Assembly: GCA_963813075.1 (NCBI GenBank)
Contig: CAWEXU010000030.1
Span: forward strand, 192,001 to 256,000
Reading direction: 5' to 3'
DNA from: Methanotrichaceae archaeon
GTDB lineage: Archaea; Halobacteriota; Methanosarcinia; Methanotrichales; Methanotrichaceae
Length of the DNA: 64,000 bases
Positions 1-64,000 of the stretch are shown here, in pieces; the first letter of the stretch is position 1; each line of letters starts with the position of its first letter. A program made the position numbers and the translations under genes. The notes below the pieces were generated by a model. It made no database searches, was not told the DNA's origin, and worked only from the letters and a program-made list of their open reading frames with translations.

Positions 1-1080
1 TGGCAGGATGTAGAAGACCCAATGGAATACATCAATGAAGGGGAGATTGTGGGCTTCGGGCCATTCTTTATCACCAAAACCGATCTTGGTGCAGGAATAA
101 TCTACTTCCAGAGGAATCCTTATTGGAATGGCACGGCACCCAATTTCGATTCCATAGAGATTCACACCTATTCCAACATGGATGTCCTATCCCTGGCCCT
201 GGAGAAGGGAGAGGTCGATGCTTACTACAAATACGCAGGGACATATCCGTATACCAGCTTGAAAAAGCTCAAAGACACGGGCGACTTCGATTTCGTGGAG
301 AAGGACAACATCGGCCTGATATTCTTGGGAATGAACCTCAAGCGAGAGCCTATGTCCGATATCAGCTTCAGGCAGGCCCTATCTTATGCTTTGAACTACG
401 GCGAGATGCTGAGGCTCGATGCCCTGGGTTACGGACAGGTTCCCAATGCGGGATTCGTGCCTCCCAGCATGGATAACTTCAAGGAGACCAATAAGCTGGA
501 GTATGACCCGTCCCAGGCCAGGGCCATTTTAGAGGATGCAGGCTACAAGGACACCAATGGAAACGGCATCTTGGATGGCAAGGATGGCGAGGATATCAAA
601 TTGACCATTCTCACCAGGACCGACTACCAGAGGATGACTGAGCTTGTAGTTGATTATCTCAGGGACCTGGGAATCGAAAGCGAGATCAAGAACGTGGACT
701 CCAGTACCTGGATCAAGCAGAAAGACGAAGGGGAGTACGATCTGACTGTAACCAGGAGCACTCCCTGGGGAATGCTCATGCATGCCAGCTGGGGAACTGG
801 CTACTTCGACTCCCGCAGGACGGGAGAAGGGGTATTGCATGTGCTGGACGACCAGAAGTTCCAGGGGCTGTGCGATGATATTCTGGCAGCAGCTGACCAA
901 GATCAGCTTGAGTCCCTTGCCCAAGAGCTGCAGGACTACTATGCACAGAACCTTCCCGGCATTCCCCTTTACTGGAACCTGGTGGTTACCCCTTACAACA
1001 AGGAGTTCACCGGCTGGATTTCCGATCCACTCTATGGAATATTCAATGTGGACAACTTCCTATCTGTGAAGAGGGCCTGA
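1..1080 (+). CDS. ABC transporter substrate-binding protein, family 5 (peptide/nickel), 5'-truncated by window edge
   Basis: Frame is open from base 1 (WQDVEDPMEY...). Carries GFGPF, RNPYWNG and FRQALSYALNY motifs and lies upstream of DppBCDF-type genes. Confidence 0.9.
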   Translation, partial: WQDVEDPMEYINEGEIVGFGPFFITKTDLGAGIIYFQRNPYWNGTAPNFDSIEIHTYSNMDVLSLALEKGEVDAYYKYAGTYPYTSLKKLKDTGDFDFVEKDNIGLIFLGMNLKREPMSDISFRQALSYALNYGEMLRLDALGYGQVPNAGFVPPSMDNFKETNKLEYDPSQARAILEDAGYKDTNGNGILDGKDGEDIKLTILTRTDYQRMTELVVDYLRDLGIESEIKNVDSSTWIKQKDEGEYDLTVTRSTPWGMLMHASWGTGYFDSRRTGEGVLHVLDDQKFQGLCDDILAAADQDQLESLAQELQDYYAQNLPGIPLYWNLVVTPYNKEFTGWISDPLYGIFNVDNFLSVKRA

Positions 1081-1944
1081 TGAGCTCTGTGGACGGACCA
1101 GTGGAGGAGCTTTATCAGAGAGACCAGCTACCTGCATGATCTCCGGGCGGAGAAGATCTCCAATGATCAATTCTGGAGGGGATACGGGATCTATGACCAG
1201 GCTCTCAAGCACTCCGGCTATCCGGGGGAGGTCCTGAAAAGGATCTCCTCCTTCATCAGATCTGGCTCCACCCTCCTGGACATCGGAGCGGGCACTGGAG
1301 CCTTTGCCATTCCCCTCTCTCATCTGACCGGTGCAACTGTGGCCCTAGATCCATCGGCATACCAGCTGCAGGTTCTGATCGGCAAGGCCAGAGAGGAGGG
1401 CCTGACAAACATCGCCGTGATCGAGAAGGAATGGAGGGAGGCAAAGCCGGGAGAGATCAGCAAGCTGATCGAAAGGAAGTTCAACTGCAGGAGCGGCGGT
1501 TCCTATCGTCCTGAAATTGATCCGATAGAGAAGAGCATCCGGCCTGAAGTGGACTACGCTCTTGCCGCCTACAGCCTCTTCGACGAGGAGATAGAGGGTT
1601 TTCTGGCCAGGATGATTCATGTCGCCCGAGAGGGCATCTTCATCGTCTTTCGAGCCAGCCACCCGGACTCATTGAGCGAATTCGCCTACGGTCCCAGGCC
1701 CCAGGCAGACTACCTCTGCCTCTACAATATCCTCAAAGATATGGGCCATCAGGTCGATGTGATACTGTTCCCCAGAGACTATCAACTTCCCCTGCAGATG
1801 GTGAATAGACAGTATCGTTTCAGCATTAGGAGTTCGGAGGAGATCGCCGATCACCTGCGTGCGCAAGGGCGGCTGGAGGAGAGGGATGACGGATTGTGGG
1901 CCTCCTTCTCGACCAAAGATGCATTGCTTTATCTGATGAGATAG
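1080..1944 (+). CDS. Class I SAM-dependent methyltransferase (start codon out of frame by 1 bp)
   Basis: Frame of ORF 1339-1944 is open from 1084 and contains LLDIGAGTGAFAIPL (SAM motif I). The ATG at 1080 overlaps the upstream TGA but is in another frame. Confidence 0.8.
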
Positions 1945-1959
1945 AAGGTTTCAGCAAAA

Positions 1960-2904
1960 ATGTCTCTGGCAGGAAAAAAAGCGATCCGGTACATTCTAGC
2001 CCTCTTTTTAATCGCCTCTTTGAACTTCGCCATTCCCAGGTTGCTGCCCGGCGATCCTCTCACCAACCTCCTGGGGGAGGACGTGATATTGACCGACAGC
2101 AGCGCCCAGGAGCTGCGGCTTAAGATGGGCCTGGATCAGCCCATATCTCATCAATATCTGGAATACTGGGGAAGCCTCCTGAGGCTGGAACTGGGCTACT
2201 CCTTTCATCTGCACAGATCGGTATCTGAGCTCATATTCGATCGCATGAAGTGGACGCTGCTATTGGCGGTACCACCCCTGATCATAGGAGCCGTTTTGGG
2301 GACGATTCTGGGTGCTCTTGCCGGCTGGAGAAAGAGCAGCCGCAGCCAGAGGGCCCAGACGACCCTCTTTCTGGCCATCTACTGCACTCCACCCTATCTC
2401 CTCTCCCTTGTCGTCCTCTACATCTTTGCCTTTCAGCTGGGGCTCTTCCCCTTGAAAGGATTCTATTCCACCGGGTCGATCCAGGATATTGCCCATCATC
2501 TCTTTCTGCCCGCCCTGATGATGACCCTGTTCGCTCTATCCAGGAACTATATGATCATGAGAGGAAGTGTCCTGCAGGAGAAAAGCTGCCATTACGCCTC
2601 TTTCGCCCGGGCCAAAGGGCTCTATGATAAAGAGATCCTGTTTCGTCATGTCTTCAGAAATGCCATCCTCCCCATCATCACCCTCCTCGCTTTGGACTTC
2701 GGCTTCATCCTGAGCGGGGCGCTATTCATCGAGATCGTGTTCTCCATGAACGGAATGGGAAGCCTCATCTATGATGCTCTGCTCTCCCGGGACTATCCGG
2801 TCCTGCAGGGATCGTTTCTGATCATCACCATCATGGTGGTTTCTGCCAATCTGCTGGCCGATCTACTCTACAGCCGTCTGGACCCCAGGGTGAGGTGGCA
2901 GTAA
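1960..2904 (+). CDS. Peptide/nickel ABC permease (DppB/NikB-like)
   Basis: LPGDP, LGYSF, ARAKGL..HVFRNA and RDYPVLQG motifs; multiple TM helices. Confidence 0.95.
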   Translation: MSLAGKKAIRYILALFLIASLNFAIPRLLPGDPLTNLLGEDVILTDSSAQELRLKMGLDQPISHQYLEYWGSLLRLELGYSFHLHRSVSELIFDRMKWTLLLAVPPLIIGAVLGTILGALAGWRKSSRSQRAQTTLFLAIYCTPPYLLSLVVLYIFAFQLGLFPLKGFYSTGSIQDIAHHLFLPALMMTLFALSRNYMIMRGSVLQEKSCHYASFARAKGLYDKEILFRHVFRNAILPIITLLALDFGFILSGALFIEIVFSMNGMGSLIYDALLSRDYPVLQGSFLIITIMVVSANLLADLLYSRLDPRVRWQ

Positions 2905-3830
2905 TGCCTGGCCTGAATGCTGATCCAGCCACCTGTGGCCCGATGGCGATCATCAGAGAAGAGGAATGCGAAAAGTGCTGCTCCCGGAAGGCTCCTCCTG
3001 AAAGGCCGTGGAGAGGGCTTGGGGCGGGCAGGGCCAGCAGCCTTGGCTTAGCCCTATTTTTAGCCTTCCTGCTCATGGCTGCCTTCTCTCCTCTATTGGC
3101 CCCCCATGACCCCTGGATGAGGTTTGAGCCTTACCTTGGACCGAGCTTGAATCATCTCCTGGGGACGAACGATATGGGGCATGACATATTTTCAGAGCTG
3201 ATCTATGGCTCTCGGGTCTCTCTTTTTGTGGGATTCGGAGCGGCTTTGATGGCGACGATCATCGGCACGGCGGTGGGGCTGCTCTCCGGCTACTTCAAAG
3301 GCACATTGGACGAGATTCTGATGGGAGTTGTCGACATATTTCTCATGATCCCTCAAATCCCTCTGATCATCGTCCTGGCCGCGTACCTCCGTCCCAGCTT
3401 CTGGCTGGTGGCTCTCCTCATGGGGGCTTTATGGTGGACCTCTACAGCGAGAGTTGTGCGCTCAAAGGCCCTGCAGATCAGGGAAATGGGCTATGTGCAG
3501 GCCAAGAGATCCCTGGGCTTCTCCCACTTGAATATCATCCTATCGGATTTGCTTCCCAACATCTCCCATGTGGTGATGCCCAAGTTCATGCTCTCCATAG
3601 CCTCGGCCATGATTGCCGAAGCCTCCATATCCTTCCTGGGCCTGGGAGATTCCTCCATGAAAAGTTGGGGTATGATGATCAACTTCGCCTTCAGCCGGGG
3701 AGGATTCATAAACGGCTACTGGTGGTGGTACCTGTTTCCCGGTCTGTGCATAACTCTATTTGTGCTATCTGTGGTCCTAGTGGGCTTTGTCCTGGAAGAG
3801 AATGATGAAGCGACTCTGAGGCTGGAATGA
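2904..3830 (+). CDS. Peptide/nickel ABC permease (DppC/NikC-like)
   Basis: HLLGTNDMGHDIFSELIYGSRVSL, EASISFLGLG and SWGMMI motifs. Confidence 0.95.
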   Translation: MPGLNADPATCGPMAIIREEECEKCCSRKAPPERPWRGLGAGRASSLGLALFLAFLLMAAFSPLLAPHDPWMRFEPYLGPSLNHLLGTNDMGHDIFSELIYGSRVSLFVGFGAALMATIIGTAVGLLSGYFKGTLDEILMGVVDIFLMIPQIPLIIVLAAYLRPSFWLVALLMGALWWTSTARVVRSKALQIREMGYVQAKRSLGFSHLNIILSDLLPNISHVVMPKFMLSIASAMIAEASISFLGLGDSSMKSWGMMINFAFSRGGFINGYWWWYLFPGLCITLFVLSVVLVGFVLEENDEATLRLE

Positions 3831-4807
3831 TCGTATCTCATCCCTCTCCGCATAACCGAGATCCGCTCCTTAAGGTCGATGGACTATCAGTCAGCTTCAA
3901 GACCGCCATGGGCCAGGTCCAAGCAGCGCAGGATGTATGCTTCGAGCTGCAAGAGGGAGAGACACTGGCTATGGTGGGGGAGACGGGCTGCGGCAAATCG
4001 GTGGTTGCAAGCGCCATAATGCAGCTTCTTCCCGGCAATGCCTCTGTAGAGGGCCGGGCCATCTTCCGGGGAAGGGACCTTCTCCTTTTCAGCGAGAGGG
4101 AGATGGCCCGCATCAGGGGCAGGGAGATCGCCATGGTGTTTCAAAATCCTTCTTTGGCTCTAAATCCCATCATCCCGGTGGCCGAGCAGATAGCAGAGCC
4201 GCTGGAAATCCATGAGAGCCACCCAAGAGATCGATCTGTTCGCATGGCTGTGAATATGCTCCGCAGACTGGGCCTGGGAGCAAGAGGGATTGGCAGGATG
4301 TATCCATTTCAGCTATCAGGGGGCATGAATCAGAGGGTGATGATCGCCACATCCATGATGCTCTCCCCAAAGATAATAATTGCAGACGAGCCCAGCAAAG
4401 GACTGGACGCTTCCCTGGCCACAGAGGTCATGGGCGAGCTGGCCAGGGTCAAAGATGAGATAGGAGCCTCTCTTTTGCTCATCACCCACGACCTCATGCT
4501 GGCAAGGGATATCTCTGACCGGATGGCGGTGATGTACTGCGGGGAAATTGTGGAGACTGGCCGCTGCCGGGAGATCTTCAAGAGACCCCTTCATCCTTAT
4601 ACGAAGGCTCTCTTTAACTGTCTTCCGGAGAAGGGCTTTCAGCCCATACCGGGAAGCTCGCCCTCCATGATCGAGCCGCCCAAAGGCTGCAGGTTCCATC
4701 CTCGCTGTTCGAGAGAAGAGGAGAGGTGCAGAGGACGGCCAAAGATGATTCAAATGAATGGGAGAGAGGATGAGCTGGCCAGGGAGGTGAGATGCTGGCA
4801 ATACTGA
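3827..4807 (+). CDS. Peptide/nickel ABC ATP-binding protein (DppD-like)
   Basis: Walker A GETGCGKS, LSGGMNQR, ADEP, HPYT and the C-terminal GCRFHPRC motif. Confidence 0.95.
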   Translation: MIVSHPSPHNRDPLLKVDGLSVSFKTAMGQVQAAQDVCFELQEGETLAMVGETGCGKSVVASAIMQLLPGNASVEGRAIFRGRDLLLFSEREMARIRGREIAMVFQNPSLALNPIIPVAEQIAEPLEIHESHPRDRSVRMAVNMLRRLGLGARGIGRMYPFQLSGGMNQRVMIATSMMLSPKIIIADEPSKGLDASLATEVMGELARVKDEIGASLLLITHDLMLARDISDRMAVMYCGEIVETGRCREIFKRPLHPYTKALFNCLPEKGFQPIPGSSPSMIEPPKGCRFHPRCSREEERCRGRPKMIQMNGREDELAREVRCWQY

Positions 4808-5481
4808 AGGCTGTGAATGTCAGCAAGAGCTATGAATCCGGACTGATCTTTAAAAAGCAGCATCAAATCATCCAGAACATATCCCTGGAGATGGAGGAGG
4901 GCAGGACCCTGGGATTGATGGGAGCCTCCGGCAGCGGCAAGACCACTCTGGGTACCATCCTGGCCGGCCTGGAGAGGCCATCTTCCGGTTGCGTCCTCTT
5001 TCAGGAGGAGGATATCCGCAGTCTGCGGGGAAGGGAGTATCTCGCCTATAGGAGGGGAGTGCAGATGGTCTTTCAGGATCCAGAGGGATCACTTAACCCC
5101 AGGAAGAGCATCGGGCGCTCGATATTTGAGGTCTTTTCCCTGCTCAAGATCCCAAAAAGAGAATGGCTGAAAAAAGCCTGCGAGATCCTGGAGAGGGTGG
5201 ACTTGTCCAATGAGCTCCTCTGCCGCTATCCGGCCCAGATCTCAGGAGGGCAGTGCCAGAGGGTAGCCCTGGGCCGGGTGCTGCTCCTGGAGCCCAAAGT
5301 CATCATCCTGGACGAGCCAACATCAGCTCTTGACATATCGGTCCAAGCCCAGATTCTGAATCTCCTCCGGGACCTGCAGATGGATTTAGGGCTGACATAT
5401 CTTCTCATCTCCCATAGGCCTGAGGTGATCCGTTTCATGGCCCATGAGACTGTGATACTGGAGAGCGGTGCTATCCTATGA
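4792..5481 (+). CDS. Peptide/nickel ABC ATP-binding protein (DppF-like)
   Basis: GASGSGKT, ISGGQCQR and ILDEPTSALD motifs. Confidence 0.95.
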   Translation: MLAILKAVNVSKSYESGLIFKKQHQIIQNISLEMEEGRTLGLMGASGSGKTTLGTILAGLERPSSGCVLFQEEDIRSLRGREYLAYRRGVQMVFQDPEGSLNPRKSIGRSIFEVFSLLKIPKREWLKKACEILERVDLSNELLCRYPAQISGGQCQRVALGRVLLLEPKVIILDEPTSALDISVQAQILNLLRDLQMDLGLTYLLISHRPEVIRFMAHETVILESGAIL

Positions 5482-5913
5482 ATAGGGATGGGTCAAAATC
5501 CCGGGCCGCTGGCAGAAAAAAAAGGAGAGCAGAGTTCGATACCCATTGAGCGTTTAAAAGGCATGCATAAGATCATGGACGTAGATCAATACTCGATATG
5601 ATGCATGCCAGACTCGCAAAGATGGAGTGTTGGTATCGACTCGGCATTAATACTAAGGTATAATACTATAAATGGTTTTCGTAATACAAAATTTTAAAAT
5701 ATTAAGTTAATGCTTCCAGGAGATAGACCCGGGGAATCTGCAAATGAAGATGAACTCCCAGATATCGACCAGACACAATTCGCCATGAAGTTCAGCATAA
5801 AGCCGGGCGAGCCGCAGCCGGATGTCGTGAAGCAATACTAACATAATTAACACATATTATTACTAATCAAAAAGTATTTAACAACAGAAGACTGATAAGG
5901 AGTGGTGAATTCC

Positions 5914-6717
5914 ATGAAGAAGGCTTTGTTTGTGTTACTGCTCCTGATTGGGGCGGCAACCATGAATGCAAGTGGCCACAATGTGTGGCTGGAATCGCGG
6001 GATCAGGCAAATGTGGGAGATAACCAGACTCTGTATGCTCTCTATGGCCATCTCGATGATGTAATTGGCATAACCGCTCCAGCTATTGAATCAGCCTTTT
6101 TGCTGGCCCCGAATGGTCAGAAGACAGACCTGACAGACCTGGAGACAAATACTGGCGACTGGCTTCCAGGATACGGCTGGATAGGTTATGCCTGTAGCAA
6201 CGTGACCTATTCCCTGCCTGGCGACTACCTCTTCGCTGTCGCTCGAACCCCCTCCGTCTATGATCCCGCCTGGCATGGCAGCGGGCCCAGCACCCCCAGG
6301 CTGGGCTATAGCGTGGCCAAAATGGTGATCAATGTGGGAAACGAGAGCAATAAAACCAGCTGGGATACAGGAACCGCATTTGACATCAATCCCGATAAAG
6401 CGCCCTATGCGATACATGCAAAAGAGAATGTGACCTTCCTGGCCAAATACAACGGCCAGCCTGTGAATGCCACCTACTCTGCCTTCCCCAATAGCGCCAT
6501 GACCCTCACTCAAACCGGGTCCACCGGAAGTGACGGCTCATTCAGGGTCAACTTCAGCCAGGGTGGATTGTGGCAGGTCAGCGCCAGCTATGATATCAAC
6601 GAGCCGGCAACCTGGACCGCAACAATGGAGAGCGCAGGCCACTACAAGGTCGGTGACGTGGTACCCTACAATACAACCAGATACAGCACATACATGATGG
6701 TATATGTGAGGAAGTGA
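5914..6717 (+). CDS. Secreted DUF4198-family protein (Ni/Co ECF-associated)
   Basis: Signal peptide, mature N-terminus G-HNVWLE, YGH motif, YNGQPV and TGSDG..F..SQGGLW; upstream of nikM. Confidence 0.7.
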   Translation: MKKALFVLLLLIGAATMNASGHNVWLESRDQANVGDNQTLYALYGHLDDVIGITAPAIESAFLLAPNGQKTDLTDLETNTGDWLPGYGWIGYACSNVTYSLPGDYLFAVARTPSVYDPAWHGSGPSTPRLGYSVAKMVINVGNESNKTSWDTGTAFDINPDKAPYAIHAKENVTFLAKYNGQPVNATYSAFPNSAMTLTQTGSTGSDGSFRVNFSQGGLWQVSASYDINEPATWTATMESAGHYKVGDVVPYNTTRYSTYMMVYVRK

Positions 6718-6815
6718 GGCCCCCACCATTTTCCCCTTTTTTTTCTCAAGAATATGATTTAATTCTAATATGGAAAGGTTTTTTAATACTGAAGGACATC
6801 TCGGTATATGATATT

Positions 6816-7600
6816 ATGAGGACGATTGCTTTGTTGATACTGTTGGGATTGATGATATCCTCTGCAACAGCTCATTCTCTCTATGCCGAGTTTCCCCAGG
6901 ACCTGGGGGCCGACTCCGAAACCGAATTCTGGATCGCTTATGGCCATGGAGGATCTGCCGATTCCCAGATAGAATCATTGCCCCTGGCCCGGCTGATCTC
7001 TCCAGATGGCAGCGAGAGCGAGCTATCTTTAGAGCCCTATCAGGACGGGCTGAAGGGATCTGTGGCCTTCGATGAGCCGGGCTGCTACATCATGGACCTG
7101 CAGATGGAGACGACCTTCTTCGATCCCTCCTGGTTTGGAGCAGCGGGCAAGAAGAGCCTGGTGGAGAAGTACGGCCGGGTGCTCATGCCCTTCCAGTCCG
7201 GCGAGGGTTATGACTGGTCCAGCGGAAAAGGCCTGGAGATTGTGCCCGAAACCGATCCCTATCAGCTCGAATCCGGTGAGGACTTCAAGGCCCGTGCCCT
7301 CTAGAACGGCAAGTCCGTGCCCGGCAGCTACAGCGCAGTCATCACCCGATCTCCTCAGGACGTCCTGGTGGTCCAGCATGCCCAGGAGAGTGAGATCTCC
7401 GGGGAAAGCGAGGACGGCGTCATCCGCTTTGCCACCGGAAGAGCAGGATTATGGGTGCTGACATTTGAGGCCACCATTGTGAGAGCGGAACCTGGACTGC
7501 AGTTGAGGATGATCCTTCCGGGAACTACAACAAAGGCGACCAGCTCGAGTACGATGAGGTCGCTCCCACCGCTTACCTCACCATCTGGGTAAAGGACTGA
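6816..7600 (+). CDS. Second DUF4198-family protein, interrupted by an in-frame TAG (7302-7304) and a frameshift near 7480
   Basis: MRTIALL..ATA-HSLYAE, YGHG and GLEIVP motifs. The frame continues past TAG (ARAL*NGKSVPGSY). The shifted C-terminus GTWTA..GNYNKGD..TAYLTIWVKD matches paralog 5914-6717. Confidence 0.7.
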
Positions 7601-7608
7601 GGCGATAA

Positions 7609-8239
7609 ATGGTCCATATCTCCGATGGCGTCCTGCCCCCGACCATGCTGGCGGCAGGATTCCTCTTCACTACTTATCCTGCTCGTTCTCTCTTTGAAGA
7701 GCATACAGATAGAGGAGATTCCCAAGATCTCATTGATCACAGCCGCGCTGTTCGTGGCCAGCCTGGTCCACTTCCCTGTGGGCCCCACATCAGTTCACCT
7801 GATAATGAACGGTCTCGCTGGCATACTGCTGGGACGAAGGGCCTTTATCGGTGTCTTTGTAGCCCTGACACTGCAGGCGGTCTTCTTTCAGCATGGAGGC
7901 CTAACCGTGATGGGGGTCAATGCCTTCAACATCGGCGTGCCCGCCTTGCTCGCCTGGCAGCTATTTGAGAAGAGAAGAGGCCTGGAGTCCCCCCGCCTGG
8001 AGGCGGTCTTCGGTGCTCTTGCCGGGGGACTGGCCGTCCTGGCGTCGGTGCTAATGGTCTCCCTGGAACTGCTGACTCTGGGTGAGGCATTCAATGAGAT
8101 ATCGCTCCTGGTGATAGGCGCTCACTTGCCGGTGATACTCATAGAAACAGCAGTGGTGGGAGGAGCAGCAGGATTTCTCTTAAAAGTCAAGCCAGAGATG
8201 CTGGCGGATAGCAATAGAGGGACTATGGAGGTAAATTGA
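7609..8239 (+). CDS. cbiM: ECF Ni/Co transporter S-component NikM/CbiM (frameshift near 7660)
   Basis: N-terminus MVHISDGVL, then TSVHLIMNGLAGILLG and FFQHGGLTVMGVN in the second frame. Confidence 0.9.
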
Positions 8240-8240
8240 G

Positions 8241-8561
8241 ATGAGGTGGATACCAGCTTTGATTATTGCCGCCCTGCTCCTGGCGGGAGCGGCCAGTGCT
8301 CACAGGATGTTTGTAGGCCAGCAGATAACCGTGGACCTGTTCGTCTTCTATGACGATGGCAGCCCGGCAGCCAATGCCGAGGTGAGGCTCTATCAGGAGG
8401 GAGAGCTTTATGCCGAGAACGTCACCGATGCCACAGGAAGGTTTACCGTCACCCTTCCGGGAAAAGGAACGGGAAACTGGAGCTATGAGGTCCAGGGAGG
8501 AGGACATACCGAGAAGGGCTTCATAAGTATCAACAATACTCTCTCAGGAAAAAGCAGGTGA
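8241..8561 (+). CDS. Small secreted NikL/CbiL-like accessory protein
   Basis: Signal peptide, mature A-HRM, YDDGSPA, TDATGRF and GGH; lies between nikM and nikQ. Confidence 0.6.
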   Translation: MRWIPALIIAALLLAGAASAHRMFVGQQITVDLFVFYDDGSPAANAEVRLYQEGELYAENVTDATGRFTVTLPGKGTGNWSYEVQGGGHTEKGFISINNTLSGKSR

Positions 8562-8565
8562 TGAG

Positions 8566-8973
8566 ATGAAGGCCCTATTGGCCCTGGTTTTCCTTCTCCT
8601 CCTGACTGTTCATCCTACCTGCGGCCACAGGATGATGATGGGCTATCAGGTAAATGAGATTCAGGTGACCGCTCTTTATGACGATGGAACCCCGGCTCAA
8701 GGAGTGGAGATCGAGGTTCAGAGCGAGGGCGAGACCATAGAAAAAGGGGTGACGAACGATAAGGGCACCTATGTCGTCCGGCCTGACGAGGGAACGGGAG
8801 ATCTCACATTTGTGAGCTACTCGACCGGACACAGGGCAGAGCTCGACCTGGACCTGGTGCAGAAGGAGGCACAAGAGCAGGTCTCAAGGCCCCTCCGAGT
8901 GGCAGCAGGCCTTGGCTATCTGCTGGGAGCTGCAGGGTTGGCCATGATCTTCATAACCAGAAAGAAAAGATAA
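8566..8973 (+). CDS. NikL/CbiL-like accessory protein with C-terminal TM helix
   Basis: Paralog of the previous ORF (HRM, YDDGTPA, TNDKG, GH) plus a C-terminal AGLGYLLGAAGL TM and basic tail. Confidence 0.65.
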   Translation: MKALLALVFLLLLTVHPTCGHRMMMGYQVNEIQVTALYDDGTPAQGVEIEVQSEGETIEKGVTNDKGTYVVRPDEGTGDLTFVSYSTGHRAELDLDLVQKEAQEQVSRPLRVAAGLGYLLGAAGLAMIFITRKKR

Positions 8974-9034
8974 AAAGCCGGGGGAAGATAAGAGCGCATG
9001 GTGAGTCAAGAGCGGACAGTGAGCAGAGGCGAGC

Positions 9035-9785
9035 ATGAGCAACTTTAACCCAGAGAGGTACTCAGACCTTAATTCGCCTTTACACCGCTGGGAGACGCGG
9101 ATCAAGCTCATCTCCCTCTTTGTGCTGATCGTCTCCATTGTCATCGCGGAAGAGGTCAGCCAGGCTCTGGCAGGGCTAATAGTAGCAATTCTACTGGTCC
9201 TGATATCAAGGCTTCCATTCCACCACGTCCTGAGATTCATGAAGTGGCCCTTCATATTTCTTCTGCCCTTGCTGGTCATCCTTCCCTTTACCGTCGAAGG
9301 GGCAGACTCTGTTCAGCTACCACTCTATTACATTCAGCCGCCAGGGTCTGCATCTCGGACTGCTGTTTATGATCAGGGGAATTGCCGCCGCCCTCCTGGC
9401 CCTGATTATGGCGGGAACAGCTCCATTCAATGTGAACATCAATGCCTTAAAGAGCCTTGGCATGCCCGGTCCTCTCACCCAGATCTTCCTATTCGCCTAT
9501 CGCTATATCTTCCTCTTGAATGAAGATCTGCAGACCATGAGAAGGTCTCTTGCCTCCAAGGGATTCGAGACGAGGTCATCTACCAGATCGGCCCGCATAA
9601 TGGCGATGGCTGTGGCAATGCTTCTCATCAGGAGCTATGAGCGATCGGAGTATGTCTTCAATGCCATGCTCTCTCGTGGCTACCAGGGAAGATTGCCCTC
9701 CGGCCGGAAGATGATGATCAAAGGCATCGATCTGCTCAAGGGATTTTCGGTTGTGGCAGCGGCTCTGTTAATTCAGTTTGTCTAA
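9035..9785 (+). CDS. cbiQ: ECF T-component NikQ/CbiQ (frameshift near 9325)
   Basis: SPLHRWETRIKLI; second frame has AYRYIFLL, RSYERSE and AMLSRGY. Confidence 0.9.
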
Positions 9786-9819
9786 GGATATTCATTTGAT
9801 CGCGAGATTGGCAGGTAGT

Positions 9820-10653
9820 ATGATGAATCTGGAAAAAGCCATAGAGGTTGAGGATCTCAGCTACAGCTACTCTGATGGAACGCGTGCCCTGGATGGGGTC
9901 AGCTTCTCCCTGGCAGAAGGAGAGTCCCTGGCTCTGCTAGGGCCCAATGGAGCGGGCAAGTCCACACTGCTGCTTCACTTGAATGGACTGTTAAGAGGGC
10001 AGGGAAAGGTCAGGATTCGGAACAAAGAGATCAGCGATGAGAGCCTGAGATGGGTCCGAAGCCAGGTGGGAATGGTCTTTCAGGATCCGGATGATCAGCT
10101 CTTCATGCCCAGTCTGGATGAGGATGTGGCCTTCGGTCCGGCGAATATGGACCTGTCCCAAGAGGAGGTGGATGAGAGGGTGCAATGGGCACTGCAATGC
10201 GTTGGCCTCTCCGACCTGGAGGCAAAGGTGCCTCACCACCTGAGCTTCGGCCAGAGGAAGAGAGCCGCTTTTGCCACCGTCCTCTCCATGAGGCCTCAGG
10301 TGTTGGTCCTGGATGAGCCCACCTCGAACCTGGATCCCCGCTCCAGGATGGAGATGGTCTCCCTCATCCGAGAGCAGCAGAGAAAGGGAACGGCCATCAT
10401 CACCGCCACCCATGATGTGAACCTGGTGGCTCTGCTGGCGGACAGGGTTCTTCTTCTCAATAAGAGCATCGTGGCCGAGGGTAGTGTTCATCAGATCATG
10501 AGCAGGAGGGATTTGATGGATGATCTGGACCTGGAGGTGCCCATCCTTGCCGATCTATTCAAGACTCTGCAGGAGGAGGGACTGTATTCTGGGGCCATTC
10601 CCTTCAAGAAGGATGAGGCCATTGGGGCGATAAGAGAGATGCTCCGGATCTAG
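9820..10653 (+). CDS. cbiO: ECF ATPase NikO/CbiO
   Basis: GPNGAGKST, FQDPDDQLF, HHLSFGQRKR and LDEPT motifs. Confidence 0.95.
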   Translation: MMNLEKAIEVEDLSYSYSDGTRALDGVSFSLAEGESLALLGPNGAGKSTLLLHLNGLLRGQGKVRIRNKEISDESLRWVRSQVGMVFQDPDDQLFMPSLDEDVAFGPANMDLSQEEVDERVQWALQCVGLSDLEAKVPHHLSFGQRKRAAFATVLSMRPQVLVLDEPTSNLDPRSRMEMVSLIREQQRKGTAIITATHDVNLVALLADRVLLLNKSIVAEGSVHQIMSRRDLMDDLDLEVPILADLFKTLQEEGLYSGAIPFKKDEAIGAIREMLRI

Positions 10654-10758
10654 GCGTGAATTCTCAGGCAATTATGCCCTTTTTGGCCAGCGCTAGAAAG
10701 CCAATGGAAACGGTAAAAGGCCAAAAGAGGATGAAGCCCAGGAAATAATCCCCGGGCT

Positions 10759-11628
10759 TTAAAAGTCGGTTCTCAGGACCACAGTCGCCCGATAGACGGG
10801 GCCTACAAATGTCTTCTCATTGGAGTCCTCACCGCTGAGGTGCGTCCTTGGCCTCCACCACCCGGGTGTCCATGAGGGTATCGGCAACAACCACCCACTC
10901 GCTCAGCTCATCTGTGCTGGACAGGTTGAGGCTCACCTTTCCTTCTGCATCGGTCATGCCTCTTATCTTCGTATCATCGCCAACCTTCTGAGCGATCAGC
11001 TCCATGTCGCTGAAGGGCTGGCCCTGATACAGAACCTGGAACTGGAAGTCGCCGTTGCCCACCTCGGTGATATTGGTGAGGGGCACGATCTCCAGTATCT
11101 GTCCCACGGGCTTTGAGGCAATGGAGTAATCAGAATCAGGACCGGCTATGAATGACTTGCCATAGGTGTGGAGGGGATAAGATCTCTCGACATACCAGTC
11201 ATTGGCCCAGCCGGTCTTGTTGATGGCGTCAAAGTCGATCTCATCCACTGTGCCAGCCTCCCAGTATCCAGTTGCCGGAGGATTGGTGATGATGTGAGTC
11301 CAGGCTCCACCGCCGTTATAGGAGGTTATGACGTACAATCCCGGGTGCTCGACATCGAAGCTGAAGATGGGCCAGTTGCCCATGGTATCGATCTTTTCAT
11401 CGAGAATATGATCGATCACCTCGCCATCCTGTCTGATTATGGTCAGGTTGGTCAATCCCTCAGGCATCTCTGTGGAGGAGGTGTTGTGACCGGCGGCCAC
11501 AGGCAGTATGGCTGTATCTCCTAATATTCACAAAGCCGGATATGGGCCGGACGAATATCTGATGAGCGTTCACTGCTGCCGGAGAAAATAGCATTAGCAG
11601 CACCAGCTATTAGCAATAGTCTTCTCAT
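10759..11628 (-). CDS. Third DUF4198-family secreted protein (several frameshifts)
   Basis: ATG at 11628 (MRRLLLIA..AVNA-HQIF), AGH, LEIVPL, FQVLYQGQP and TDAEGKV; shifted end VYRATVVLRTDF* at 10759. Confidence 0.7.
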
Positions 11629-11890
11629 ACTCTGTACACCGATCTGATTTAGGATATCACACTATACTTAAACTTTGCTACTAAATTAGAGAAATGTAAT
11701 TTCAAATCGTATTATTAATCTGTATATCGATAAGCAGCCCAAAGATTCAGGCAGATCATATAAGATCATCCCGAGCGGCTGGCAGTAGGCGGCTACCTCC
11801 AGTCTAGGTACAGCAGGTTGCCGGTAGAAGTTAAAGATCAAGTGATTGAGTAGAAGAATCAAAAAATAAGGACATTAATGCTGCTCAATT

Positions 11891-11916
11891 CTGAGAGCCA
11901 GAGAATTGGCTCTCAG
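11891..11916 (-). terminator. Perfect 10-bp hairpin at the 3' end of the His-rich peptide gene
   Basis: CTGAGAGCCA-gagaat-TGGCTCTCAG, overlapping the stop codon. Confidence 0.5.
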
Positions 11917-12038
11917 TGTTTGTGGCAGCACTTATGGGTGTGATTATGATGCTCTTTGTCGTGAACATGTTCGTGCTCATGCATCTTTCCATCATGCTCA
12001 TGGCATGCGACGTGTTTATCGCCGGTATGACAGCACAT
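11913..12038 (-). CDS. 41-aa His/Cys-rich metal-binding peptide (Hpn-like), missed by the ORF track
   Basis: MCCHTGDKHVACHEHDGKMHEHEHVHDKEHHNHTHKCCHKH*, with SD GGAGGTGA at 12052-12045. Confidence 0.85.
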   Translation of the reverse strand: MCCHTGDKHVACHEHDGKMHEHEHVHDKEHHNHTHKCCHKH

Positions 12039-12750
12039 TTGTTTTCACCTCCGATTTTACTTTCACAATATAAACTCGATCAGCAGGCTATAAAAGCTTT
12101 ACTGTTATCGATAATCGCTGAAGCTGTTTAAATTTTTTAAAGGAAGATTTTGTTGTCGTCATAATTACAGTGATTGTAATAGAGAAAAAATCATCTAAGA
12201 ATCCCTATTCGTATCAATTAGTATTACCACATCCAGCTTCACTCCGCTAACTAATAGCGGGAATAATCGATCATCGAGACCTTAGGATCTCCTCCAAATC
12301 AGGGCCACAATGAACCGCCAGACTGAGGACTATTCACCTGCCTACAGGCTTATTCTTCTCCGAGAATTCCTCGCGCAGGGATCATGTCGGATAGCCCATC
12401 CCAGAAATCCTCCAACTTGCTTCACATTGGACACCAATCTGGGGAATGAAATTGAATGCCAATTCTGAAAATAGAAAAATTCGCAAGTATATACCAAGAG
12501 GTAGCAATCATTCTCTTGGCCGGGGCGATTTTATATTTGATAAGTCCGAGCTAGAGATACAGAGCGCCGCTTTCTGATGCAGCATTAGATCAATGGAATT
12601 TAAAATTCATCCCCCGCAAAATGAGGATTGCAGGAAAAGGGCACCGCAAATGGAGTGTTTTGATGGACCATCTCCCCGCCGCATAGATGATTCCGAGACG
12701 GCGTGCTGCCTGGACAGCCAGAGCGGGCAACGTCAGGCATCCGTGCACCC

Positions 12751-13126
12751 TTACAGCTCGTCATCCAGGCCGCATAGAGAGCAGCGATGGTGCCATTTGG
12801 GCTCGGCCACGAACTGGACAGGATCGCCGCTGGCATAGCGGTTGGCACATCGGCTGAATTAGCTCTGGCGCCTCCGAGGGCGATATGCTCCCGGGCTTGA
12901 TCCTTCCCAGCTCCCGCCCCAGGACGCCAAAGCGACCCTCTGTCTTATCGACGGTTACGACAGCATATTCAGGGGAGACTTCGCTCTCGCCATCGCTCAA
13001 GAAGAGCAGCTTATCATGATAGAAGCTGCAGCAAAGAGGCCAGCTGCAATAGAACATCGCTTTTATCAGCTCGTCTTTGCTCTTTATCTCCTGGAAGGAG
13101 AACGCACGATCTGGATGATTCATCAT
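12751..13126 (-). CDS. Hypothetical protein (frameshift near 12845)
   Basis: SD AAGGTGAG before MMNHPDR; the shifted frame ends EPKWHHRCSLCGLDDEL*. Confidence 0.6.
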
Positions 13127-13295
13127 ACTCACCTTGCTCTTTTGGACCTGAAGATAGATCTCTCTTTGATCCAGCAACAGATCTAATTATTACAATATTA
13201 TATACTATTCTTACAACATAAGATCTTTTCGGTGTGATTTATGAAAAGCGGTTTATCCAGCCCGACTGAGCGAGCGATGGATCTCATATCCCAAG

Positions 13296-13781
13296 TTATT
13301 CCTCTTTTCTCTTCTCCAGCACCCGAATCATCTCAATTACCGTCTCTGGATAGTTGCCCGTTTTGTCCTTCTCCAGATACTTGACCATATCCCAGATGTT
13401 CAGCAGTGCCACGCTCACACCGGTGAGAGCCTCCATCTCCACTCCCGTTCTTCCAAAGGAGGTCACTGTGACTGTGGCCCAGACTCTGATCTCCTCCAGC
13501 TCGAATCTTATCTCCAGACCGGTTATGGGAATGGGGTGGCAGAGAGGAATCAGACGGGGAGTATCCTTGACTGCCAGGATGGCCGCCAGCCTGGCGGTAG
13601 CCAGGGGATCACCCTTCTTTATATCTCCACTGCGCATGGCCTGGAGTGTAGACTCCTTCAGCCTTATCGATCCCGTAGCAGTGGCCTTTCTATAGACCGG
13701 CGGCTTGGAGGTGATATCCACCATACCCTCAAGCTTTTCTGCCCCGACAACCTCTATTGATCCCGCTTCCTCTTCCTTCAT
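13296..13781 (-). CDS. moaC: Cyclic pyranopterin monophosphate synthase MoaC
   Basis: MVDITSK, KKGD, LIPLCHPI, TGVEMEAL and IWDMVK motifs. Confidence 0.97.
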   Translation of the reverse strand: MKEEEAGSIEVVGAEKLEGMVDITSKPPVYRKATATGSIRLKESTLQAMRSGDIKKGDPLATARLAAILAVKDTPRLIPLCHPIPITGLEIRFELEEIRVWATVTVTSFGRTGVEMEALTGVSVALLNIWDMVKYLEKDKTGNYPETVIEMIRVLEKRKEE

Positions 13782-13854
13782 CCTCTCTCCCCCGATTCTC
13801 AGATCTTGTCCCCTTCTCTCACCGGCCTCAGTTTCCCACATTGCATTCGCTTTC

Positions 13855-15252
13855 CTAGATTCTCATGGCCCGAGGGATCGATTCCACCAGATCGGTGGCC
13901 AGCATACCGAATCCCTTCTCCAGATAGACCAGATCGCCCGCCCTACCATTTACGAAGGCTGCTGCGCTCGCCGCCCGCAGGGCAGATGTGCGGGCATAAA
14001 AGGCGGCCACAATACCCGCCAGAACGTCGCCCGTCCCGCCCACGGTCATCCCTGGGTTGCCGGTGGTATTGGCCCTCATAACCTCACCATCGGTGATCAG
14101 GTCGACCTTTCCCTTGAGCAGAACGGTTATGCCCTTCTCCCGGGCATAGCCCTTCAAAGGCTCGGTCCGTTCCTTATAGTCCAGGTCCAGTAGAGATATG
14201 CCGCTGATCCTCTGAAACTCTCCGGCATGGGGGGTGATAATGCCCTTCAGGGGAAGGTCCGGCAGGAGGGCATCGGCATCGATCACCACCTTCTTGGCCA
14301 GCGGGATTATGCATGAAAGTGCTTCAAGGGTATCGGTATGTCTTCCCAATCCCATGCCCATCACCACCACATCGTGAGCTGCGACTAGATCCTGCAGTGC
14401 CGGCAGATCACTGGAATTGAGGTGATCTCCAGATAGCTCTCGCACAATCAGGTCCGGCGAGAAGCCGGAGATGGTCTTTGCCGCCCTTCTTGGCGCAGCC
14501 ACGGTGACTATATCCGCCCCCGCCCGCAGAGCAGCCAGGGCAGTGAGAGCAGGAGCGCCGGTATAAGGCCCGCCACCTATGACCAGGATCCTGCCGCTAT
14601 CCCCTTTATGACTCTCCAGTGATCTCCTTCCCACAAGCCGCAGGTCTCCGGGCCCCACGAAAAGCTCGGCCTCTGGAGGTATGCCGATATCTGCCACAAC
14701 AACCCCCTCCCCCAGATCCGGTTTTGGTCGGTGAAATGTGACAGTATAATCAGCCCGCACCACCTTGTTGGTCCCCAGACCGCTGGGAATGTCCACCGAT
14801 AGCACCCTCTTGCCTGAACGGTTGATGGCATCGATCGCTGCTGCCTCAAGGCCGGCCACCCTTCCTTTTACTCCGGTCCCGAAGATGGCATCCACAATCA
14901 GGTCGCATTCAATGAGCATAAGGTCATCGACATCCCTTACCTCTCGCAAATCCCAGTGCAAGCGCTCCAGGATCTCCCAGTTCCTCTTTGCCTCTCCGGT
15001 GGATATATCGCGGGAGCGGCCCAAAAGGTATACGGTAACACCAAAACCTGCTAAATGGCGGGCAGCGACGAAGGCATCGCCGCCATTGTTTCCCCGGCCG
15101 GCAACTATTGCAATTCTCTTTCCCGGAGATATTGCCGCGATCTCTCGGGCTATGGCAGCACCAGCATTTTCCATCAGCTGGAGAGGGAGCAGCCCGAAGT
15201 ACTGGCAGTTGGCGTCCACGGCCTGCATCTCTTCGCGGGATATCATTCTCAT
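13855..15252 (-). CDS. nnr: Bifunctional NAD(P)HX epimerase/dehydratase (YjeF/Nnr)
   Basis: LMENAG, GNNGGD, DAIFGTG, HKGDSG, TPHAGEF and GGTGDVLAG motifs. Confidence 0.97.
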   Translation of the reverse strand: MRMISREEMQAVDANCQYFGLLPLQLMENAGAAIAREIAAISPGKRIAIVAGRGNNGGDAFVAARHLAGFGVTVYLLGRSRDISTGEAKRNWEILERLHWDLREVRDVDDLMLIECDLIVDAIFGTGVKGRVAGLEAAAIDAINRSGKRVLSVDIPSGLGTNKVVRADYTVTFHRPKPDLGEGVVVADIGIPPEAELFVGPGDLRLVGRRSLESHKGDSGRILVIGGGPYTGAPALTALAALRAGADIVTVAAPRRAAKTISGFSPDLIVRELSGDHLNSSDLPALQDLVAAHDVVVMGMGLGRHTDTLEALSCIIPLAKKVVIDADALLPDLPLKGIITPHAGEFQRISGISLLDLDYKERTEPLKGYAREKGITVLLKGKVDLITDGEVMRANTTGNPGMTVGGTGDVLAGIVAAFYARTSALRAASAAAFVNGRAGDLVYLEKGFGMLATDLVESIPRAMRI

Positions 15253-16262
15253 ATAGATCGATTTATCTCCTGCAACTGCCTTCTCTTTTCCCTATCCGCC
15301 TTTCCCCAGTCCTTGTAGGTATACATCTTCGCATCATAGCCGAGCATCGTCAGAGAAAACCACATCACAGAGGCCTTGGTCCCTGTGGTGGTGAAAACGA
15401 CCACCGATTTGTTTAAAGTTAAATTGCTGAAGATCCCTTCAAGCTCGCTTTTCCCCCGGATTAACTTATTATCCAGGACTTCATCATAGGGAATATTGAT
15501 GGCACCAGGTATCGATCCGTACTCGAACTCCTCTTTGGATCTGGCATCCACGATCTGAGCCTCTCCACTCATCACATAATCATAGGAGGCATACAGCCCC
15601 TCATTCAGGACAGGGGAATAGGTGCTCATTGGCCGGGTTATGGATGAGTTTTCAACTGGCAGTCCCGCCTGTACCCAGGCATCTATCCCGCCGTTTAGCA
15701 CCCGGATATCCTCATGGCCCATATAGCGCAGCAGCCAGTAGACATAGGTAGCAGTAGAAGGACCTCCCCCGCAGGGCTGGCATTCACCATAAACCACCAG
15801 CGGATCGCTGCGGGAGATGCCAGCATCTCCCAGAATACCAGCGATATCAGAGATGTTCTTGAGGGAGGCGGTGTTGTTATTGTCCACGAATTCCCGGTAT
15901 GAGATCTGGACAGCGCCGGGAATGAATGAGGCCGGATTGTCGCTGCCATCCAGGATTACATCCTCCTTTGAGATCTCTTGAGGTGATACAAGCATACCGC
16001 GAGCGGATTGGCTCCCGGATTCCATCCCATCCTCAGATGGCACTGATTTCACCTCCAGACCGGGCTGGCTGGCTGGAGTGGCACTGACTTGCTCGGACAG
16101 GTAATTTCCGGTGATTTTATGGATCGCCTCATTTATCCAACTATCCACAAAATTGCAGGTGGAGCACTCGGCGCTGGCGGATGAACAAAAGATCGTCATC
16201 GTCAAAAGGATTATTCCAAGCGCCATTATTGCGCTCTTGGCGGTTGATTTGATTTCAGACAT
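15249..16262 (-). CDS. Secreted tandem rhodanese-domain protein
   Basis: Signal peptide; IPGA, LNGGIDAW and IVDARSKEEFEYGSIPGAINIP motifs. Confidence 0.85.
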   Translation of the reverse strand: MSEIKSTAKSAIMALGIILLTMTIFCSSASAECSTCNFVDSWINEAIHKITGNYLSEQVSATPASQPGLEVKSVPSEDGMESGSQSARGMLVSPQEISKEDVILDGSDNPASFIPGAVQISYREFVDNNNTASLKNISDIAGILGDAGISRSDPLVVYGECQPCGGGPSTATYVYWLLRYMGHEDIRVLNGGIDAWVQAGLPVENSSITRPMSTYSPVLNEGLYASYDYVMSGEAQIVDARSKEEFEYGSIPGAINIPYDEVLDNKLIRGKSELEGIFSNLTLNKSVVVFTTTGTKASVMWFSLTMLGYDAKMYTYKDWGKADREKRRQLQEINRSI

Positions 16263-16506
16263 GAATCATCGTTCCTCTCTATAGCAGATTCCATCTTTCC
16301 AGGGAGCTATTCATAAATTGTGAAGATGGATCCCAGTTAAAAAATCCTTCCATCCAGAATTGGTTTTATCAGCTTATGAATTACTGAAATGAAACAATTC
16401 TGTATAAATTCGATCTTAAGGTTCCATACCATTTATACAGCAAAAAGATCAACTAATAAGGCAATTGGATGGTAAATAATTGGCCATCATCCTGAGGATT
16501 GTTCAA

Positions 16507-17470
16507 ATGAGATTCGTAGTGAGATTTATCCTCTGCATTCTGGCAGCTATATCACTAATAGCAATACCAGAAGCAGCAGAAAGCTGGATCATACAGACCG
16601 TCAGCCAGGAGATAGAGGATGCGGAAGGCCTGGGATGTCTACAAAACAGCATCCAGATTTCAGGCAGCAACGGGGGCGATATCTTCTCAGTCCAGCAGAT
16701 GAATCAACTGCAAGGCCGGATCAATCCCAGCGGAACATTTGAATTTGCCATTACCAGCAATGGTATTGTGGCCCAGGGAATTAGCGCCGAGAACTTAACG
16801 GATATCATGGAGGATATCAGGAATAAGGATAATGTATCCGGCATCAACTTTTGCAGAATGAGCATTCCGGCGATAGATTCTCTGCCAGATGTGCCAGGAT
16901 AATGATCCCGAGGACGGACTGCAAGAAATAGATATGAACTCCAGCCGGGATATGATTGCCTGGGCAGAAATTCTCATGGCAATTTCATTGTATGACTTTG
17001 GTGATGCTCCGGAGAGCTATCACCTTCTCCCCTCCAATGAGGCCCGACACCAGGTCGTTCCAGGATTTCATCTGGGCGGAGGTGTTGATGGGGAAGAAGA
17101 TGCCCTGCCTGGACCAGATGCATCGGGAGACGATATGGACGGCCAGGATGATGAAGACGGCGTGATCTTTTCCGACCCCTTCGAGCCCGGAAGGGAGGCC
17201 CGTATTATTGTTTCGTCATCTCAGCCTGGTTTTCTCAGTGCCTGGATGGATTTTAATGGCGATGGAGAATGGAGCAATGAAAGTGAGAGGATATTCTGCG
17301 ATCAGTTGCTGGATAGGGGAGAAAATCACCTCACCATCAGAGTGCCGGCAGGAGACCTTCCCGATCAGGTATACTTACGCTTTCGCTTGAGCAGCAAAAA
17401 AGGATTGCTGCCCGATGGGGCAGCCCCAGATGGTGAGGTGGAGGACTACTCTGTCGTTGGGTTGTCCTGA
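16507..17470 (+). CDS. Secreted GEVED-domain protein (two ORFs, probably one gene frameshifted near 16890)
   Basis: N-terminal signal peptide; DFGDAP, DDEDGV, AWMDFNGDG, YLRFRLS and GEVEDY motifs. Confidence 0.75.
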
Positions 17471-17590
17471 TTCACCTGTACGCCGGTCGCATTTAGCCTG
17501 TACTGCATGACCAGAGTTCTGTTGGTCTCAGGCCTCCAGAAACCATCGTTCCAAAGAATCTCCCCCTTGGAATTGACTCGGAGCGGGAAT

Positions 17591-18403
17591 TCATATGTGC
17601 CATTTTGCCCGATCAGGGGAAAACTTCGGCGCCATTATAGAGCTTTTGCCTTCGATCCAGGATGTTGCACTCCTATTTCCGGGAGTGATGGCAATATTTA
17701 CCCCCGATACTGCATAATCCCTCTGAGAGCTGTAGCCGGTCCATTTATACTTCAACGGAACGCTTCCCGCATTATTTCCATCCGTGTCCAGGAAAGCGTT
17801 TATCTCACTGAATTTATCCAGGAATTTCATTGAGATGTTATGCCTCAAACTGCTCGGGGCATCAACGGTGCATTCTCCATCCCCCAGGGAGTATCCTTTT
17901 AAATTGAATACCGCAAAATCTCCTTTGTATGAATTATTATTTAGTTTAATATCTTCTTTCATCATGGACAGAGGAGTAAAATAATCCAGCTGCACGTTGC
18001 CGGAACCGGCCCGATAGGAGAAGACAACAGAGTTTGATTCCCCGCCGGCCATGCTTCGAGTGTAGTTCAGATCGCTGGCATCTATCAATAGGCCTGCCCC
18101 TTGATTACCCTCCTTGGTTTTCATGTAGGCGACATCCTCAAAGCGGCTGCTGTTGGCGTTCTCGGCCATTGTAGTTGCGGAATTGGCGGAGAAAGAGGTC
18201 TGATAAACGCTGGCTGTGTTCGTGTAATCCACCCCATGCAGGTAAATGTTCTCCAGGACCTCACTGCCACTGGTGGCGTAGGTGTTCTGCAGTCTCACAT
18301 CGGCCGATGCAATGGATATCATGGAGATGATTGATAAGATAAACACCGCTACGATCATTGTTTTTTGGTTATTCAATATTGATGGCAGATCAATTACGTC
18401 CAT
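17591..18403 (-). CDS. Secreted Ser/Asn-rich hypothetical protein
   Basis: Hydrophobic signal ending ASA-D, SD GGAGG and beta-strand-like patterning. Confidence 0.7.
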   Translation of the reverse strand: MDVIDLPSILNNQKTMIVAVFILSIISMISIASADVRLQNTYATSGSEVLENIYLHGVDYTNTASVYQTSFSANSATTMAENANSSRFEDVAYMKTKEGNQGAGLLIDASDLNYTRSMAGGESNSVVFSYRAGSGNVQLDYFTPLSMMKEDIKLNNNSYKGDFAVFNLKGYSLGDGECTVDAPSSLRHNISMKFLDKFSEINAFLDTDGNNAGSVPLKYKWTGYSSQRDYAVSGVNIAITPGNRSATSWIEGKSSIMAPKFSPDRAKWHI

Positions 18404-18954
18404 ATAACATCGCCTCCAGCAGATGACTCTTTTTTTCCATTTGAGAATTCAACCACAATAAAATTTGGCTGCGATGGCGTAAATAGATTTTCCCGAATGG
18501 TTGTTTCATTAATCATGGCCTTCTCCTCACTGAGGTTTCCTATTGGAGGGAATTTTAGGCGGGCAAGTAGGATGGGGATCCTCTCGGTTCCCAGTGAATG
18601 GCTCATTTCGCTGTATATCAAGGCAAGATCATGGCTTTCAACCAGATCTATGCCATCTTTGCCGCTCTGCTCGTCCCTGGATAGATCCTCCAGTCTTTTC
18701 AAGGCCGAGGATATTGCCACCTCTCCGATTAATAATAGATCCTCTCTTTTCGATGGCTCATCCGGCAGGACAATACTGGCAAGAATTATGTTTGACTCAT
18801 TGACCACCCGGCTGATGTCATAGCCCTCCATATTGTCAGGGCTCACGCTATCAGATGGATAATCAGATACTGACACATCACCCTGCCCATTCGCAGCCGC
18901 AGGACAGAGGATGATTGCCAGGATGATAAAGAAAAAGAGGTTTAATGGGGTCAT
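18394..18954 (-). CDS. Secreted hypothetical protein
   Basis: Likely start MTPLNLFFFIILAIILCPAAA immediately after the upstream stop; overlaps the next gene. Confidence 0.65.
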   Translation of the reverse strand: MTPLNLFFFIILAIILCPAAANGQGDVSVSDYPSDSVSPDNMEGYDISRVVNESNIILASIVLPDEPSKREDLLLIGEVAISSALKRLEDLSRDEQSGKDGIDLVESHDLALIYSEMSHSLGTERIPILLARLKFPPIGNLSEEKAMINETTIRENLFTPSQPNFIVVEFSNGKKESSAGGDVIWT

Positions 18955-18961
18955 AATTATT

Positions 18962-19828
18962 CTAGGTCGTTGTACCCCATTTGCAGCAGACTCCGCCATT
19001 GCAGTCGCCGAACATATTTTCGATTGTATTGAACTTATCTTCATTTTCCTGCTCTTGTCTTTGTCTCTCCAGCTGCTCTTTAGCGAAGTCATTGAACATC
19101 TTCATGATCTCTGGGTTATTAAAGATACTGCCGAACTCAGACCATATATCCCCGAACATGCTCATATCCAGGGTTGACTCATTCATCGGGTCCAGGCTTC
19201 CCAACTCTGGATCATATCTGAACAGCACCTCGTCTACAGTGCTTGACTCTCCAAACGCCCTGTTCAAAGCATCAATATCATAGCTTTCATAGAAATCCTC
19301 GTATAACAATAGCCGGGTCACAGAGACAGAATCCAAGGCCTCATTGTTCATCATGGACAGGTCGGACAGAGTTATCATATCCTCTCGAATTACGGCAAAA
19401 GGAAGCATTGCATCCTTTAGAGAGGTGTTTATGTAATATCCGTCACTGTAGAACTCATTTCCGAGTTGATCCTCGGCAATCAACCAGGAGAACTCCTCTA
19501 TATTCATCAGCTCAGAGCCATAGGAAAAAAATCCAGATTCACGTGACTTCTTGAGAGTGCCGTCATCTTCCAGAATATTTGTATTCATCGCACTCCACAG
19601 ACCCAGGGGACCATTGCTGAAGGTTGAGATGCTCTGCACATCCTTGGAGCTGACGATCAGTGCATCTTCAGCGTCATCTATGGGCATCCCAGTCGTCTCA
19701 AGGTCAAGATCAGAAGAATCATTATTGGTGAACTCCTGACAGGAGACACACTCGAGGGATAGTCCCCCCAATAAGACCAGCGCCATCATCAGGATGAACG
19801 ACCGACAGAATCCGAAGACTTGAGACAT
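18962..19828 (-). CDS. Secreted acidic hypothetical protein with C-terminal CNGGVCC motif
   Basis: 288-aa ORF with N-terminal hydrophobic stretch; D/E-rich. Confidence 0.7.
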   Translation of the reverse strand: MSQVFGFCRSFILMMALVLLGGLSLECVSCQEFTNNDSSDLDLETTGMPIDDAEDALIVSSKDVQSISTFSNGPLGLWSAMNTNILEDDGTLKKSRESGFFSYGSELMNIEEFSWLIAEDQLGNEFYSDGYYINTSLKDAMLPFAVIREDMITLSDLSMMNNEALDSVSVTRLLLYEDFYESYDIDALNRAFGESSTVDEVLFRYDPELGSLDPMNESTLDMSMFGDIWSEFGSIFNNPEIMKMFNDFAKEQLERQRQEQENEDKFNTIENMFGDCNGGVCCKWGTTT

Positions 19829-19850
19829 AATCGTAATAAATAATTTAAGG

Positions 19851-19881
19851 AATAAGGCGGGGCTTCGCGCCTCGCCCTATT
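19851..19881 (-). terminator. Stem-loop downstream of the repeat/amyloid-like gene
   Basis: AATAAGGCGGGGC-ttcgc-GCCTCGCCCTATT, followed on the minus strand by a T-rich tract. Confidence 0.55.
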
Positions 19882-19897
19882 CACATTGTTTGCGTTC

Positions 19898-20610
19898 TTA
19901 TGGCGTTTCCGCTAATGATCCGGTATGCTTAAGGATCCTTGGCGGCGACGGTGATGTTAACGTCGTTGACTACACTGCCGGTAGACGCCTGGCTGTCGGT
20001 TGTGGCGGAGTCTGCGGTGGCGGTGATGTTGATCACAGTCTGCAGGTCATCCACGATCATGGCCAACTTGTTGTCGACGTTCAGGATCTTGGCTTCCTCA
20101 CGGCTGTCGTAGTCGTATATTCTCTGGCTGGTCTGGTTGGTGGTCTGGCCGATGTAAGCGCCTTCCTTTACCCAAACGAGCTCGCCGTCAACTTCTTCCT
20201 GCTCCTTGAGGCCCTGGTTAGCGATCCAGGCAGCCTGAATAGCCTTGTTCCAGGTGAGGCCCTTTGCGCCTTCTTCACCAAGAGGCGGTCTCTGCAGATC
20301 CCAGGCCGGAGATCTTCTGGTTCATGACCTGATCGATTCTGGCGAAGCCAGCAACCCTGAAGACGCTGCCATTAGCGGCATCCTGGAACTTGGGTGTGAC
20401 AATGATAGCTGCGGAGAGACCCTCGTTTCCAACGCCGACCTTGTCGTTCTCCAGGTCCAACTCGTCAGCCACTCCGATCTTGACATCCTCGATCATCTGA
20501 TTATCAGTCTGGGTGATAATGTTTGCATAGCAATCTACACAAACCGGTACATCTGCACTTACTACTCCCATTGTCAGGAGAAGCATTAACGCTGCTAGAT
20601 ACTTCCACAT
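19898..20610 (-). CDS. Secreted Q/N-repeat protein, candidate major sheath (MspA-like) amyloid; frameshift near 20290
   Basis: Signal MWKYLAALMLLLTMGVVSA and strong SD. The shifted frame continues LGEEGAKGLTWNKAIQAAWIANQG... to a stop at 19929 (or 19898 after a second shift). Three IxQxxNQ repeats. The MspA identity is inference. Confidence 0.6.
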
Positions 20611-20734
20611 AGCTTTTTTGCCTCCTAATATTCCTTATGTAATTCTTCCCCAATCCATGGAAAGGACATGTTCCCTTCCCAGGTGGTCATACATAACTTG
20701 CACCTGTAATTTATTAAAGGAATAGGAACCATGC

Positions 20735-20762
20735 ATAAGTAACCTCATTACTTATAAGTAAT
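20735..20762. promoter_or_regulatory. Perfect 16-bp palindrome around a TATA-like core in a divergent promoter region
   Basis: ATTACTTATAAGTAAT at 20747-20762 plus a third half-site ATAAGTAA at 20735-20742. Confidence 0.55.
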
Positions 20763-20817
20763 ATGGATTTTTTTTATATAGGATCATGCAGAGTAGTTCT
20801 TTATCGACAAACAGCCA

Positions 20818-22296
20818 GTGATGCCATTGAATATGAAGCATCTCTTCATCTTGCTGATATGCAGTCTGGAGATCTCTTTAGCGGTAGCTGCGGAGGATCC
20901 CATGAGCCAGGAAAATTTGCAGTTCACGATGCCGCTCAACGGTGCCAATATCACCCATCAATACGAAAATCTGACCGAATGGGACTGGTTTGCCTCATTC
21001 TCCATCCAGGAGCATCCGGATGCCCTTGCATCATCAGTGCACGCGGAAGAGGTGGAATCGCTGCAATTCTCTATAAACGACCTCTTTGTGATGGAAGAAG
21101 GAGATGGTGGGATCCAGTTCCCGAAATTTGACTCATCAGCCTATAGCTATCTGCCAGAGATCGAAGAGGAAGGGTCAGGGATGAATGAGCTTCTCAGCCG
21201 CTCGAGCAGAAGCACAAGCTCTCCCGAACTGCAATATATTTATAAAAATAATAAAACCCAACAATGGCTGCTTGACTATAGCTCATCCATTGGCATGCTT
21301 GAGGAGAGCAGGATCGCTTATGCAGATAACGAAATTGTTGATAAATCCATTGCTAAGATCGGTGATATTGATCCTTTGAAAACGGAATTTGGGGATATGC
21401 TCGGAACAGGCTACTCCTCAGACCGTCAGCTGCTGATGCCGGAGCGAATTGCCCAGCTATATGAGACATCCCTTATGGCACCCCATAATGTTGGTTTAAT
21501 TCCCGCCCCAGAGGGAAATGATCAGATCCTGAATCCTTTTAGCGGCTCGTTTGATCCCCATACGATGGATGAACTCTCCAGCGCAGGTTACAGCTATATT
21601 CCTGAAACGCTCCCGTCCCCACGAAATAAGAAGGAGCTAAAGAATTATGCCATAGTTGTGGGGATTGATGAGTACAAGGACAGAATGAGCCTTCATACCT
21701 GCGCGAATGATGCCAGATCGATGGCAGATCTCATGGAAGAGATGGGCTATGATGTTGTACTGATCAGCGACCATACCAATGAGAAGCCGACTAAAGAAAA
21801 TATCCTGAACATGGCATTCGAGGAGATAAGAGAGAAGCCGAATGTGGGTAATGTGATATTTTATTTCTCAGGACACGGGGTGAAAGCGGAAAATGAAGTG
21901 TTCTATCTGATACCCCAGAATGCCAATGGAACTGTCTCCACCTATATCAGTGAGAGTGAGGTCAAAGAGCAGATCATGAGCTTTAAAAATTTTGCTATGA
22001 TCATCGATGCCTGCAATAGCGAAGGTCTGAGCCGGGCAATAGGAGATGGCCAGCTCATAATAGCCTCATCCATGTATAATGAATCCAGCAATGGAGAATG
22101 GACCGGTTCCATGAGCGTCTTCACCTCTTATCTGATCAAAGCGATCAGAGAGGAGAAGGAGAGAAGCAACCGAGTCCTCCTGCAAAGGTGCTTCGACAAG
22201 GCCCAGAGCGATACCGTGAGATGGTCCCAGAATCATCTGATCAGCCAGACCCCGGTGATTCTGGACAACACCGGTGGAATATATTACATAAACTAA
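20818..22296 (+). CDS. Secreted caspase-family (C14) peptidase
   Basis: Signal peptide, long acidic linker, then YAIVVGIDEY, NDARSM, FYFSGHG and IIDACNS (His/Cys dyad intact). Confidence 0.9.
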   Translation: MMPLNMKHLFILLICSLEISLAVAAEDPMSQENLQFTMPLNGANITHQYENLTEWDWFASFSIQEHPDALASSVHAEEVESLQFSINDLFVMEEGDGGIQFPKFDSSAYSYLPEIEEEGSGMNELLSRSSRSTSSPELQYIYKNNKTQQWLLDYSSSIGMLEESRIAYADNEIVDKSIAKIGDIDPLKTEFGDMLGTGYSSDRQLLMPERIAQLYETSLMAPHNVGLIPAPEGNDQILNPFSGSFDPHTMDELSSAGYSYIPETLPSPRNKKELKNYAIVVGIDEYKDRMSLHTCANDARSMADLMEEMGYDVVLISDHTNEKPTKENILNMAFEEIREKPNVGNVIFYFSGHGVKAENEVFYLIPQNANGTVSTYISESEVKEQIMSFKNFAMIIDACNSEGLSRAIGDGQLIIASSMYNESSNGEWTGSMSVFTSYLIKAIREEKERSNRVLLQRCFDKAQSDTVRWSQNHLISQTPVILDNTGGIYYIN

Positions 22297-22451
22297 AATA
22301 GAATGCGAGCAAATGAATCGCTCGCAATCCAAAGGCCTTTTTTACTTCTATAATATCGAATCGCAGGTCAGGCCCGCTAATCTGACCAGGGCTTGATGCA
22401 TACGATTTTCTCGCCATCGTCTCCCAGGTCGAGGTGACGGGATCGCAGCCC

Positions 22452-23810
22452 CTATACGAGGTTGTTGATATCGACATATCCGTAATCCTCGCTCACCGGG
22501 CAACCCTCATGGCTGCAGCTGAGGGTGTAAGGATAGTGGCCCGCTGTGCCTGGGGTGACGTTGATCAGATCTATGTTCAGTTCAGAATCGCAGTCCCCGC
22601 AATTGGCAACTGATCTGACCTCAGATTCGATGTCCTCCAACGAAGCCCCGGCAAAGAGGCAGACATCCGGAGCACTGGCCTGGCAGGAACATGGCAAAGC
22701 TGAGCAACCGGTGAAGAATACCGGGATGGTGCACAGAGAATCGCATCCCACTGGACCTTCTGCCTGGCAGGTGACATTGATCCAATATACGCCCTCCTCC
22801 ACGAATCCGGAAATGGGATCTATTTGCCAGTCAGGGAACTGGAACTGGGGCGTTTCATCGCACTCGCCGCAGGGAGCAGGATTGATCTCCAGGATCAAGC
22901 CCTCCAGCTCAGCGGGATACATGCATGCACCGGATGTGAAGCCGATCAGCTCACAGCTGCACATCTGGATGACGGTGATAGTGCCCGAATCAGAGGCCAG
23001 GCAACCGCCATCCCCACAGGAGGCACTGTAACTCCCTCCAGTTACATATCCCTCTTCATCCATGATAACCGGGGAGAAGTCCAGGACAGCAGTCTGCTCA
23101 CAATCTGAGCAACTGGCATTTTCTGCCGCCATAACCATGAAATCCTCCAGCGTAACTGTTCCCTGGCAGAATGAAAAATCAGGAGCATTGGCCTGGCACA
23201 TCGCCTGAACGGTCACACTGCCCCTGGCAGGATGGCATGAGCCGCATCTTATGGTGTAGTCATATATTCCTGGCAACGGCACCCCGTCCCCATCAAGGTA
23301 CAACTGGCGGAGGTCCAACACTGGTGTGATATCACCGCATCCATAGCATGCTGCCCCAGCTTCCAGGAGCCCCGCCCGGACCTGTTCTACACTATCTGGT
23401 GAGCAGATGGCTGCCTGGGCGACATGAGGCTTGCAAGAGCAGGTGACAAGGAACTTGGCCGTGGCCGGATATTTTGCCGCGCAATCCCCATTGATGGCAT
23501 TGTACTTGAACTGCACATAGGTGCCCGGCTGAATATCAGGAGACGGGTCATAGACAAAGGACCCATCAGCAGCAACTTCAAGGGTCCCATATTTGGGGTC
23601 CACGGTGATCCTCTCCGGATTTATGACGGCAACGGCAGCAGGATCATTTGCCAGAATTCCCGCGGTCCTTGGGACCTCTTTTATAACCCCGCATTGAGCG
23701 GAATATAGCTCCCCCCGGAGAAACCAGGGACAGGTTGCTGAGGATAGAGAAGCGAAATATATTATCAGAATCGCCACTACTATACAGCTACTCGAAAAGC
23801 TCTTATGCAT
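22452..23810 (-). CDS. Cys-rich secreted Ig-like protein, paralog 1
   Basis: Signal, CPWFLRGELY and a cadherin-like GILAND..PKYGTL..DGSFVY domain, followed by four Cys-rich modules. Confidence 0.8.
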   Translation of the reverse strand: MHKSFSSSCIVVAILIIYFASLSSATCPWFLRGELYSAQCGVIKEVPRTAGILANDPAAVAVINPERITVDPKYGTLEVAADGSFVYDPSPDIQPGTYVQFKYNAINGDCAAKYPATAKFLVTCSCKPHVAQAAICSPDSVEQVRAGLLEAGAACYGCGDITPVLDLRQLYLDGDGVPLPGIYDYTIRCGSCHPARGSVTVQAMCQANAPDFSFCQGTVTLEDFMVMAAENASCSDCEQTAVLDFSPVIMDEEGYVTGGSYSASCGDGGCLASDSGTITVIQMCSCELIGFTSGACMYPAELEGLILEINPAPCGECDETPQFQFPDWQIDPISGFVEEGVYWINVTCQAEGPVGCDSLCTIPVFFTGCSALPCSCQASAPDVCLFAGASLEDIESEVRSVANCGDCDSELNIDLINVTPGTAGHYPYTLSCSHEGCPVSEDYGYVDINNLV

Positions 23811-24044
23811 ATTTTCCCTCCAGATGAAGAATTACCTTCATCAATAAAAGCCTCAGATTCTGAAACATAAATATAGAGACTAATTCCAAATCAGTTGCGA
23901 AGATAATAAATTCTGTTAAATAATCCAAATCATCAGGTTCAAATCCTCTGGCGGACTCTGGACTGCTTTTGGAGAAGCATAAATCGAGATTTATAGATTA
24001 AAAAGAGGAGGTGGGAGCGAAAAGATTTGCTCCTTCTCAGGATT

Positions 24045-25496
24045 TCAGTGGCAATAGCCCTCAATGACAGATATCATTCCCGTAGCCTCATCGTAGCAGT
24101 CTATGCCCTCGCACGTGACAGTGTATTCATATTGGCCAGGTTCTGTCCAATCGATGCCGGGCGGAATGACTATCGTCTCATTATCACAGCAGCCTGAGCA
24201 GCCCCCATTAGCAGCGGCAAACTTATCGTAGAAATCTGTATAGCCGTTATACTGGTTATAGTAGTCCAGGCAGCAGATATCTACTTGATTGGGGTAATTG
24301 GAGTTAAGCAGGCAGCATGGCGTGCAGATGATGGAAAGGCAGATGTCAGGAGCATAGGCCTCGCAGGGGCCACCCTCTTGGCAGGTAACTTGAACCTCTC
24401 CATAACAGGTGGAGTCGCAGTCCACCACCGTCTCATCTTGGGCATGACAGGTTACACTAAATGTATAGACTCCGGTTTCTACGAATCCAGTTGTCTGGTT
24501 TACCTGCCACTCAGAGAAGTCCCATTCGGGAGTATCATCGCAGTCGCCACCACAGGGTTGGGAATTTATATCTTTTATCATAGCCTCCGCATCTTCAGGA
24601 GTCATGCATGCGTCTATTGTGAAACTTATAGTCTCACAGTCGCACTTGCGCACGATGGTGATGTATCCAGTATCAGATCCGCCGCAGTTGTTGACGTCTC
24701 CACAGGTGCCGGTGAAGCTGCCCCCATCCACGAATCCATCAACTACCTCAACACCGGAGAAGTCCATTACCGGGGTCAGGTCGCAATCTATGCAGCGAGC
24801 ATCTCTTGTGGCCATCTCCTCGAACTGCTCAAGGGTATAGTATCCCTCACAGAAGGTGTAGTTCTCGACCTGGGCATCACACCGGTCGATGAGCACTATC
24901 TCTCCGCAGGCGAGCTGACATCCGGGGCACTTTATGCAGAACTCATAAGTTCCTGCCACGGGCATGCCGTTCTCATCCAGTTCGATTATGCCCAGATCGA
25001 TGGGAGTGGTGACATCGCCGCAACCGACGCATCCAATCTCTGCCTCTTCCAGGATATCTCTGATCTCATCCAGGGTTACAGGCAGGCAGATGGGCGGTAT
25101 GGGGCCGACATGAGCCTTGCATGAGCACACTATCTGGAACTTGGCTGTGGCCGGGTATTTTGCCGCACACTGGCCATTGGTTGCATTGTACTTGAATTGC
25201 ACATAGATGCCTTGCTGGATGTTCTTGGATGGTTTATAGACGAAAGAGCCATCTTCTGCAACCTCTATTGTTCCATACTTCGGATCAATTGTTATCGATT
25301 CTGGATCCAGCACCGCGACCCCCTGGGGATCGTTGGCCAAAATTCCCTTGTCTGCACCGACGACCTTATCCACTCCGCAAGTGGCGGAGTAAAGCTCGCC
25401 CTTCAAAAACCAGGGACATGTTGCTGCCGATAGCGAAGCGAGAGATAAAAGCAAGATCGCCACAGCTATGCAGCCATTCATCATTCTCTTGTTCAT
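24045..25496 (-). CDS. Cys-rich secreted Ig-like protein, paralog 2
   Basis: Same N-terminus (CPWFLKGELY); about 40 Cys in 483 aa by my count. Confidence 0.8.
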   Translation of the reverse strand: MNKRMMNGCIAVAILLLSLASLSAATCPWFLKGELYSATCGVDKVVGADKGILANDPQGVAVLDPESITIDPKYGTIEVAEDGSFVYKPSKNIQQGIYVQFKYNATNGQCAAKYPATAKFQIVCSCKAHVGPIPPICLPVTLDEIRDILEEAEIGCVGCGDVTTPIDLGIIELDENGMPVAGTYEFCIKCPGCQLACGEIVLIDRCDAQVENYTFCEGYYTLEQFEEMATRDARCIDCDLTPVMDFSGVEVVDGFVDGGSFTGTCGDVNNCGGSDTGYITIVRKCDCETISFTIDACMTPEDAEAMIKDINSQPCGGDCDDTPEWDFSEWQVNQTTGFVETGVYTFSVTCHAQDETVVDCDSTCYGEVQVTCQEGGPCEAYAPDICLSIICTPCCLLNSNYPNQVDICCLDYYNQYNGYTDFYDKFAAANGGCSGCCDNETIVIPPGIDWTEPGQYEYTVTCEGIDCYDEATGMISVIEGYCH

Positions 25497-25907
25497 ACTT
25501 TGCCTCCATATGAAGAAATTAATCTTCGCTCATAATATCTGATTGCTGAGACATAAATAGACACTAATTTCTAATCAGATCTCACAATCATAATTCCAAA
25601 TAATATATCATGTTCGTGTTTTATATATTTATTAATTGTTGATTATTTTTCCTTAATACGGGATTGATTTAGGGCGGAAATCAGAGACCATTGACATGGC
25701 AAAAAAAAAGGTCATTATGTATTAATTATAATAACAAATCCGTTATTCATTTTATGTTTTATAGTATATTTATAAAAGAAAATATCGATCATTATGAATA
25801 TATCCTCAGACAATTCTATTAAAAAAAATAGAGAGTTAGAGCACATGAAGATGCTCTAAATCCATTTAGCAGAGCCCTTTGCAGCCCCATGGCCCACAGT
25901 TTCGTTT

Positions 25908-28900
25908 TTATTTGAAATCGAGAGATAGGCTTCCGACATCAGAACTTGAGATGGCTCCGCTGGCATCCAGGCAGAGCACTTTGTATTCGTATCTTCCCGG
26001 CTCACCCCAGTTGATATCTGCTGGCAGGGCTACGCTCATCTGAGCACAATCGCCTGTGCATGCTCCTCCGGCATTCGTCACCTTCTGCTTCATTTCATTG
26101 CTGTACCTTGGCAGGCTGTAGTCTTTGCAGAACATGCGATCGCAGCCCTTTGCACATATTATAGGCAGACTGATGTCAGGAGCATAGGCATTGCATTCGC
26201 ATTCAACTATCACATTGCCCGTGGCAGCGGGGCATACCTTCGGTTGCGGGCTGCAGTCAACCGCGTAGCTGCCGCCGGTCACAAATCCCGTATTGGCATC
26301 ACTTGTCACACTACCAAGATCGATCTGAGGCATCTGGTCACAGACCTGGGAGCCTTTGCCCTGGCAGTTGGCCACAATCAGAGCCGCCAAATCCTCTTTG
26401 GTCAGGTCACAGCCAATAGTGATATCTTCCGCATAGGCCACACAGGAGCATATATCTGGCTCGCAAGCAGATATGACCTGTCCGGTGCAGGTGGATTCGC
26501 AATCCTCCAGATCCTCCAGGACCTCATATCCAGCACCTGCATGGCACAGAACGCTGTATGTATAGTCGTCTGCCAGCACATACCCCGTTTTCTGATCCAC
26601 TGGCCAGTCAGGGAACTGCCAATAAGGAGTCTCATCGCATTCCCCACAGGGTGCAGGGTTTGACTGCATGATAAAAGCTTCCATCTCATCCGGATACATG
26701 CACCCATCCTGCGACAGGCTGACCAGCTCGCAATTGCACTTCATGACCACGGTGATACTGACCGTTCCCTGGTCACAATCGCGGTCATCGTCGCAGATCC
26801 TGTAGTTGAAGCTATCTACGCCGCTCCACCCTCTGTCAGGGGTATAGGTGTATGTACCGTCGTCGTTAAAAACCACATCACCGTTTGCGGGATTCGTCAA
26901 CCTGGACCAGGTGTTGCCTCCATCCTCAGAGAGGTAATCGTTGTCTGCTGCACTTCCGCTCACCGGCTTATCCTGGCATGTGCTGGCTGTGTCGCTGACG
27001 GCAGTGGGAGCGTCGTCGATGCACTCTACTGTAATGATAACAGAGGCGGTATCGGAATCGCCGTCGTTATCGGTCAGAGCATAGGTGAAGCTGTCCTTGC
27101 CGCAATATTTCTCAGATGGGGTATAAGTGTATGTGCCATCTGGATTGAAGATCAGATCGCCATTTACTGGATCCGTCAGCTTGGACCAGGTGTTTCCTCC
27201 ATCATCGGATAGCTCATCGTTGCCTGATACGCTGCCGCTAACTGAAGTATCTTCGGTGGTTGAAGCTTCATCGTCGTTGGCCACCGGGAGGTCATTGACG
27301 CACTCAATGGTGATTACCACCTTTGCCGTATCGGAATCGCCGTCGTTATCGGTCAGAGTATAGGTGAAGCTGTCCTTGCCGCAATATTTCTCAGACGGGG
27401 TATAGGTGAATGTGCCGTCCGGATTGAAGATGCAGTCGCCGTTGACGGATCCGTCAGCTTGGACCAGGTGTTTCCGCCATCATCGGATAGCTCATCGTTG
27501 CCTGATACGCTGCCGCTAACTGAAGTATCTTCGGTGGTGGAAGCGGTATCGTCGTTGGCCACCGGCAGGTCATTGACGCACTCAATGGTGATTACCACCT
27601 TTGCCGTATCGGAATCGCCATCGTTATCGGTCAGAGTATAGGTGAAGCTGTCCTTGCCGCAATATTTCTCAGACGGGGTATAGGTGAATGTGCCGTCCGG
27701 ATTTACAGATGCCGTGCCGTGGGCGGGAGCCGGTTTTCATGGACCAGGTGTTGCCGCCATCATCGGATAGCTCATCGTTGCCTGATACGCTGCCGCTAAC
27801 CGGAGTATCTTCGGTGGTTGAAGCTGTATCGTCGTTGGCCTCCGGCAGGTCATTGACGCACTCAATGGTGATTACCACCTTTGCCGTATCGGAATCGCCA
27901 TCGATTATCGGTCAGAGTATAGGTGAAGCTGTCCTTGCCGCAATATTTCTCAGACGGGGTATAGGTGAATGTGCCGTCCGGATTTACAGTATGCCGTGCC
28001 GTGGGCGGGATCGGTTTTCATAGACCAGGTGTTGCCGCCATCATCGGATAGCTCATCGTTGCCTGATACGCTGCCGCTAACTGGTGTATCTTCGGTGGTT
28101 GAAGCCGTATCGTCGTTAGCCACCGGCAGGTCATTGACGCACTCAATGGTGATTACCACCTTTGCCATATCGGAATCGCCATCGTTATCGGCCAGAGTAT
28201 AGGTGAAGCTGTCCTTGCCGCAATATTTCTCAGACGGGGTATAGGTGAATGTGCCGTCTGGATTTACAGATGCCGTGCCGTGGGCGGGATCGGTTTTCAA
28301 AGACCAGGTGTTGCCGCCATCATCGGATAGCTCATCGTTGCCTGATACGCTGCCGCTAACTGAAGTATCTTCGGTGGTCGAAGCGGTATCGTCGTTAGCC
28401 ACCGGCACGTCATTGACGCATTCAATGGTGATTACCACCTTTGCCGTATCGGAATCGCCGTCGACATCGGTCAGAGTATAGGTGAAGCTGTCCTTGCCGC
28501 AATATTTCTCAGACGGGGCATAGGTGAATGTGCCATCCGGATTTACATATGCCGTGCCGTGGGCGGGGCCGGTTTTCAAAGACCAGGTGTTGCCGCCATC
28601 ATCGGATAGCTCGTCGTTGCCGGATACGCTGCCGCTAACTGGAAGTATCTTCGGTGGTCGAAGCGGTATCGTCGTTGGCCACCGGCAGGTCATTGACGCA
28701 CTCAATGGTGATTACCACCTTTGCCGTATCGGAATCGCCATCGGCATCGGTCAGAGTATAGGTGAAGCTGTCCTTGCCGCAATAGTTCTCAGACGGGGTA
28801 TAGGTGAATGTGCCGTCCGGATTTACATATGCCGTGCCGTGGGCGGGGCCGGTTTTCAAAGACCAGGTGTTGCCGCCATCATCAGATAGCTCATCGTTGC

Positions 28901-30148
28901 CAGATAGGCTGCCGCTAACTGAAGTATCTTCGGTGGTTGAAGCTTCATCGTCGTTAGCCACCGGCAGGTCATTGACGCACTCAATGGTGATTACCACCTT
29001 TGCCGTATCGGAATCGCCGTCGACATCGGTCAGAGTATAGGTGAAGCTGTCCTTGCCGCAATATTTCTCAGACGGGGTATAGGTGAATGTGCCGTCCGGA
29101 TTGAAGATGCGATGCCGTGGGCGGGCTCGGTTTTCAAAGACCAGGTGTTGCCGCCATCATCAGATAGCTCATCGTTGCCGGATAGGCTGCCGCTAACTGA
29201 AGTATCTTCGGTGGTAGAAGCGATATCGTCGTTGGCCTCCGGCAGGTCATTGACGCACTCAATGGTGATTACCACCTTTGCCATATCGGAATCGCCGTCG
29301 GTATCGGTCAGAGTATAGGTGAAGCTGTCCTTGCCGCAATATTTCTCAGACGGGGTATAAGTGAATGTGCCGTCCGGGTTTACATATGCCGTGCCGTGGG
29401 CGGGCCTGGTTTTCAAAGACCAGGTATTTCCACCATCATCGGATAGCATATCATTGCCGGATAGGCTGCCGCTAACCGGGGTGCCTTTGGCGGTTGCCGC
29501 TGTGTCATCAACGGCATCGGGCACACCATCTGCACAATCTCTGAGGATTATCTGTCCACAGCGGGATTGTGTTCCCGAGCAATCTATGCAAAATGAATAC
29601 GTTCCCGCCACAGGACGGCCGTTTTTATCCAGGTCGACATCGTCTAGATCGATGAGTGCGGTGACATCTCCGCATCCAATACAACCCGCGCCTGCCTCTT
29701 CGAGGATATCTCTAATATCATCTAGATCCGCAGGCAGACAGATAGGATCTATGCTGGGAATATTGGTCAAACATGAGCATGATATTTGGAGCTTGGCTGT
29801 CGACGGGTACTGTGCCTTACATTCGGCACTGGTGGCATTATACTTGAATTGCACATAGGTGCCCTGCGGGATATTCGGGGATGGCGAATAGACAAAAGAT
29901 CCGTTTGCCGCAACCTTTATGAATCCATATTTGGGATCGATCGTAATCGATTCAGGATCCAGAACTGCAACCGCTTGCGCATCGTTTGCCAGAATTCCCT
30001 GGCTTTCGGGAACCACTTTTATAACCCCGCATTGGGCGTAATATAGTTCGTCCCGGATAAACCAGGGGCATTTAGCTGATGAGAGAGATGAAACTAAAAT
30101 TAATAGAATTGATATAATAAGAACACGTTTAATCCATGAAATACCCAT
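25908..30148 (-). CDS. Large (~1400 aa) Cys-rich adhesin-like protein, paralog 3, with ten cadherin-like (tandem-95/Big_9-type) repeats; multiple frameshifts
   Basis: CPWFIRDELY N-terminus, repeats PVANDD..T.EDT.VSGSVSGND..DGTFTYTP..G.DSFTYTLTD.DG, and a C-terminal Cys-rich region matching the paralogs. Confidence 0.8.
26750..29525. repeat. Tandem repeat with 279-bp unit: nine near-identical copies plus one divergent copy
   Basis: Anchor GAAGCTGTCC at 27087, 27366, 27644, 27925, 28205, 28484, 28764, 29043 and 29321. Confidence 0.95.
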
Positions 30149-30310
30149 GACATCTGCCTCCGTCCAAGCCATAAGTAGTTCTGCATCCTATTAAGCAGAG
30201 ACGAATAGTTGGTGCGGATGACAGTTAATGGCTTTAAGTTCCACTCGACTACCAATGGTATGCTAACTTCTTATCAAGGCAGCGCAAAAAAATTAAGGTT
30301 CACATCATCT

Positions 30311-30850
30311 TTAATCAAAGATGAACTCGGCTTCTGCTTTGCCCAGATTGTAATATTCCACGCTGTAGTTCAAGGCATCCATGCCGGCTGTGGAGTATTT
30401 TGATTTCCTGGTTTCAAATAGTTTCGCCATATTGTAAAGATATATGTTGAAATATTGCATGGAATTTATAGTATAGTTATGGAAATCTCTATATTCTTCT
30501 GATGGCGTAATGCTCTGCGCTTCGGCCAGGCCCTGCGAATTCAGAACCAGTAGGGAAGCGAAAGCAACCATAGAATCTCTCCTGATGGATTCGTTCGTAG
30601 TATTGCTCTGTTTTGTGGCATTCAGTATCTCGAACTGATAGTCCAAATTCTCAACAAAAGAGTTCCAGATCCTTCTCTCCGCCACCTCTTCAGCCGTCTC
30701 AGTCTCCTCTTGTACCTGCATGACCTTCAGAACAGGCTGATCTACCACAGGTGATGAGCTTGCATCCTGTGCAGATGCCGCCTGCATGCTCAACATTGCA
30801 GTTGCAACCAGTATTAGTAGCGCCAATAAAGCATTTATTCTCGATCTCAT
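30311..30850 (-). CDS. Secreted helical hypothetical protein
   Basis: Signal ending ASA-Q and SD GAGGAG. Confidence 0.7.
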   Translation of the reverse strand: MRSRINALLALLILVATAMLSMQAASAQDASSSPVVDQPVLKVMQVQEETETAEEVAERRIWNSFVENLDYQFEILNATKQSNTTNESIRRDSMVAFASLLVLNSQGLAEAQSITPSEEYRDFHNYTINSMQYFNIYLYNMAKLFETRKSKYSTAGMDALNYSVEYYNLGKAEAEFIFD

Positions 30851-30878
30851 TTCAACTCCTCATTCAATTTATCTTAAT

Positions 30879-31760
30879 TCAATTTATTGTCAAGCTTGAA
30901 TCATTCAGCGCCGAACGGCACAGGCATGACCAAGCGGCTCTAAGCGAATAGTCCAGCCCGGGATAGGCAGAGGGACAGCAATCCAGCATGTCCCCCATAT
31001 CGTCCTCCTTAAATTGGAAACTATGCTCGGAGGTAACCTTTTTGCTCATCTCGAATGAGCCAATGTAATCCTCCTCGATATATTCGTCTGGTGATTTGAA
31101 TTTGAATCCTGAATAAATATCTGACTCCGAGGCCAGTTGAAGCACTGTGCTATAATTCTCTCCCACAAACTCATCTATACCACTGGGGACAACCTCTGCC
31201 TTGATCAGTGCATTCCTATATTTTGCAAGGAAAGCGGACGATTCAGAGAATTTCTTGGCTTGGTAGCGGGTCATTATTTCTTCATCATTATTTTTGAAGG
31301 TATTCCTTTTAGATATGCCCTCTCCTCTATACATGATCTCGTCAACGCTCATCAGATAAGATGGCATGCTCTCATTTATATCTACGTTATATTTTTCGGC
31401 GTTATTTGATACAACTTCCTCAATAGTGACATAGTTCACGGAGCTTCCTGCGGATATAAGGCTGTCTTCCTTAAGCCGGCCCTCTTTTGTATAGGTGTTC
31501 TCCTTAAAACTAACGTCATCTAGCCCCTTGAGAAATACGTACTTGGAAGAGTTGCCATCGCCCTTGTAGTGGCTTTCTGAGTTGAACTCATAGACCGATG
31601 TGAAACGGCTCCGGCTCCAGGAGGTACTGTTGCTGCTATCGTTGACGGTGACGGAAATATCGTACCCAGTCCTACCCTCGGCCAATAATAATGTCATCAA
31701 CATTAATATGAAAACGCAAATTACCCCGGATCTGATATTCTCTCGCCCTCCTTTGGCCAT
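30879..31760 (-). CDS. Secreted hypothetical protein (S/E/K/Y-rich, C-terminal CCP..CLC)
   Basis: 293-aa ORF with N-terminal hydrophobic segment. Confidence 0.7.
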   Translation of the reverse strand: MAKGGRENIRSGVICVFILMLMTLLLAEGRTGYDISVTVNDSSNSTSWSRSRFTSVYEFNSESHYKGDGNSSKYVFLKGLDDVSFKENTYTKEGRLKEDSLISAGSSVNYVTIEEVVSNNAEKYNVDINESMPSYLMSVDEIMYRGEGISKRNTFKNNDEEIMTRYQAKKFSESSAFLAKYRNALIKAEVVPSGIDEFVGENYSTVLQLASESDIYSGFKFKSPDEYIEEDYIGSFEMSKKVTSEHSFQFKEDDMGDMLDCCPSAYPGLDYSLRAAWSCLCRSALNDSSLTIN

Positions 31761-31887
31761 ATTCCTGTTAAGCTTTTTGATACATATATCTTTTGCTGAT
31801 GCTTAATTGAAATAAGGATGATATTCTCTGAAAATTAATTGCACATTATTTTAAAAATAGGAGATGATGACTGCAAAATCATCAAGC

Positions 31888-33159
31888 TCAGCGGTAAAGC
31901 TTCCAGATACCAGTCTTATCACCGTTTCCTAAAGCGCGCTTCTCGCGGGTGTAAGAGTGCATAACTTGTCCGGTATCTTTAGAAAATTCTTTCTTGCCGT
32001 AGAGATCTCCCAGGCCCAGGGTATGCCCCATCTCATGCAATAGTACCGATTCTACGTCGACGTCCTTCTTATTGGTGCGATCCGTGCGCCATTTGTAGTT
32101 TGAATTCATGACCAGATCGGACTCAAGAGCGCTGTAGTACCCATCAACCTTTTTCGAGCTGTAGTAGGTTCTGGCATAGGCCAGCACATTGCAATTGGTC
32201 TTTAAAGGCTGCCAGTTGATAGTATTTTTCTTGTTGTATCGGTCAGCTGCTACCTTAGAATCTAGTGTGACCAGGTTGCTGTCAGCAAACAGATTCTGGT
32301 TTGATGCCCCATCCCAGGTATTCGAGGCCGACTCGATTGCTTTCTTTACTTCCCCGGTTTTCAGACCCTCTTTTGCCAGGACCTTATCATCTTTCAAGAC
32401 CCACTTTAGCTGAGGATCTTTTGTATTCCACCGGTAACCCAATAGAGTATAGGCAGAGGATCTTCCTCCAGAGGAGGTTGTCACCGGGCCGGTCAATTCC
32501 CTGGATAGATCGCTCTCGGCCCCTTTTTTGGCATTTGAGGCGATCAGGCCAAAGCTTCCCTCTCCATCGTTGGAAAGGCCCTCTACCGACATGGCCACGT
32601 CACCGGAGGCTACGAATTGCATGCTCTCGCTGTCAAGCATTTCAACACCCAAGGCCTCCACATTGCCGGACATGGCCGCATGGTCGCCAGCTCCGGCATA
32701 TACCCCTGCCGAAAGATCGCCCTGGCCATCGAAACCGCTTGATATAAACATCTTATTCTCCGGAGAATCAGCATAATAGGCTATTGCACCATAGCTGCCG
32801 GACATAGCCGTGCCCTGGCTGACATAGGCACCACTATCAGATACACCGGCAGAGGCAGAGGTATGAAACTCTCCCGAGCTCTCCATATCCGAGCCCGCGC
32901 TCTTGCCGTTTGCATCGGTTGAAATCGATATGCTATTCTCTCCCGATCCGCTTGCGGTGAGGTCCCTGTTTATACCCCCGTCTCCCATTGTGGCTGACTC
33001 CACGAGGGTGGTGGAAACATCCAAGTCATAGATGGCGGACGATGAGACGGAATCTCCACCCTTCTGGGAGCTAAAACCAACGTTGATGCTGAGGGCAGGA
33101 GCGATTAAGCCATAGAAAAATATAGCTAAAGTTATGGCCGTTAAGTATTTCTTCATCAA
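31888..33159 (-). CDS. Secreted matrixin-like metzincin, paralog 1
   Basis: Signal, G/S-rich N-domain, HEMGHTLGLGD zinc motif and QVMH Met-turn. Confidence 0.9.
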   Translation of the reverse strand: MMKKYLTAITLAIFFYGLIAPALSINVGFSSQKGGDSVSSSAIYDLDVSTTLVESATMGDGGINRDLTASGSGENSISISTDANGKSAGSDMESSGEFHTSASAGVSDSGAYVSQGTAMSGSYGAIAYYADSPENKMFISSGFDGQGDLSAGVYAGAGDHAAMSGNVEALGVEMLDSESMQFVASGDVAMSVEGLSNDGEGSFGLIASNAKKGAESDLSRELTGPVTTSSGGRSSAYTLLGYRWNTKDPQLKWVLKDDKVLAKEGLKTGEVKKAIESASNTWDGASNQNLFADSNLVTLDSKVAADRYNKKNTINWQPLKTNCNVLAYARTYYSSKKVDGYYSALESDLVMNSNYKWRTDRTNKKDVDVESVLLHEMGHTLGLGDLYGKKEFSKDTGQVMHSYTREKRALGNGDKTGIWKLYR

Positions 33160-33896
33160 TTCTATTCCTCCTTTGCAGCAATAACTGATCTCTGGTGCCG
33201 ATACAATTCAGCACTCAATCAGCCAAGGTTCCATTATTATATGAATTGCTAGAACCCACAGAAGGTCATTTTGCCGAGATCTGTAAATAAGCTTTCCGCA
33301 AAGATTAAATACAGATAATGCGGGCAAGTAAATTAAAAAAATTCAGAAGTATTGAAGCCGGCAATAAAAATGTGGGCGAAAAGCCGCAAGTAATGCCTGA
33401 GTGGTTCTTCCAATTCCTGGCGATATCTTTCGCGAGCAGTAAGCTTACATTTTCTGGGCGGCCATTAGATATAATATAATTACAAAAAAATCACTATGCT
33501 GAGCAAACACAATAAAATCAGACTCAAATAAAAAAATGTCTATTTTTAATTAGCTCCAATAGCTTAAAACTGGCCTTCAGAATGATGCATTCACCGGCTA
33601 AAAGAGCCGATGCAAGATCTTATGATATCGAGAATTCATGAAATGAATGGATCCCTGGACCAAAGGGCATCAGCTTTCTCTTATTGCCCTGGATTAACCA
33701 CCAGGGGTATTTATCAGTATTTTTGATTCGGAAGCCACATAATTAAGATATTTCATTAGACACCAATTCTGATTCACAAAATCCTCTCGGGATTGGTTCT
33801 CCCAGTTAGATTATCATCCTTAAAAATATATATTTTCTTATAAAGGCTGATAAAAAAATATTTGTTTTATATTTTGTATTTTCTATTTTGTATATA

Positions 33897-35165
33897 TCAG
33901 CCATATAGCTTCCAGATTCCAGTCTTATCCCCGTTTCCTAAAGCGCGCTTCTCTCGGGTATAGTAGTGCATCACCTGTGCGGTATCATATGTGTACTCTG
34001 CCTTGCCATAAAGATCTCCCAGGCCGAGAGTATGACCCATCTCATGCAACAACACAGACTGGACATCAAGATCCCCCTTATTGATGCTATCCGTTCGCCA
34101 ATTGTAGTTTGAATTTAAGACCAGATCGGACTCAAGGGCGCTGGAGTAACCGTCAACCTTAGCCGAGCTGTAATATGTCCTGGCATAACCCAATACCTTA
34201 CAATTAGTGACTAAAGGCTTCCAGTTGATTGTATTCTTCCGGTTGTACCGGTCAGCAGTCACCAAAGGATCCAGTGTGACCAGGCTGCTGTCAGCAAATA
34301 GATTCTGATTCGATGCCGCATCCCAGGTATTCGAGGCCGACTCGATCGCCTTTTTTACCTCAACCGTATCCAGACCCTCGTTTTTCATAATAGGGTCATT
34401 CTTTAAGACCCACTTTAACTGGGGATCTTTTGTATTCCACCGGTAACCCAATAGAGTATAGGCAGAGGACCTTCCTCCAGTGGAAGTCGTCACCGGACCG
34501 GTCAATTCCCTGGATAGATCGCTATCTATTCCTTTCCTGGCATTTGAGGCCACCAGGCCGAAGCTTCCCTCGCCATTATTGGAAAGGCCCTCCACCGACA
34601 TGGCCACGTCGCCAGAGGCAACGAATTGCATGCTCTCGCTGTCAAGCATTTCAACGCCTAAGGCCTCAACATCACCGGATATCGCCGCATGGTCGCCAGC
34701 TTCAGCAAAGACCCCTGCGGAAAGATCGCCCCGGCCATCGAAACCACTTGATACAAACATCCTATTCTCCGGAGAATCAGCATAATAGGCGATCCCGCCA
34801 TAGCTGCCGGACATAGCCGTTCCCTGGCTGACATAGGCACCACGATCAGATACACCAGCAGAGGCAGAGGTATGAAACTCTCCTGAGCTCTCCAAATCCG
34901 AGCCCGCGCTCTTGCCGTTTGCATTGGTTGAAATCGATATGCTGTTCTCTCCCGATCCGCTTGCAGTGAGGTCCCTGTTTATCCCCCCGTCTCCCAGTGT
35001 GGCTGACTCCACGAGGGTAGTGGACTGGTCCAGGTCATAGCCGGCAGATGATGAAGCAATCTCTCCATTTTTCTCGGAGCTAAAACCCACATTGATGCCG
35101 AAGGCGGGAGTCATTAAGATATAGAAGAATAAAGTCAATGCGATTATAGCAAAACGTTTTCTCAT
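33897..35165 (-). CDS. Secreted matrixin-like metzincin, paralog 2
   Basis: Near-identical to paralog 1; HEMGHTLGLGD. Confidence 0.9.
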   Translation of the reverse strand: MRKRFAIIALTLFFYILMTPAFGINVGFSSEKNGEIASSSAGYDLDQSTTLVESATLGDGGINRDLTASGSGENSISISTNANGKSAGSDLESSGEFHTSASAGVSDRGAYVSQGTAMSGSYGGIAYYADSPENRMFVSSGFDGRGDLSAGVFAEAGDHAAISGDVEALGVEMLDSESMQFVASGDVAMSVEGLSNNGEGSFGLVASNARKGIDSDLSRELTGPVTTSTGGRSSAYTLLGYRWNTKDPQLKWVLKNDPIMKNEGLDTVEVKKAIESASNTWDAASNQNLFADSSLVTLDPLVTADRYNRKNTINWKPLVTNCKVLGYARTYYSSAKVDGYSSALESDLVLNSNYNWRTDSINKGDLDVQSVLLHEMGHTLGLGDLYGKAEYTYDTAQVMHYYTREKRALGNGDKTGIWKLYG

Positions 35166-35653
35166 TTCAATTCTATCCTCCTTTGCAATATAGACCGATC
35201 CTCTATTTGGTGTTGGATCAGTAGAGGTTGTCGTCACACGAAATGAAGAAATCCTCTGACGAATTCGTTAAATGTCGTTATATTTAATCTTTTCGCAGAT
35301 TTAGCTGCAAATGTAAGCCATCAATGGTAGATGAAATTGGAGAAAAATAGATATGCATAGATGTGTACGCCAAATGCCGTACAATGGCCAAACCGCCATC
35401 CTGTCTCCTGAGAAAGCAGCAGGAAATTGCAGGCGGTCGGTTGTAATTGGGCTCTATATTGAGGATAAATCGGTCGGAAAATTATTGAATTAAAAATTAT
35501 GCTTGAAGGCATAGAGCCTCATGCCTGCCGATAAATTCCAAAGCTGCTCCATATTTGATCGACAGGAATGGCCACCCCCCACAGGGCAGCCATGATGTTC
35601 AATCCTGCCCAGCATCTCGACTGCCAAGAGGGCATATGATCACTTACATACGA

Positions 35654-36637
35654 TCATCCATACAGCTTCCAGATCGCACTCTTATCACCATTTCCAAGAG
35701 AGCGCTTCTCGCAGGTATAGTTGTGCATCACCTGCTCATTATCAAACTCATACTCATCAAGGCCGTAAATATCCCCCAGCCCCAGGGTGTGGCCCATCTC
35801 ATGCAGTGCCACTGACTGAACATCTCTATCTTGAGAATTGCCGCTATCCACGCGCCAATCCTTATTAGAATTAAAAACCAGATCGGACTCTATTGCGGTT
35901 CCATATCCATCCACCAGCCGGCTCTTATAGTAATAGGTTCTGGCATATGCGAGCACATTGCAGTTGCTTCGCAAGGATTGCCAATTGATGGTATTCATCT
36001 TATTATAACTATCAGGTGCTACAGTTGGATTCAGAGTAACCAGATCGCTATCAGCAAATAGGTTCTGATTAGATGCATTATCCCAGGTATTCGCAGCCGC
36101 CTCCATTGCATTCTTTATATCTGTGCTGCTCAGACCTTCAGCGTCCATGATCTCATCGTTTTTCAGAACCCATTTGAGCTCGGGGTTCCTGGTATTCCAC
36201 CTGTATCCCAGTAATTTGTAGGCATCTATCCTTCCCCCACCCTCAGTATAATCCGGCCCAGCGAGGAGCGAGCCATTCTCCATCAGCATACCAGTCCCCA
36301 TCAAAAGATCGCCGGAGCTTGAAGCGACCTTTATTCCATCTGCTGTGATGCTGACATCCTGGCCCGCAGAGGTTATTCGGGTATTCACCTGAGGGTTATC
36401 TGTGGCCACAAAAAGCCCATTATGCCGGGCGATGCCTGATCCAACGATACTGGTCTCCGTCACCATGCCATTGGTCTCAGATTCCAGCCTTGTCCCTCTA
36501 TCCAGCTGATAATTTGACGAGGATGTGGCCACATCCCCCCCGCTTTCCGCACTGAAGCTTACACTGATGCTCATTGCAGGTGTCAAAAGACTGCATAAAC
36601 ATATCGCAGATAACAGAGCTGTGAGAAACGGCTTCAT
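35654..36637 (-). CDS. Secreted matrixin-like metzincin, paralog 3 (shorter N-domain)
   Basis: HEMGHTLGLGD, QVMH and the shared LLGYRWN..P.LKWVLK motif. Confidence 0.9.
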   Translation of the reverse strand: MKPFLTALLSAICLCSLLTPAMSISVSFSAESGGDVATSSSNYQLDRGTRLESETNGMVTETSIVGSGIARHNGLFVATDNPQVNTRITSAGQDVSITADGIKVASSSGDLLMGTGMLMENGSLLAGPDYTEGGGRIDAYKLLGYRWNTRNPELKWVLKNDEIMDAEGLSSTDIKNAMEAAANTWDNASNQNLFADSDLVTLNPTVAPDSYNKMNTINWQSLRSNCNVLAYARTYYYKSRLVDGYGTAIESDLVFNSNKDWRVDSGNSQDRDVQSVALHEMGHTLGLGDIYGLDEYEFDNEQVMHNYTCEKRSLGNGDKSAIWKLYG

Positions 36638-36909
36638 TTTTGATCCTCCTACTTGAGATACTGATTTAAAATAATTAGTGTTAAAGTTATTTAAATTTTT
36701 TGATCTGTTTGTCTTATGAGCACCGGTTGCATAAATAAATAGTACATACTTGAAATTAAACGATTTAGAATGGACCCGCCACTAATTTAAAAAATTAGCT
36801 TTTCCTGAAGACAGACCATATTTAAGTTTTCCGTACTTTTAGCACGTGACAATTCAGGCGTATTGTTAATCCATAAGACATATAAATGATGGCCATTAGT
36901 AAAGAGGTT

Positions 36910-36989
36910 AAAGGTAGATCTGACAGGAAAGCATTTGCCTCCATATAGTTGCCTCCTTATGGATCTATCTTCCCCAATGTGTTTTTTTT
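36910..36989 (+). ncRNA. Candidate ~80-nt small RNA with two anti-Shine-Dalgarno seeds
   Basis: TATA-like ATATAAAT at 36880-36887, closing stem AAGGTAGATC (36911-20)/GATCTATCTT (36962-71), two TTGCCTCC motifs in the loop and a T8 tract at 36982-36989. Confidence 0.5.
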
Positions 36990-37085
36990 ATATTTTATAT
37001 GATAAACTACTCCTCGGCCTGGAGACGTGGTTAGAATGGTGTCCACTGAAGCAGGAAGACGGTTAAAAAAGAAGGGATTATTTAA

Positions 37086-37439
37086 TTATGCTTTTTCCAT
37101 GCGGGATTTTAAGACCTCGTTGTATATGGTCTCTTCGAGTTCACTGATGCGACCGAGATTCTGATTCAACCTCTTTAATGCATAAAGCTTCTTCGCAGCC
37201 AATAACGCAAGAGTTATAGATATGAGGAGTATAATAGCCAGCAGTAAGATATATCCATTAATTATATCCAAAGCTCCTTTTTGATGTGAAAAGAGCATGA
37301 AAGCAAATGCATTAACTGAAACACCAAGCAGCGATGAAATAGATATTCCAATAATAAGAATAGAGAGCTGTTTTTTCCTCTGCTCCACGCGCTCCACCAT
37401 ATCATATACCGCATCAATCGAGGCTTTATTTTCCGTCAT
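37086..37439 (-). CDS. Small two-TM membrane protein
   Basis: Two hydrophobic helices flanked by charged helices; coupled to the upstream wHTH gene. Confidence 0.7.
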   Translation of the reverse strand: MTENKASIDAVYDMVERVEQRKKQLSILIIGISISSLLGVSVNAFAFMLFSHQKGALDIINGYILLLAIILLISITLALLAAKKLYALKRLNQNLGRISELEETIYNEVLKSRMEKA

Positions 37440-37441
37440 TC

Positions 37442-37759
37442 TCACTCCCTTGCCCACTCATTTAATACAAAGAGCTCATCATTGATGGTTTTGAACCATT
37501 CATATCTGGATTTGCCCAAGGGTGTAAGCTCATATACAATCACTTCCCTTGCCCCCCACGCCACTCGCTTCTCCTCTACATATCCGGCGTCTTTAAGCAT
37601 ATTGATATATTTCTCAGCCGAAGTTGTCTTCAGATTGGCGCACTGTATTATATGGGTCTTCAGCGCTCGCCCTTTTGATTGGCTCTTTTCAATGCACTCA
37701 AGAAGTTTTAGAACAATCTTGATTGCAGGCCTGTATTTCGCAACACCCATATAAAACAT
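37442..37759 (-). CDS. Winged-helix transcriptional regulator (HTH_45-like)
   Basis: LKTHIIQCANL..AEKYINML..YELTPLGK. Confidence 0.8.
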   Translation of the reverse strand: MFYMGVAKYRPAIKIVLKLLECIEKSQSKGRALKTHIIQCANLKTTSAEKYINMLKDAGYVEEKRVAWGAREVIVYELTPLGKSRYEWFKTINDELFVLNEWARE

Positions 37760-38423
37760 CCACCTTACAGCACTTAATAGGCTTCCATACCTTTAGTACA
37801 TCACATCTAGATCAAGAGTGTGTCTGCCCAGGTATATCAACCTTTATCGCTCATTATAGACCGAATCCAATCTATTGCTTATAAATCCACCCGAAGCTAG
37901 CATAGGATAAAACCACCCGAAATTGGAGAGGACTATCATCGAAAAACTAACTAAAATATTAACATTCTCATCAGTCCATGCTATCATAATTCATCGTCGT
38001 GATCGGCGATGGGATTTAATGTTGATGCAATTTTTCTCTGATCACAGGATACGCCCTGCATTGCAGGTTCATGCCTGAATGGCACTAATAGTTTATTTTG
38101 ACTAACATCATAATTAGAATCGCGAATACGTATTAATGTATATATGCGAGAAGCATTTCCTAATCCATGAATAGATAAGCCTTTTTGATATTGTTTTCGC
38201 AGAAAAATACCCATCTGCCACGATTGAATCAGGAGATTCACCTCTCCAAAGGCATGCAGGAAAATCGCATATAACGTGCCATGTGAGTTCAATTGGGAAT
38301 CAGACAATGCGATAGATTTATATGTAACTGTGATGCCAAGACAATATTGCTCGTTTAGAGATAAGCCTTCCGGAGAATATATAAATTTCGGGATGCAATA
38401 TAATTAAATAGTGGGGGAAGAGT

Positions 38424-38705
38424 ATGAAAAGAAGCAAAGATGCCATAATATCCCAAATCTTAGATGTCTGCGTTGAGGGCGCGAGCAAGACCAGGATCGT
38501 CTATCAATCGAACCTAAACTTCAGGACTGTGATCCCTTATATTGATTTGCTCACAAAAAATGAGCTGTTGGAGGTCACAACAAACAATAAATCATCGGTC
38601 GTTTTTACCACCACCCCAAAAGGGCTTAAGCTGCTAAAGGATTTCAAGAACATTCAAAGCGTCATTCCTGAAATCTATGACCTCACGGAAAAAGAGAGAG
38701 CTTAG
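38424..38705 (+). CDS. Winged-helix transcriptional regulator (HTH_45-like)
   Basis: MKRSK..II..IL, GASKTRIVYQSNLNF and TTPKG motifs. Confidence 0.9.
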   Translation: MKRSKDAIISQILDVCVEGASKTRIVYQSNLNFRTVIPYIDLLTKNELLEVTTNNKSSVVFTTTPKGLKLLKDFKNIQSVIPEIYDLTEKERA

Positions 38706-38889
38706 AAGAAGTTCTGGCCTTGAGTGGCTTTTTTTGCATTCCCCAAAATGATCTGGCCCTCTATGTGAGATAGCCTCCCGTTTTTGTTTTCTTGCAGTAT
38801 ATCAATTTGAATATATTCTATATACCCAATATAGACCTATATAGTCTAATGGGACAAGGAATATATCAGGTGGATTCAATCGCAGATAA

Positions 38890-39360
38890 ATGATTAATGC
38901 AATTGGCTACGGAGACATTCGATATGTTGATAGCCTCACTGGCCTTCTCAAATATTATGAAGCTCTCATGCAGAGGGGCGGCCTGGTGGCGAGAGCCGGT
39001 GAGGTCAGATCGCTAAAGCTCGGCCTGATTTTAGACCTGTTGAAGACGGTGGGGATTCCCGAGGGCCATAAGACGGGCCTGATCTCTGCCGTTCTGAGGG
39101 GCTGGGATATGAATTGCAGAAATAGGAGCATCGGCCAGATGGAAGAGGAGATGCGGGCGATTTTGGTCAGCATCGAGGCTCTTCAGAATGAGCTGGCAAG
39201 GGCCAAAAGCCAGTGGGGGCCCAAGGCCAGGCAGAGGCTGGATACAGCAGTGCTGGTTGCCCTTCCTTTGATGCCGACTGACCTGAAAAGTGAGGAAGTG
39301 AGCAAAATCCAGGACCTCCTCCGCCGGACAATGAACTGCCTTACGGCAAAAATGGATTGA
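38890..39360 (+). CDS. Hypothetical helical protein
   Basis: 156-aa ORF with coding-like composition; function not recognised. Confidence 0.7.
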   Translation: MINAIGYGDIRYVDSLTGLLKYYEALMQRGGLVARAGEVRSLKLGLILDLLKTVGIPEGHKTGLISAVLRGWDMNCRNRSIGQMEEEMRAILVSIEALQNELARAKSQWGPKARQRLDTAVLVALPLMPTDLKSEEVSKIQDLLRRTMNCLTAKMD

Positions 39361-39379
39361 TGATCCCTCTTTTTTCCAT

Positions 39380-40627
39380 CTACCAGCTTATCTTCTTGCG
39401 ATAGTAATTTCGGACCACAATGGCCAGAAGGTTGGTGCTTAATACCAGAGATATCAGCACCAGAGCCGTACCCCAGGCCCGGGCCTCTACATCCCAGGCC
39501 CCCAGGAAGTAGATCAGGTTCAGGAGATGGTAGTTCAAATTATTCACCGGCTGGAATAGATCAGGAACTATCCCGTAGATCATCTGCACCGGAGTGGCGG
39601 TAAAGGTCACCGCCGTCCACATGATGGGCGCCGTCTCGCCTGAGGCCTTGGCCACCCCCATGATCACCCCGGTGAGGATTCCGGGCATGGCAGAGGGCAA
39701 AACCACCTTTCTTATAGTCTGCCACTTCGTCGCCCCCAGGGCCATGCTGCCCTCACGCAGAGAGTTTGGAACGCTCTTCAAAGCCTCCTGGCTGGTCAGA
39801 ATTATGGTGGGGATATTTATCAGGCCCAGGATGATCGAGCCGGAGATCAGAGACACTCCGAATAGTGTCACCAGAAATGCCAGGCCGAATAGGCCATAGA
39901 CCACAGAGGGTACCCCATTCAAGCAGCTTACGGCAATGGTGATCAGCCGGTTGAGCCGGTCGCTCTTGGAGTATTCATGCAGGTAGATGGCCGCTCCAAT
40001 TCCCAGGGGAGAGGAGATGAGCATGGCCCCCAGGACCATCCAGAGAGATCCCAGTATGGCAGTGCTGATTCCCCCCGCCTGCCCCAACCTCCGGTGGGGT
40101 GCGGTCAGAAACTCCCAGTTTATCACCCAGATGCCTTTGTAGATGATGATGAACAGAATTCCGCCCAGGAGGACAATGGACAGCATTGCGGACATCCTTA
40201 TGCCCAGAAATACCAGCGCCTCCCTTCCCCGAGCAGTATAGCCATAGACTAGATTGAGAGCATCCTTGATGCATAGCAGGCTGGCGATCAAGACCATCAG
40301 CGGAAATAAGAAAGAATACTCAAAAGAAGCTCCGACACCAAGCGGCCTTTTGATAATGAAATCCGGACCCAGAGCGCCCGAAAAAGACAGGAAGAAAACC
40401 GCCCCGCAGAAGAGAACATCCAGCATCATAAAAGGCGCAGTTCTCAGAGAAGCGCCCTTAGCGGTCAGATACGATCCCAAAATCGCCAGGGGGCAGAGTA
40501 TCAGGCAGGCTTCCCAGATCGGTTTTAGCCCTTCGAGCTCTGGCTGGAGGACCAGGCAGATTGTCGAAGAGACAAATAGGAATGCCGATATGACAAATGA
40601 TGCCGCTAGCAGAGGTCTGACCTTCAA
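39380..40627 (-). CDS. pstA: Phosphate ABC permease PstA (extended N-terminal TM region)
   Basis: GGISTAILGS, AAIYLHEY, VPSVVYGLFG, LGATKWQT and GETAP motifs; likely TTG start at 40627. Confidence 0.95.
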   Translation of the reverse strand: MKVRPLLAASFVISAFLFVSSTICLVLQPELEGLKPIWEACLILCPLAILGSYLTAKGASLRTAPFMMLDVLFCGAVFFLSFSGALGPDFIIKRPLGVGASFEYSFLFPLMVLIASLLCIKDALNLVYGYTARGREALVFLGIRMSAMLSIVLLGGILFIIIYKGIWVINWEFLTAPHRRLGQAGGISTAILGSLWMVLGAMLISSPLGIGAAIYLHEYSKSDRLNRLITIAVSCLNGVPSVVYGLFGLAFLVTLFGVSLISGSIILGLINIPTIILTSQEALKSVPNSLREGSMALGATKWQTIRKVVLPSAMPGILTGVIMGVAKASGETAPIMWTAVTFTATPVQMIYGIVPDLFQPVNNLNYHLLNLIYFLGAWDVEARAWGTALVLISLVLSTNLLAIVVRNYYRKKISW

Positions 40628-40628
40628 C

Positions 40629-41537
40629 TCAATATCCTCCGAACTTCTTTCTGATCCGCAACCGGGCATAATCCGCAATCAGGCTTAAGATGGAGACCAC
40701 AAGCAATAGCATGAGCCCCACCGCAAACAGGACGTGATAGTGAGTCGATCCCCTGGCAACCTCTCCCATCTCTCCGGCAATGACGGAGGTGAATGTCGCC
40801 CCCTGGTCGAAGATATCATAGGGGGGAGAGGCGATCCTGGCCACGTTTCCCACCACCAGCAAGACTGCCATGGTCTCGCCGATTATGCTCCCTATATTGA
40901 GGAGGACGGCAGCAGTGATTCCAGATGATGCTGCCGGTATGGTGACATTCCTTATGGTCTGCCACCGGTTCGCTCCCAGGGCTAAGGAGCCTTCTTTGAA
41001 CTCTCCGGGCACCGCCCGCAAAGCATCCTCGCAGATGGTGGTAAGGTAGGGGATGAACATCACCCCCAGGAGTATTGATCCGGCCAGAATTGACCTACCG
41101 GTGAGCATGTCGAAGCTGTCCTGCAGGTAGGTTACCAGGATAATCACCCCTAAAAATCCATAGACAATAGATGGGACCCCTGCCAGAAGCTCTATAGCCG
41201 GCTTGAGGACTGCTTTGCTCCTGGGGCTCGCCAGCTCTGCCAGGTAGATGGCCAGAGGAAATCCGATGGCGATGTTGATGAAAAGGGCCAGAATGGTGAT
41301 GGTGAGGGATGCGGTGATAAGGGGCAAAAAGCCATAGATGTCGCCGGAAGGATGCCATTTCATGCCCGATAAAAGGGAGATAATGCCAAGCTCCCCGAAG
41401 GCGGGAATGCTTTCGTGAATGAGAAAATAGAATATTAAAAGCATCACCAGAATCGATGTGATGGCGGACACAAATAGCAAGGTCTCAACGAAAAGCTCGC
41501 TATACCTGCGGGGCATCATCATTCGTGGCCGGTCCAT
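40629..41537 (-). CDS. pstC: Phosphate ABC permease PstC
   Basis: ELLAGVPSIVYG, EDALRAVP and IGETMAV motifs. Confidence 0.95.
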   Translation of the reverse strand: MDRPRMMMPRRYSELFVETLLFVSAITSILVMLLIFYFLIHESIPAFGELGIISLLSGMKWHPSGDIYGFLPLITASLTITILALFINIAIGFPLAIYLAELASPRSKAVLKPAIELLAGVPSIVYGFLGVIILVTYLQDSFDMLTGRSILAGSILLGVMFIPYLTTICEDALRAVPGEFKEGSLALGANRWQTIRNVTIPAASSGITAAVLLNIGSIIGETMAVLLVVGNVARIASPPYDIFDQGATFTSVIAGEMGEVARGSTHYHVLFAVGLMLLLVVSILSLIADYARLRIRKKFGGY

Positions 41538-41635
41538 TGAAGGCCAATTGCACCTGCGGGTTAAAGTCCTTATGCATAGTATCTATATAGATAGCTTACT
41601 CCGCATAAATCATATTGAGATAACTTTTTCAATAA

Positions 41636-42769
41636 TTATTGATCCAGCCGGCTGAGGATCTCCTCCGGCTCATAGCGCACCCGGATGATACGGCTTCGCC
41701 CCCGCTCACCCTGCCCGGTAAAATCGGCATTTATAAGCCGGATCGCATCCAGCTTATTCAGGATCTCATGAAATCGGGTGTATCCCGCGCCCGTCTTCTC
41801 ATGAAAGAGGCGGAACAGCTCCCCTGCGCGCCAGCTCTCCTGGAGGGTGGCCATGCGCAAGACCTCTATCTCATCGGCCTTCAGCGATTTCAGGGCATAA
41901 GTTAGGTGGACTAACCGGGAGCGATCAAGCGAGCTGGCCACGTCCTCAGCGGATATGCTCTTGGAGGCGCGCTTTTCTGCATTAAGGCCCGCCCTCTTAA
42001 GAAGGTCAATCCCCACCCTCAGGTCTCCGGACTTCTCCGTATGGTCGACCACCGTCTCCAGGATATCGTCGGCAATCACCCCCGGATAGAAGCCCATCTG
42101 CACCCTGCGGCTCAGGATGTCCCGGATCTCAGTGCGACTATAGAGGGGAAACACCACCTCCTCCGCCTGGAAGACGGAGACCACCCGGGGGTCGAGAACA
42201 TAGTTCAAAGCCAGCTCGCTCATGATGCCGATCACACCCATCCTGGCGCCGGGACAGGTCTCGTGCGCCCGGAGAAGGGAGTAAAGGACATGGTCGATCT
42301 CCTTTTCAGGAAAGAGGTAGTTTATGTCATCTAAAGCTACAATCAGCACCTTATCCTCATCTGCCGAATGCTGGGCCACCTTCTCGAAGACCCGCTTGAA
42401 AGAGATTCCGCTGGATGGAGGGGCGTGCTCGAAGATCTTCTTGTAAAGCTGGTAGAATACCGCATATCTGGTGGAGTCCATCTGGCAGTTGACATGCACC
42501 GGGACGATGCGGGAGGAATGGGCCTCGATCTCCTCGAAGAGCTTGAAGATGGCAGTGGTCTTTCCCGTTCCCGGCGGTCCCAGACAGAGGGCATTTATCG
42601 GCCTGCCCCCCTGCAAAGCTGGCCGGATGCAGAACTTGAGGCTGTCTAGTTGCTTTTCTCTATGGAGGAACTGGTCGGGCAGGTGATCTAGCTCGAAGAT
42701 GTCCCTGTCCTTGAAGAGAGTCTCCTCCCAGAGGAGCATATCCGGTTTTTTAGTTCTTTCTGGACTCAC
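41636..42769 (-). CDS. cdc6: Orc1/Cdc6 replication initiation protein
   Basis: GPPGTGKT, VNC, LDDINYL and GDLRVGIDLL motifs; C-terminal wH domain. Confidence 0.95.
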   Translation of the reverse strand: MSPERTKKPDMLLWEETLFKDRDIFELDHLPDQFLHREKQLDSLKFCIRPALQGGRPINALCLGPPGTGKTTAIFKLFEEIEAHSSRIVPVHVNCQMDSTRYAVFYQLYKKIFEHAPPSSGISFKRVFEKVAQHSADEDKVLIVALDDINYLFPEKEIDHVLYSLLRAHETCPGARMGVIGIMSELALNYVLDPRVVSVFQAEEVVFPLYSRTEIRDILSRRVQMGFYPGVIADDILETVVDHTEKSGDLRVGIDLLKRAGLNAEKRASKSISAEDVASSLDRSRLVHLTYALKSLKADEIEVLRMATLQESWRAGELFRLFHEKTGAGYTRFHEILNKLDAIRLINADFTGQGERGRSRIIRVRYEPEEILSRLDQ

Positions 42770-44670
42770 TGACTCAGTATATTTTGTATTTCCTTCTTCA
42801 ATATGGCGCTCACCAGGGCGCCATCCGCCTTGCCCCTGAGCTCTTTCATCACCAGGCCCATGAGAGGAGCAGCGGCCCTATCCCCTTTGGAGCGCACCAG
42901 ATCGGCCTTATCCGCCACGATGGCCTGGACAATGCTTGCCACACCTGCTTCGTCCACCCCGGCCAGACCGGCGGCAGCAGCCCCTTCCGCCGCGGATGCA
43001 TCCGGTTGTTCCGCCAGGGCGCGAAACAGATCATCCAGCCCCTCCTTGGCGATCCTGCCGGCAGCCACCAGCCCCAGGGCGTCCTTGAAATGCTGCTCAG
43101 AGAGAGCGGATATGTCCACGCCCTCTCGTGCCAGCTCGATTGGAATCGTCTCCAGCGCCCGGACCACAATGGAGGGCGAAAGCTGGATCTGGGATACGAT
43201 CTCCTCGAAGAGCTGATAGTTGGGGGAGGCGGCCATCACCCCGGCCAGCTCAGAGTTCAAGCCATAATCGCGGCCAAAGCGCTCCGACCGGGCTAAGAAG
43301 AGTTCAGGAAGCTCAAGGCCTTCCAGCATCTGCTCGGTGATCGCCACCGAGGGCACATCCGTCTCCGGATACATCCTGGCCGAGCCGGGGAGAGGCCGCA
43401 TATACTCCGAGCAGCCGTTGGGAAGGGCGCGGCGCGTCTCCTCCGGCACCATTTCCAGAGCCTCCCTCGCCCGGACCAGCACCGCATCCATAGCCTTTCT
43501 GGCCCGATCCTCCGGTCCGGTGACCATGATCACGGCATAATTCTCTCCTGCTTGAAGTTGATCTCTCACCAACTGGACCTCAGCAGCGGTCACACCATAG
43601 GCAGGCAACTCATCGCTGTGAAAGATTCCCCCCACCCCCGCCCTCTTGGCCCGATCGGACATCTCTGAGCCCAGCCTCCTGCCCGGCTGGACCTCACTGC
43701 CCACCAATCCGGCAAATCCCGCCAGCCTAGAGGCCAGGACCACTCCGCCGTTCTTGATGGATCTGGCCAGGACCTTGGAATCGGTCTGGGAGAAGAGCGA
43801 AGTAACATCAAATATGGTGTCGTCAACTGCTGCCTTTCGCCTTCTCAGCTCATCTTTGATCCCGAGCAGCCTGAACTGGCGGAGAGCCTCCAATTCCACG
43901 ATCTTGTCCACCAGGTTCAGAGTCTGAACTCCCTTTACCTCCACCCGCGCTCCGCCTTTGATGGAGACGTTCACATCCTGGCGGATGGTGCCCAGGCCCC
44001 TCTTCACCCGGCCGGTGGAGCGCAGAATCATACCCAGGTATGAGGCCACCTCTCTGGCATGGGCAGGAGAGATGATGTCAGGTGCCGTACCGATCTCCAC
44101 TAAGGGAATGCCCAGCCGGTCGAGGGAGTAGACCAGGCTGTCTCCCCGGTCCTCGATGATCCTTGCCGCCTCCTCCTCCAGACAGAGGATGTCTATTCCC
44201 ACCGGCCCCTGGCTAGTCTCTATGCTCCCTTTGGAGCCGATGTAGGCCGTGCGCTGGAACCCGGAGGTGTTCGAGCCGTCTATCACCATCTTCCTCATGG
44301 TGCAGACCTCATCCACGATCAGCATGTTCAAGAGGCGGGCGATGACCAAAGATATCTTCAGAGCCTCGGGGTTTACCTCGGATGGCGGCTCCTCGTCTGC
44401 TTCCACCAGGCAGGTGGTGTCATAGGACATATAATGGAACTTGCGCGCGACCAAGACCTCCTCCAGGGCGGCACGATCTATCTCCCCCAGCTCGCTTCTC
44501 GAGGGGCGGAGATAGCGGAAAAACTCGAAATTGGAATCCTCTACCTCCCGATGAGCGGTGGGGCAGCCGCAGAAGAGCTTGCAAGCGGTATCCAGCTGCT
44601 GGTGAATCTCAATTCCACATATAAGGCCCAATTGGCGGTAGTCTAATCCAGGAGGGGTATCTGTTGCCAT
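42766..44670 (-). CDS. gatE: Glu-tRNA(Gln) amidotransferase subunit E
   Basis: GIEIHQQL, CLVEADEEPP, VIDGSNTSGFQRT and ARMYPETD motifs. Confidence 0.98.
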   Translation of the reverse strand: MATDTPPGLDYRQLGLICGIEIHQQLDTACKLFCGCPTAHREVEDSNFEFFRYLRPSRSELGEIDRAALEEVLVARKFHYMSYDTTCLVEADEEPPSEVNPEALKISLVIARLLNMLIVDEVCTMRKMVIDGSNTSGFQRTAYIGSKGSIETSQGPVGIDILCLEEEAARIIEDRGDSLVYSLDRLGIPLVEIGTAPDIISPAHAREVASYLGMILRSTGRVKRGLGTIRQDVNVSIKGGARVEVKGVQTLNLVDKIVELEALRQFRLLGIKDELRRRKAAVDDTIFDVTSLFSQTDSKVLARSIKNGGVVLASRLAGFAGLVGSEVQPGRRLGSEMSDRAKRAGVGGIFHSDELPAYGVTAAEVQLVRDQLQAGENYAVIMVTGPEDRARKAMDAVLVRAREALEMVPEETRRALPNGCSEYMRPLPGSARMYPETDVPSVAITEQMLEGLELPELFLARSERFGRDYGLNSELAGVMAASPNYQLFEEIVSQIQLSPSIVVRALETIPIELAREGVDISALSEQHFKDALGLVAAGRIAKEGLDDLFRALAEQPDASAAEGAAAAGLAGVDEAGVASIVQAIVADKADLVRSKGDRAAAPLMGLVMKELRGKADGALVSAILKKEIQNILSQ

Positions 44671-44673
44671 CGA

Positions 44674-44904
44674 TCACCTTTCAAGAACCGCGGGAGGTTT
44701 AACTCTTTTGACTGCTTCTCTTATGTCCTCCGCTTTGACCGTCTTCCTCTTGGCATGGTTCGCCCAGCCCGCGGCCTCCCGGGCCACTTCCAGGCCATAG
44801 CTCTCCAGAACCTCTGCCAGCGCATCTCTTGCGCCCTCGCTCACTCTCTTAGCCCCCGCCTCGCGGATGAGTCTGCTCACCGGGGCAACAGGAAGTATTG
44901 GCAT
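44674..44904 (-). CDS. Archaeal histone
   Basis: LPVAPVSRLIREAGAKRVS..HAKRKTVKAEDI; SD GAGGTGA. Confidence 0.95.
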   Translation of the reverse strand: MPILPVAPVSRLIREAGAKRVSEGARDALAEVLESYGLEVAREAAGWANHAKRKTVKAEDIREAVKRVKPPAVLER

Positions 44905-45238
44905 ATCTTGTTCACCTCATAAATCCGGATAATGCAGCCAGAAGGGCTTTATTTTGAGCCCAACTGGACTTACAAGCCAGAATATGGCTTTTAGTGAGCT
45001 TTAGTACCATATATATTTTTTGTTTGGTCAATGATCTTCATTTATTTGGAAAAAAATGATAATTTGTCCAATTATTGATTTTTAATGTGAAAACAGCTTA
45101 TTGGATTGCATCTTTATGGATCTTATCGATATAATCCCGTCATTTTGAATATTAAGCCAGAAAAATGGGAAATACCGAAAAAGTGGACGGGAAATGTTAT
45201 TTAGCTTGCCGAAATATCAGGAATAAGAGGAGTGGAAG

Positions 45239-45574
45239 ATGAGCGAGCGTTTATGCAAGGCAATCATTTATGTTGATTTCGAGGATGTATACGGCCCCTG
45301 CGGCTGCGGCATGACCCTGGCCACGTTGCCGGTCCTCCTTCCCCGGGACTGGGTGGTGCTGGAGCGGCCCCCAGAAGCGGAATGCGATGACTTCTGCAAG
45401 GGGCTGGATTACCGCAGGGTCTCGGGAATGAGCTGCAACAACATCTTTGAGCATGAGATGGAGGGAAAGGAGTATATGGCTAACTTCTCCTGCTGCCAGG
45501 AGTGCGCAGAGAAGGCAGTGGCTCGAGGGTATGCAATCTGGTGCAAAAAATCCTATCCCATGGCGCTGCGCTGA
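45239..45574 (+). CDS. Small Cys-rich hypothetical protein
   Basis: 111 aa with 10 Cys (CGC, CxxxC, CCxxC); SD GAGGAG. Confidence 0.7.
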   Translation: MSERLCKAIIYVDFEDVYGPCGCGMTLATLPVLLPRDWVVLERPPEAECDDFCKGLDYRRVSGMSCNNIFEHEMEGKEYMANFSCCQECAEKAVARGYAIWCKKSYPMALR

Positions 45575-45643
45575 ACCTTCCATAATCCTTCAGCCACAAC
45601 TCTAATATTTTGCAGCGTCTAAGTCACTGGACGAGGTATCTAA

Positions 45644-45892
45644 TTGGCCTATAAAATTTATTCCACCAAATCCTGCCCCAAATGCGAGCAGCTCAAAGCG
45701 GCCCTGGGAAAAGCAGGCATTGCCTTTGAGAGCATCGATATGAGCACTCCGGAGGCACTCACCGAGCTGCGCATAAATGGCGTGTTCACCCTCTCCGCCC
45801 CGGTCCTCCAGGTGGAGGAGAACTTCTATACCGTCGATGACCTGTTCACGGGCGAAGCTCTCCGCGATCTGGCAGGCATCCTCAGGGGCTAG
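45644..45892 (+). CDS. Glutaredoxin/NrdH-like protein
   Basis: YSTKSCPKC and SAPVL motifs. Confidence 0.9.
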   Translation: MAYKIYSTKSCPKCEQLKAALGKAGIAFESIDMSTPEALTELRINGVFTLSAPVLQVEENFYTVDDLFTGEALRDLAGILRG

Positions 45893-46554
45893 AACTCCCT
45901 CCCCCTCACCCGGGCGATATCGAAGACCGCCGTGCTCGCCACATGCATCACGGCAAATGTGCCTGCCTGAATGGGATCTGTGACCACCATATCCGCCTGG
46001 CCGGGAACTGAGCCCGCCATCTTCAGAGCGATAACCGGTATTCCCTCCTCCTGAAGCCGGGCCACCTCCTGGGTGATCCTCCCTCCCATAAGAGCTCCCG
46101 CCAGAACCAGAATGCTGGCCCTGGGCAGCCGGCTCACAGCGCTGACCGCGTCAGCGATGGCCCCTTCTCCCACCAGGGGGATGGTGTCCACGCTGATCCT
46201 CTCCCCCCGCAGGTTATGCCGGTCGGCCTCATTCACCGCCCCCACCGCCACCTGGGCCACCTGGGCCCCGCCTCCGATTATTATCACACGGGATCCGTAG
46301 ATCTTCTCAAAAGGAGCATGGACTGACACCTCGAATATGGAATCAAATCCCTCCAGCTCCTCGACCATATCGCTAACCTCCTTTTGGAAGCTGTCGATCT
46401 CCATATAAACTGAGGCTTTGCCGCTGTTTATACCCCTTTCCACCACAAACTGCTGGGTGTAGATTATGTTTCCACCCCTCTTGGCCACCACGCCGGCAAT
46501 ATCGCGCAGCATTCCCGGACGGTCCAGACAGATCACATTTATCGCTATGCTCAT
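45889..46554 (-). CDS. ACT-domain/DUF5612-type conserved methanogen protein
   Basis: DRPGMLRDI ACT motif; GGGAQVAQVA..EADRHNLRGERISVDT. Confidence 0.85.
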   Translation of the reverse strand: MSIAINVICLDRPGMLRDIAGVVAKRGGNIIYTQQFVVERGINSGKASVYMEIDSFQKEVSDMVEELEGFDSIFEVSVHAPFEKIYGSRVIIIGGGAQVAQVAVGAVNEADRHNLRGERISVDTIPLVGEGAIADAVSAVSRLPRASILVLAGALMGGRITQEVARLQEEGIPVIALKMAGSVPGQADMVVTDPIQAGTFAVMHVASTAVFDIARVRGREF

Positions 46555-46638
46555 TTCTCGCCTCTGTGCTATTTCGCTCTATTTTCGCCATTTATGCACC
46601 TGGCAAACTTTAATATGACGAGTGCTAACCCCTAATCG

Positions 46639-46947
46639 ATGGAATTTTGTCCCCAATGCAAGAGCATGATGATGCCCAAAGATGGAATGATGGTCTGCCG
46701 CAAGTGCGGCCACAAACTGCCCAAAGCCGCGGGCGAGGGCTTGGTCAGCAAGACAAAGCAGCTCTCTCGCGTGGTGCCGGTATTGGAGCAGGAATCAGCC
46801 GGCCTTCCCACCACCTCCGCCCGCTGTCCGGAGTGCGGTAACAATGTCGCTTACTGGTGGCTGCGCCAGCTGCGCAGTGCCGATGAGAGCGAGGTTCGCT
46901 TTTTCCGCTGCACCAAATGCAACAATACCTGGCGAGAGTATGACTAA
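46639..46947 (+). CDS. tfs: Transcription factor S
   Basis: Two Zn ribbons and QLRSADE..RFFRC. Confidence 0.95.
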   Translation: MEFCPQCKSMMMPKDGMMVCRKCGHKLPKAAGEGLVSKTKQLSRVVPVLEQESAGLPTTSARCPECGNNVAYWWLRQLRSADESEVRFFRCTKCNNTWREYD

Positions 46948-46997
46948 GCATCAACTATATTAAATATTAAATTGTCTTTCTCCAGGAGGCTCAAGGA

Positions 46998-47732
46998 ATG
47001 TTCAAGGCAGTAATCAATGCAGAAACTCTGCGCGATGCAATCGACTCAGTCTCTTCTCTCGTGGATGAGGTTAAGTTCTCCATATCGGAAAATGGTCTGG
47101 AGCTGAAGGCAGTAGATCCTGCGAACGTGGCCATGGTATCCCTCAAGATAGGCAGCGATGCCTTCGAGTACTTCAAGGCCGATCAAGGCGAGATCGGCGT
47201 GGACCTGGTTCGCTTAAGCGATGTCTTGAGCATGGCCGATAAGGGTGAGAATGTGCAGCTGGAGCTGGACGAGGAGAGCCACAAGCTGAAGATCGGCGTG
47301 GGTTCCCTTTCCTATACCCTAAGCCTTATCGATCCCACGGCCATAAGGAAGGAACCGCGCATCCCCGATCTGGACCTGCCGGCTCATGTGACATTGGCAG
47401 GCACGGAATTGAGAAGAGCGGTGAAAGCGGCGGAAAAGGTGAGCGACCACGTGATACTGGGCGTCTCTGATGAGGGCTTTTATATGGAGGCCAAGGGGGA
47501 TATCGATTCCCTCAAGCTCAAGATCCCCAGCACTGAGCTCTTAGGCATGAAGCCGGGCGAGGCGAGAAGCCTCTTCTCTCTGGACTATCTGGAAGATATG
47601 TCAAAGTCCATCAGCAAAGCGGGAGAGGTCACCTTAGAGATGGGCATAGACTACCCTTTGCGAGTGAAATTCAAGCTCGGCCAGTCTGTGGATATCAACT
47701 ATCTCCTCGCCCCCCGCATTGAGCAGGAATGA
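46998..47732 (+). CDS. pcn: PCNA sliding clamp
   Basis: AVDPANVAMV, DYPL and YLLAPRIE motifs. Confidence 0.98.
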   Translation: MFKAVINAETLRDAIDSVSSLVDEVKFSISENGLELKAVDPANVAMVSLKIGSDAFEYFKADQGEIGVDLVRLSDVLSMADKGENVQLELDEESHKLKIGVGSLSYTLSLIDPTAIRKEPRIPDLDLPAHVTLAGTELRRAVKAAEKVSDHVILGVSDEGFYMEAKGDIDSLKLKIPSTELLGMKPGEARSLFSLDYLEDMSKSISKAGEVTLEMGIDYPLRVKFKLGQSVDINYLLAPRIEQE

Positions 47733-48751
47733 AGGTATCGGACTATCCTTTTACCCAAGAAGCGGCAGATGCTGTTCGCAGCCGAAATATCTCCCTGGAC
47801 AGCCTTCTGGGCAAGTCCCTGTTCAAGACGGTGCGGTCCAGAGCGGCTGAGCGCCTGCGGGGGGCGATCGGTGACGCTATTCCTGAAGGACGGGCTAATA
47901 GCGATGCAGAACAGCTTTTCGAGCTGCTCAGCTATCCGCTGGCCAGGATCATGGTCTCCTGTCTGAACGATCCCATTCTCATGCGTCGTTATGCCCTGGC
48001 AGAGGCGAAGCTGGCCTTCCGGAGGATGCAGGATGAAAAAGAAGGGCTGACCATCCTGGCGAACGACCTGGGAGTCAATCCCCAGGGCACTGGACCCTGG
48101 AAGATCCATTTTTCCGAGTACATCCGGGCGGCGCACCGCATGCATAGCCCCAAATGGAAGCTCACCAACCGCGATCTTGCCGGGGGTTACCTCACGGTCA
48201 CCGATATCGAGCTGAAGCGGCTGCTGGAGGAGGCGATCCGGGAGAAGGTCCTCAAGGGGCTGCCCGTATCCGTGGACGAGAATATCTGCCAGGGCCTGGA
48301 GGAGTATCTGGCCCCGATCAAGAGAGACCTGGAAGATCTAAAGGCCCGGCAGAAGGTGGATTTGGGTGAGGTCAAAGAAGGGGCCTTCCCCCCATGCATC
48401 CAGAAAATGCTCTCCGAGGTGGCCAGGGGAGTTAACCTGGCCCATAGCGCTCGATTTGCCCTGGTCAGCTTCCTCTTGCAGATCAATATGACCCCGGCGG
48501 AGGTGATCGCCCTCTTTGCCACCAGCCCGGACTTCGACCAGGAGCGCACCCGCTACCAGGTCGAGCATATCGCCGGGGCGACAGGGACCCGCTACAAGCC
48601 GCCTGCCTGTGCCACCATGGCCACCTACGGCAACTGCCCGGGGGAGGACGACCTCTGCCGGAGGGTTCGCCATCCTCTAAGCTACTATGAACGAAGGGCA
48701 GGGATGCTCAAACCGGGACCTATAGCGGCGGCACAGGAAGGGCAGCCATAA
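47729..48751 (+). CDS. priL: DNA primase large subunit
   Basis: YPF, FPPCI, HSARF, YQVEHI and CATM..C..C Fe-S motif. Confidence 0.95.
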   Translation: MKVSDYPFTQEAADAVRSRNISLDSLLGKSLFKTVRSRAAERLRGAIGDAIPEGRANSDAEQLFELLSYPLARIMVSCLNDPILMRRYALAEAKLAFRRMQDEKEGLTILANDLGVNPQGTGPWKIHFSEYIRAAHRMHSPKWKLTNRDLAGGYLTVTDIELKRLLEEAIREKVLKGLPVSVDENICQGLEEYLAPIKRDLEDLKARQKVDLGEVKEGAFPPCIQKMLSEVARGVNLAHSARFALVSFLLQINMTPAEVIALFATSPDFDQERTRYQVEHIAGATGTRYKPPACATMATYGNCPGEDDLCRRVRHPLSYYERRAGMLKPGPIAAAQEGQP

Positions 48752-50489
48752 GCGATCGAACACGGGGGTTTCCCAGCCCCTTTGGCCCTGCCAGAAGCAA
48801 CAGCATATCCTCTGCTATCAGCTCAAATTCCAGGCCGGCCTGGCCTGCAGCCTCTCGTTCCCCAAATCCCAGGTCCGCCCGGCCCGAGGCGACGGTGGCC
48901 GCCACCGCAGAGTGGGTCTTGGCCAGGCGGACGTACCTGGGATTGCTGATTCCCAATTCCATCAGGACCAGCTCGAATGCCTCTTTCATGGCCGAATCCC
49001 TCGGCCAGCCCACTATCCTCTGACCGGCCAGGTCGGCCAGAGCGGATCGGTCCCTGTAGATCAGCCCCAGCTCTCTTTTATAACTCCAGATGGCCTTCGC
49101 GTCGCCCTCGATGCCTTCATCCACTGATCCCGAGACTGCTGCCAGGTCTGCTATGCCATCCTCCAGATAGATCCGTCCCCGGTACGAGCCGGTGTTCAAG
49201 AGCATCAGCCTCCAGGGAAGCTCCTCGGCCAGCTGCTCGAGGAATAGGGTATTCTCTCCCGCCACCACCAGACAGGGAGCCTGGGTGGAAGAGAAGAGCC
49301 GGACCTGGACTGGAGATCCTCCCTCCAGGAACTCCACTCCCGCCGGAATCTCAATCACACCGTCCGCCAGGGCTAATGTGGTGATCGAGCCGCTGCCCTT
49401 GTCCACCGGATAAACCAGCTCCCCGGAAATGCCCACGGCGAGCATCTGCTGCCTTCCTTCTGTGCGCAGCGGCCCAGCCAGCCTTCCTGCCGTTTTGTTC
49501 TCAGAGTGCCCCAGACCCAGGGCAGAGCGTATGAATGGTGCGGCCAGCTCGGCAAATACAGTCAGAGCGCTGGTGGGATAACCGGGCAGACCGAGACAGG
49601 GCTTGCCCCGGATCATCCCGAAGATGGTGGGCTTTCCCGGCTTGAGGTTCACCCCGTGGAATATCAGCTCCCCGATCTCCTCTAAAACCCGATAGATCAT
49701 ATCCCCGGCCCCGGCAGAGGTGCTGCCGCTCACCAGGATCATATCGCACTCATCTGCCATCCTCTCCAGTGTCTGTGCCATCCGTTCTCTCTCGTCAGGG
49801 AGGATGCCATAGCTCCGGGCATGAGCACCACAATCCTGGACCCCTGCCGCTATGGTGTAGCTGTTGATATCATAGATCTGGCCTGCCGAGAGAGCCTGGC
49901 CGGGGGGTATGAGCTCTGCTCCGGTTGAGGCCAGGCCCACCTCCAGGCTCCGCACCCGGACGCACTCTCTGCCCAGAGCGGCCAGAACCCCTATCTCCCG
50001 CGCCCCAATTGGCGTTCCGGGAAAGAGAACTGCTTCACCAAAGGATATGTCGCTTCCCGCGGCCTGAACGTTCTCCCCACTATAGACCGGCCTTCTGATG
50101 AGAACCTGACCGTCCTGGAACTGGGAGTACTCGATCATTACCACGGCATCTGCCCCGTCAGGCATCATGGAGCCGGTGGAGACCTCTGCCGCCTCGCCCG
50201 GTGAGATCTGCAGATCTGGCCTCCTGCCCATGGGCACCGATCCCGCCAGGTGCAGGGAGATCGGCCGGTCCTCTCTGGCCTCGATTGTGTCCAGAGAGAT
50301 GACCGCATAGCCGTCCATAGAGGCGCGACTAAAGCCGGGGACATCCAGGGTGGACACCACCTTCTCCGCCAGGACGCTTCCTAAAGAGGAGCCTAAGGCA
50401 GCAGACCTCTCACCGGGTTTTGGCAGGTGGTCCAAGATGATCGATTTGGCTTCCTGCAATGAAATCAGGCTTCGAAACTCCTTGGGCAT
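48720..50489 (-). CDS. moeA: Molybdopterin molybdenumtransferase MoeA with C-terminal PBP-like domain
   Basis: SMDGYAV, TGSMMP, STGAEL, KPGKP and LPGYP motifs. Confidence 0.92.
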   Translation of the reverse strand: MPKEFRSLISLQEAKSIILDHLPKPGERSAALGSSLGSVLAEKVVSTLDVPGFSRASMDGYAVISLDTIEAREDRPISLHLAGSVPMGRRPDLQISPGEAAEVSTGSMMPDGADAVVMIEYSQFQDGQVLIRRPVYSGENVQAAGSDISFGEAVLFPGTPIGAREIGVLAALGRECVRVRSLEVGLASTGAELIPPGQALSAGQIYDINSYTIAAGVQDCGAHARSYGILPDERERMAQTLERMADECDMILVSGSTSAGAGDMIYRVLEEIGELIFHGVNLKPGKPTIFGMIRGKPCLGLPGYPTSALTVFAELAAPFIRSALGLGHSENKTAGRLAGPLRTEGRQQMLAVGISGELVYPVDKGSGSITTLALADGVIEIPAGVEFLEGGSPVQVRLFSSTQAPCLVVAGENTLFLEQLAEELPWRLMLLNTGSYRGRIYLEDGIADLAAVSGSVDEGIEGDAKAIWSYKRELGLIYRDRSALADLAGQRIVGWPRDSAMKEAFELVLMELGISNPRYVRLAKTHSAVAATVASGRADLGFGEREAAGQAGLEFELIAEDMLLLLAGPKGLGNPRVRSLMAALPVPPL

Positions 50490-50521
50490 GCTGCCCCGAT
50501 AAGCCCGGAATAGATATAAAA

Positions 50522-51610
50522 TCAGAGCCTTGCCGCTCTCTGGCGCAGCAGGTGGTCTGCCAGGACAATAGCCACCATGGCCTCGGCCACGGGCACCATT
50601 CTGGGAGGTATGGCCGGGTCGTGCCTCCCTTTGATCTCTATCTCTGCATCCAATCCAGTGGCCAGGTCCACAGTATGCTGCTTTTTGGCTATAGACGGGG
50701 TGGGCTTGACTGCGATCCGGCAGAGTATGTCCATACCAGTGGATATGCCGCCCAAAATGCCACCGGCATTGTTGCTCTCAAACCCGACCTTCTCGCCATC
50801 CATACGCAGTGGATCGTTCAATTCGCTTCCCCTCATCCCGGCGCAGCCAAGGCCTGCCCCGATCTCCACCGCCTTTACCGCCCCCAGGCTCATCAGAGCT
50901 TTGGCCAGGTCGGCGTCCAGCTTGTCGAAGACCGGATCCCCCAGGCCCGGAGGCACCCCGCGGGCGATGATCGTCACCATTCCCCCCAGGCTGTCTCCCT
51001 CCTGCCGGACAAGATCCAATTGCTCCATCATCCTCTCTGCCGCCTCCCCGTCCGGGCAGCGAATGGGGTTGGCCTCGGCCGCCGCGCGGAGCCCGGCCAG
51101 ATCACTTGAATCGATATTGGCCCTGACCCCCCCAAGCTCGGAGACATAAGCTATGACCTCCACACCCAAACCCTGCAGCAGCTTTCTGGCCACCGCTCCT
51201 GCGGCCACCCTTCCTGCCGTCTCCCGGGCGGACGACCTGCCTCCGCCCCGATGGTCGCGCCAGCCGTACTTCACCTGATAACAGTAATCGGCATGGCCTG
51301 GCCGGGGCCTATGGCGCAGGAGATCGTAGCTGCTCGAATCTGCATCCCGGTTCCAGATCAGCATGGATATGGGGGTGCCGGTGGTATTTCCCTCGAAAAT
51401 GCCGGACAGTATCTCCACCCGATCCATCTCCGTTCTCTGGGTGGAGGCCCGGCTCTGGCCCGGACGCCTGCGGTCCAGATCCTTTTGAATATCATCTTCC
51501 GTTAGTGCCAGGCCGGCAGGGCAGCCGTCCAGGACCACGCCCACCGCCCGGCCATGGGACTCACCCCAGGTGGTGATGCGAAAGAGGGTTCCAAAGGAGC
51601 TGCCAGACAT
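50522..51610 (-). CDS. aroC: Chorismate synthase
   Basis: GESHG, RPGHAD, RSSARET, KPTPS and RHDP motifs. Confidence 0.98.
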
Positions 51611-51654
51611 ATTTCATAACCTCGATCAATAACCTCGATATCGTTTTATGCTAT

Positions 51655-52923
51655 TTAAGGGCTGAAGTTCTGCGCTATGCCTTGCTCATCCGCCTTGGTG
51701 CAGGCAGAGAGAATGGGGACGGGCTTTTGGAAGCTATCCAGAAGATGTCCGATGCGCACTGTTGCCTTTTCGATAAATGGCAGGCTTTCAGGCTCTTCGC
51801 AGGCCAGGACCATTGCCCCACACATCTGCCCCCCGGAGGTTATCGGCGCTGTGATCCAGCTTCCTTTTGATCCATCTTTAGCCTGGTGAATTCGGGCCGG
51901 TCCGAGAAGGTCGCAACTGGCCTGGATATCTTTGATGAACTCTATTAAGACCTCAACCGATCCATGCAGGGCTCTGAGCACCAGACCGCTGCTCTCCTGG
52001 AGGAATATTCCTCCGACGTCCGCCCCGCCCGCCCCGGATACAACATGCGCCAGGGAATCTGCCAGCATCTTGTCCATATCCTCCGTGGGGGAAAAACAGA
52101 TCTCTGCAATCCGATCCATTGCGTCCATTTCCCGGTTGGCCTTGAGGATCTTGACCTCCAGCTCCTTTCTTTCCGTTATATCCAGGAGATTTCCCAGCAT
52201 CGCCCTCTGTCCCTCATGCTCTATGGGCACCGTCCGGAACTCAATCCAGCGATATGTTTCATCCCGGCGCAGTATCCTTGATTCATAGACCGGCACGCTG
52301 GACTTCTGATCTCTGTCCAGCCGGCTGACGCATTGCATGTCATCGGGCTTGACCAGCTGCCAGAAGGGCATCCCCAGGAGGCTATCTGCCGAGCAGCCGA
52401 ATATATCTCCCAGCTTCGGATTGACCAGCTTGAAGACCCCCTCCTGGAGGATATAAATGCCGGCCAGGGCATTCTCCACAATATTTCGGTGAATTCTCTC
52501 CGACCTCTCGATGCACTCTCTCATCTGCCTCTCATTTGCCTTGAACCGCGCCTCTTGTATGAGGTTTTCAAATACATAGGGAAGGCTCTTGAAGCTCTCC
52601 AGGCTCTTGACCACATATTTTGTTGCCCGGTTCTCAAAGGCAACCACCGCCATCTCTGTAGTGCCGTGGCCGGAGACCATGACCACAGGGATATCCGGGT
52701 CCAGCCTCCTGATCCTCACTAAAACGTCCAGGCCTCCAATCCCGGGCAGGACCAGGTCCACAGAGATCAGATCGTATCGATCCAGAGATATCATCTCCAG
52801 GCCCTCCTCTCCGGTGGCGGCGAAGTTCAAGAAAAACTCATCATGCCTCCTGAAGCCCATTTTAATCAGCTCGGCATGCTCTGGATCGTCCTCAATGATA
52901 AGAATGCGATAGGGCCCTGACAT
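51655..52923 (-). CDS. Response regulator (REC-PAS-GAF-like)
   Basis: ILIIEDD, DLVLP and VVK receiver motifs; PAS ending DITERK. Confidence 0.9.
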   Translation of the reverse strand: MSGPYRILIIEDDPEHAELIKMGFRRHDEFFLNFAATGEEGLEMISLDRYDLISVDLVLPGIGGLDVLVRIRRLDPDIPVVMVSGHGTTEMAVVAFENRATKYVVKSLESFKSLPYVFENLIQEARFKANERQMRECIERSERIHRNIVENALAGIYILQEGVFKLVNPKLGDIFGCSADSLLGMPFWQLVKPDDMQCVSRLDRDQKSSVPVYESRILRRDETYRWIEFRTVPIEHEGQRAMLGNLLDITERKELEVKILKANREMDAMDRIAEICFSPTEDMDKMLADSLAHVVSGAGGADVGGIFLQESSGLVLRALHGSVEVLIEFIKDIQASCDLLGPARIHQAKDGSKGSWITAPITSGGQMCGAMVLACEEPESLPFIEKATVRIGHLLDSFQKPVPILSACTKADEQGIAQNFSP

Positions 52924-53043
52924 TGGAAACCGTCCTTGTCATGAAAATAGATGCTTGATCAGTATATTATATCTTTCTCCTGCAATTGGATGTGCTGATT
53001 TTTGCATTAGGTTTAATAGCCTGCAAAAGCATAATCAGAAGAG

Positions 53044-55182
53044 ATGAAACCAGTTGCCGCCTTCATTCTCATCTCCATTCTCCTGGCCGGCTCAGTCCAG
53101 GCCCGCGTCCTGACCGTCGACCCTGGGGACAATGGCGATGCCAAGACCCTTTCTGCTGCCGTATTATCAGGCCAGCCCCGGAGATACAATTCAAATCCAG
53201 TCCGGCAGATATGGAGGAGCGGTCATCGACCGCAGCCTCAAGATCCATGGTCAGGAGGGCGTCTCCATTGAGGGGCCCCTCATCATCAATGCTCCGGGAT
53301 GCGAGATATACGACCTTAAAATCAATTCGAGCAAACTGGATCCATCCCTGAGCCTCCTTTCGCGAGACTGCCGAGCCGTACGCTGCTCGGTCTCCGGCGC
53401 AAAGGTGGCAGTAAACTCAGAGGGCAGCAACAATACAATTGAGGAGTGCAGCATCAACTCCCCCGGAGGGATAGAGATCTTCGCCCCGGATAACAGGGTC
53501 CTTGGCTGCCGCATCCAGGGCGGTGTTGGGGTGCGAATCAACCAGACCGCTGGCTGTATGGTCGAAAATTGCACCATCAATGCTTTGCAGGCCGTCCTGA
53601 TAGAGGACTCGGACGGAAATAGCGCCTTGAACAACACCATTCTCACCGACGGACTGGGGCTGGTCCTCACCCGGTCGGATGGAAATGTGGCCGCGGGAAA
53701 TAACCTCAGCGGGGCTTTTGTGAGCGGCATGGATGTGTTTGATTCCAGAGCCAATGTTATCTCAGCAAACCGGATAAAAGGGGGCAAGGTGGGAATCAGC
53801 CTGAGGGGGACGGAAGGCTGCAATGTGACACAAAACGAGTGCCATAAAAACGAGAGGGTGGGAATCTACGGCAACGGGGCAGAAAACTCCCTCCTGGCAG
53901 ATAATCGTCTGTCAGAAAACGGCAATGGTATTCTCCTCACAGGCTTGAGCCACAGCATCATTCAGTCCAATCATGCCTCTAATAACACCTACGGCATATC
54001 GTTGCGCGGATCGGCAAACAACCTTTTGCGGGATAACCTCCTGGAAATGAACCGCTACAATCTGCGCATTGACAGCGGAGAGGGCTCGGACTCTCCTATC
54101 CATGACTATTATGTTCAGGACATAGATCGGAGCAATATTGTCGATGGCAGGCCGGTATGCTATCTGGTGGGGGAATCGGGGATAAATGTGCCTGAAGACT
54201 GCGGCTTTTTGGGAGTGGTATCCAGCCGGGGGATATCCGCCCAAAATCTGACCATATCCAACAGCAGCGTGGGCGTGCTGCTGGTGAACTCCTCCGGCTG
54301 CCGCATTCAGAACAGCACCGTCTCCTGGTCTGAGCAGGGAATCCTCCTCCAGGGAAGCGACGACTGCATCATCTCCAGCTGTCTGGTTTTCGACGCCAAT
54401 AGCGGCTACGACAGCCTGGACTCAAGCGGCATTCAGTTTGTGGGCGACGAGGCCAGAAACTGCAGCGATGAAGGCTTCCGGGTAAAGGGCTCCCTCAACA
54501 TGCTCCTTCTCAAATGCAACTCCACGAATTCCAATAGCGGCATATCCCTTCACAGCTCACGGTTATGCAGAGTGCAGGACTGCAGCGCTGTCCTCAATCT
54601 GAAGGATGGACTGCTTTTAAGCCTCTCACATAAGTGCTCTTTAGTGGGCAACCAGGCCGCATCAAATGACAGGGGATTCACCCTTGCCGGCAGCAATGCC
54701 TGCATTTTAGAGGCCAATTTCGCCATCTCGAACCAGAGGGACGGCATCGCACTGGAGCAGCTATCCGATGCCGAGGTGAGTGAACAACACCGCCAGCAAA
54801 AACGGCCAGGGCATATATGTTCAGTCGTCCAAAAAGTCGAGGATCTCCGGGAACACCCTCTGCAACAACAGCCGCTACGGCCTGCGCATGAGCACCAGCA
54901 CCAGCTGCAATATCACCGATAATGAGATCTGCTCCAATCAGATCGCGGGCATCAATCTGGTCGACTGCACGGACAACTTCCTCTATCACAACATAATCAG
55001 AGATAACCTCATCCAGAATGCAGCGGACAACGGCAACAACCACTGGGACGCCGGGGCAAAGGCGGGAGGCAACTACTGGAGCGATCATGCGGTGGCAGGG
55101 CGACCCGGGAAGTGTGCCCCGCCCCATTCCCGGCCGGGGCCAGGATCGTTATCCATTCCAGCATCCCGGAGGCTGGAGCTGA
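53044..55182 (+). CDS. Secreted NosD/CASH parallel beta-helix protein (frameshifts near 53160, 54780, 55110)
   Basis: PGDTI, many GIxL..S..N repeats, IDRSNIVDGRPVCYL and GGNYWSD. Confidence 0.85.
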
Positions 55183-55642
55183 TGGATGAACTGGATTTAG
55201 AGCTTCTCCGGGTCGCTCAGGATGGCCTGGAGCTGACCGAGAGGCCGTACCGGGTTTGGGGCGAGGTCCTGGGGATATCGGAAGAGGAGGTCATAGTTCG
55301 CCTCCAGGCCCTGGAGGATGAGGGCATCGTCCGCCGTTTCGCCGCCACCATAGGGCACCGGGCCCTGGGAATCCTGGCCAATGCCCTTATCGCCTGGAGG
55401 GTGCCGCCGGAGAGGGTGGATGAGGCAGGATCGATACTATGCTGCGGCAGAGGAGGTCACTCACTGCTATGAGAGGGCGACGGCTCTGGACTGGCCTTAT
55501 AACATTTACACCATGGTCCACTCTCGCAGCAGAGAGGAATGCCTCCAGATTGCAGACCGGCTCTCTGAGAGCGTCCGGCATAAGCGAATATATCGTCCTT
55601 TTCAGCGAGAAAGAGTACAAGAAGATCAGCGCCAGGATTTGA
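55182..55642 (+). CDS. ahbB: Siroheme decarboxylase beta subunit (frameshifted)
   Basis: QDGL..RPY, RRFAA, HRALG..AN, VTHCYER, WPYNIYTMVH and EYKK motifs. Confidence 0.85.
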
Positions 55643-55675
55643 TGCCAGATATGATGCAGGAGATGCTGAGTGCTC

Positions 55676-56386
55676 ATGGCAGGACCGGATGACATCCCCT
55701 TAAATAAGCCTCTTCTGCCCCTTTTTCTGGATATGAGCCAGAGAGCTGGTGGTGATCTTCGGCGGGGGGAAGGTGGCGGAGAGGAAGGCGGCCCTCTTTT
55801 CCGATTACGGGCCGGTGCGGGTGGTCAGCCAGAGATTCACCCCCAACCTCCTGGCATCAGAGGATAAGATGGGAGCTGATCAGAGTGCGACCTGACCGAG
55901 CGAATTCAAAAGGTATCTGGAGGGGGCCTTCATCGCCATTCCGGCCACCAGCAACTCCCAGTTAAACCGGTCGATAGAGGAGGAGGCGATCCGGATGGGG
56001 ATTCTGGTCAACCGGGTGGAGGGCAGGGGAGAGGTGGTGGTGCCCTCGATCATCAGAAAGGGCCAGATCGCCATCGCCATATCCACCGAGGTCCCGGGCC
56101 TGACCCGATACCTCCGCTCAGCGGCTGGATGAGGAGCTGACCGAGGACTATCAGGGGATGGCCAGGCTTCTGGGCCGGCTGAGGCCCGAGCTGAAGGAGC
56201 TTATTCCCCGGCAAGAGGATCGCGCCCGCGCGATCAAGTGCATCCTGGAGGACGAGGAGGTGTGGAGGCTCCTCGACACTCTCCTATGAAAAGGCCTATA
56301 TGAGAGCCCGCTCACATGCATGCCAGGATGAGCGAGATAGCCTCGATGCTGGTGACTCACCGCACCGCCTCCATCGACGAGATTGA
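55676..56386 (+). CDS. sirC: Precorrin-2 dehydrogenase (SirC/CysG N-terminal type), frameshifted
   Basis: LPLFLDM, VVIFGGGKVAERKA, VIPAT-like segment, VVVPSII and IAIST read across shifts. Confidence 0.8.
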
Positions 56387-57575
56387 GAGAGCCTGGCACG
56401 GTGATGTGGAGACCATCCTCAAGTGGGTGCAGTCTCAGGACAGGGTGGAGGAATGCGCTGTTCTCAAGACCTGCAACCGGGTCGAGATCTATGTGGTGGC
56501 GCCGCGAGGGGAGAAGGTCCTCTTCGACCTGGCCAAGAAAGCGCGCGTCTCATCTCGAATCATCGATTTTCATGATCACGACGAATCCCTTCTCCACCTC
56601 CTCCGCCTGGCCTCGGGCCTGGAGTCCATGATCATCGGCGAGGACCAGATCTTAGGACAGATGAAAGAACTTGACCCAGATGGCGATGAAGGCGGGCACG
56701 ACCGGCTGGATGCTGGAGACCGCCTTTAAGAAGGCCATTCAGGTGGGCAAAAGGGTGCGCAAGGAGACCAGCATCAATGAGCGCTCGGTGTCGGTCGGCT
56801 CGGCGGCTGTGGATCTGGCGGAGGAGATCCTGGGGGAGCTGAAGGGCAAATCGGTGCTGGTGATCGGCGCCGGCGAGACCGGGGAGCTCATATCGCGGGC
56901 ATTGCTCATGCCGGGAGATAGGATCGCTGGCGGTCACCAACCGCACCTTCAGCTCAGCGGACTGTCTGGCGGAGAGCCTGGGAGGAGAGGCGGTGCCATT
57001 CGATGATATGCCCTGCTCGCCTCCATACCGCAGATGTGGTGATCAGCGCCACCTCTGCCCCCCACTACATCCTCCTCAAGGACGATATCGAGACGGCCAT
57101 GGCCGGCAGGAGCAATAAATTGCTGATAATCGATATCGCCAACCCCAGGGATGTGGACCAGGCAGCGGCGGAGGTTCCAGGGGTCGCAGCTGCATAACAT
57201 CGACAGCCTCAAGAACATCAGCCGGGAGAATATGATGCAGAGGATGGCGGAGGCGTCACGGGTGGAGGAGATCATCGCCGAAGAGATGAGGCTTCTTCAG
57301 GCCAAGTACAAGAGAAAGGAGGCGGAAGAGCTGCTGGCCAGGCTTTACTCTCAGGCGGAGCAGATCAAGGACCAGGAGGTCAGAAAGGCCATGAACAAGC
57401 TCTCCGCCAGGCATACTCTGGGCGAGATCGAGCAGCAGGTCTTGTGCGACATGAGCCGCTCCATTGTGAACAAGATTCTGTCCGAGCCGACCAAATCCCT
57501 GAAGAGCGCTGCGGAGAGGGGAGACGTGGAGATACTGAAATCATTGTGCGAGCTGTTCCGGCTGGAGGAGAAGAT

Positions 57576-57579
<4 letters not shown>
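56328..57579 (+). CDS. hemA: Glutamyl-tRNA reductase (frameshifted)
   Basis: [28 protein letters not shown] and DIANPRDV motifs. Confidence 0.95.
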
Positions 57580-58533
<954 letters not shown>

Positions 58534-58633
58534 TCCTGCAGATAATCGATACTAATCGCATCTTTGTCCTGATATAACGAATAGGTTTATAGCCTGAAAG
58601 ATTTTTATTTTAAAACAGATCGACACAGAAGAA

Positions 58634-59650
58634 ATGGCAAAAAAATTCGTAATTGTCTCATCCTCAGGAGAGAGGAGAGTGCTGGACGAATTGGTTCCCT
58701 CAGAGGTACTTGATGCAGCCCGCGGCGATATTCAGAGGGCAATCCCAGCCTTGGCTAAAGATCCATGCATGGTTCAGGCTATTGAAAGGGCAATCAAGCG
58801 TGTGCCAACACAACATCGTTTAATTCCAGGGGATAGCAGATGGATGGAAGAGATTGCCGATGAGAGCGTTCATCTGGCTGTTACATCACCACCCTACTGG
58901 ACTTTAAAGGAGTATCCTCGCTGCGATGGTCAATTGGGCCTGGTGGGCGATTATGAGGAGTTTCTGGAGAATCTTGATAAGATCTGGAAGCATGTCCTCA
59001 GAGTCTTGGTCCCCGGTGGCAGACTGGTAGTAGTAGTGGGAGACGTATGTATGCCACGACGTCATTTTGGCAGACATGTGGTCTATCCCCTCCATGCCAG
59101 CATACAGGAGCATTGTCGAAAGATAGGATTTGATAACCTTGCACCTATCATCTGGCATAAGATTGCTAATGCTCAGTTCGAATCCAAGAGATGCACAAAT
59201 TTTCTAGGAAAGCCATATGAGCCCAATGCTATAATAAAAAATGATATAGAATATATATTATTTCAGAGAAAGCCAGGGGGCTACCGACAACCAACTACCT
59301 CCGCTCGACTCATGTCAGTAATTCCAGAAAATTATCATAGGTTATGGTTCCAGCAAATCTGGGAGCTTAATGGAGCCTCTACAAAGCATCATCCAGCACC
59401 ATATCCACTGGCTTTGGCCGAACGACTGATACGTATGTTCTCTTTTGTTGGCGACACAGTCCTTGATCCATTCATGGGAACTGGTACGACAAATCTCGCT
59501 TCTGGCCTTTGGGGACGCAATAGCATAGGATACGAAATCGAACCGACATATTTTGATTTGGCCTGCAATCGGGTCAAAGCTCTCAAGGAGACTCAGCTTA
59601 CCCTTGATTCCATCAGCTCGCTGGAAGTGAAACCATCGTGCCCGGTCTAG
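58634..59650 (+). CDS. Site-specific DNA methyltransferase, beta class (N4-C/N6-A)
   Basis: VTSPPYW precedes HPAPYP and VLDPFMGTGTT. Confidence 0.95.
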   Translation: MAKKFVIVSSSGERRVLDELVPSEVLDAARGDIQRAIPALAKDPCMVQAIERAIKRVPTQHRLIPGDSRWMEEIADESVHLAVTSPPYWTLKEYPRCDGQLGLVGDYEEFLENLDKIWKHVLRVLVPGGRLVVVVGDVCMPRRHFGRHVVYPLHASIQEHCRKIGFDNLAPIIWHKIANAQFESKRCTNFLGKPYEPNAIIKNDIEYILFQRKPGGYRQPTTSARLMSVIPENYHRLWFQQIWELNGASTKHHPAPYPLALAERLIRMFSFVGDTVLDPFMGTGTTNLASGLWGRNSIGYEIEPTYFDLACNRVKALKETQLTLDSISSLEVKPSCPV

Positions 59651-60387
59651 ATCCTTCTATTGATCCGTTTATCTTTTCCGACTCAGTCCGGGCATTTTGG
59701 CAAACCAGAGAACAGCAAGCTGACGCCCAATTACAGCGTGGGCAGTCGGATCAAGGATCGCGCAGCGCAGCAACTGGTGGAAAACAGATGGATGTTTTCT
59801 CCAGAACGATATGTAAGCTCCTTATTGAGACTGGAATTGATGAAAAGGACATATTTCAGAGGATTTCAGTTGAACTGCCCGGTTTTTTCCGGCCCACGAA
59901 AGAGTGGGATATCGTGGTTGTTGTGGATGGCAGTCTAATAGCAGCGATCGAGCTAAAATCGCAGGTAGGGCCTTCTTTTGGCAATAATTTTAACAATCGC
60001 ACAGAGGAAGCATTGGGATCGGCCATGGACATCTGGACCGCCTATCGAGAAGGGGCCTTCCGAACATCGCCTGCCCCCTGGCTGGGTTATCTGCTGCTAA
60101 TAGAGGATTGCCCGAGGTCAAGAAGCCCAGTTGGTGTAAGAGAGCCGCATTTCCCTGTGTTTCCGGAGTTTCTGCAGGCATCTTATGCCAAACGCTACGA
60201 ATTGTTTTGCCGCAAGCTGGTTCGTGAGAGGCAATACAATTCGGCATGTTTTTTAACCGCAGATCGCGCAAGCGCAGATTCAGGGGAGAACTACAAAGAA
60301 CCAGCGGAAGACCTCTCCGCTCGCCAGTTTATCTCTCAGCTTCAAAGCCACGCCCGTGGCATAATTTGCAGAGAAATTTCTGATTAA
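59638..60387 (+). CDS. Type II restriction endonuclease, PaeR7I/XhoI family
   Basis: LPGFFRPTKEWD, ELKSQVGPSFGNNFNNRTEEALG and SYAKRY motifs; overlaps the MTase. Confidence 0.88.
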   Translation: MPGLDPSIDPFIFSDSVRAFWQTREQQADAQLQRGQSDQGSRSAATGGKQMDVFSRTICKLLIETGIDEKDIFQRISVELPGFFRPTKEWDIVVVVDGSLIAAIELKSQVGPSFGNNFNNRTEEALGSAMDIWTAYREGAFRTSPAPWLGYLLLIEDCPRSRSPVGVREPHFPVFPEFLQASYAKRYELFCRKLVRERQYNSACFLTADRASADSGENYKEPAEDLSARQFISQLQSHARGIICREISD

Positions 60388-60820
60388 CCAGATTGCTCTC
60401 TTTTCTTTCTCCGGCAGTAGCTCTCATATGCCACCCGGGAGAGCCGGTCTGCCTCTTCGTTCTTCTCTCGCGGCACCCACGTAAAGCTCACCTCCTTTCC
60501 CTCCAGGAGCTTCTTGATCTGGGGCACATACTTTTTGGAGGTGGCAGAGCTTATCCGGTACTCCCCTTTCATCTGCTTGATCACCAGCTCCGAGTCCCCC
60601 GGATCTGGATCTTCTCGTCGATCCCCTCGTCATTCAGCCAGCGGGCTGCGGCTAACAGTCCCTCGTACTCCCCTACGTTATTGGTCATCCCCCGGCCCTC
60701 ACCCACAGCGCCAAAGCCCCTCCAGATCGGCTCCTTGTCGCGGCAGACCAGATAGCCATAAGCCGCCACTCCACCGGGATTTTTGGGATAGCAGAGGCCG
60801 TCGAAGTAAACAGTGATCAT
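60384..60820 (-). CDS. rnhA: Ribonuclease HI (frameshift near 60595)
   Basis: YFDG, NPG, TNNVGEY, GDSELVIKQ and WVPREKNEEADRL motifs. Confidence 0.93.
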
Positions 60821-60975
60821 CTCAGAAATCGAATCGACGGTACTATTATAAAGAATATATGCAAATGTTCCTTAGCTATTAAAGAGATCTTCAGATACGA
60901 TGCATTTATAATCGACTTGTCCAAATCAGGGCAACTGGCATTACCCGTCAACGGCGAAAAGAGGTTCTAAAGATC

Positions 60976-62040
60976 ATGAAGGTAGCGGTTATTGGTGGAG
61001 GCATCGGCGGCGCAGAGCTGATAAGAGTGGCTTCACCCTGCCCCCTGGAGTTCACCCTGATAGAGCCCAAAAAGCAGATCGAGATGCAGGCCCTCTATCC
61101 CGAGTATCTGGGAGGGGTCGCCAGGCTGCAGGACCTGGCCGCTCCCCTGAAACCCTTCTGCGAGCGGGTGGGAGCCCGTCACATCCAGGAGAAGGCCCTC
61201 CGCCTGGAGGGAAACACTGTGGTCTGCGAGAGCTCGGAAGTGGAGTTCGACTATGCAGTCATCGCCACCGGAGCCGCTCAGAACTACTTCGGCATCAAAG
61301 GGGTCGAGAACACCTTTTCCATCAACACTCTGGAGGAGACGAAGAGGGCGCGGCGATTTGTGGAGGACAACTATCCGGAGAGAATCATGATCATGGGCTC
61401 CGGCCTCACCGGGGTGGAGGCGGCATCCATCCTGGCGGAGAGCCTTGACTCCAGCATTTATGTCATCGAGGCGAAAGAGCGTGTCCTGCCCCAGTTCTCA
61501 GCTCAGACCTCCGAGCTGGTGGAGAAGGCCCTGTCCAAGAAAGGGGTGAACATCCTCACCTCCACCCAGGTGGCGGAGGTCAAGAAGGACTGCATAATGT
61601 TCAGCGACAATTCCTGCCTGGACTGCGATATGGCCATCTGGACGGCAGGGGTGAAGCCCTCCGGATTCATCCAGGATCTGGAGCTGCCCAAGAAGAACGG
61701 CTGGCTCTTGGTGGACCCCTACCTAAATGCAAAGGGCAATCTGTTTGCCATGGGCGATTGCGCCTGGGTGGAGATCGATGGCCGGCTGGCCACCAAGACC
61801 GGTCTGGAGGCGGAAAGGCAGGCCAAGTACCTCGCCCGCCACCTCTCCCATTTGATAAAAGGAAGCCCTCTGGATAGATATTCGGTGCGGGCCAGCACCG
61901 ACAGCCAGGTGGCGCTCATATCCCTGGGCTCGGACTGCGCAGTGGGGGTGTTGGGCAAGACCTGCATTGGGGTTCCCACCAGGCTGATCTACTCTCTGAA
62001 AAGCTGGATCGACAAATCCTTTATCAAGAGGTTCAAATAA
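60976..62040 (+). CDS. FAD/NAD(P)-dependent oxidoreductase (NDH-2-like)
   Basis: VIGGGIGG, ATGA, GSGLTGVE, WTAGV and FAMGD motifs. Confidence 0.9.
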   Translation: MKVAVIGGGIGGAELIRVASPCPLEFTLIEPKKQIEMQALYPEYLGGVARLQDLAAPLKPFCERVGARHIQEKALRLEGNTVVCESSEVEFDYAVIATGAAQNYFGIKGVENTFSINTLEETKRARRFVEDNYPERIMIMGSGLTGVEAASILAESLDSSIYVIEAKERVLPQFSAQTSELVEKALSKKGVNILTSTQVAEVKKDCIMFSDNSCLDCDMAIWTAGVKPSGFIQDLELPKKNGWLLVDPYLNAKGNLFAMGDCAWVEIDGRLATKTGLEAERQAKYLARHLSHLIKGSPLDRYSVRASTDSQVALISLGSDCAVGVLGKTCIGVPTRLIYSLKSWIDKSFIKRFK

Positions 62041-62061
62041 TAAAAAAATTATTGCGCCCCA

Positions 62062-63736
62062 CTATCCCAATCTGGCCTTGAGCTTGAAGTCTCCTGAGCC
62101 TCGATAGGAATGGACCATTATGTAATATTCTCCCGGCCCGGTGATGGGAAGGACGAGGCTCTCATCGGGCCTGGATGTGTACCCCCTCCCGTCATAATCC
62201 TTCTTGGTGGGAGCGGCTCCTTTTCTCACATACAGATCATAGTCTGCCCCCTCCGGCCCGTCAAGGTCCATGACCAGCTGGTTTGAGACCACAATCCGGT
62301 AGATCTTCTCCTCTCCATCGCCCTTGAGGCTTCCTGCCACCTCCTGGACAAAGGGCGGCATCTCCTCTATGGCCTGCTCTGCCGGTCCCAGAACTTTTTG
62401 GGCTGCCTTCAGGGCATCAATTATGCCATATCCGAACTCATTGCCATACTGCTCGCTCCTGCTACAGGTCTGGCGGATCAGATCGATGACCTCCGCCGCT
62501 GTGAGGTGAATATTGGCGGATTTGATCAGCGCCGCCAGTCCGGCCACAAAAGGAGTGGCCATGGAGGTCCCGTCTAACGGTTCATAGCGTGATCCGAAAT
62601 AGGTGCTCAAAATGCCCACCCCGGGAGCCATGACCTGCTTGTAGTCTCCGAAATTTGAGAAGTCGGCCCTCTTGCCATTCTTGCTCACCGCCCCAACCGC
62701 GATCAGCTTGCCGTACCTGGAGGGATAGTTGTATACCTGCTCATCATCCAGGTTTGCCCCATCATTTCCCATGGCCGCTGCTATTACGCATCCTTTGGCC
62801 ACGGCATAGTCCAGGGCGGATTTCATGGGCTCCGGCTCAGGCTGGCTCTTATCCACGTATCCGCCCAGGCTGAGGCTGATCACGCTGGCAGCATGGTCTG
62901 CCGCCCAGATTATTCCATCGGCAATGTCGCTGAACACCCCCGAACCAGTCACATAGGACCCTCCCCCCTCAGTGCATCTGAGATTGGCCAGGACCCTTAC
63001 CGGCAGAATCCGGCAGTTCCAGGCCACACCTGCGATCCCCTGGCCGTTATCGGGAATGCCGGCAGCGATTCCTGCACAGTGGGTCCCGTGACCGTTCTCG
63101 TCATCGGGATTGTCATCACGGGTGGTGAAGTCCCCTTCCCAGACACACCCCTCTTCAGGAGGGACATCTGCGACATTGACCATATCAAATCCAGGCAGCA
63201 GCTTATCCTTCAGGTCAGGGTGGGTCTGATCCACACCCGTATCGACAATCGCCACCACCACCTCCGAACTGCCCTTTCGTCAGGTCCCAGGCCTTATCGC
63301 AGTTGATCATCTTCAATCCCCACAGGCCTTTGAAGAAGGTGTCATTGGGATTGGCCATTGTCCGGGCGTAGTAGTCCACCTGGGCATCCTCAACGCTCGG
63401 GTCTTTCTTCAGATCATTCACCATCGCGGTTACATCCGTATCCGGGGCGACGTTGACCAGGAAGGTCCTGGTGAAACCATACTCCTCATGGGTTGGGCCA
63501 GTCTCTGCTGCGGAACCGGTGAATGCCTCCGCTCTTGGCGACGGTGATCTGAGCTTGACGATACTGGTGACACTGTAGTTCTTCAGCACTCGGTCCACTG
63601 ATGGAACCCCAAGCGCCTTTGCAGTGGAGGTTCGTCCCGTGGGAATGGAGGCGGTCATCGTCCTTGCCGCCTGCTCTTTCAGCTTGAGGATCACTCTCCC
63701 CTTAACGATTGTAGGCTTCAATCCTTTTCCGGACAT
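62062..63736 (-). CDS. S8 subtilase with propeptide and C-terminal PPC domain (frameshift near 63275)
   Basis: VDTGVD, HGTHCAG and GTSMATP catalytic triad; DYDLYVRKG..PT PPC motif. Confidence 0.92.
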
Positions 63737-64000
63737 TTAGATGCACATCCCATATCATTTGTATATCAAAAAACCATGAGATATTGGATTCTAAAAGCTA
63801 TAAGCCTTTCCCTGTGCCCGCCCGGCGCATTGTGCAGAAATCATCCCGGCAAAAGCATGATCCCGCTACTCTGGATATATTTATAGCAGAGAAATGCTAT
63901 TTGAGGATGGATAATGGTTAAGGGCCGTTTCCTGCTCAACGACGGGCAGCCGTGGACAGTTGGATTGCACGAGATATGCATCAGAGGCGGTAAATTGGGA

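Follow-up and report, generated by a model that had tools for sequence, protein, structure and literature searches.

Few archaeal small RNAs (sRNAs) have known targets, and those of methanogens concern metabolism, according to excerpts of PMC5867862. The same excerpts describe sRNAs of Methanosarcina mazei which mask the Shine-Dalgarno (SD) sequence or ribosome-binding site (RBS) of mRNAs, and sRNA41, sRNA154 and sRNA162 are intergenic RNAs with anti-RBS loops that mask several mRNAs (excerpts of PMC5867862 and PMC3510493). The RNA predicted here is likewise an intergenic methanogen RNA with a putative anti-RBS loop, but it differs from these three in that i) their targets are genes of nitrogen and carbon metabolism, while its predicted targets encode secreted surface proteins; ii) its pairing would run on through a stem arm and a 3' tail; and iii) it is tied to an operon encoding a winged-helix (wHTH) protein and a 2-TM membrane protein. 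No sequence or Rfam relation to the three RNAs was found.

A second likeness is to RybB, MicA, MicL and the csgD-repressing sRNAs of enterobacteria, where a regulator-induced sRNA stops translation of abundant envelope or amyloid-related mRNAs (excerpts of PMC5730939). Unlike these enterobacterial RNAs, to which it has no homology, the present RNA is archaeal, has a wHTH protein in the place of sigma-E as candidate regulator, and is predicted to pair directly with the leaders of structural genes through a long near-perfect duplex instead of a short seed. In the open-access literature, including the accessible parts of PMC10470525, PMC11576556 and PMC13414033, no Methanothrix sRNA was found, and the conserved RNA family reported here is apparently previously undescribed. 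Judging from the sequences compared, it is probably a trans-acting sRNA which masks the RBS of amyloid-like and Cys-rich Ig surface genes.

The hairpin element and its distribution

The element was analysed in a 64-kb stretch ("the window") of a Methanotrichaceae archaeon (GCA_963813075.1, contig CAWEXU010000030.1, positions 192,001-256,000 of the forward strand; host genome G000, contig C30). It is flanked by a matrixin-like gene (35654-36637, minus strand) and a two-gene operon (37086-37759, minus strand) for the winged-helix protein (Pfam HTH_45) and the 2-TM protein, while the upstream neighbours of the sRNA differ among relatives. At 31888-36637 (minus strand) are three secreted matrixin paralogs in tandem (Peptidase_M10), whose N-terminal parts are long and beta-rich, and a secreted caspase-domain gene is located at 20818-22296. 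The parts of the element are as follows:

36871..36887, plus strand: BRE-like and TATA-like putative promoter (CCATAAGAC ATATAAAT), conserved in the alignment
36910..36989, plus strand: predicted sRNA of ~75-80 nt, its start placed by TATA spacing and its end by the U tract
36911..36922, plus strand: 5' arm of the outer stem, pairing with 36960-71
36925..36933, plus strand: inner arm AGGA-NN-GCA, predicted (MFE and consensus fold) to keep seed 2 sequestered; altered in single-seed copies
36934..36946, plus strand: seed 1 (anti-GGAGGCAAA) in the apical loop, from the alignment; unpaired 0.51-0.85 in two-seed copies
36949..36961, plus strand: seed 2 (anti-GGAGGCAA plus CATAAGGA block); TGCCTCC in 30/39 copies
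36960..36978, plus strand: 3' arm and single-stranded CCCC tail, complement of GGGGAAGA(TAGATC) in target leaders; CCC tail in 38/39 copies
36982..36989, plus strand: T8 tract, likely terminator by sequence; T-rich, variable and loosely conserved in relatives
36822..36944, minus strand: ORF of 40 codons, not upheld as a conserved gene; over 14 copies it measures 7-55 aa, shifts frame or lacks a start

A sequence-only reading of the window had recognised a TATA-like box, a 10-bp stem and a T8 tract, and all three were recovered: ATATAAAT is present at 36880-87, the stem (36911-20/36962-71) has nine Watson-Crick pairs and one G-U and lengthens to 12 pairs (36911-22/36960-71), and T8 is at 36982-89. 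The predicted fold is a single long hairpin, with the outer stem, an inner helix of AGGA-NN-GCA with seed 2, seed 1 at the apex and a free CCCC tail before T8. Of the two seeds that had been placed in the loop, seed 1 is mostly open, but seed 2 is predicted to be paired to 36925-33 (mean unpaired 0.72 vs 0.26). Folding strength was modest on its own (z -1.9 to -2.4). Rfam 15 at the gathering threshold returned 0 matches in the window and in eight relative loci (best local E 1.1), and a search of the host genome found no second copy of the RNA.

Conservation of the element was established computationally. In the alignment of relatives, the element and ~80 nt upstream of it were conserved and the flanks were not. 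A 451-nt query against 61 genomes found the core in nine relatives at E <= 3.5e-8 and in one further weakly, a covariance model matched in 14/59 genus genomes, and inspection of the surroundings of wHTH genes yielded further divergent copies. Moreover a sequence model run against 151 genomes of the class matched 52 at E <= 0.05; 18 of its loci and 12 further places were inspected, and those with stem, loop and tail were retained. The total was 40 copies in 34 genomes and nine genera of Methanotrichaceae, plus one metagenome contig (G117:C7 and G148 left uncounted); 39 of the copies (36 distinct), from 33 genomes and the metagenome contig, were aligned, the 40th being in G106. Among the sequence-model matches inspected, no copy was confirmed in genera g11, g12, g15, g16 and g20 or in other families; in family f3, 11/67 genomes gave weak matches (E 3e-4 to 0.05), one of which was inspected. 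Weak model matches in G021:C9, G025:C19, G118, G028, G005, G031, G032:C85, G100 and G034:C71 were dropped, as they had no hairpin or lay inside ORFs. A metagenome pattern scan returned 95 stretches, one of them a true copy (adjoining a wHTH gene) and the remainder chance.

Many copies have a single seed, and the two-seed form occurs mostly in the host's own genus. Several genomes carry two to three paralogous RNA copies whose loops differ (L024, G029:C16; L440, G104:C12; L439, G117:C28; L441, G162:C99), which suggests different target sets.

The strand of the RNA was likewise established computationally. In the core stem, 305/312 cells are paired over the 39 copies with two-sided changes at several positions, a count in which three pairs hold by construction as the register was set manually at the central TAG/CTA. 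The stem is asymmetric between the strands (36 G-U vs 2 A-C cells), indicating that it folds on the plus strand. Furthermore, folding z was better on the plus strand in 19/20 copies and MFE in 15/20, and an AT-run is found at the TATA position in 35/40 copies. Conservation of the stem in related genomes, the lack of which the sequence-only reading had named as refuting, was found over nine genera; a formal covariation test, run with the 11 close copies collected first, did not exceed shuffles (74/500). Contigs from four RNA runs of relatives covered parts of the flanking genes and not 36636-37005, which speaks neither for nor against a transcript. Taken from its sequence features, the sRNA would be an intergenic one with its own promoter and terminator.

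CsrB and RsmZ are protein-titrating RNAs, and the repeated GGA motifs that they carry have a likeness on the minus strand of this element. The functional RNA might be the minus strand (e.g., the 3' end of the wHTH operon), acting as a leader mimic that titrates a GGGGAAGA/GGAGGCAA-binding protein: the minus strand resembles a leader with tandem GGAGGCAA, the element is downstream of the wHTH operon in 12/40 copies, and minus-strand MFE is lower in 5/20. We consider this very unlikely, since i) among the 40 copies the wHTH gene is divergent in 14, convergent in 12, tandem in three and not within reach in 11, so that in the 14 divergent copies the operon cannot transcribe the minus strand; ii) G-U against A-C stands at 36:2; and iii) the putative promoter sits 5' of the plus strand. 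Unlike in CsrB and RsmZ, the strand favoured by the G-U asymmetry and by where the putative promoter lies is the one with CCUCC, the complement of the motif.

A still more improbable explanation, indeed a highly improbable one, is that the element is a 5' UTR left over from a deleted gene, a minus-strand gene for a small peptide, or a purely DNA-level site. An SD, an ATG and 40 codons do exist on the minus strand of the host genome, but in relatives this ORF ranges from 7 to 55 aa and is frameshifted or absent, and a stem with two-sided changes has been maintained over nine genera. In particular, the small peptide that had been raised as an alternative lost its footing on the 14 copies compared, among which the frame is not conserved: where ATG is kept the ORF has 40, 45, 11, 7, 49 or 55 aa, from TTG in four copies it has 7-20 aa, and in four copies no equivalent SD-plus-start is listed on the minus strand. 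Pfam had no match to the 40-codon ORF, and no ORF of at least 80 aa spans the element.

Complementarity to leaders of secreted-protein genes

Predicted target sites and the main target gene in the window are as follows:

20611..20654, minus strand: best predicted target site, in the leader of the amyloid-like gene, with three colinear blocks (20644-54, 20632-39, 20617-25)
19930..20610, minus strand: secreted beta-rich amyloid-like gene (MWKYL family), frame broken near 20290; the two frames match intact 224-aa relatives
25497..25511, minus strand: candidate target through the seed alone, RBS of Cys-rich Ig paralog 2 (13/13; rank 5 by alignment, 194 of 1666 by cofolding)
30149..30162, minus strand: RBS of the Cys-rich Ig paralog starting at 30148, weak candidate (GGAGGCAG; 9th percentile of background)

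The complementarities from which a trans-acting RNA had been proposed are present: seed 1 (36934-46) is a 13/13 complement of the RBS of Cys-rich paralog 2 (25499-25511), and seed 2 (36949-60) an 11/12 complement of the RBS of the amyloid-like gene (20618-29). The shorter matches claimed at 30155-61 and 18412-18 do exist as 7-nt matches, but that at 18412-18 is to an SD only. A longer match, absent from the earlier reading, joins 36968-78 to 20644-54 (11/11), and 36954-61 is an 8/8 complement of 20632-39, colinear with the seed. The seed 1 13-mer has three exact sites in the host genome, itself included. Outside the window, a 90-aa gene (G000:C20:+19482), putatively MC1 chromosomal protein-like, has an RBS that also matches seed 1 at 13/13 (cofolding rank 83). 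A Cys-rich paralog outside the window (G000:C30:455208, minus strand) has a leader with two tandem GGAGGCAA, as in G032 and G022, and this leader could pair both seeds at once.

A genome-wide ranking of targets, of the kind that the earlier reading had suggested, was made over the host genome with rough scripted gene calls. It put first the amyloid-like gene's leader, with the start at 20610: rank 1 of 2614 genes by duplex energy, rank 1 by alignment and, by cofolding, rank 1 of 1666 (-26.2, against a mean of -4.8 with sd 3.1). The top rank is not significant alone, being equalled by 4/60 and 1/60 shuffles and by 5/20 and 2/20 shuffles.

A hairpin lies just upstream of the RNA site in this leader (20659-20682, minus strand), with similar ones in relatives. 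This would fit a role in which the RNA pairs with leaders and yet stabilises or activates the mRNA, e.g., by opening the leader hairpin or masking a cleavage site, and sRNA154 is described as stabilising some of its target mRNAs (excerpts of PMC5867862). Every predicted duplex, however, covers the SD or the start codon, and we regard activation as unlikely compared with masking of the RBS.

In the genus, members of the two target families were taken from genus-wide protein searches, and their leaders were compared with the 1667 SD-bearing leaders of the host genome. GGAGGCAA was found in 11/14 amyloid-like and 18/22 Cys-rich Ig leaders (vs 5/1667 in the background), GGGGAAGA in 11/14 and 2/22 respectively (vs 3/1667), and a GATAGA/ATAGATC-type block in a further 8/22 Cys-rich Ig leaders (vs 17/1667), counts which overstate independence as the families were chosen after the earlier reading had named them, some query genes came from motif-fetched regions, and paralogs are related. 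Pairing scores in the top 1% were reached by 8/14 amyloid-like and 19/22 Cys-rich Ig leaders.

Complementarity to distant RBS regions is conserved, and it co-varies, in some carriers and not all. Co-variation of RNA and leader across genera is the strongest line of evidence: i) In G081 and G025 the RNA tail is changed and the anti-SD seed decayed, and the new tail is complementary to a stretch with SD and start codon in each of two tandem secreted genes (15/16 and 15/16 in G081; 15/16 and 14/16 in G025); ii) In G151 the loop is not related to the common seed, and the neighbouring secreted gene carries its complement in the SD-to-start spacer; iii) In G084 the RNA has an extra base, which has its match in a secreted gene at a distance of 4.5 kb; iv) In G093 the tail differs, and two out of three paralogs nearby, which also carry GGAGGCAA, match the difference. 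Comparable secreted-gene neighbours occur in G029 and G129. When the leaders of nine RNA-leader pairs were each shuffled 200 times, 0-1 shuffles did equally well. This test is partly circular, as several pairs were found by RNA-derived patterns; paralogs and kin are also not independent. In cross-pairing, the G081 RNA was the best partner for its own leaders and among the worst for others; the G151 leader scored -16.4 with its cognate RNA vs -16.8 with the G000 RNA, and the G129 leader -13.6 vs -17.7.

The exact patterns tried gave no clear target in G013, G034, G065, G033, G064, G085, G083, G090 and several more carriers, and G006 and G077 (56% and 68% complete) carry leaders while the RNA was not found in them. 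The carriers with no clear target, together with the non-significant host-genome rank, fit an explanation in which the main target is elsewhere and the leader matches reflect SD complementarity and ancestry, the RNA having arisen as an inverted leader copy. The seed has CCUCC in common with the 16S tail, and in G117 one of six inspected among 39 GGAGGCAA-ATG sites belongs to a secreted gene. This explanation is nevertheless quite unlikely, as two unrelated protein families plus further ones keep both blocks with variable spacers between them, and as the lineage-specific changes in G081/G025, G151, G084 and G093 are matched. The first suggestion, that a plus-strand non-coding RNA acts in trans through anti-RBS seeds, is backed by conservation, strand asymmetry, leader complementarity and co-variation. 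The proposed role in coordinating the island was not supported: the RNA goes with the winged-helix/2-TM operon, and matrixin, caspase and other island genes are without motifs. The predicted targets make up part of the surface genes and do not extend to the island as a whole.

The term "amyloid-like" denotes a resemblance. The MWKYL family model, of low confidence, is all-beta with long strands (pLDDT 60; a single-sequence fold reached only pLDDT 31), and Foldseek gave a weak match to FapC (E 7.5e-3, TM 0.12). Fold searches with the target model gave no clear match, a PDB sequence search of the target gave no match, and Atlas matches of targets were below 0.9 (DUF6322 and HfaD, leads only). 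The target proteins matched no Pfam or NCBIfam family, 13 proteins showed no Pfam curlin match, and hhalign found no homology between the MWKYL and G029 target families. Several targets have a signal peptide and are Asn/Gln-rich with repeats and a C-terminal DP, and the Cys-rich family has Big_9/cadherin-like domains. Signal peptide, long beta strands and, in several targets, Asn/Gln-rich repeats are traits in common with archaeal SH proteins, MspA and FapC/curli. SH proteins, for which a signal peptide and a core of two beta sheets with six strands each are diagnostic, are however reported in all Methanotrichales (excerpts of PMC11576556), whereas MWKYL was found in about 9/59 genus genomes; a motif search in the text supplements of that paper found nothing. 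Frames are broken in the amyloid-like gene (19930-20610) and in a long Ig-repeat gene (25908-30148); the corresponding frames are intact in G022, G032 and G023 and also broken in G077 and G079, and the breaks are probably assembly errors.

The winged-helix operon and its operator-like motif

The features that link the RNA to the neighbouring operon are as follows:

37442..37759, minus strand: winged-helix protein, candidate regulator (HTH_45, Pfam E 2.6e-9)
37086..37457, minus strand: 2-TM membrane protein, co-operonic with wHTH, candidate sensor (hydropathy; conserved QKG loop)
37783..37806, plus strand: operator-like motif in the wHTH promoter; core motif in 20/23 wHTH loci, one cut by a contig end and two without
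36829..36852, plus strand: operator-like motif (RTAC-N5-GTAC type) upstream of the putative sRNA promoter; rank 5 in the genome, 14.8 bits

Synteny and a common motif were also established computationally. A wHTH gene is within reach of 29/40 RNA copies, while in G005, G026 and G008 wHTH is present and the RNA was not found. The winged-helix protein is Sso10a-like below the cut-off (NCBIfam 41 bits vs 60), and the 2-TM protein matched no family above cut-off. With an operator PWM trained on wHTH promoters only, the best site lay 80-95 nt before the stem in 33/40 RNA copies. Moreover all 12 convergent copies have a site of their own, 83-86 nt before the stem (4.3-14.8 bits).

Other matches to the wHTH-promoter motif occur at 16422-16445 (plus), 20704-20727 (minus), 63748-63771 (plus) and G000:C31:202089 (11.9-21.5 bits), several of them before secreted-protein genes and one ~95-120 nt upstream of the amyloid-like gene; these scattered matches may outline a regulon. 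Upstream of the wHTH operator is a second conserved AT-rich BRE/TATA-like block (37829-37850), whose spacing from that operator equals the spacing of the sRNA TATA from its own; in the divergent layout, this position is that of the sRNA promoter. A second HTH_45 gene (38424-38705, plus strand), above the Sso10a NCBIfam cut-off, is divergent from the first.

A possible silencing circuit at the cell surface

A full circuit for envelope control throughout the family can be drawn from these parts, in which a membrane sensor and a winged-helix regulator drive a two-toehold strand-displacement sRNA that acts directly to silence functional-amyloid and adhesin subunits and is re-tuned, lineage by lineage, to new surface genes; we put it forward tentatively, as a possibility that is somewhat doubtful as a whole. 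The steps that follow belong to the reading held above as probable. The 2-TM protein would be the signal input to the wHTH protein, which would probably control the RNA promoter by binding the operator common to both promoters. The hairpin would be transcribed on the plus strand from the BRE/TATA promoter and would offer open toeholds at two places, in the anti-GGAGGCAA loop and in the CCCC tail at its 3' end. From there, pairing would nucleate in vivo on two blocks of the 5' leader in mRNAs for secreted surface proteins of two kinds, the amyloid-like ones rich in Asn/Gln or in beta structure and the Cys-rich Ig ones that resemble adhesins. The 3' arm would then swap its partner, from the 5' arm to the mRNA, to give a duplex of 20-35 bp over the SD (in G081 and G025, one predicted to span SD and start codon), and the duplex would repress the target by blocking translation initiation.

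The RNA comes with predicted targets backed by co-variation between genera, a candidate regulator and a candidate operator, which makes each step directly testable. If the masking of surface-gene RBSs is true, there would be a link between RNA regulation and the cell surface of archaea, and it would extend to amyloid-like proteins that bear on aggregation in digesters and sediments. If the full circuit is true, archaea would have a counterpart to the sigma-E/RybB and curli sRNA circuits, one that would offer a handle on how the main acetate-using methanogens form filaments and granules.
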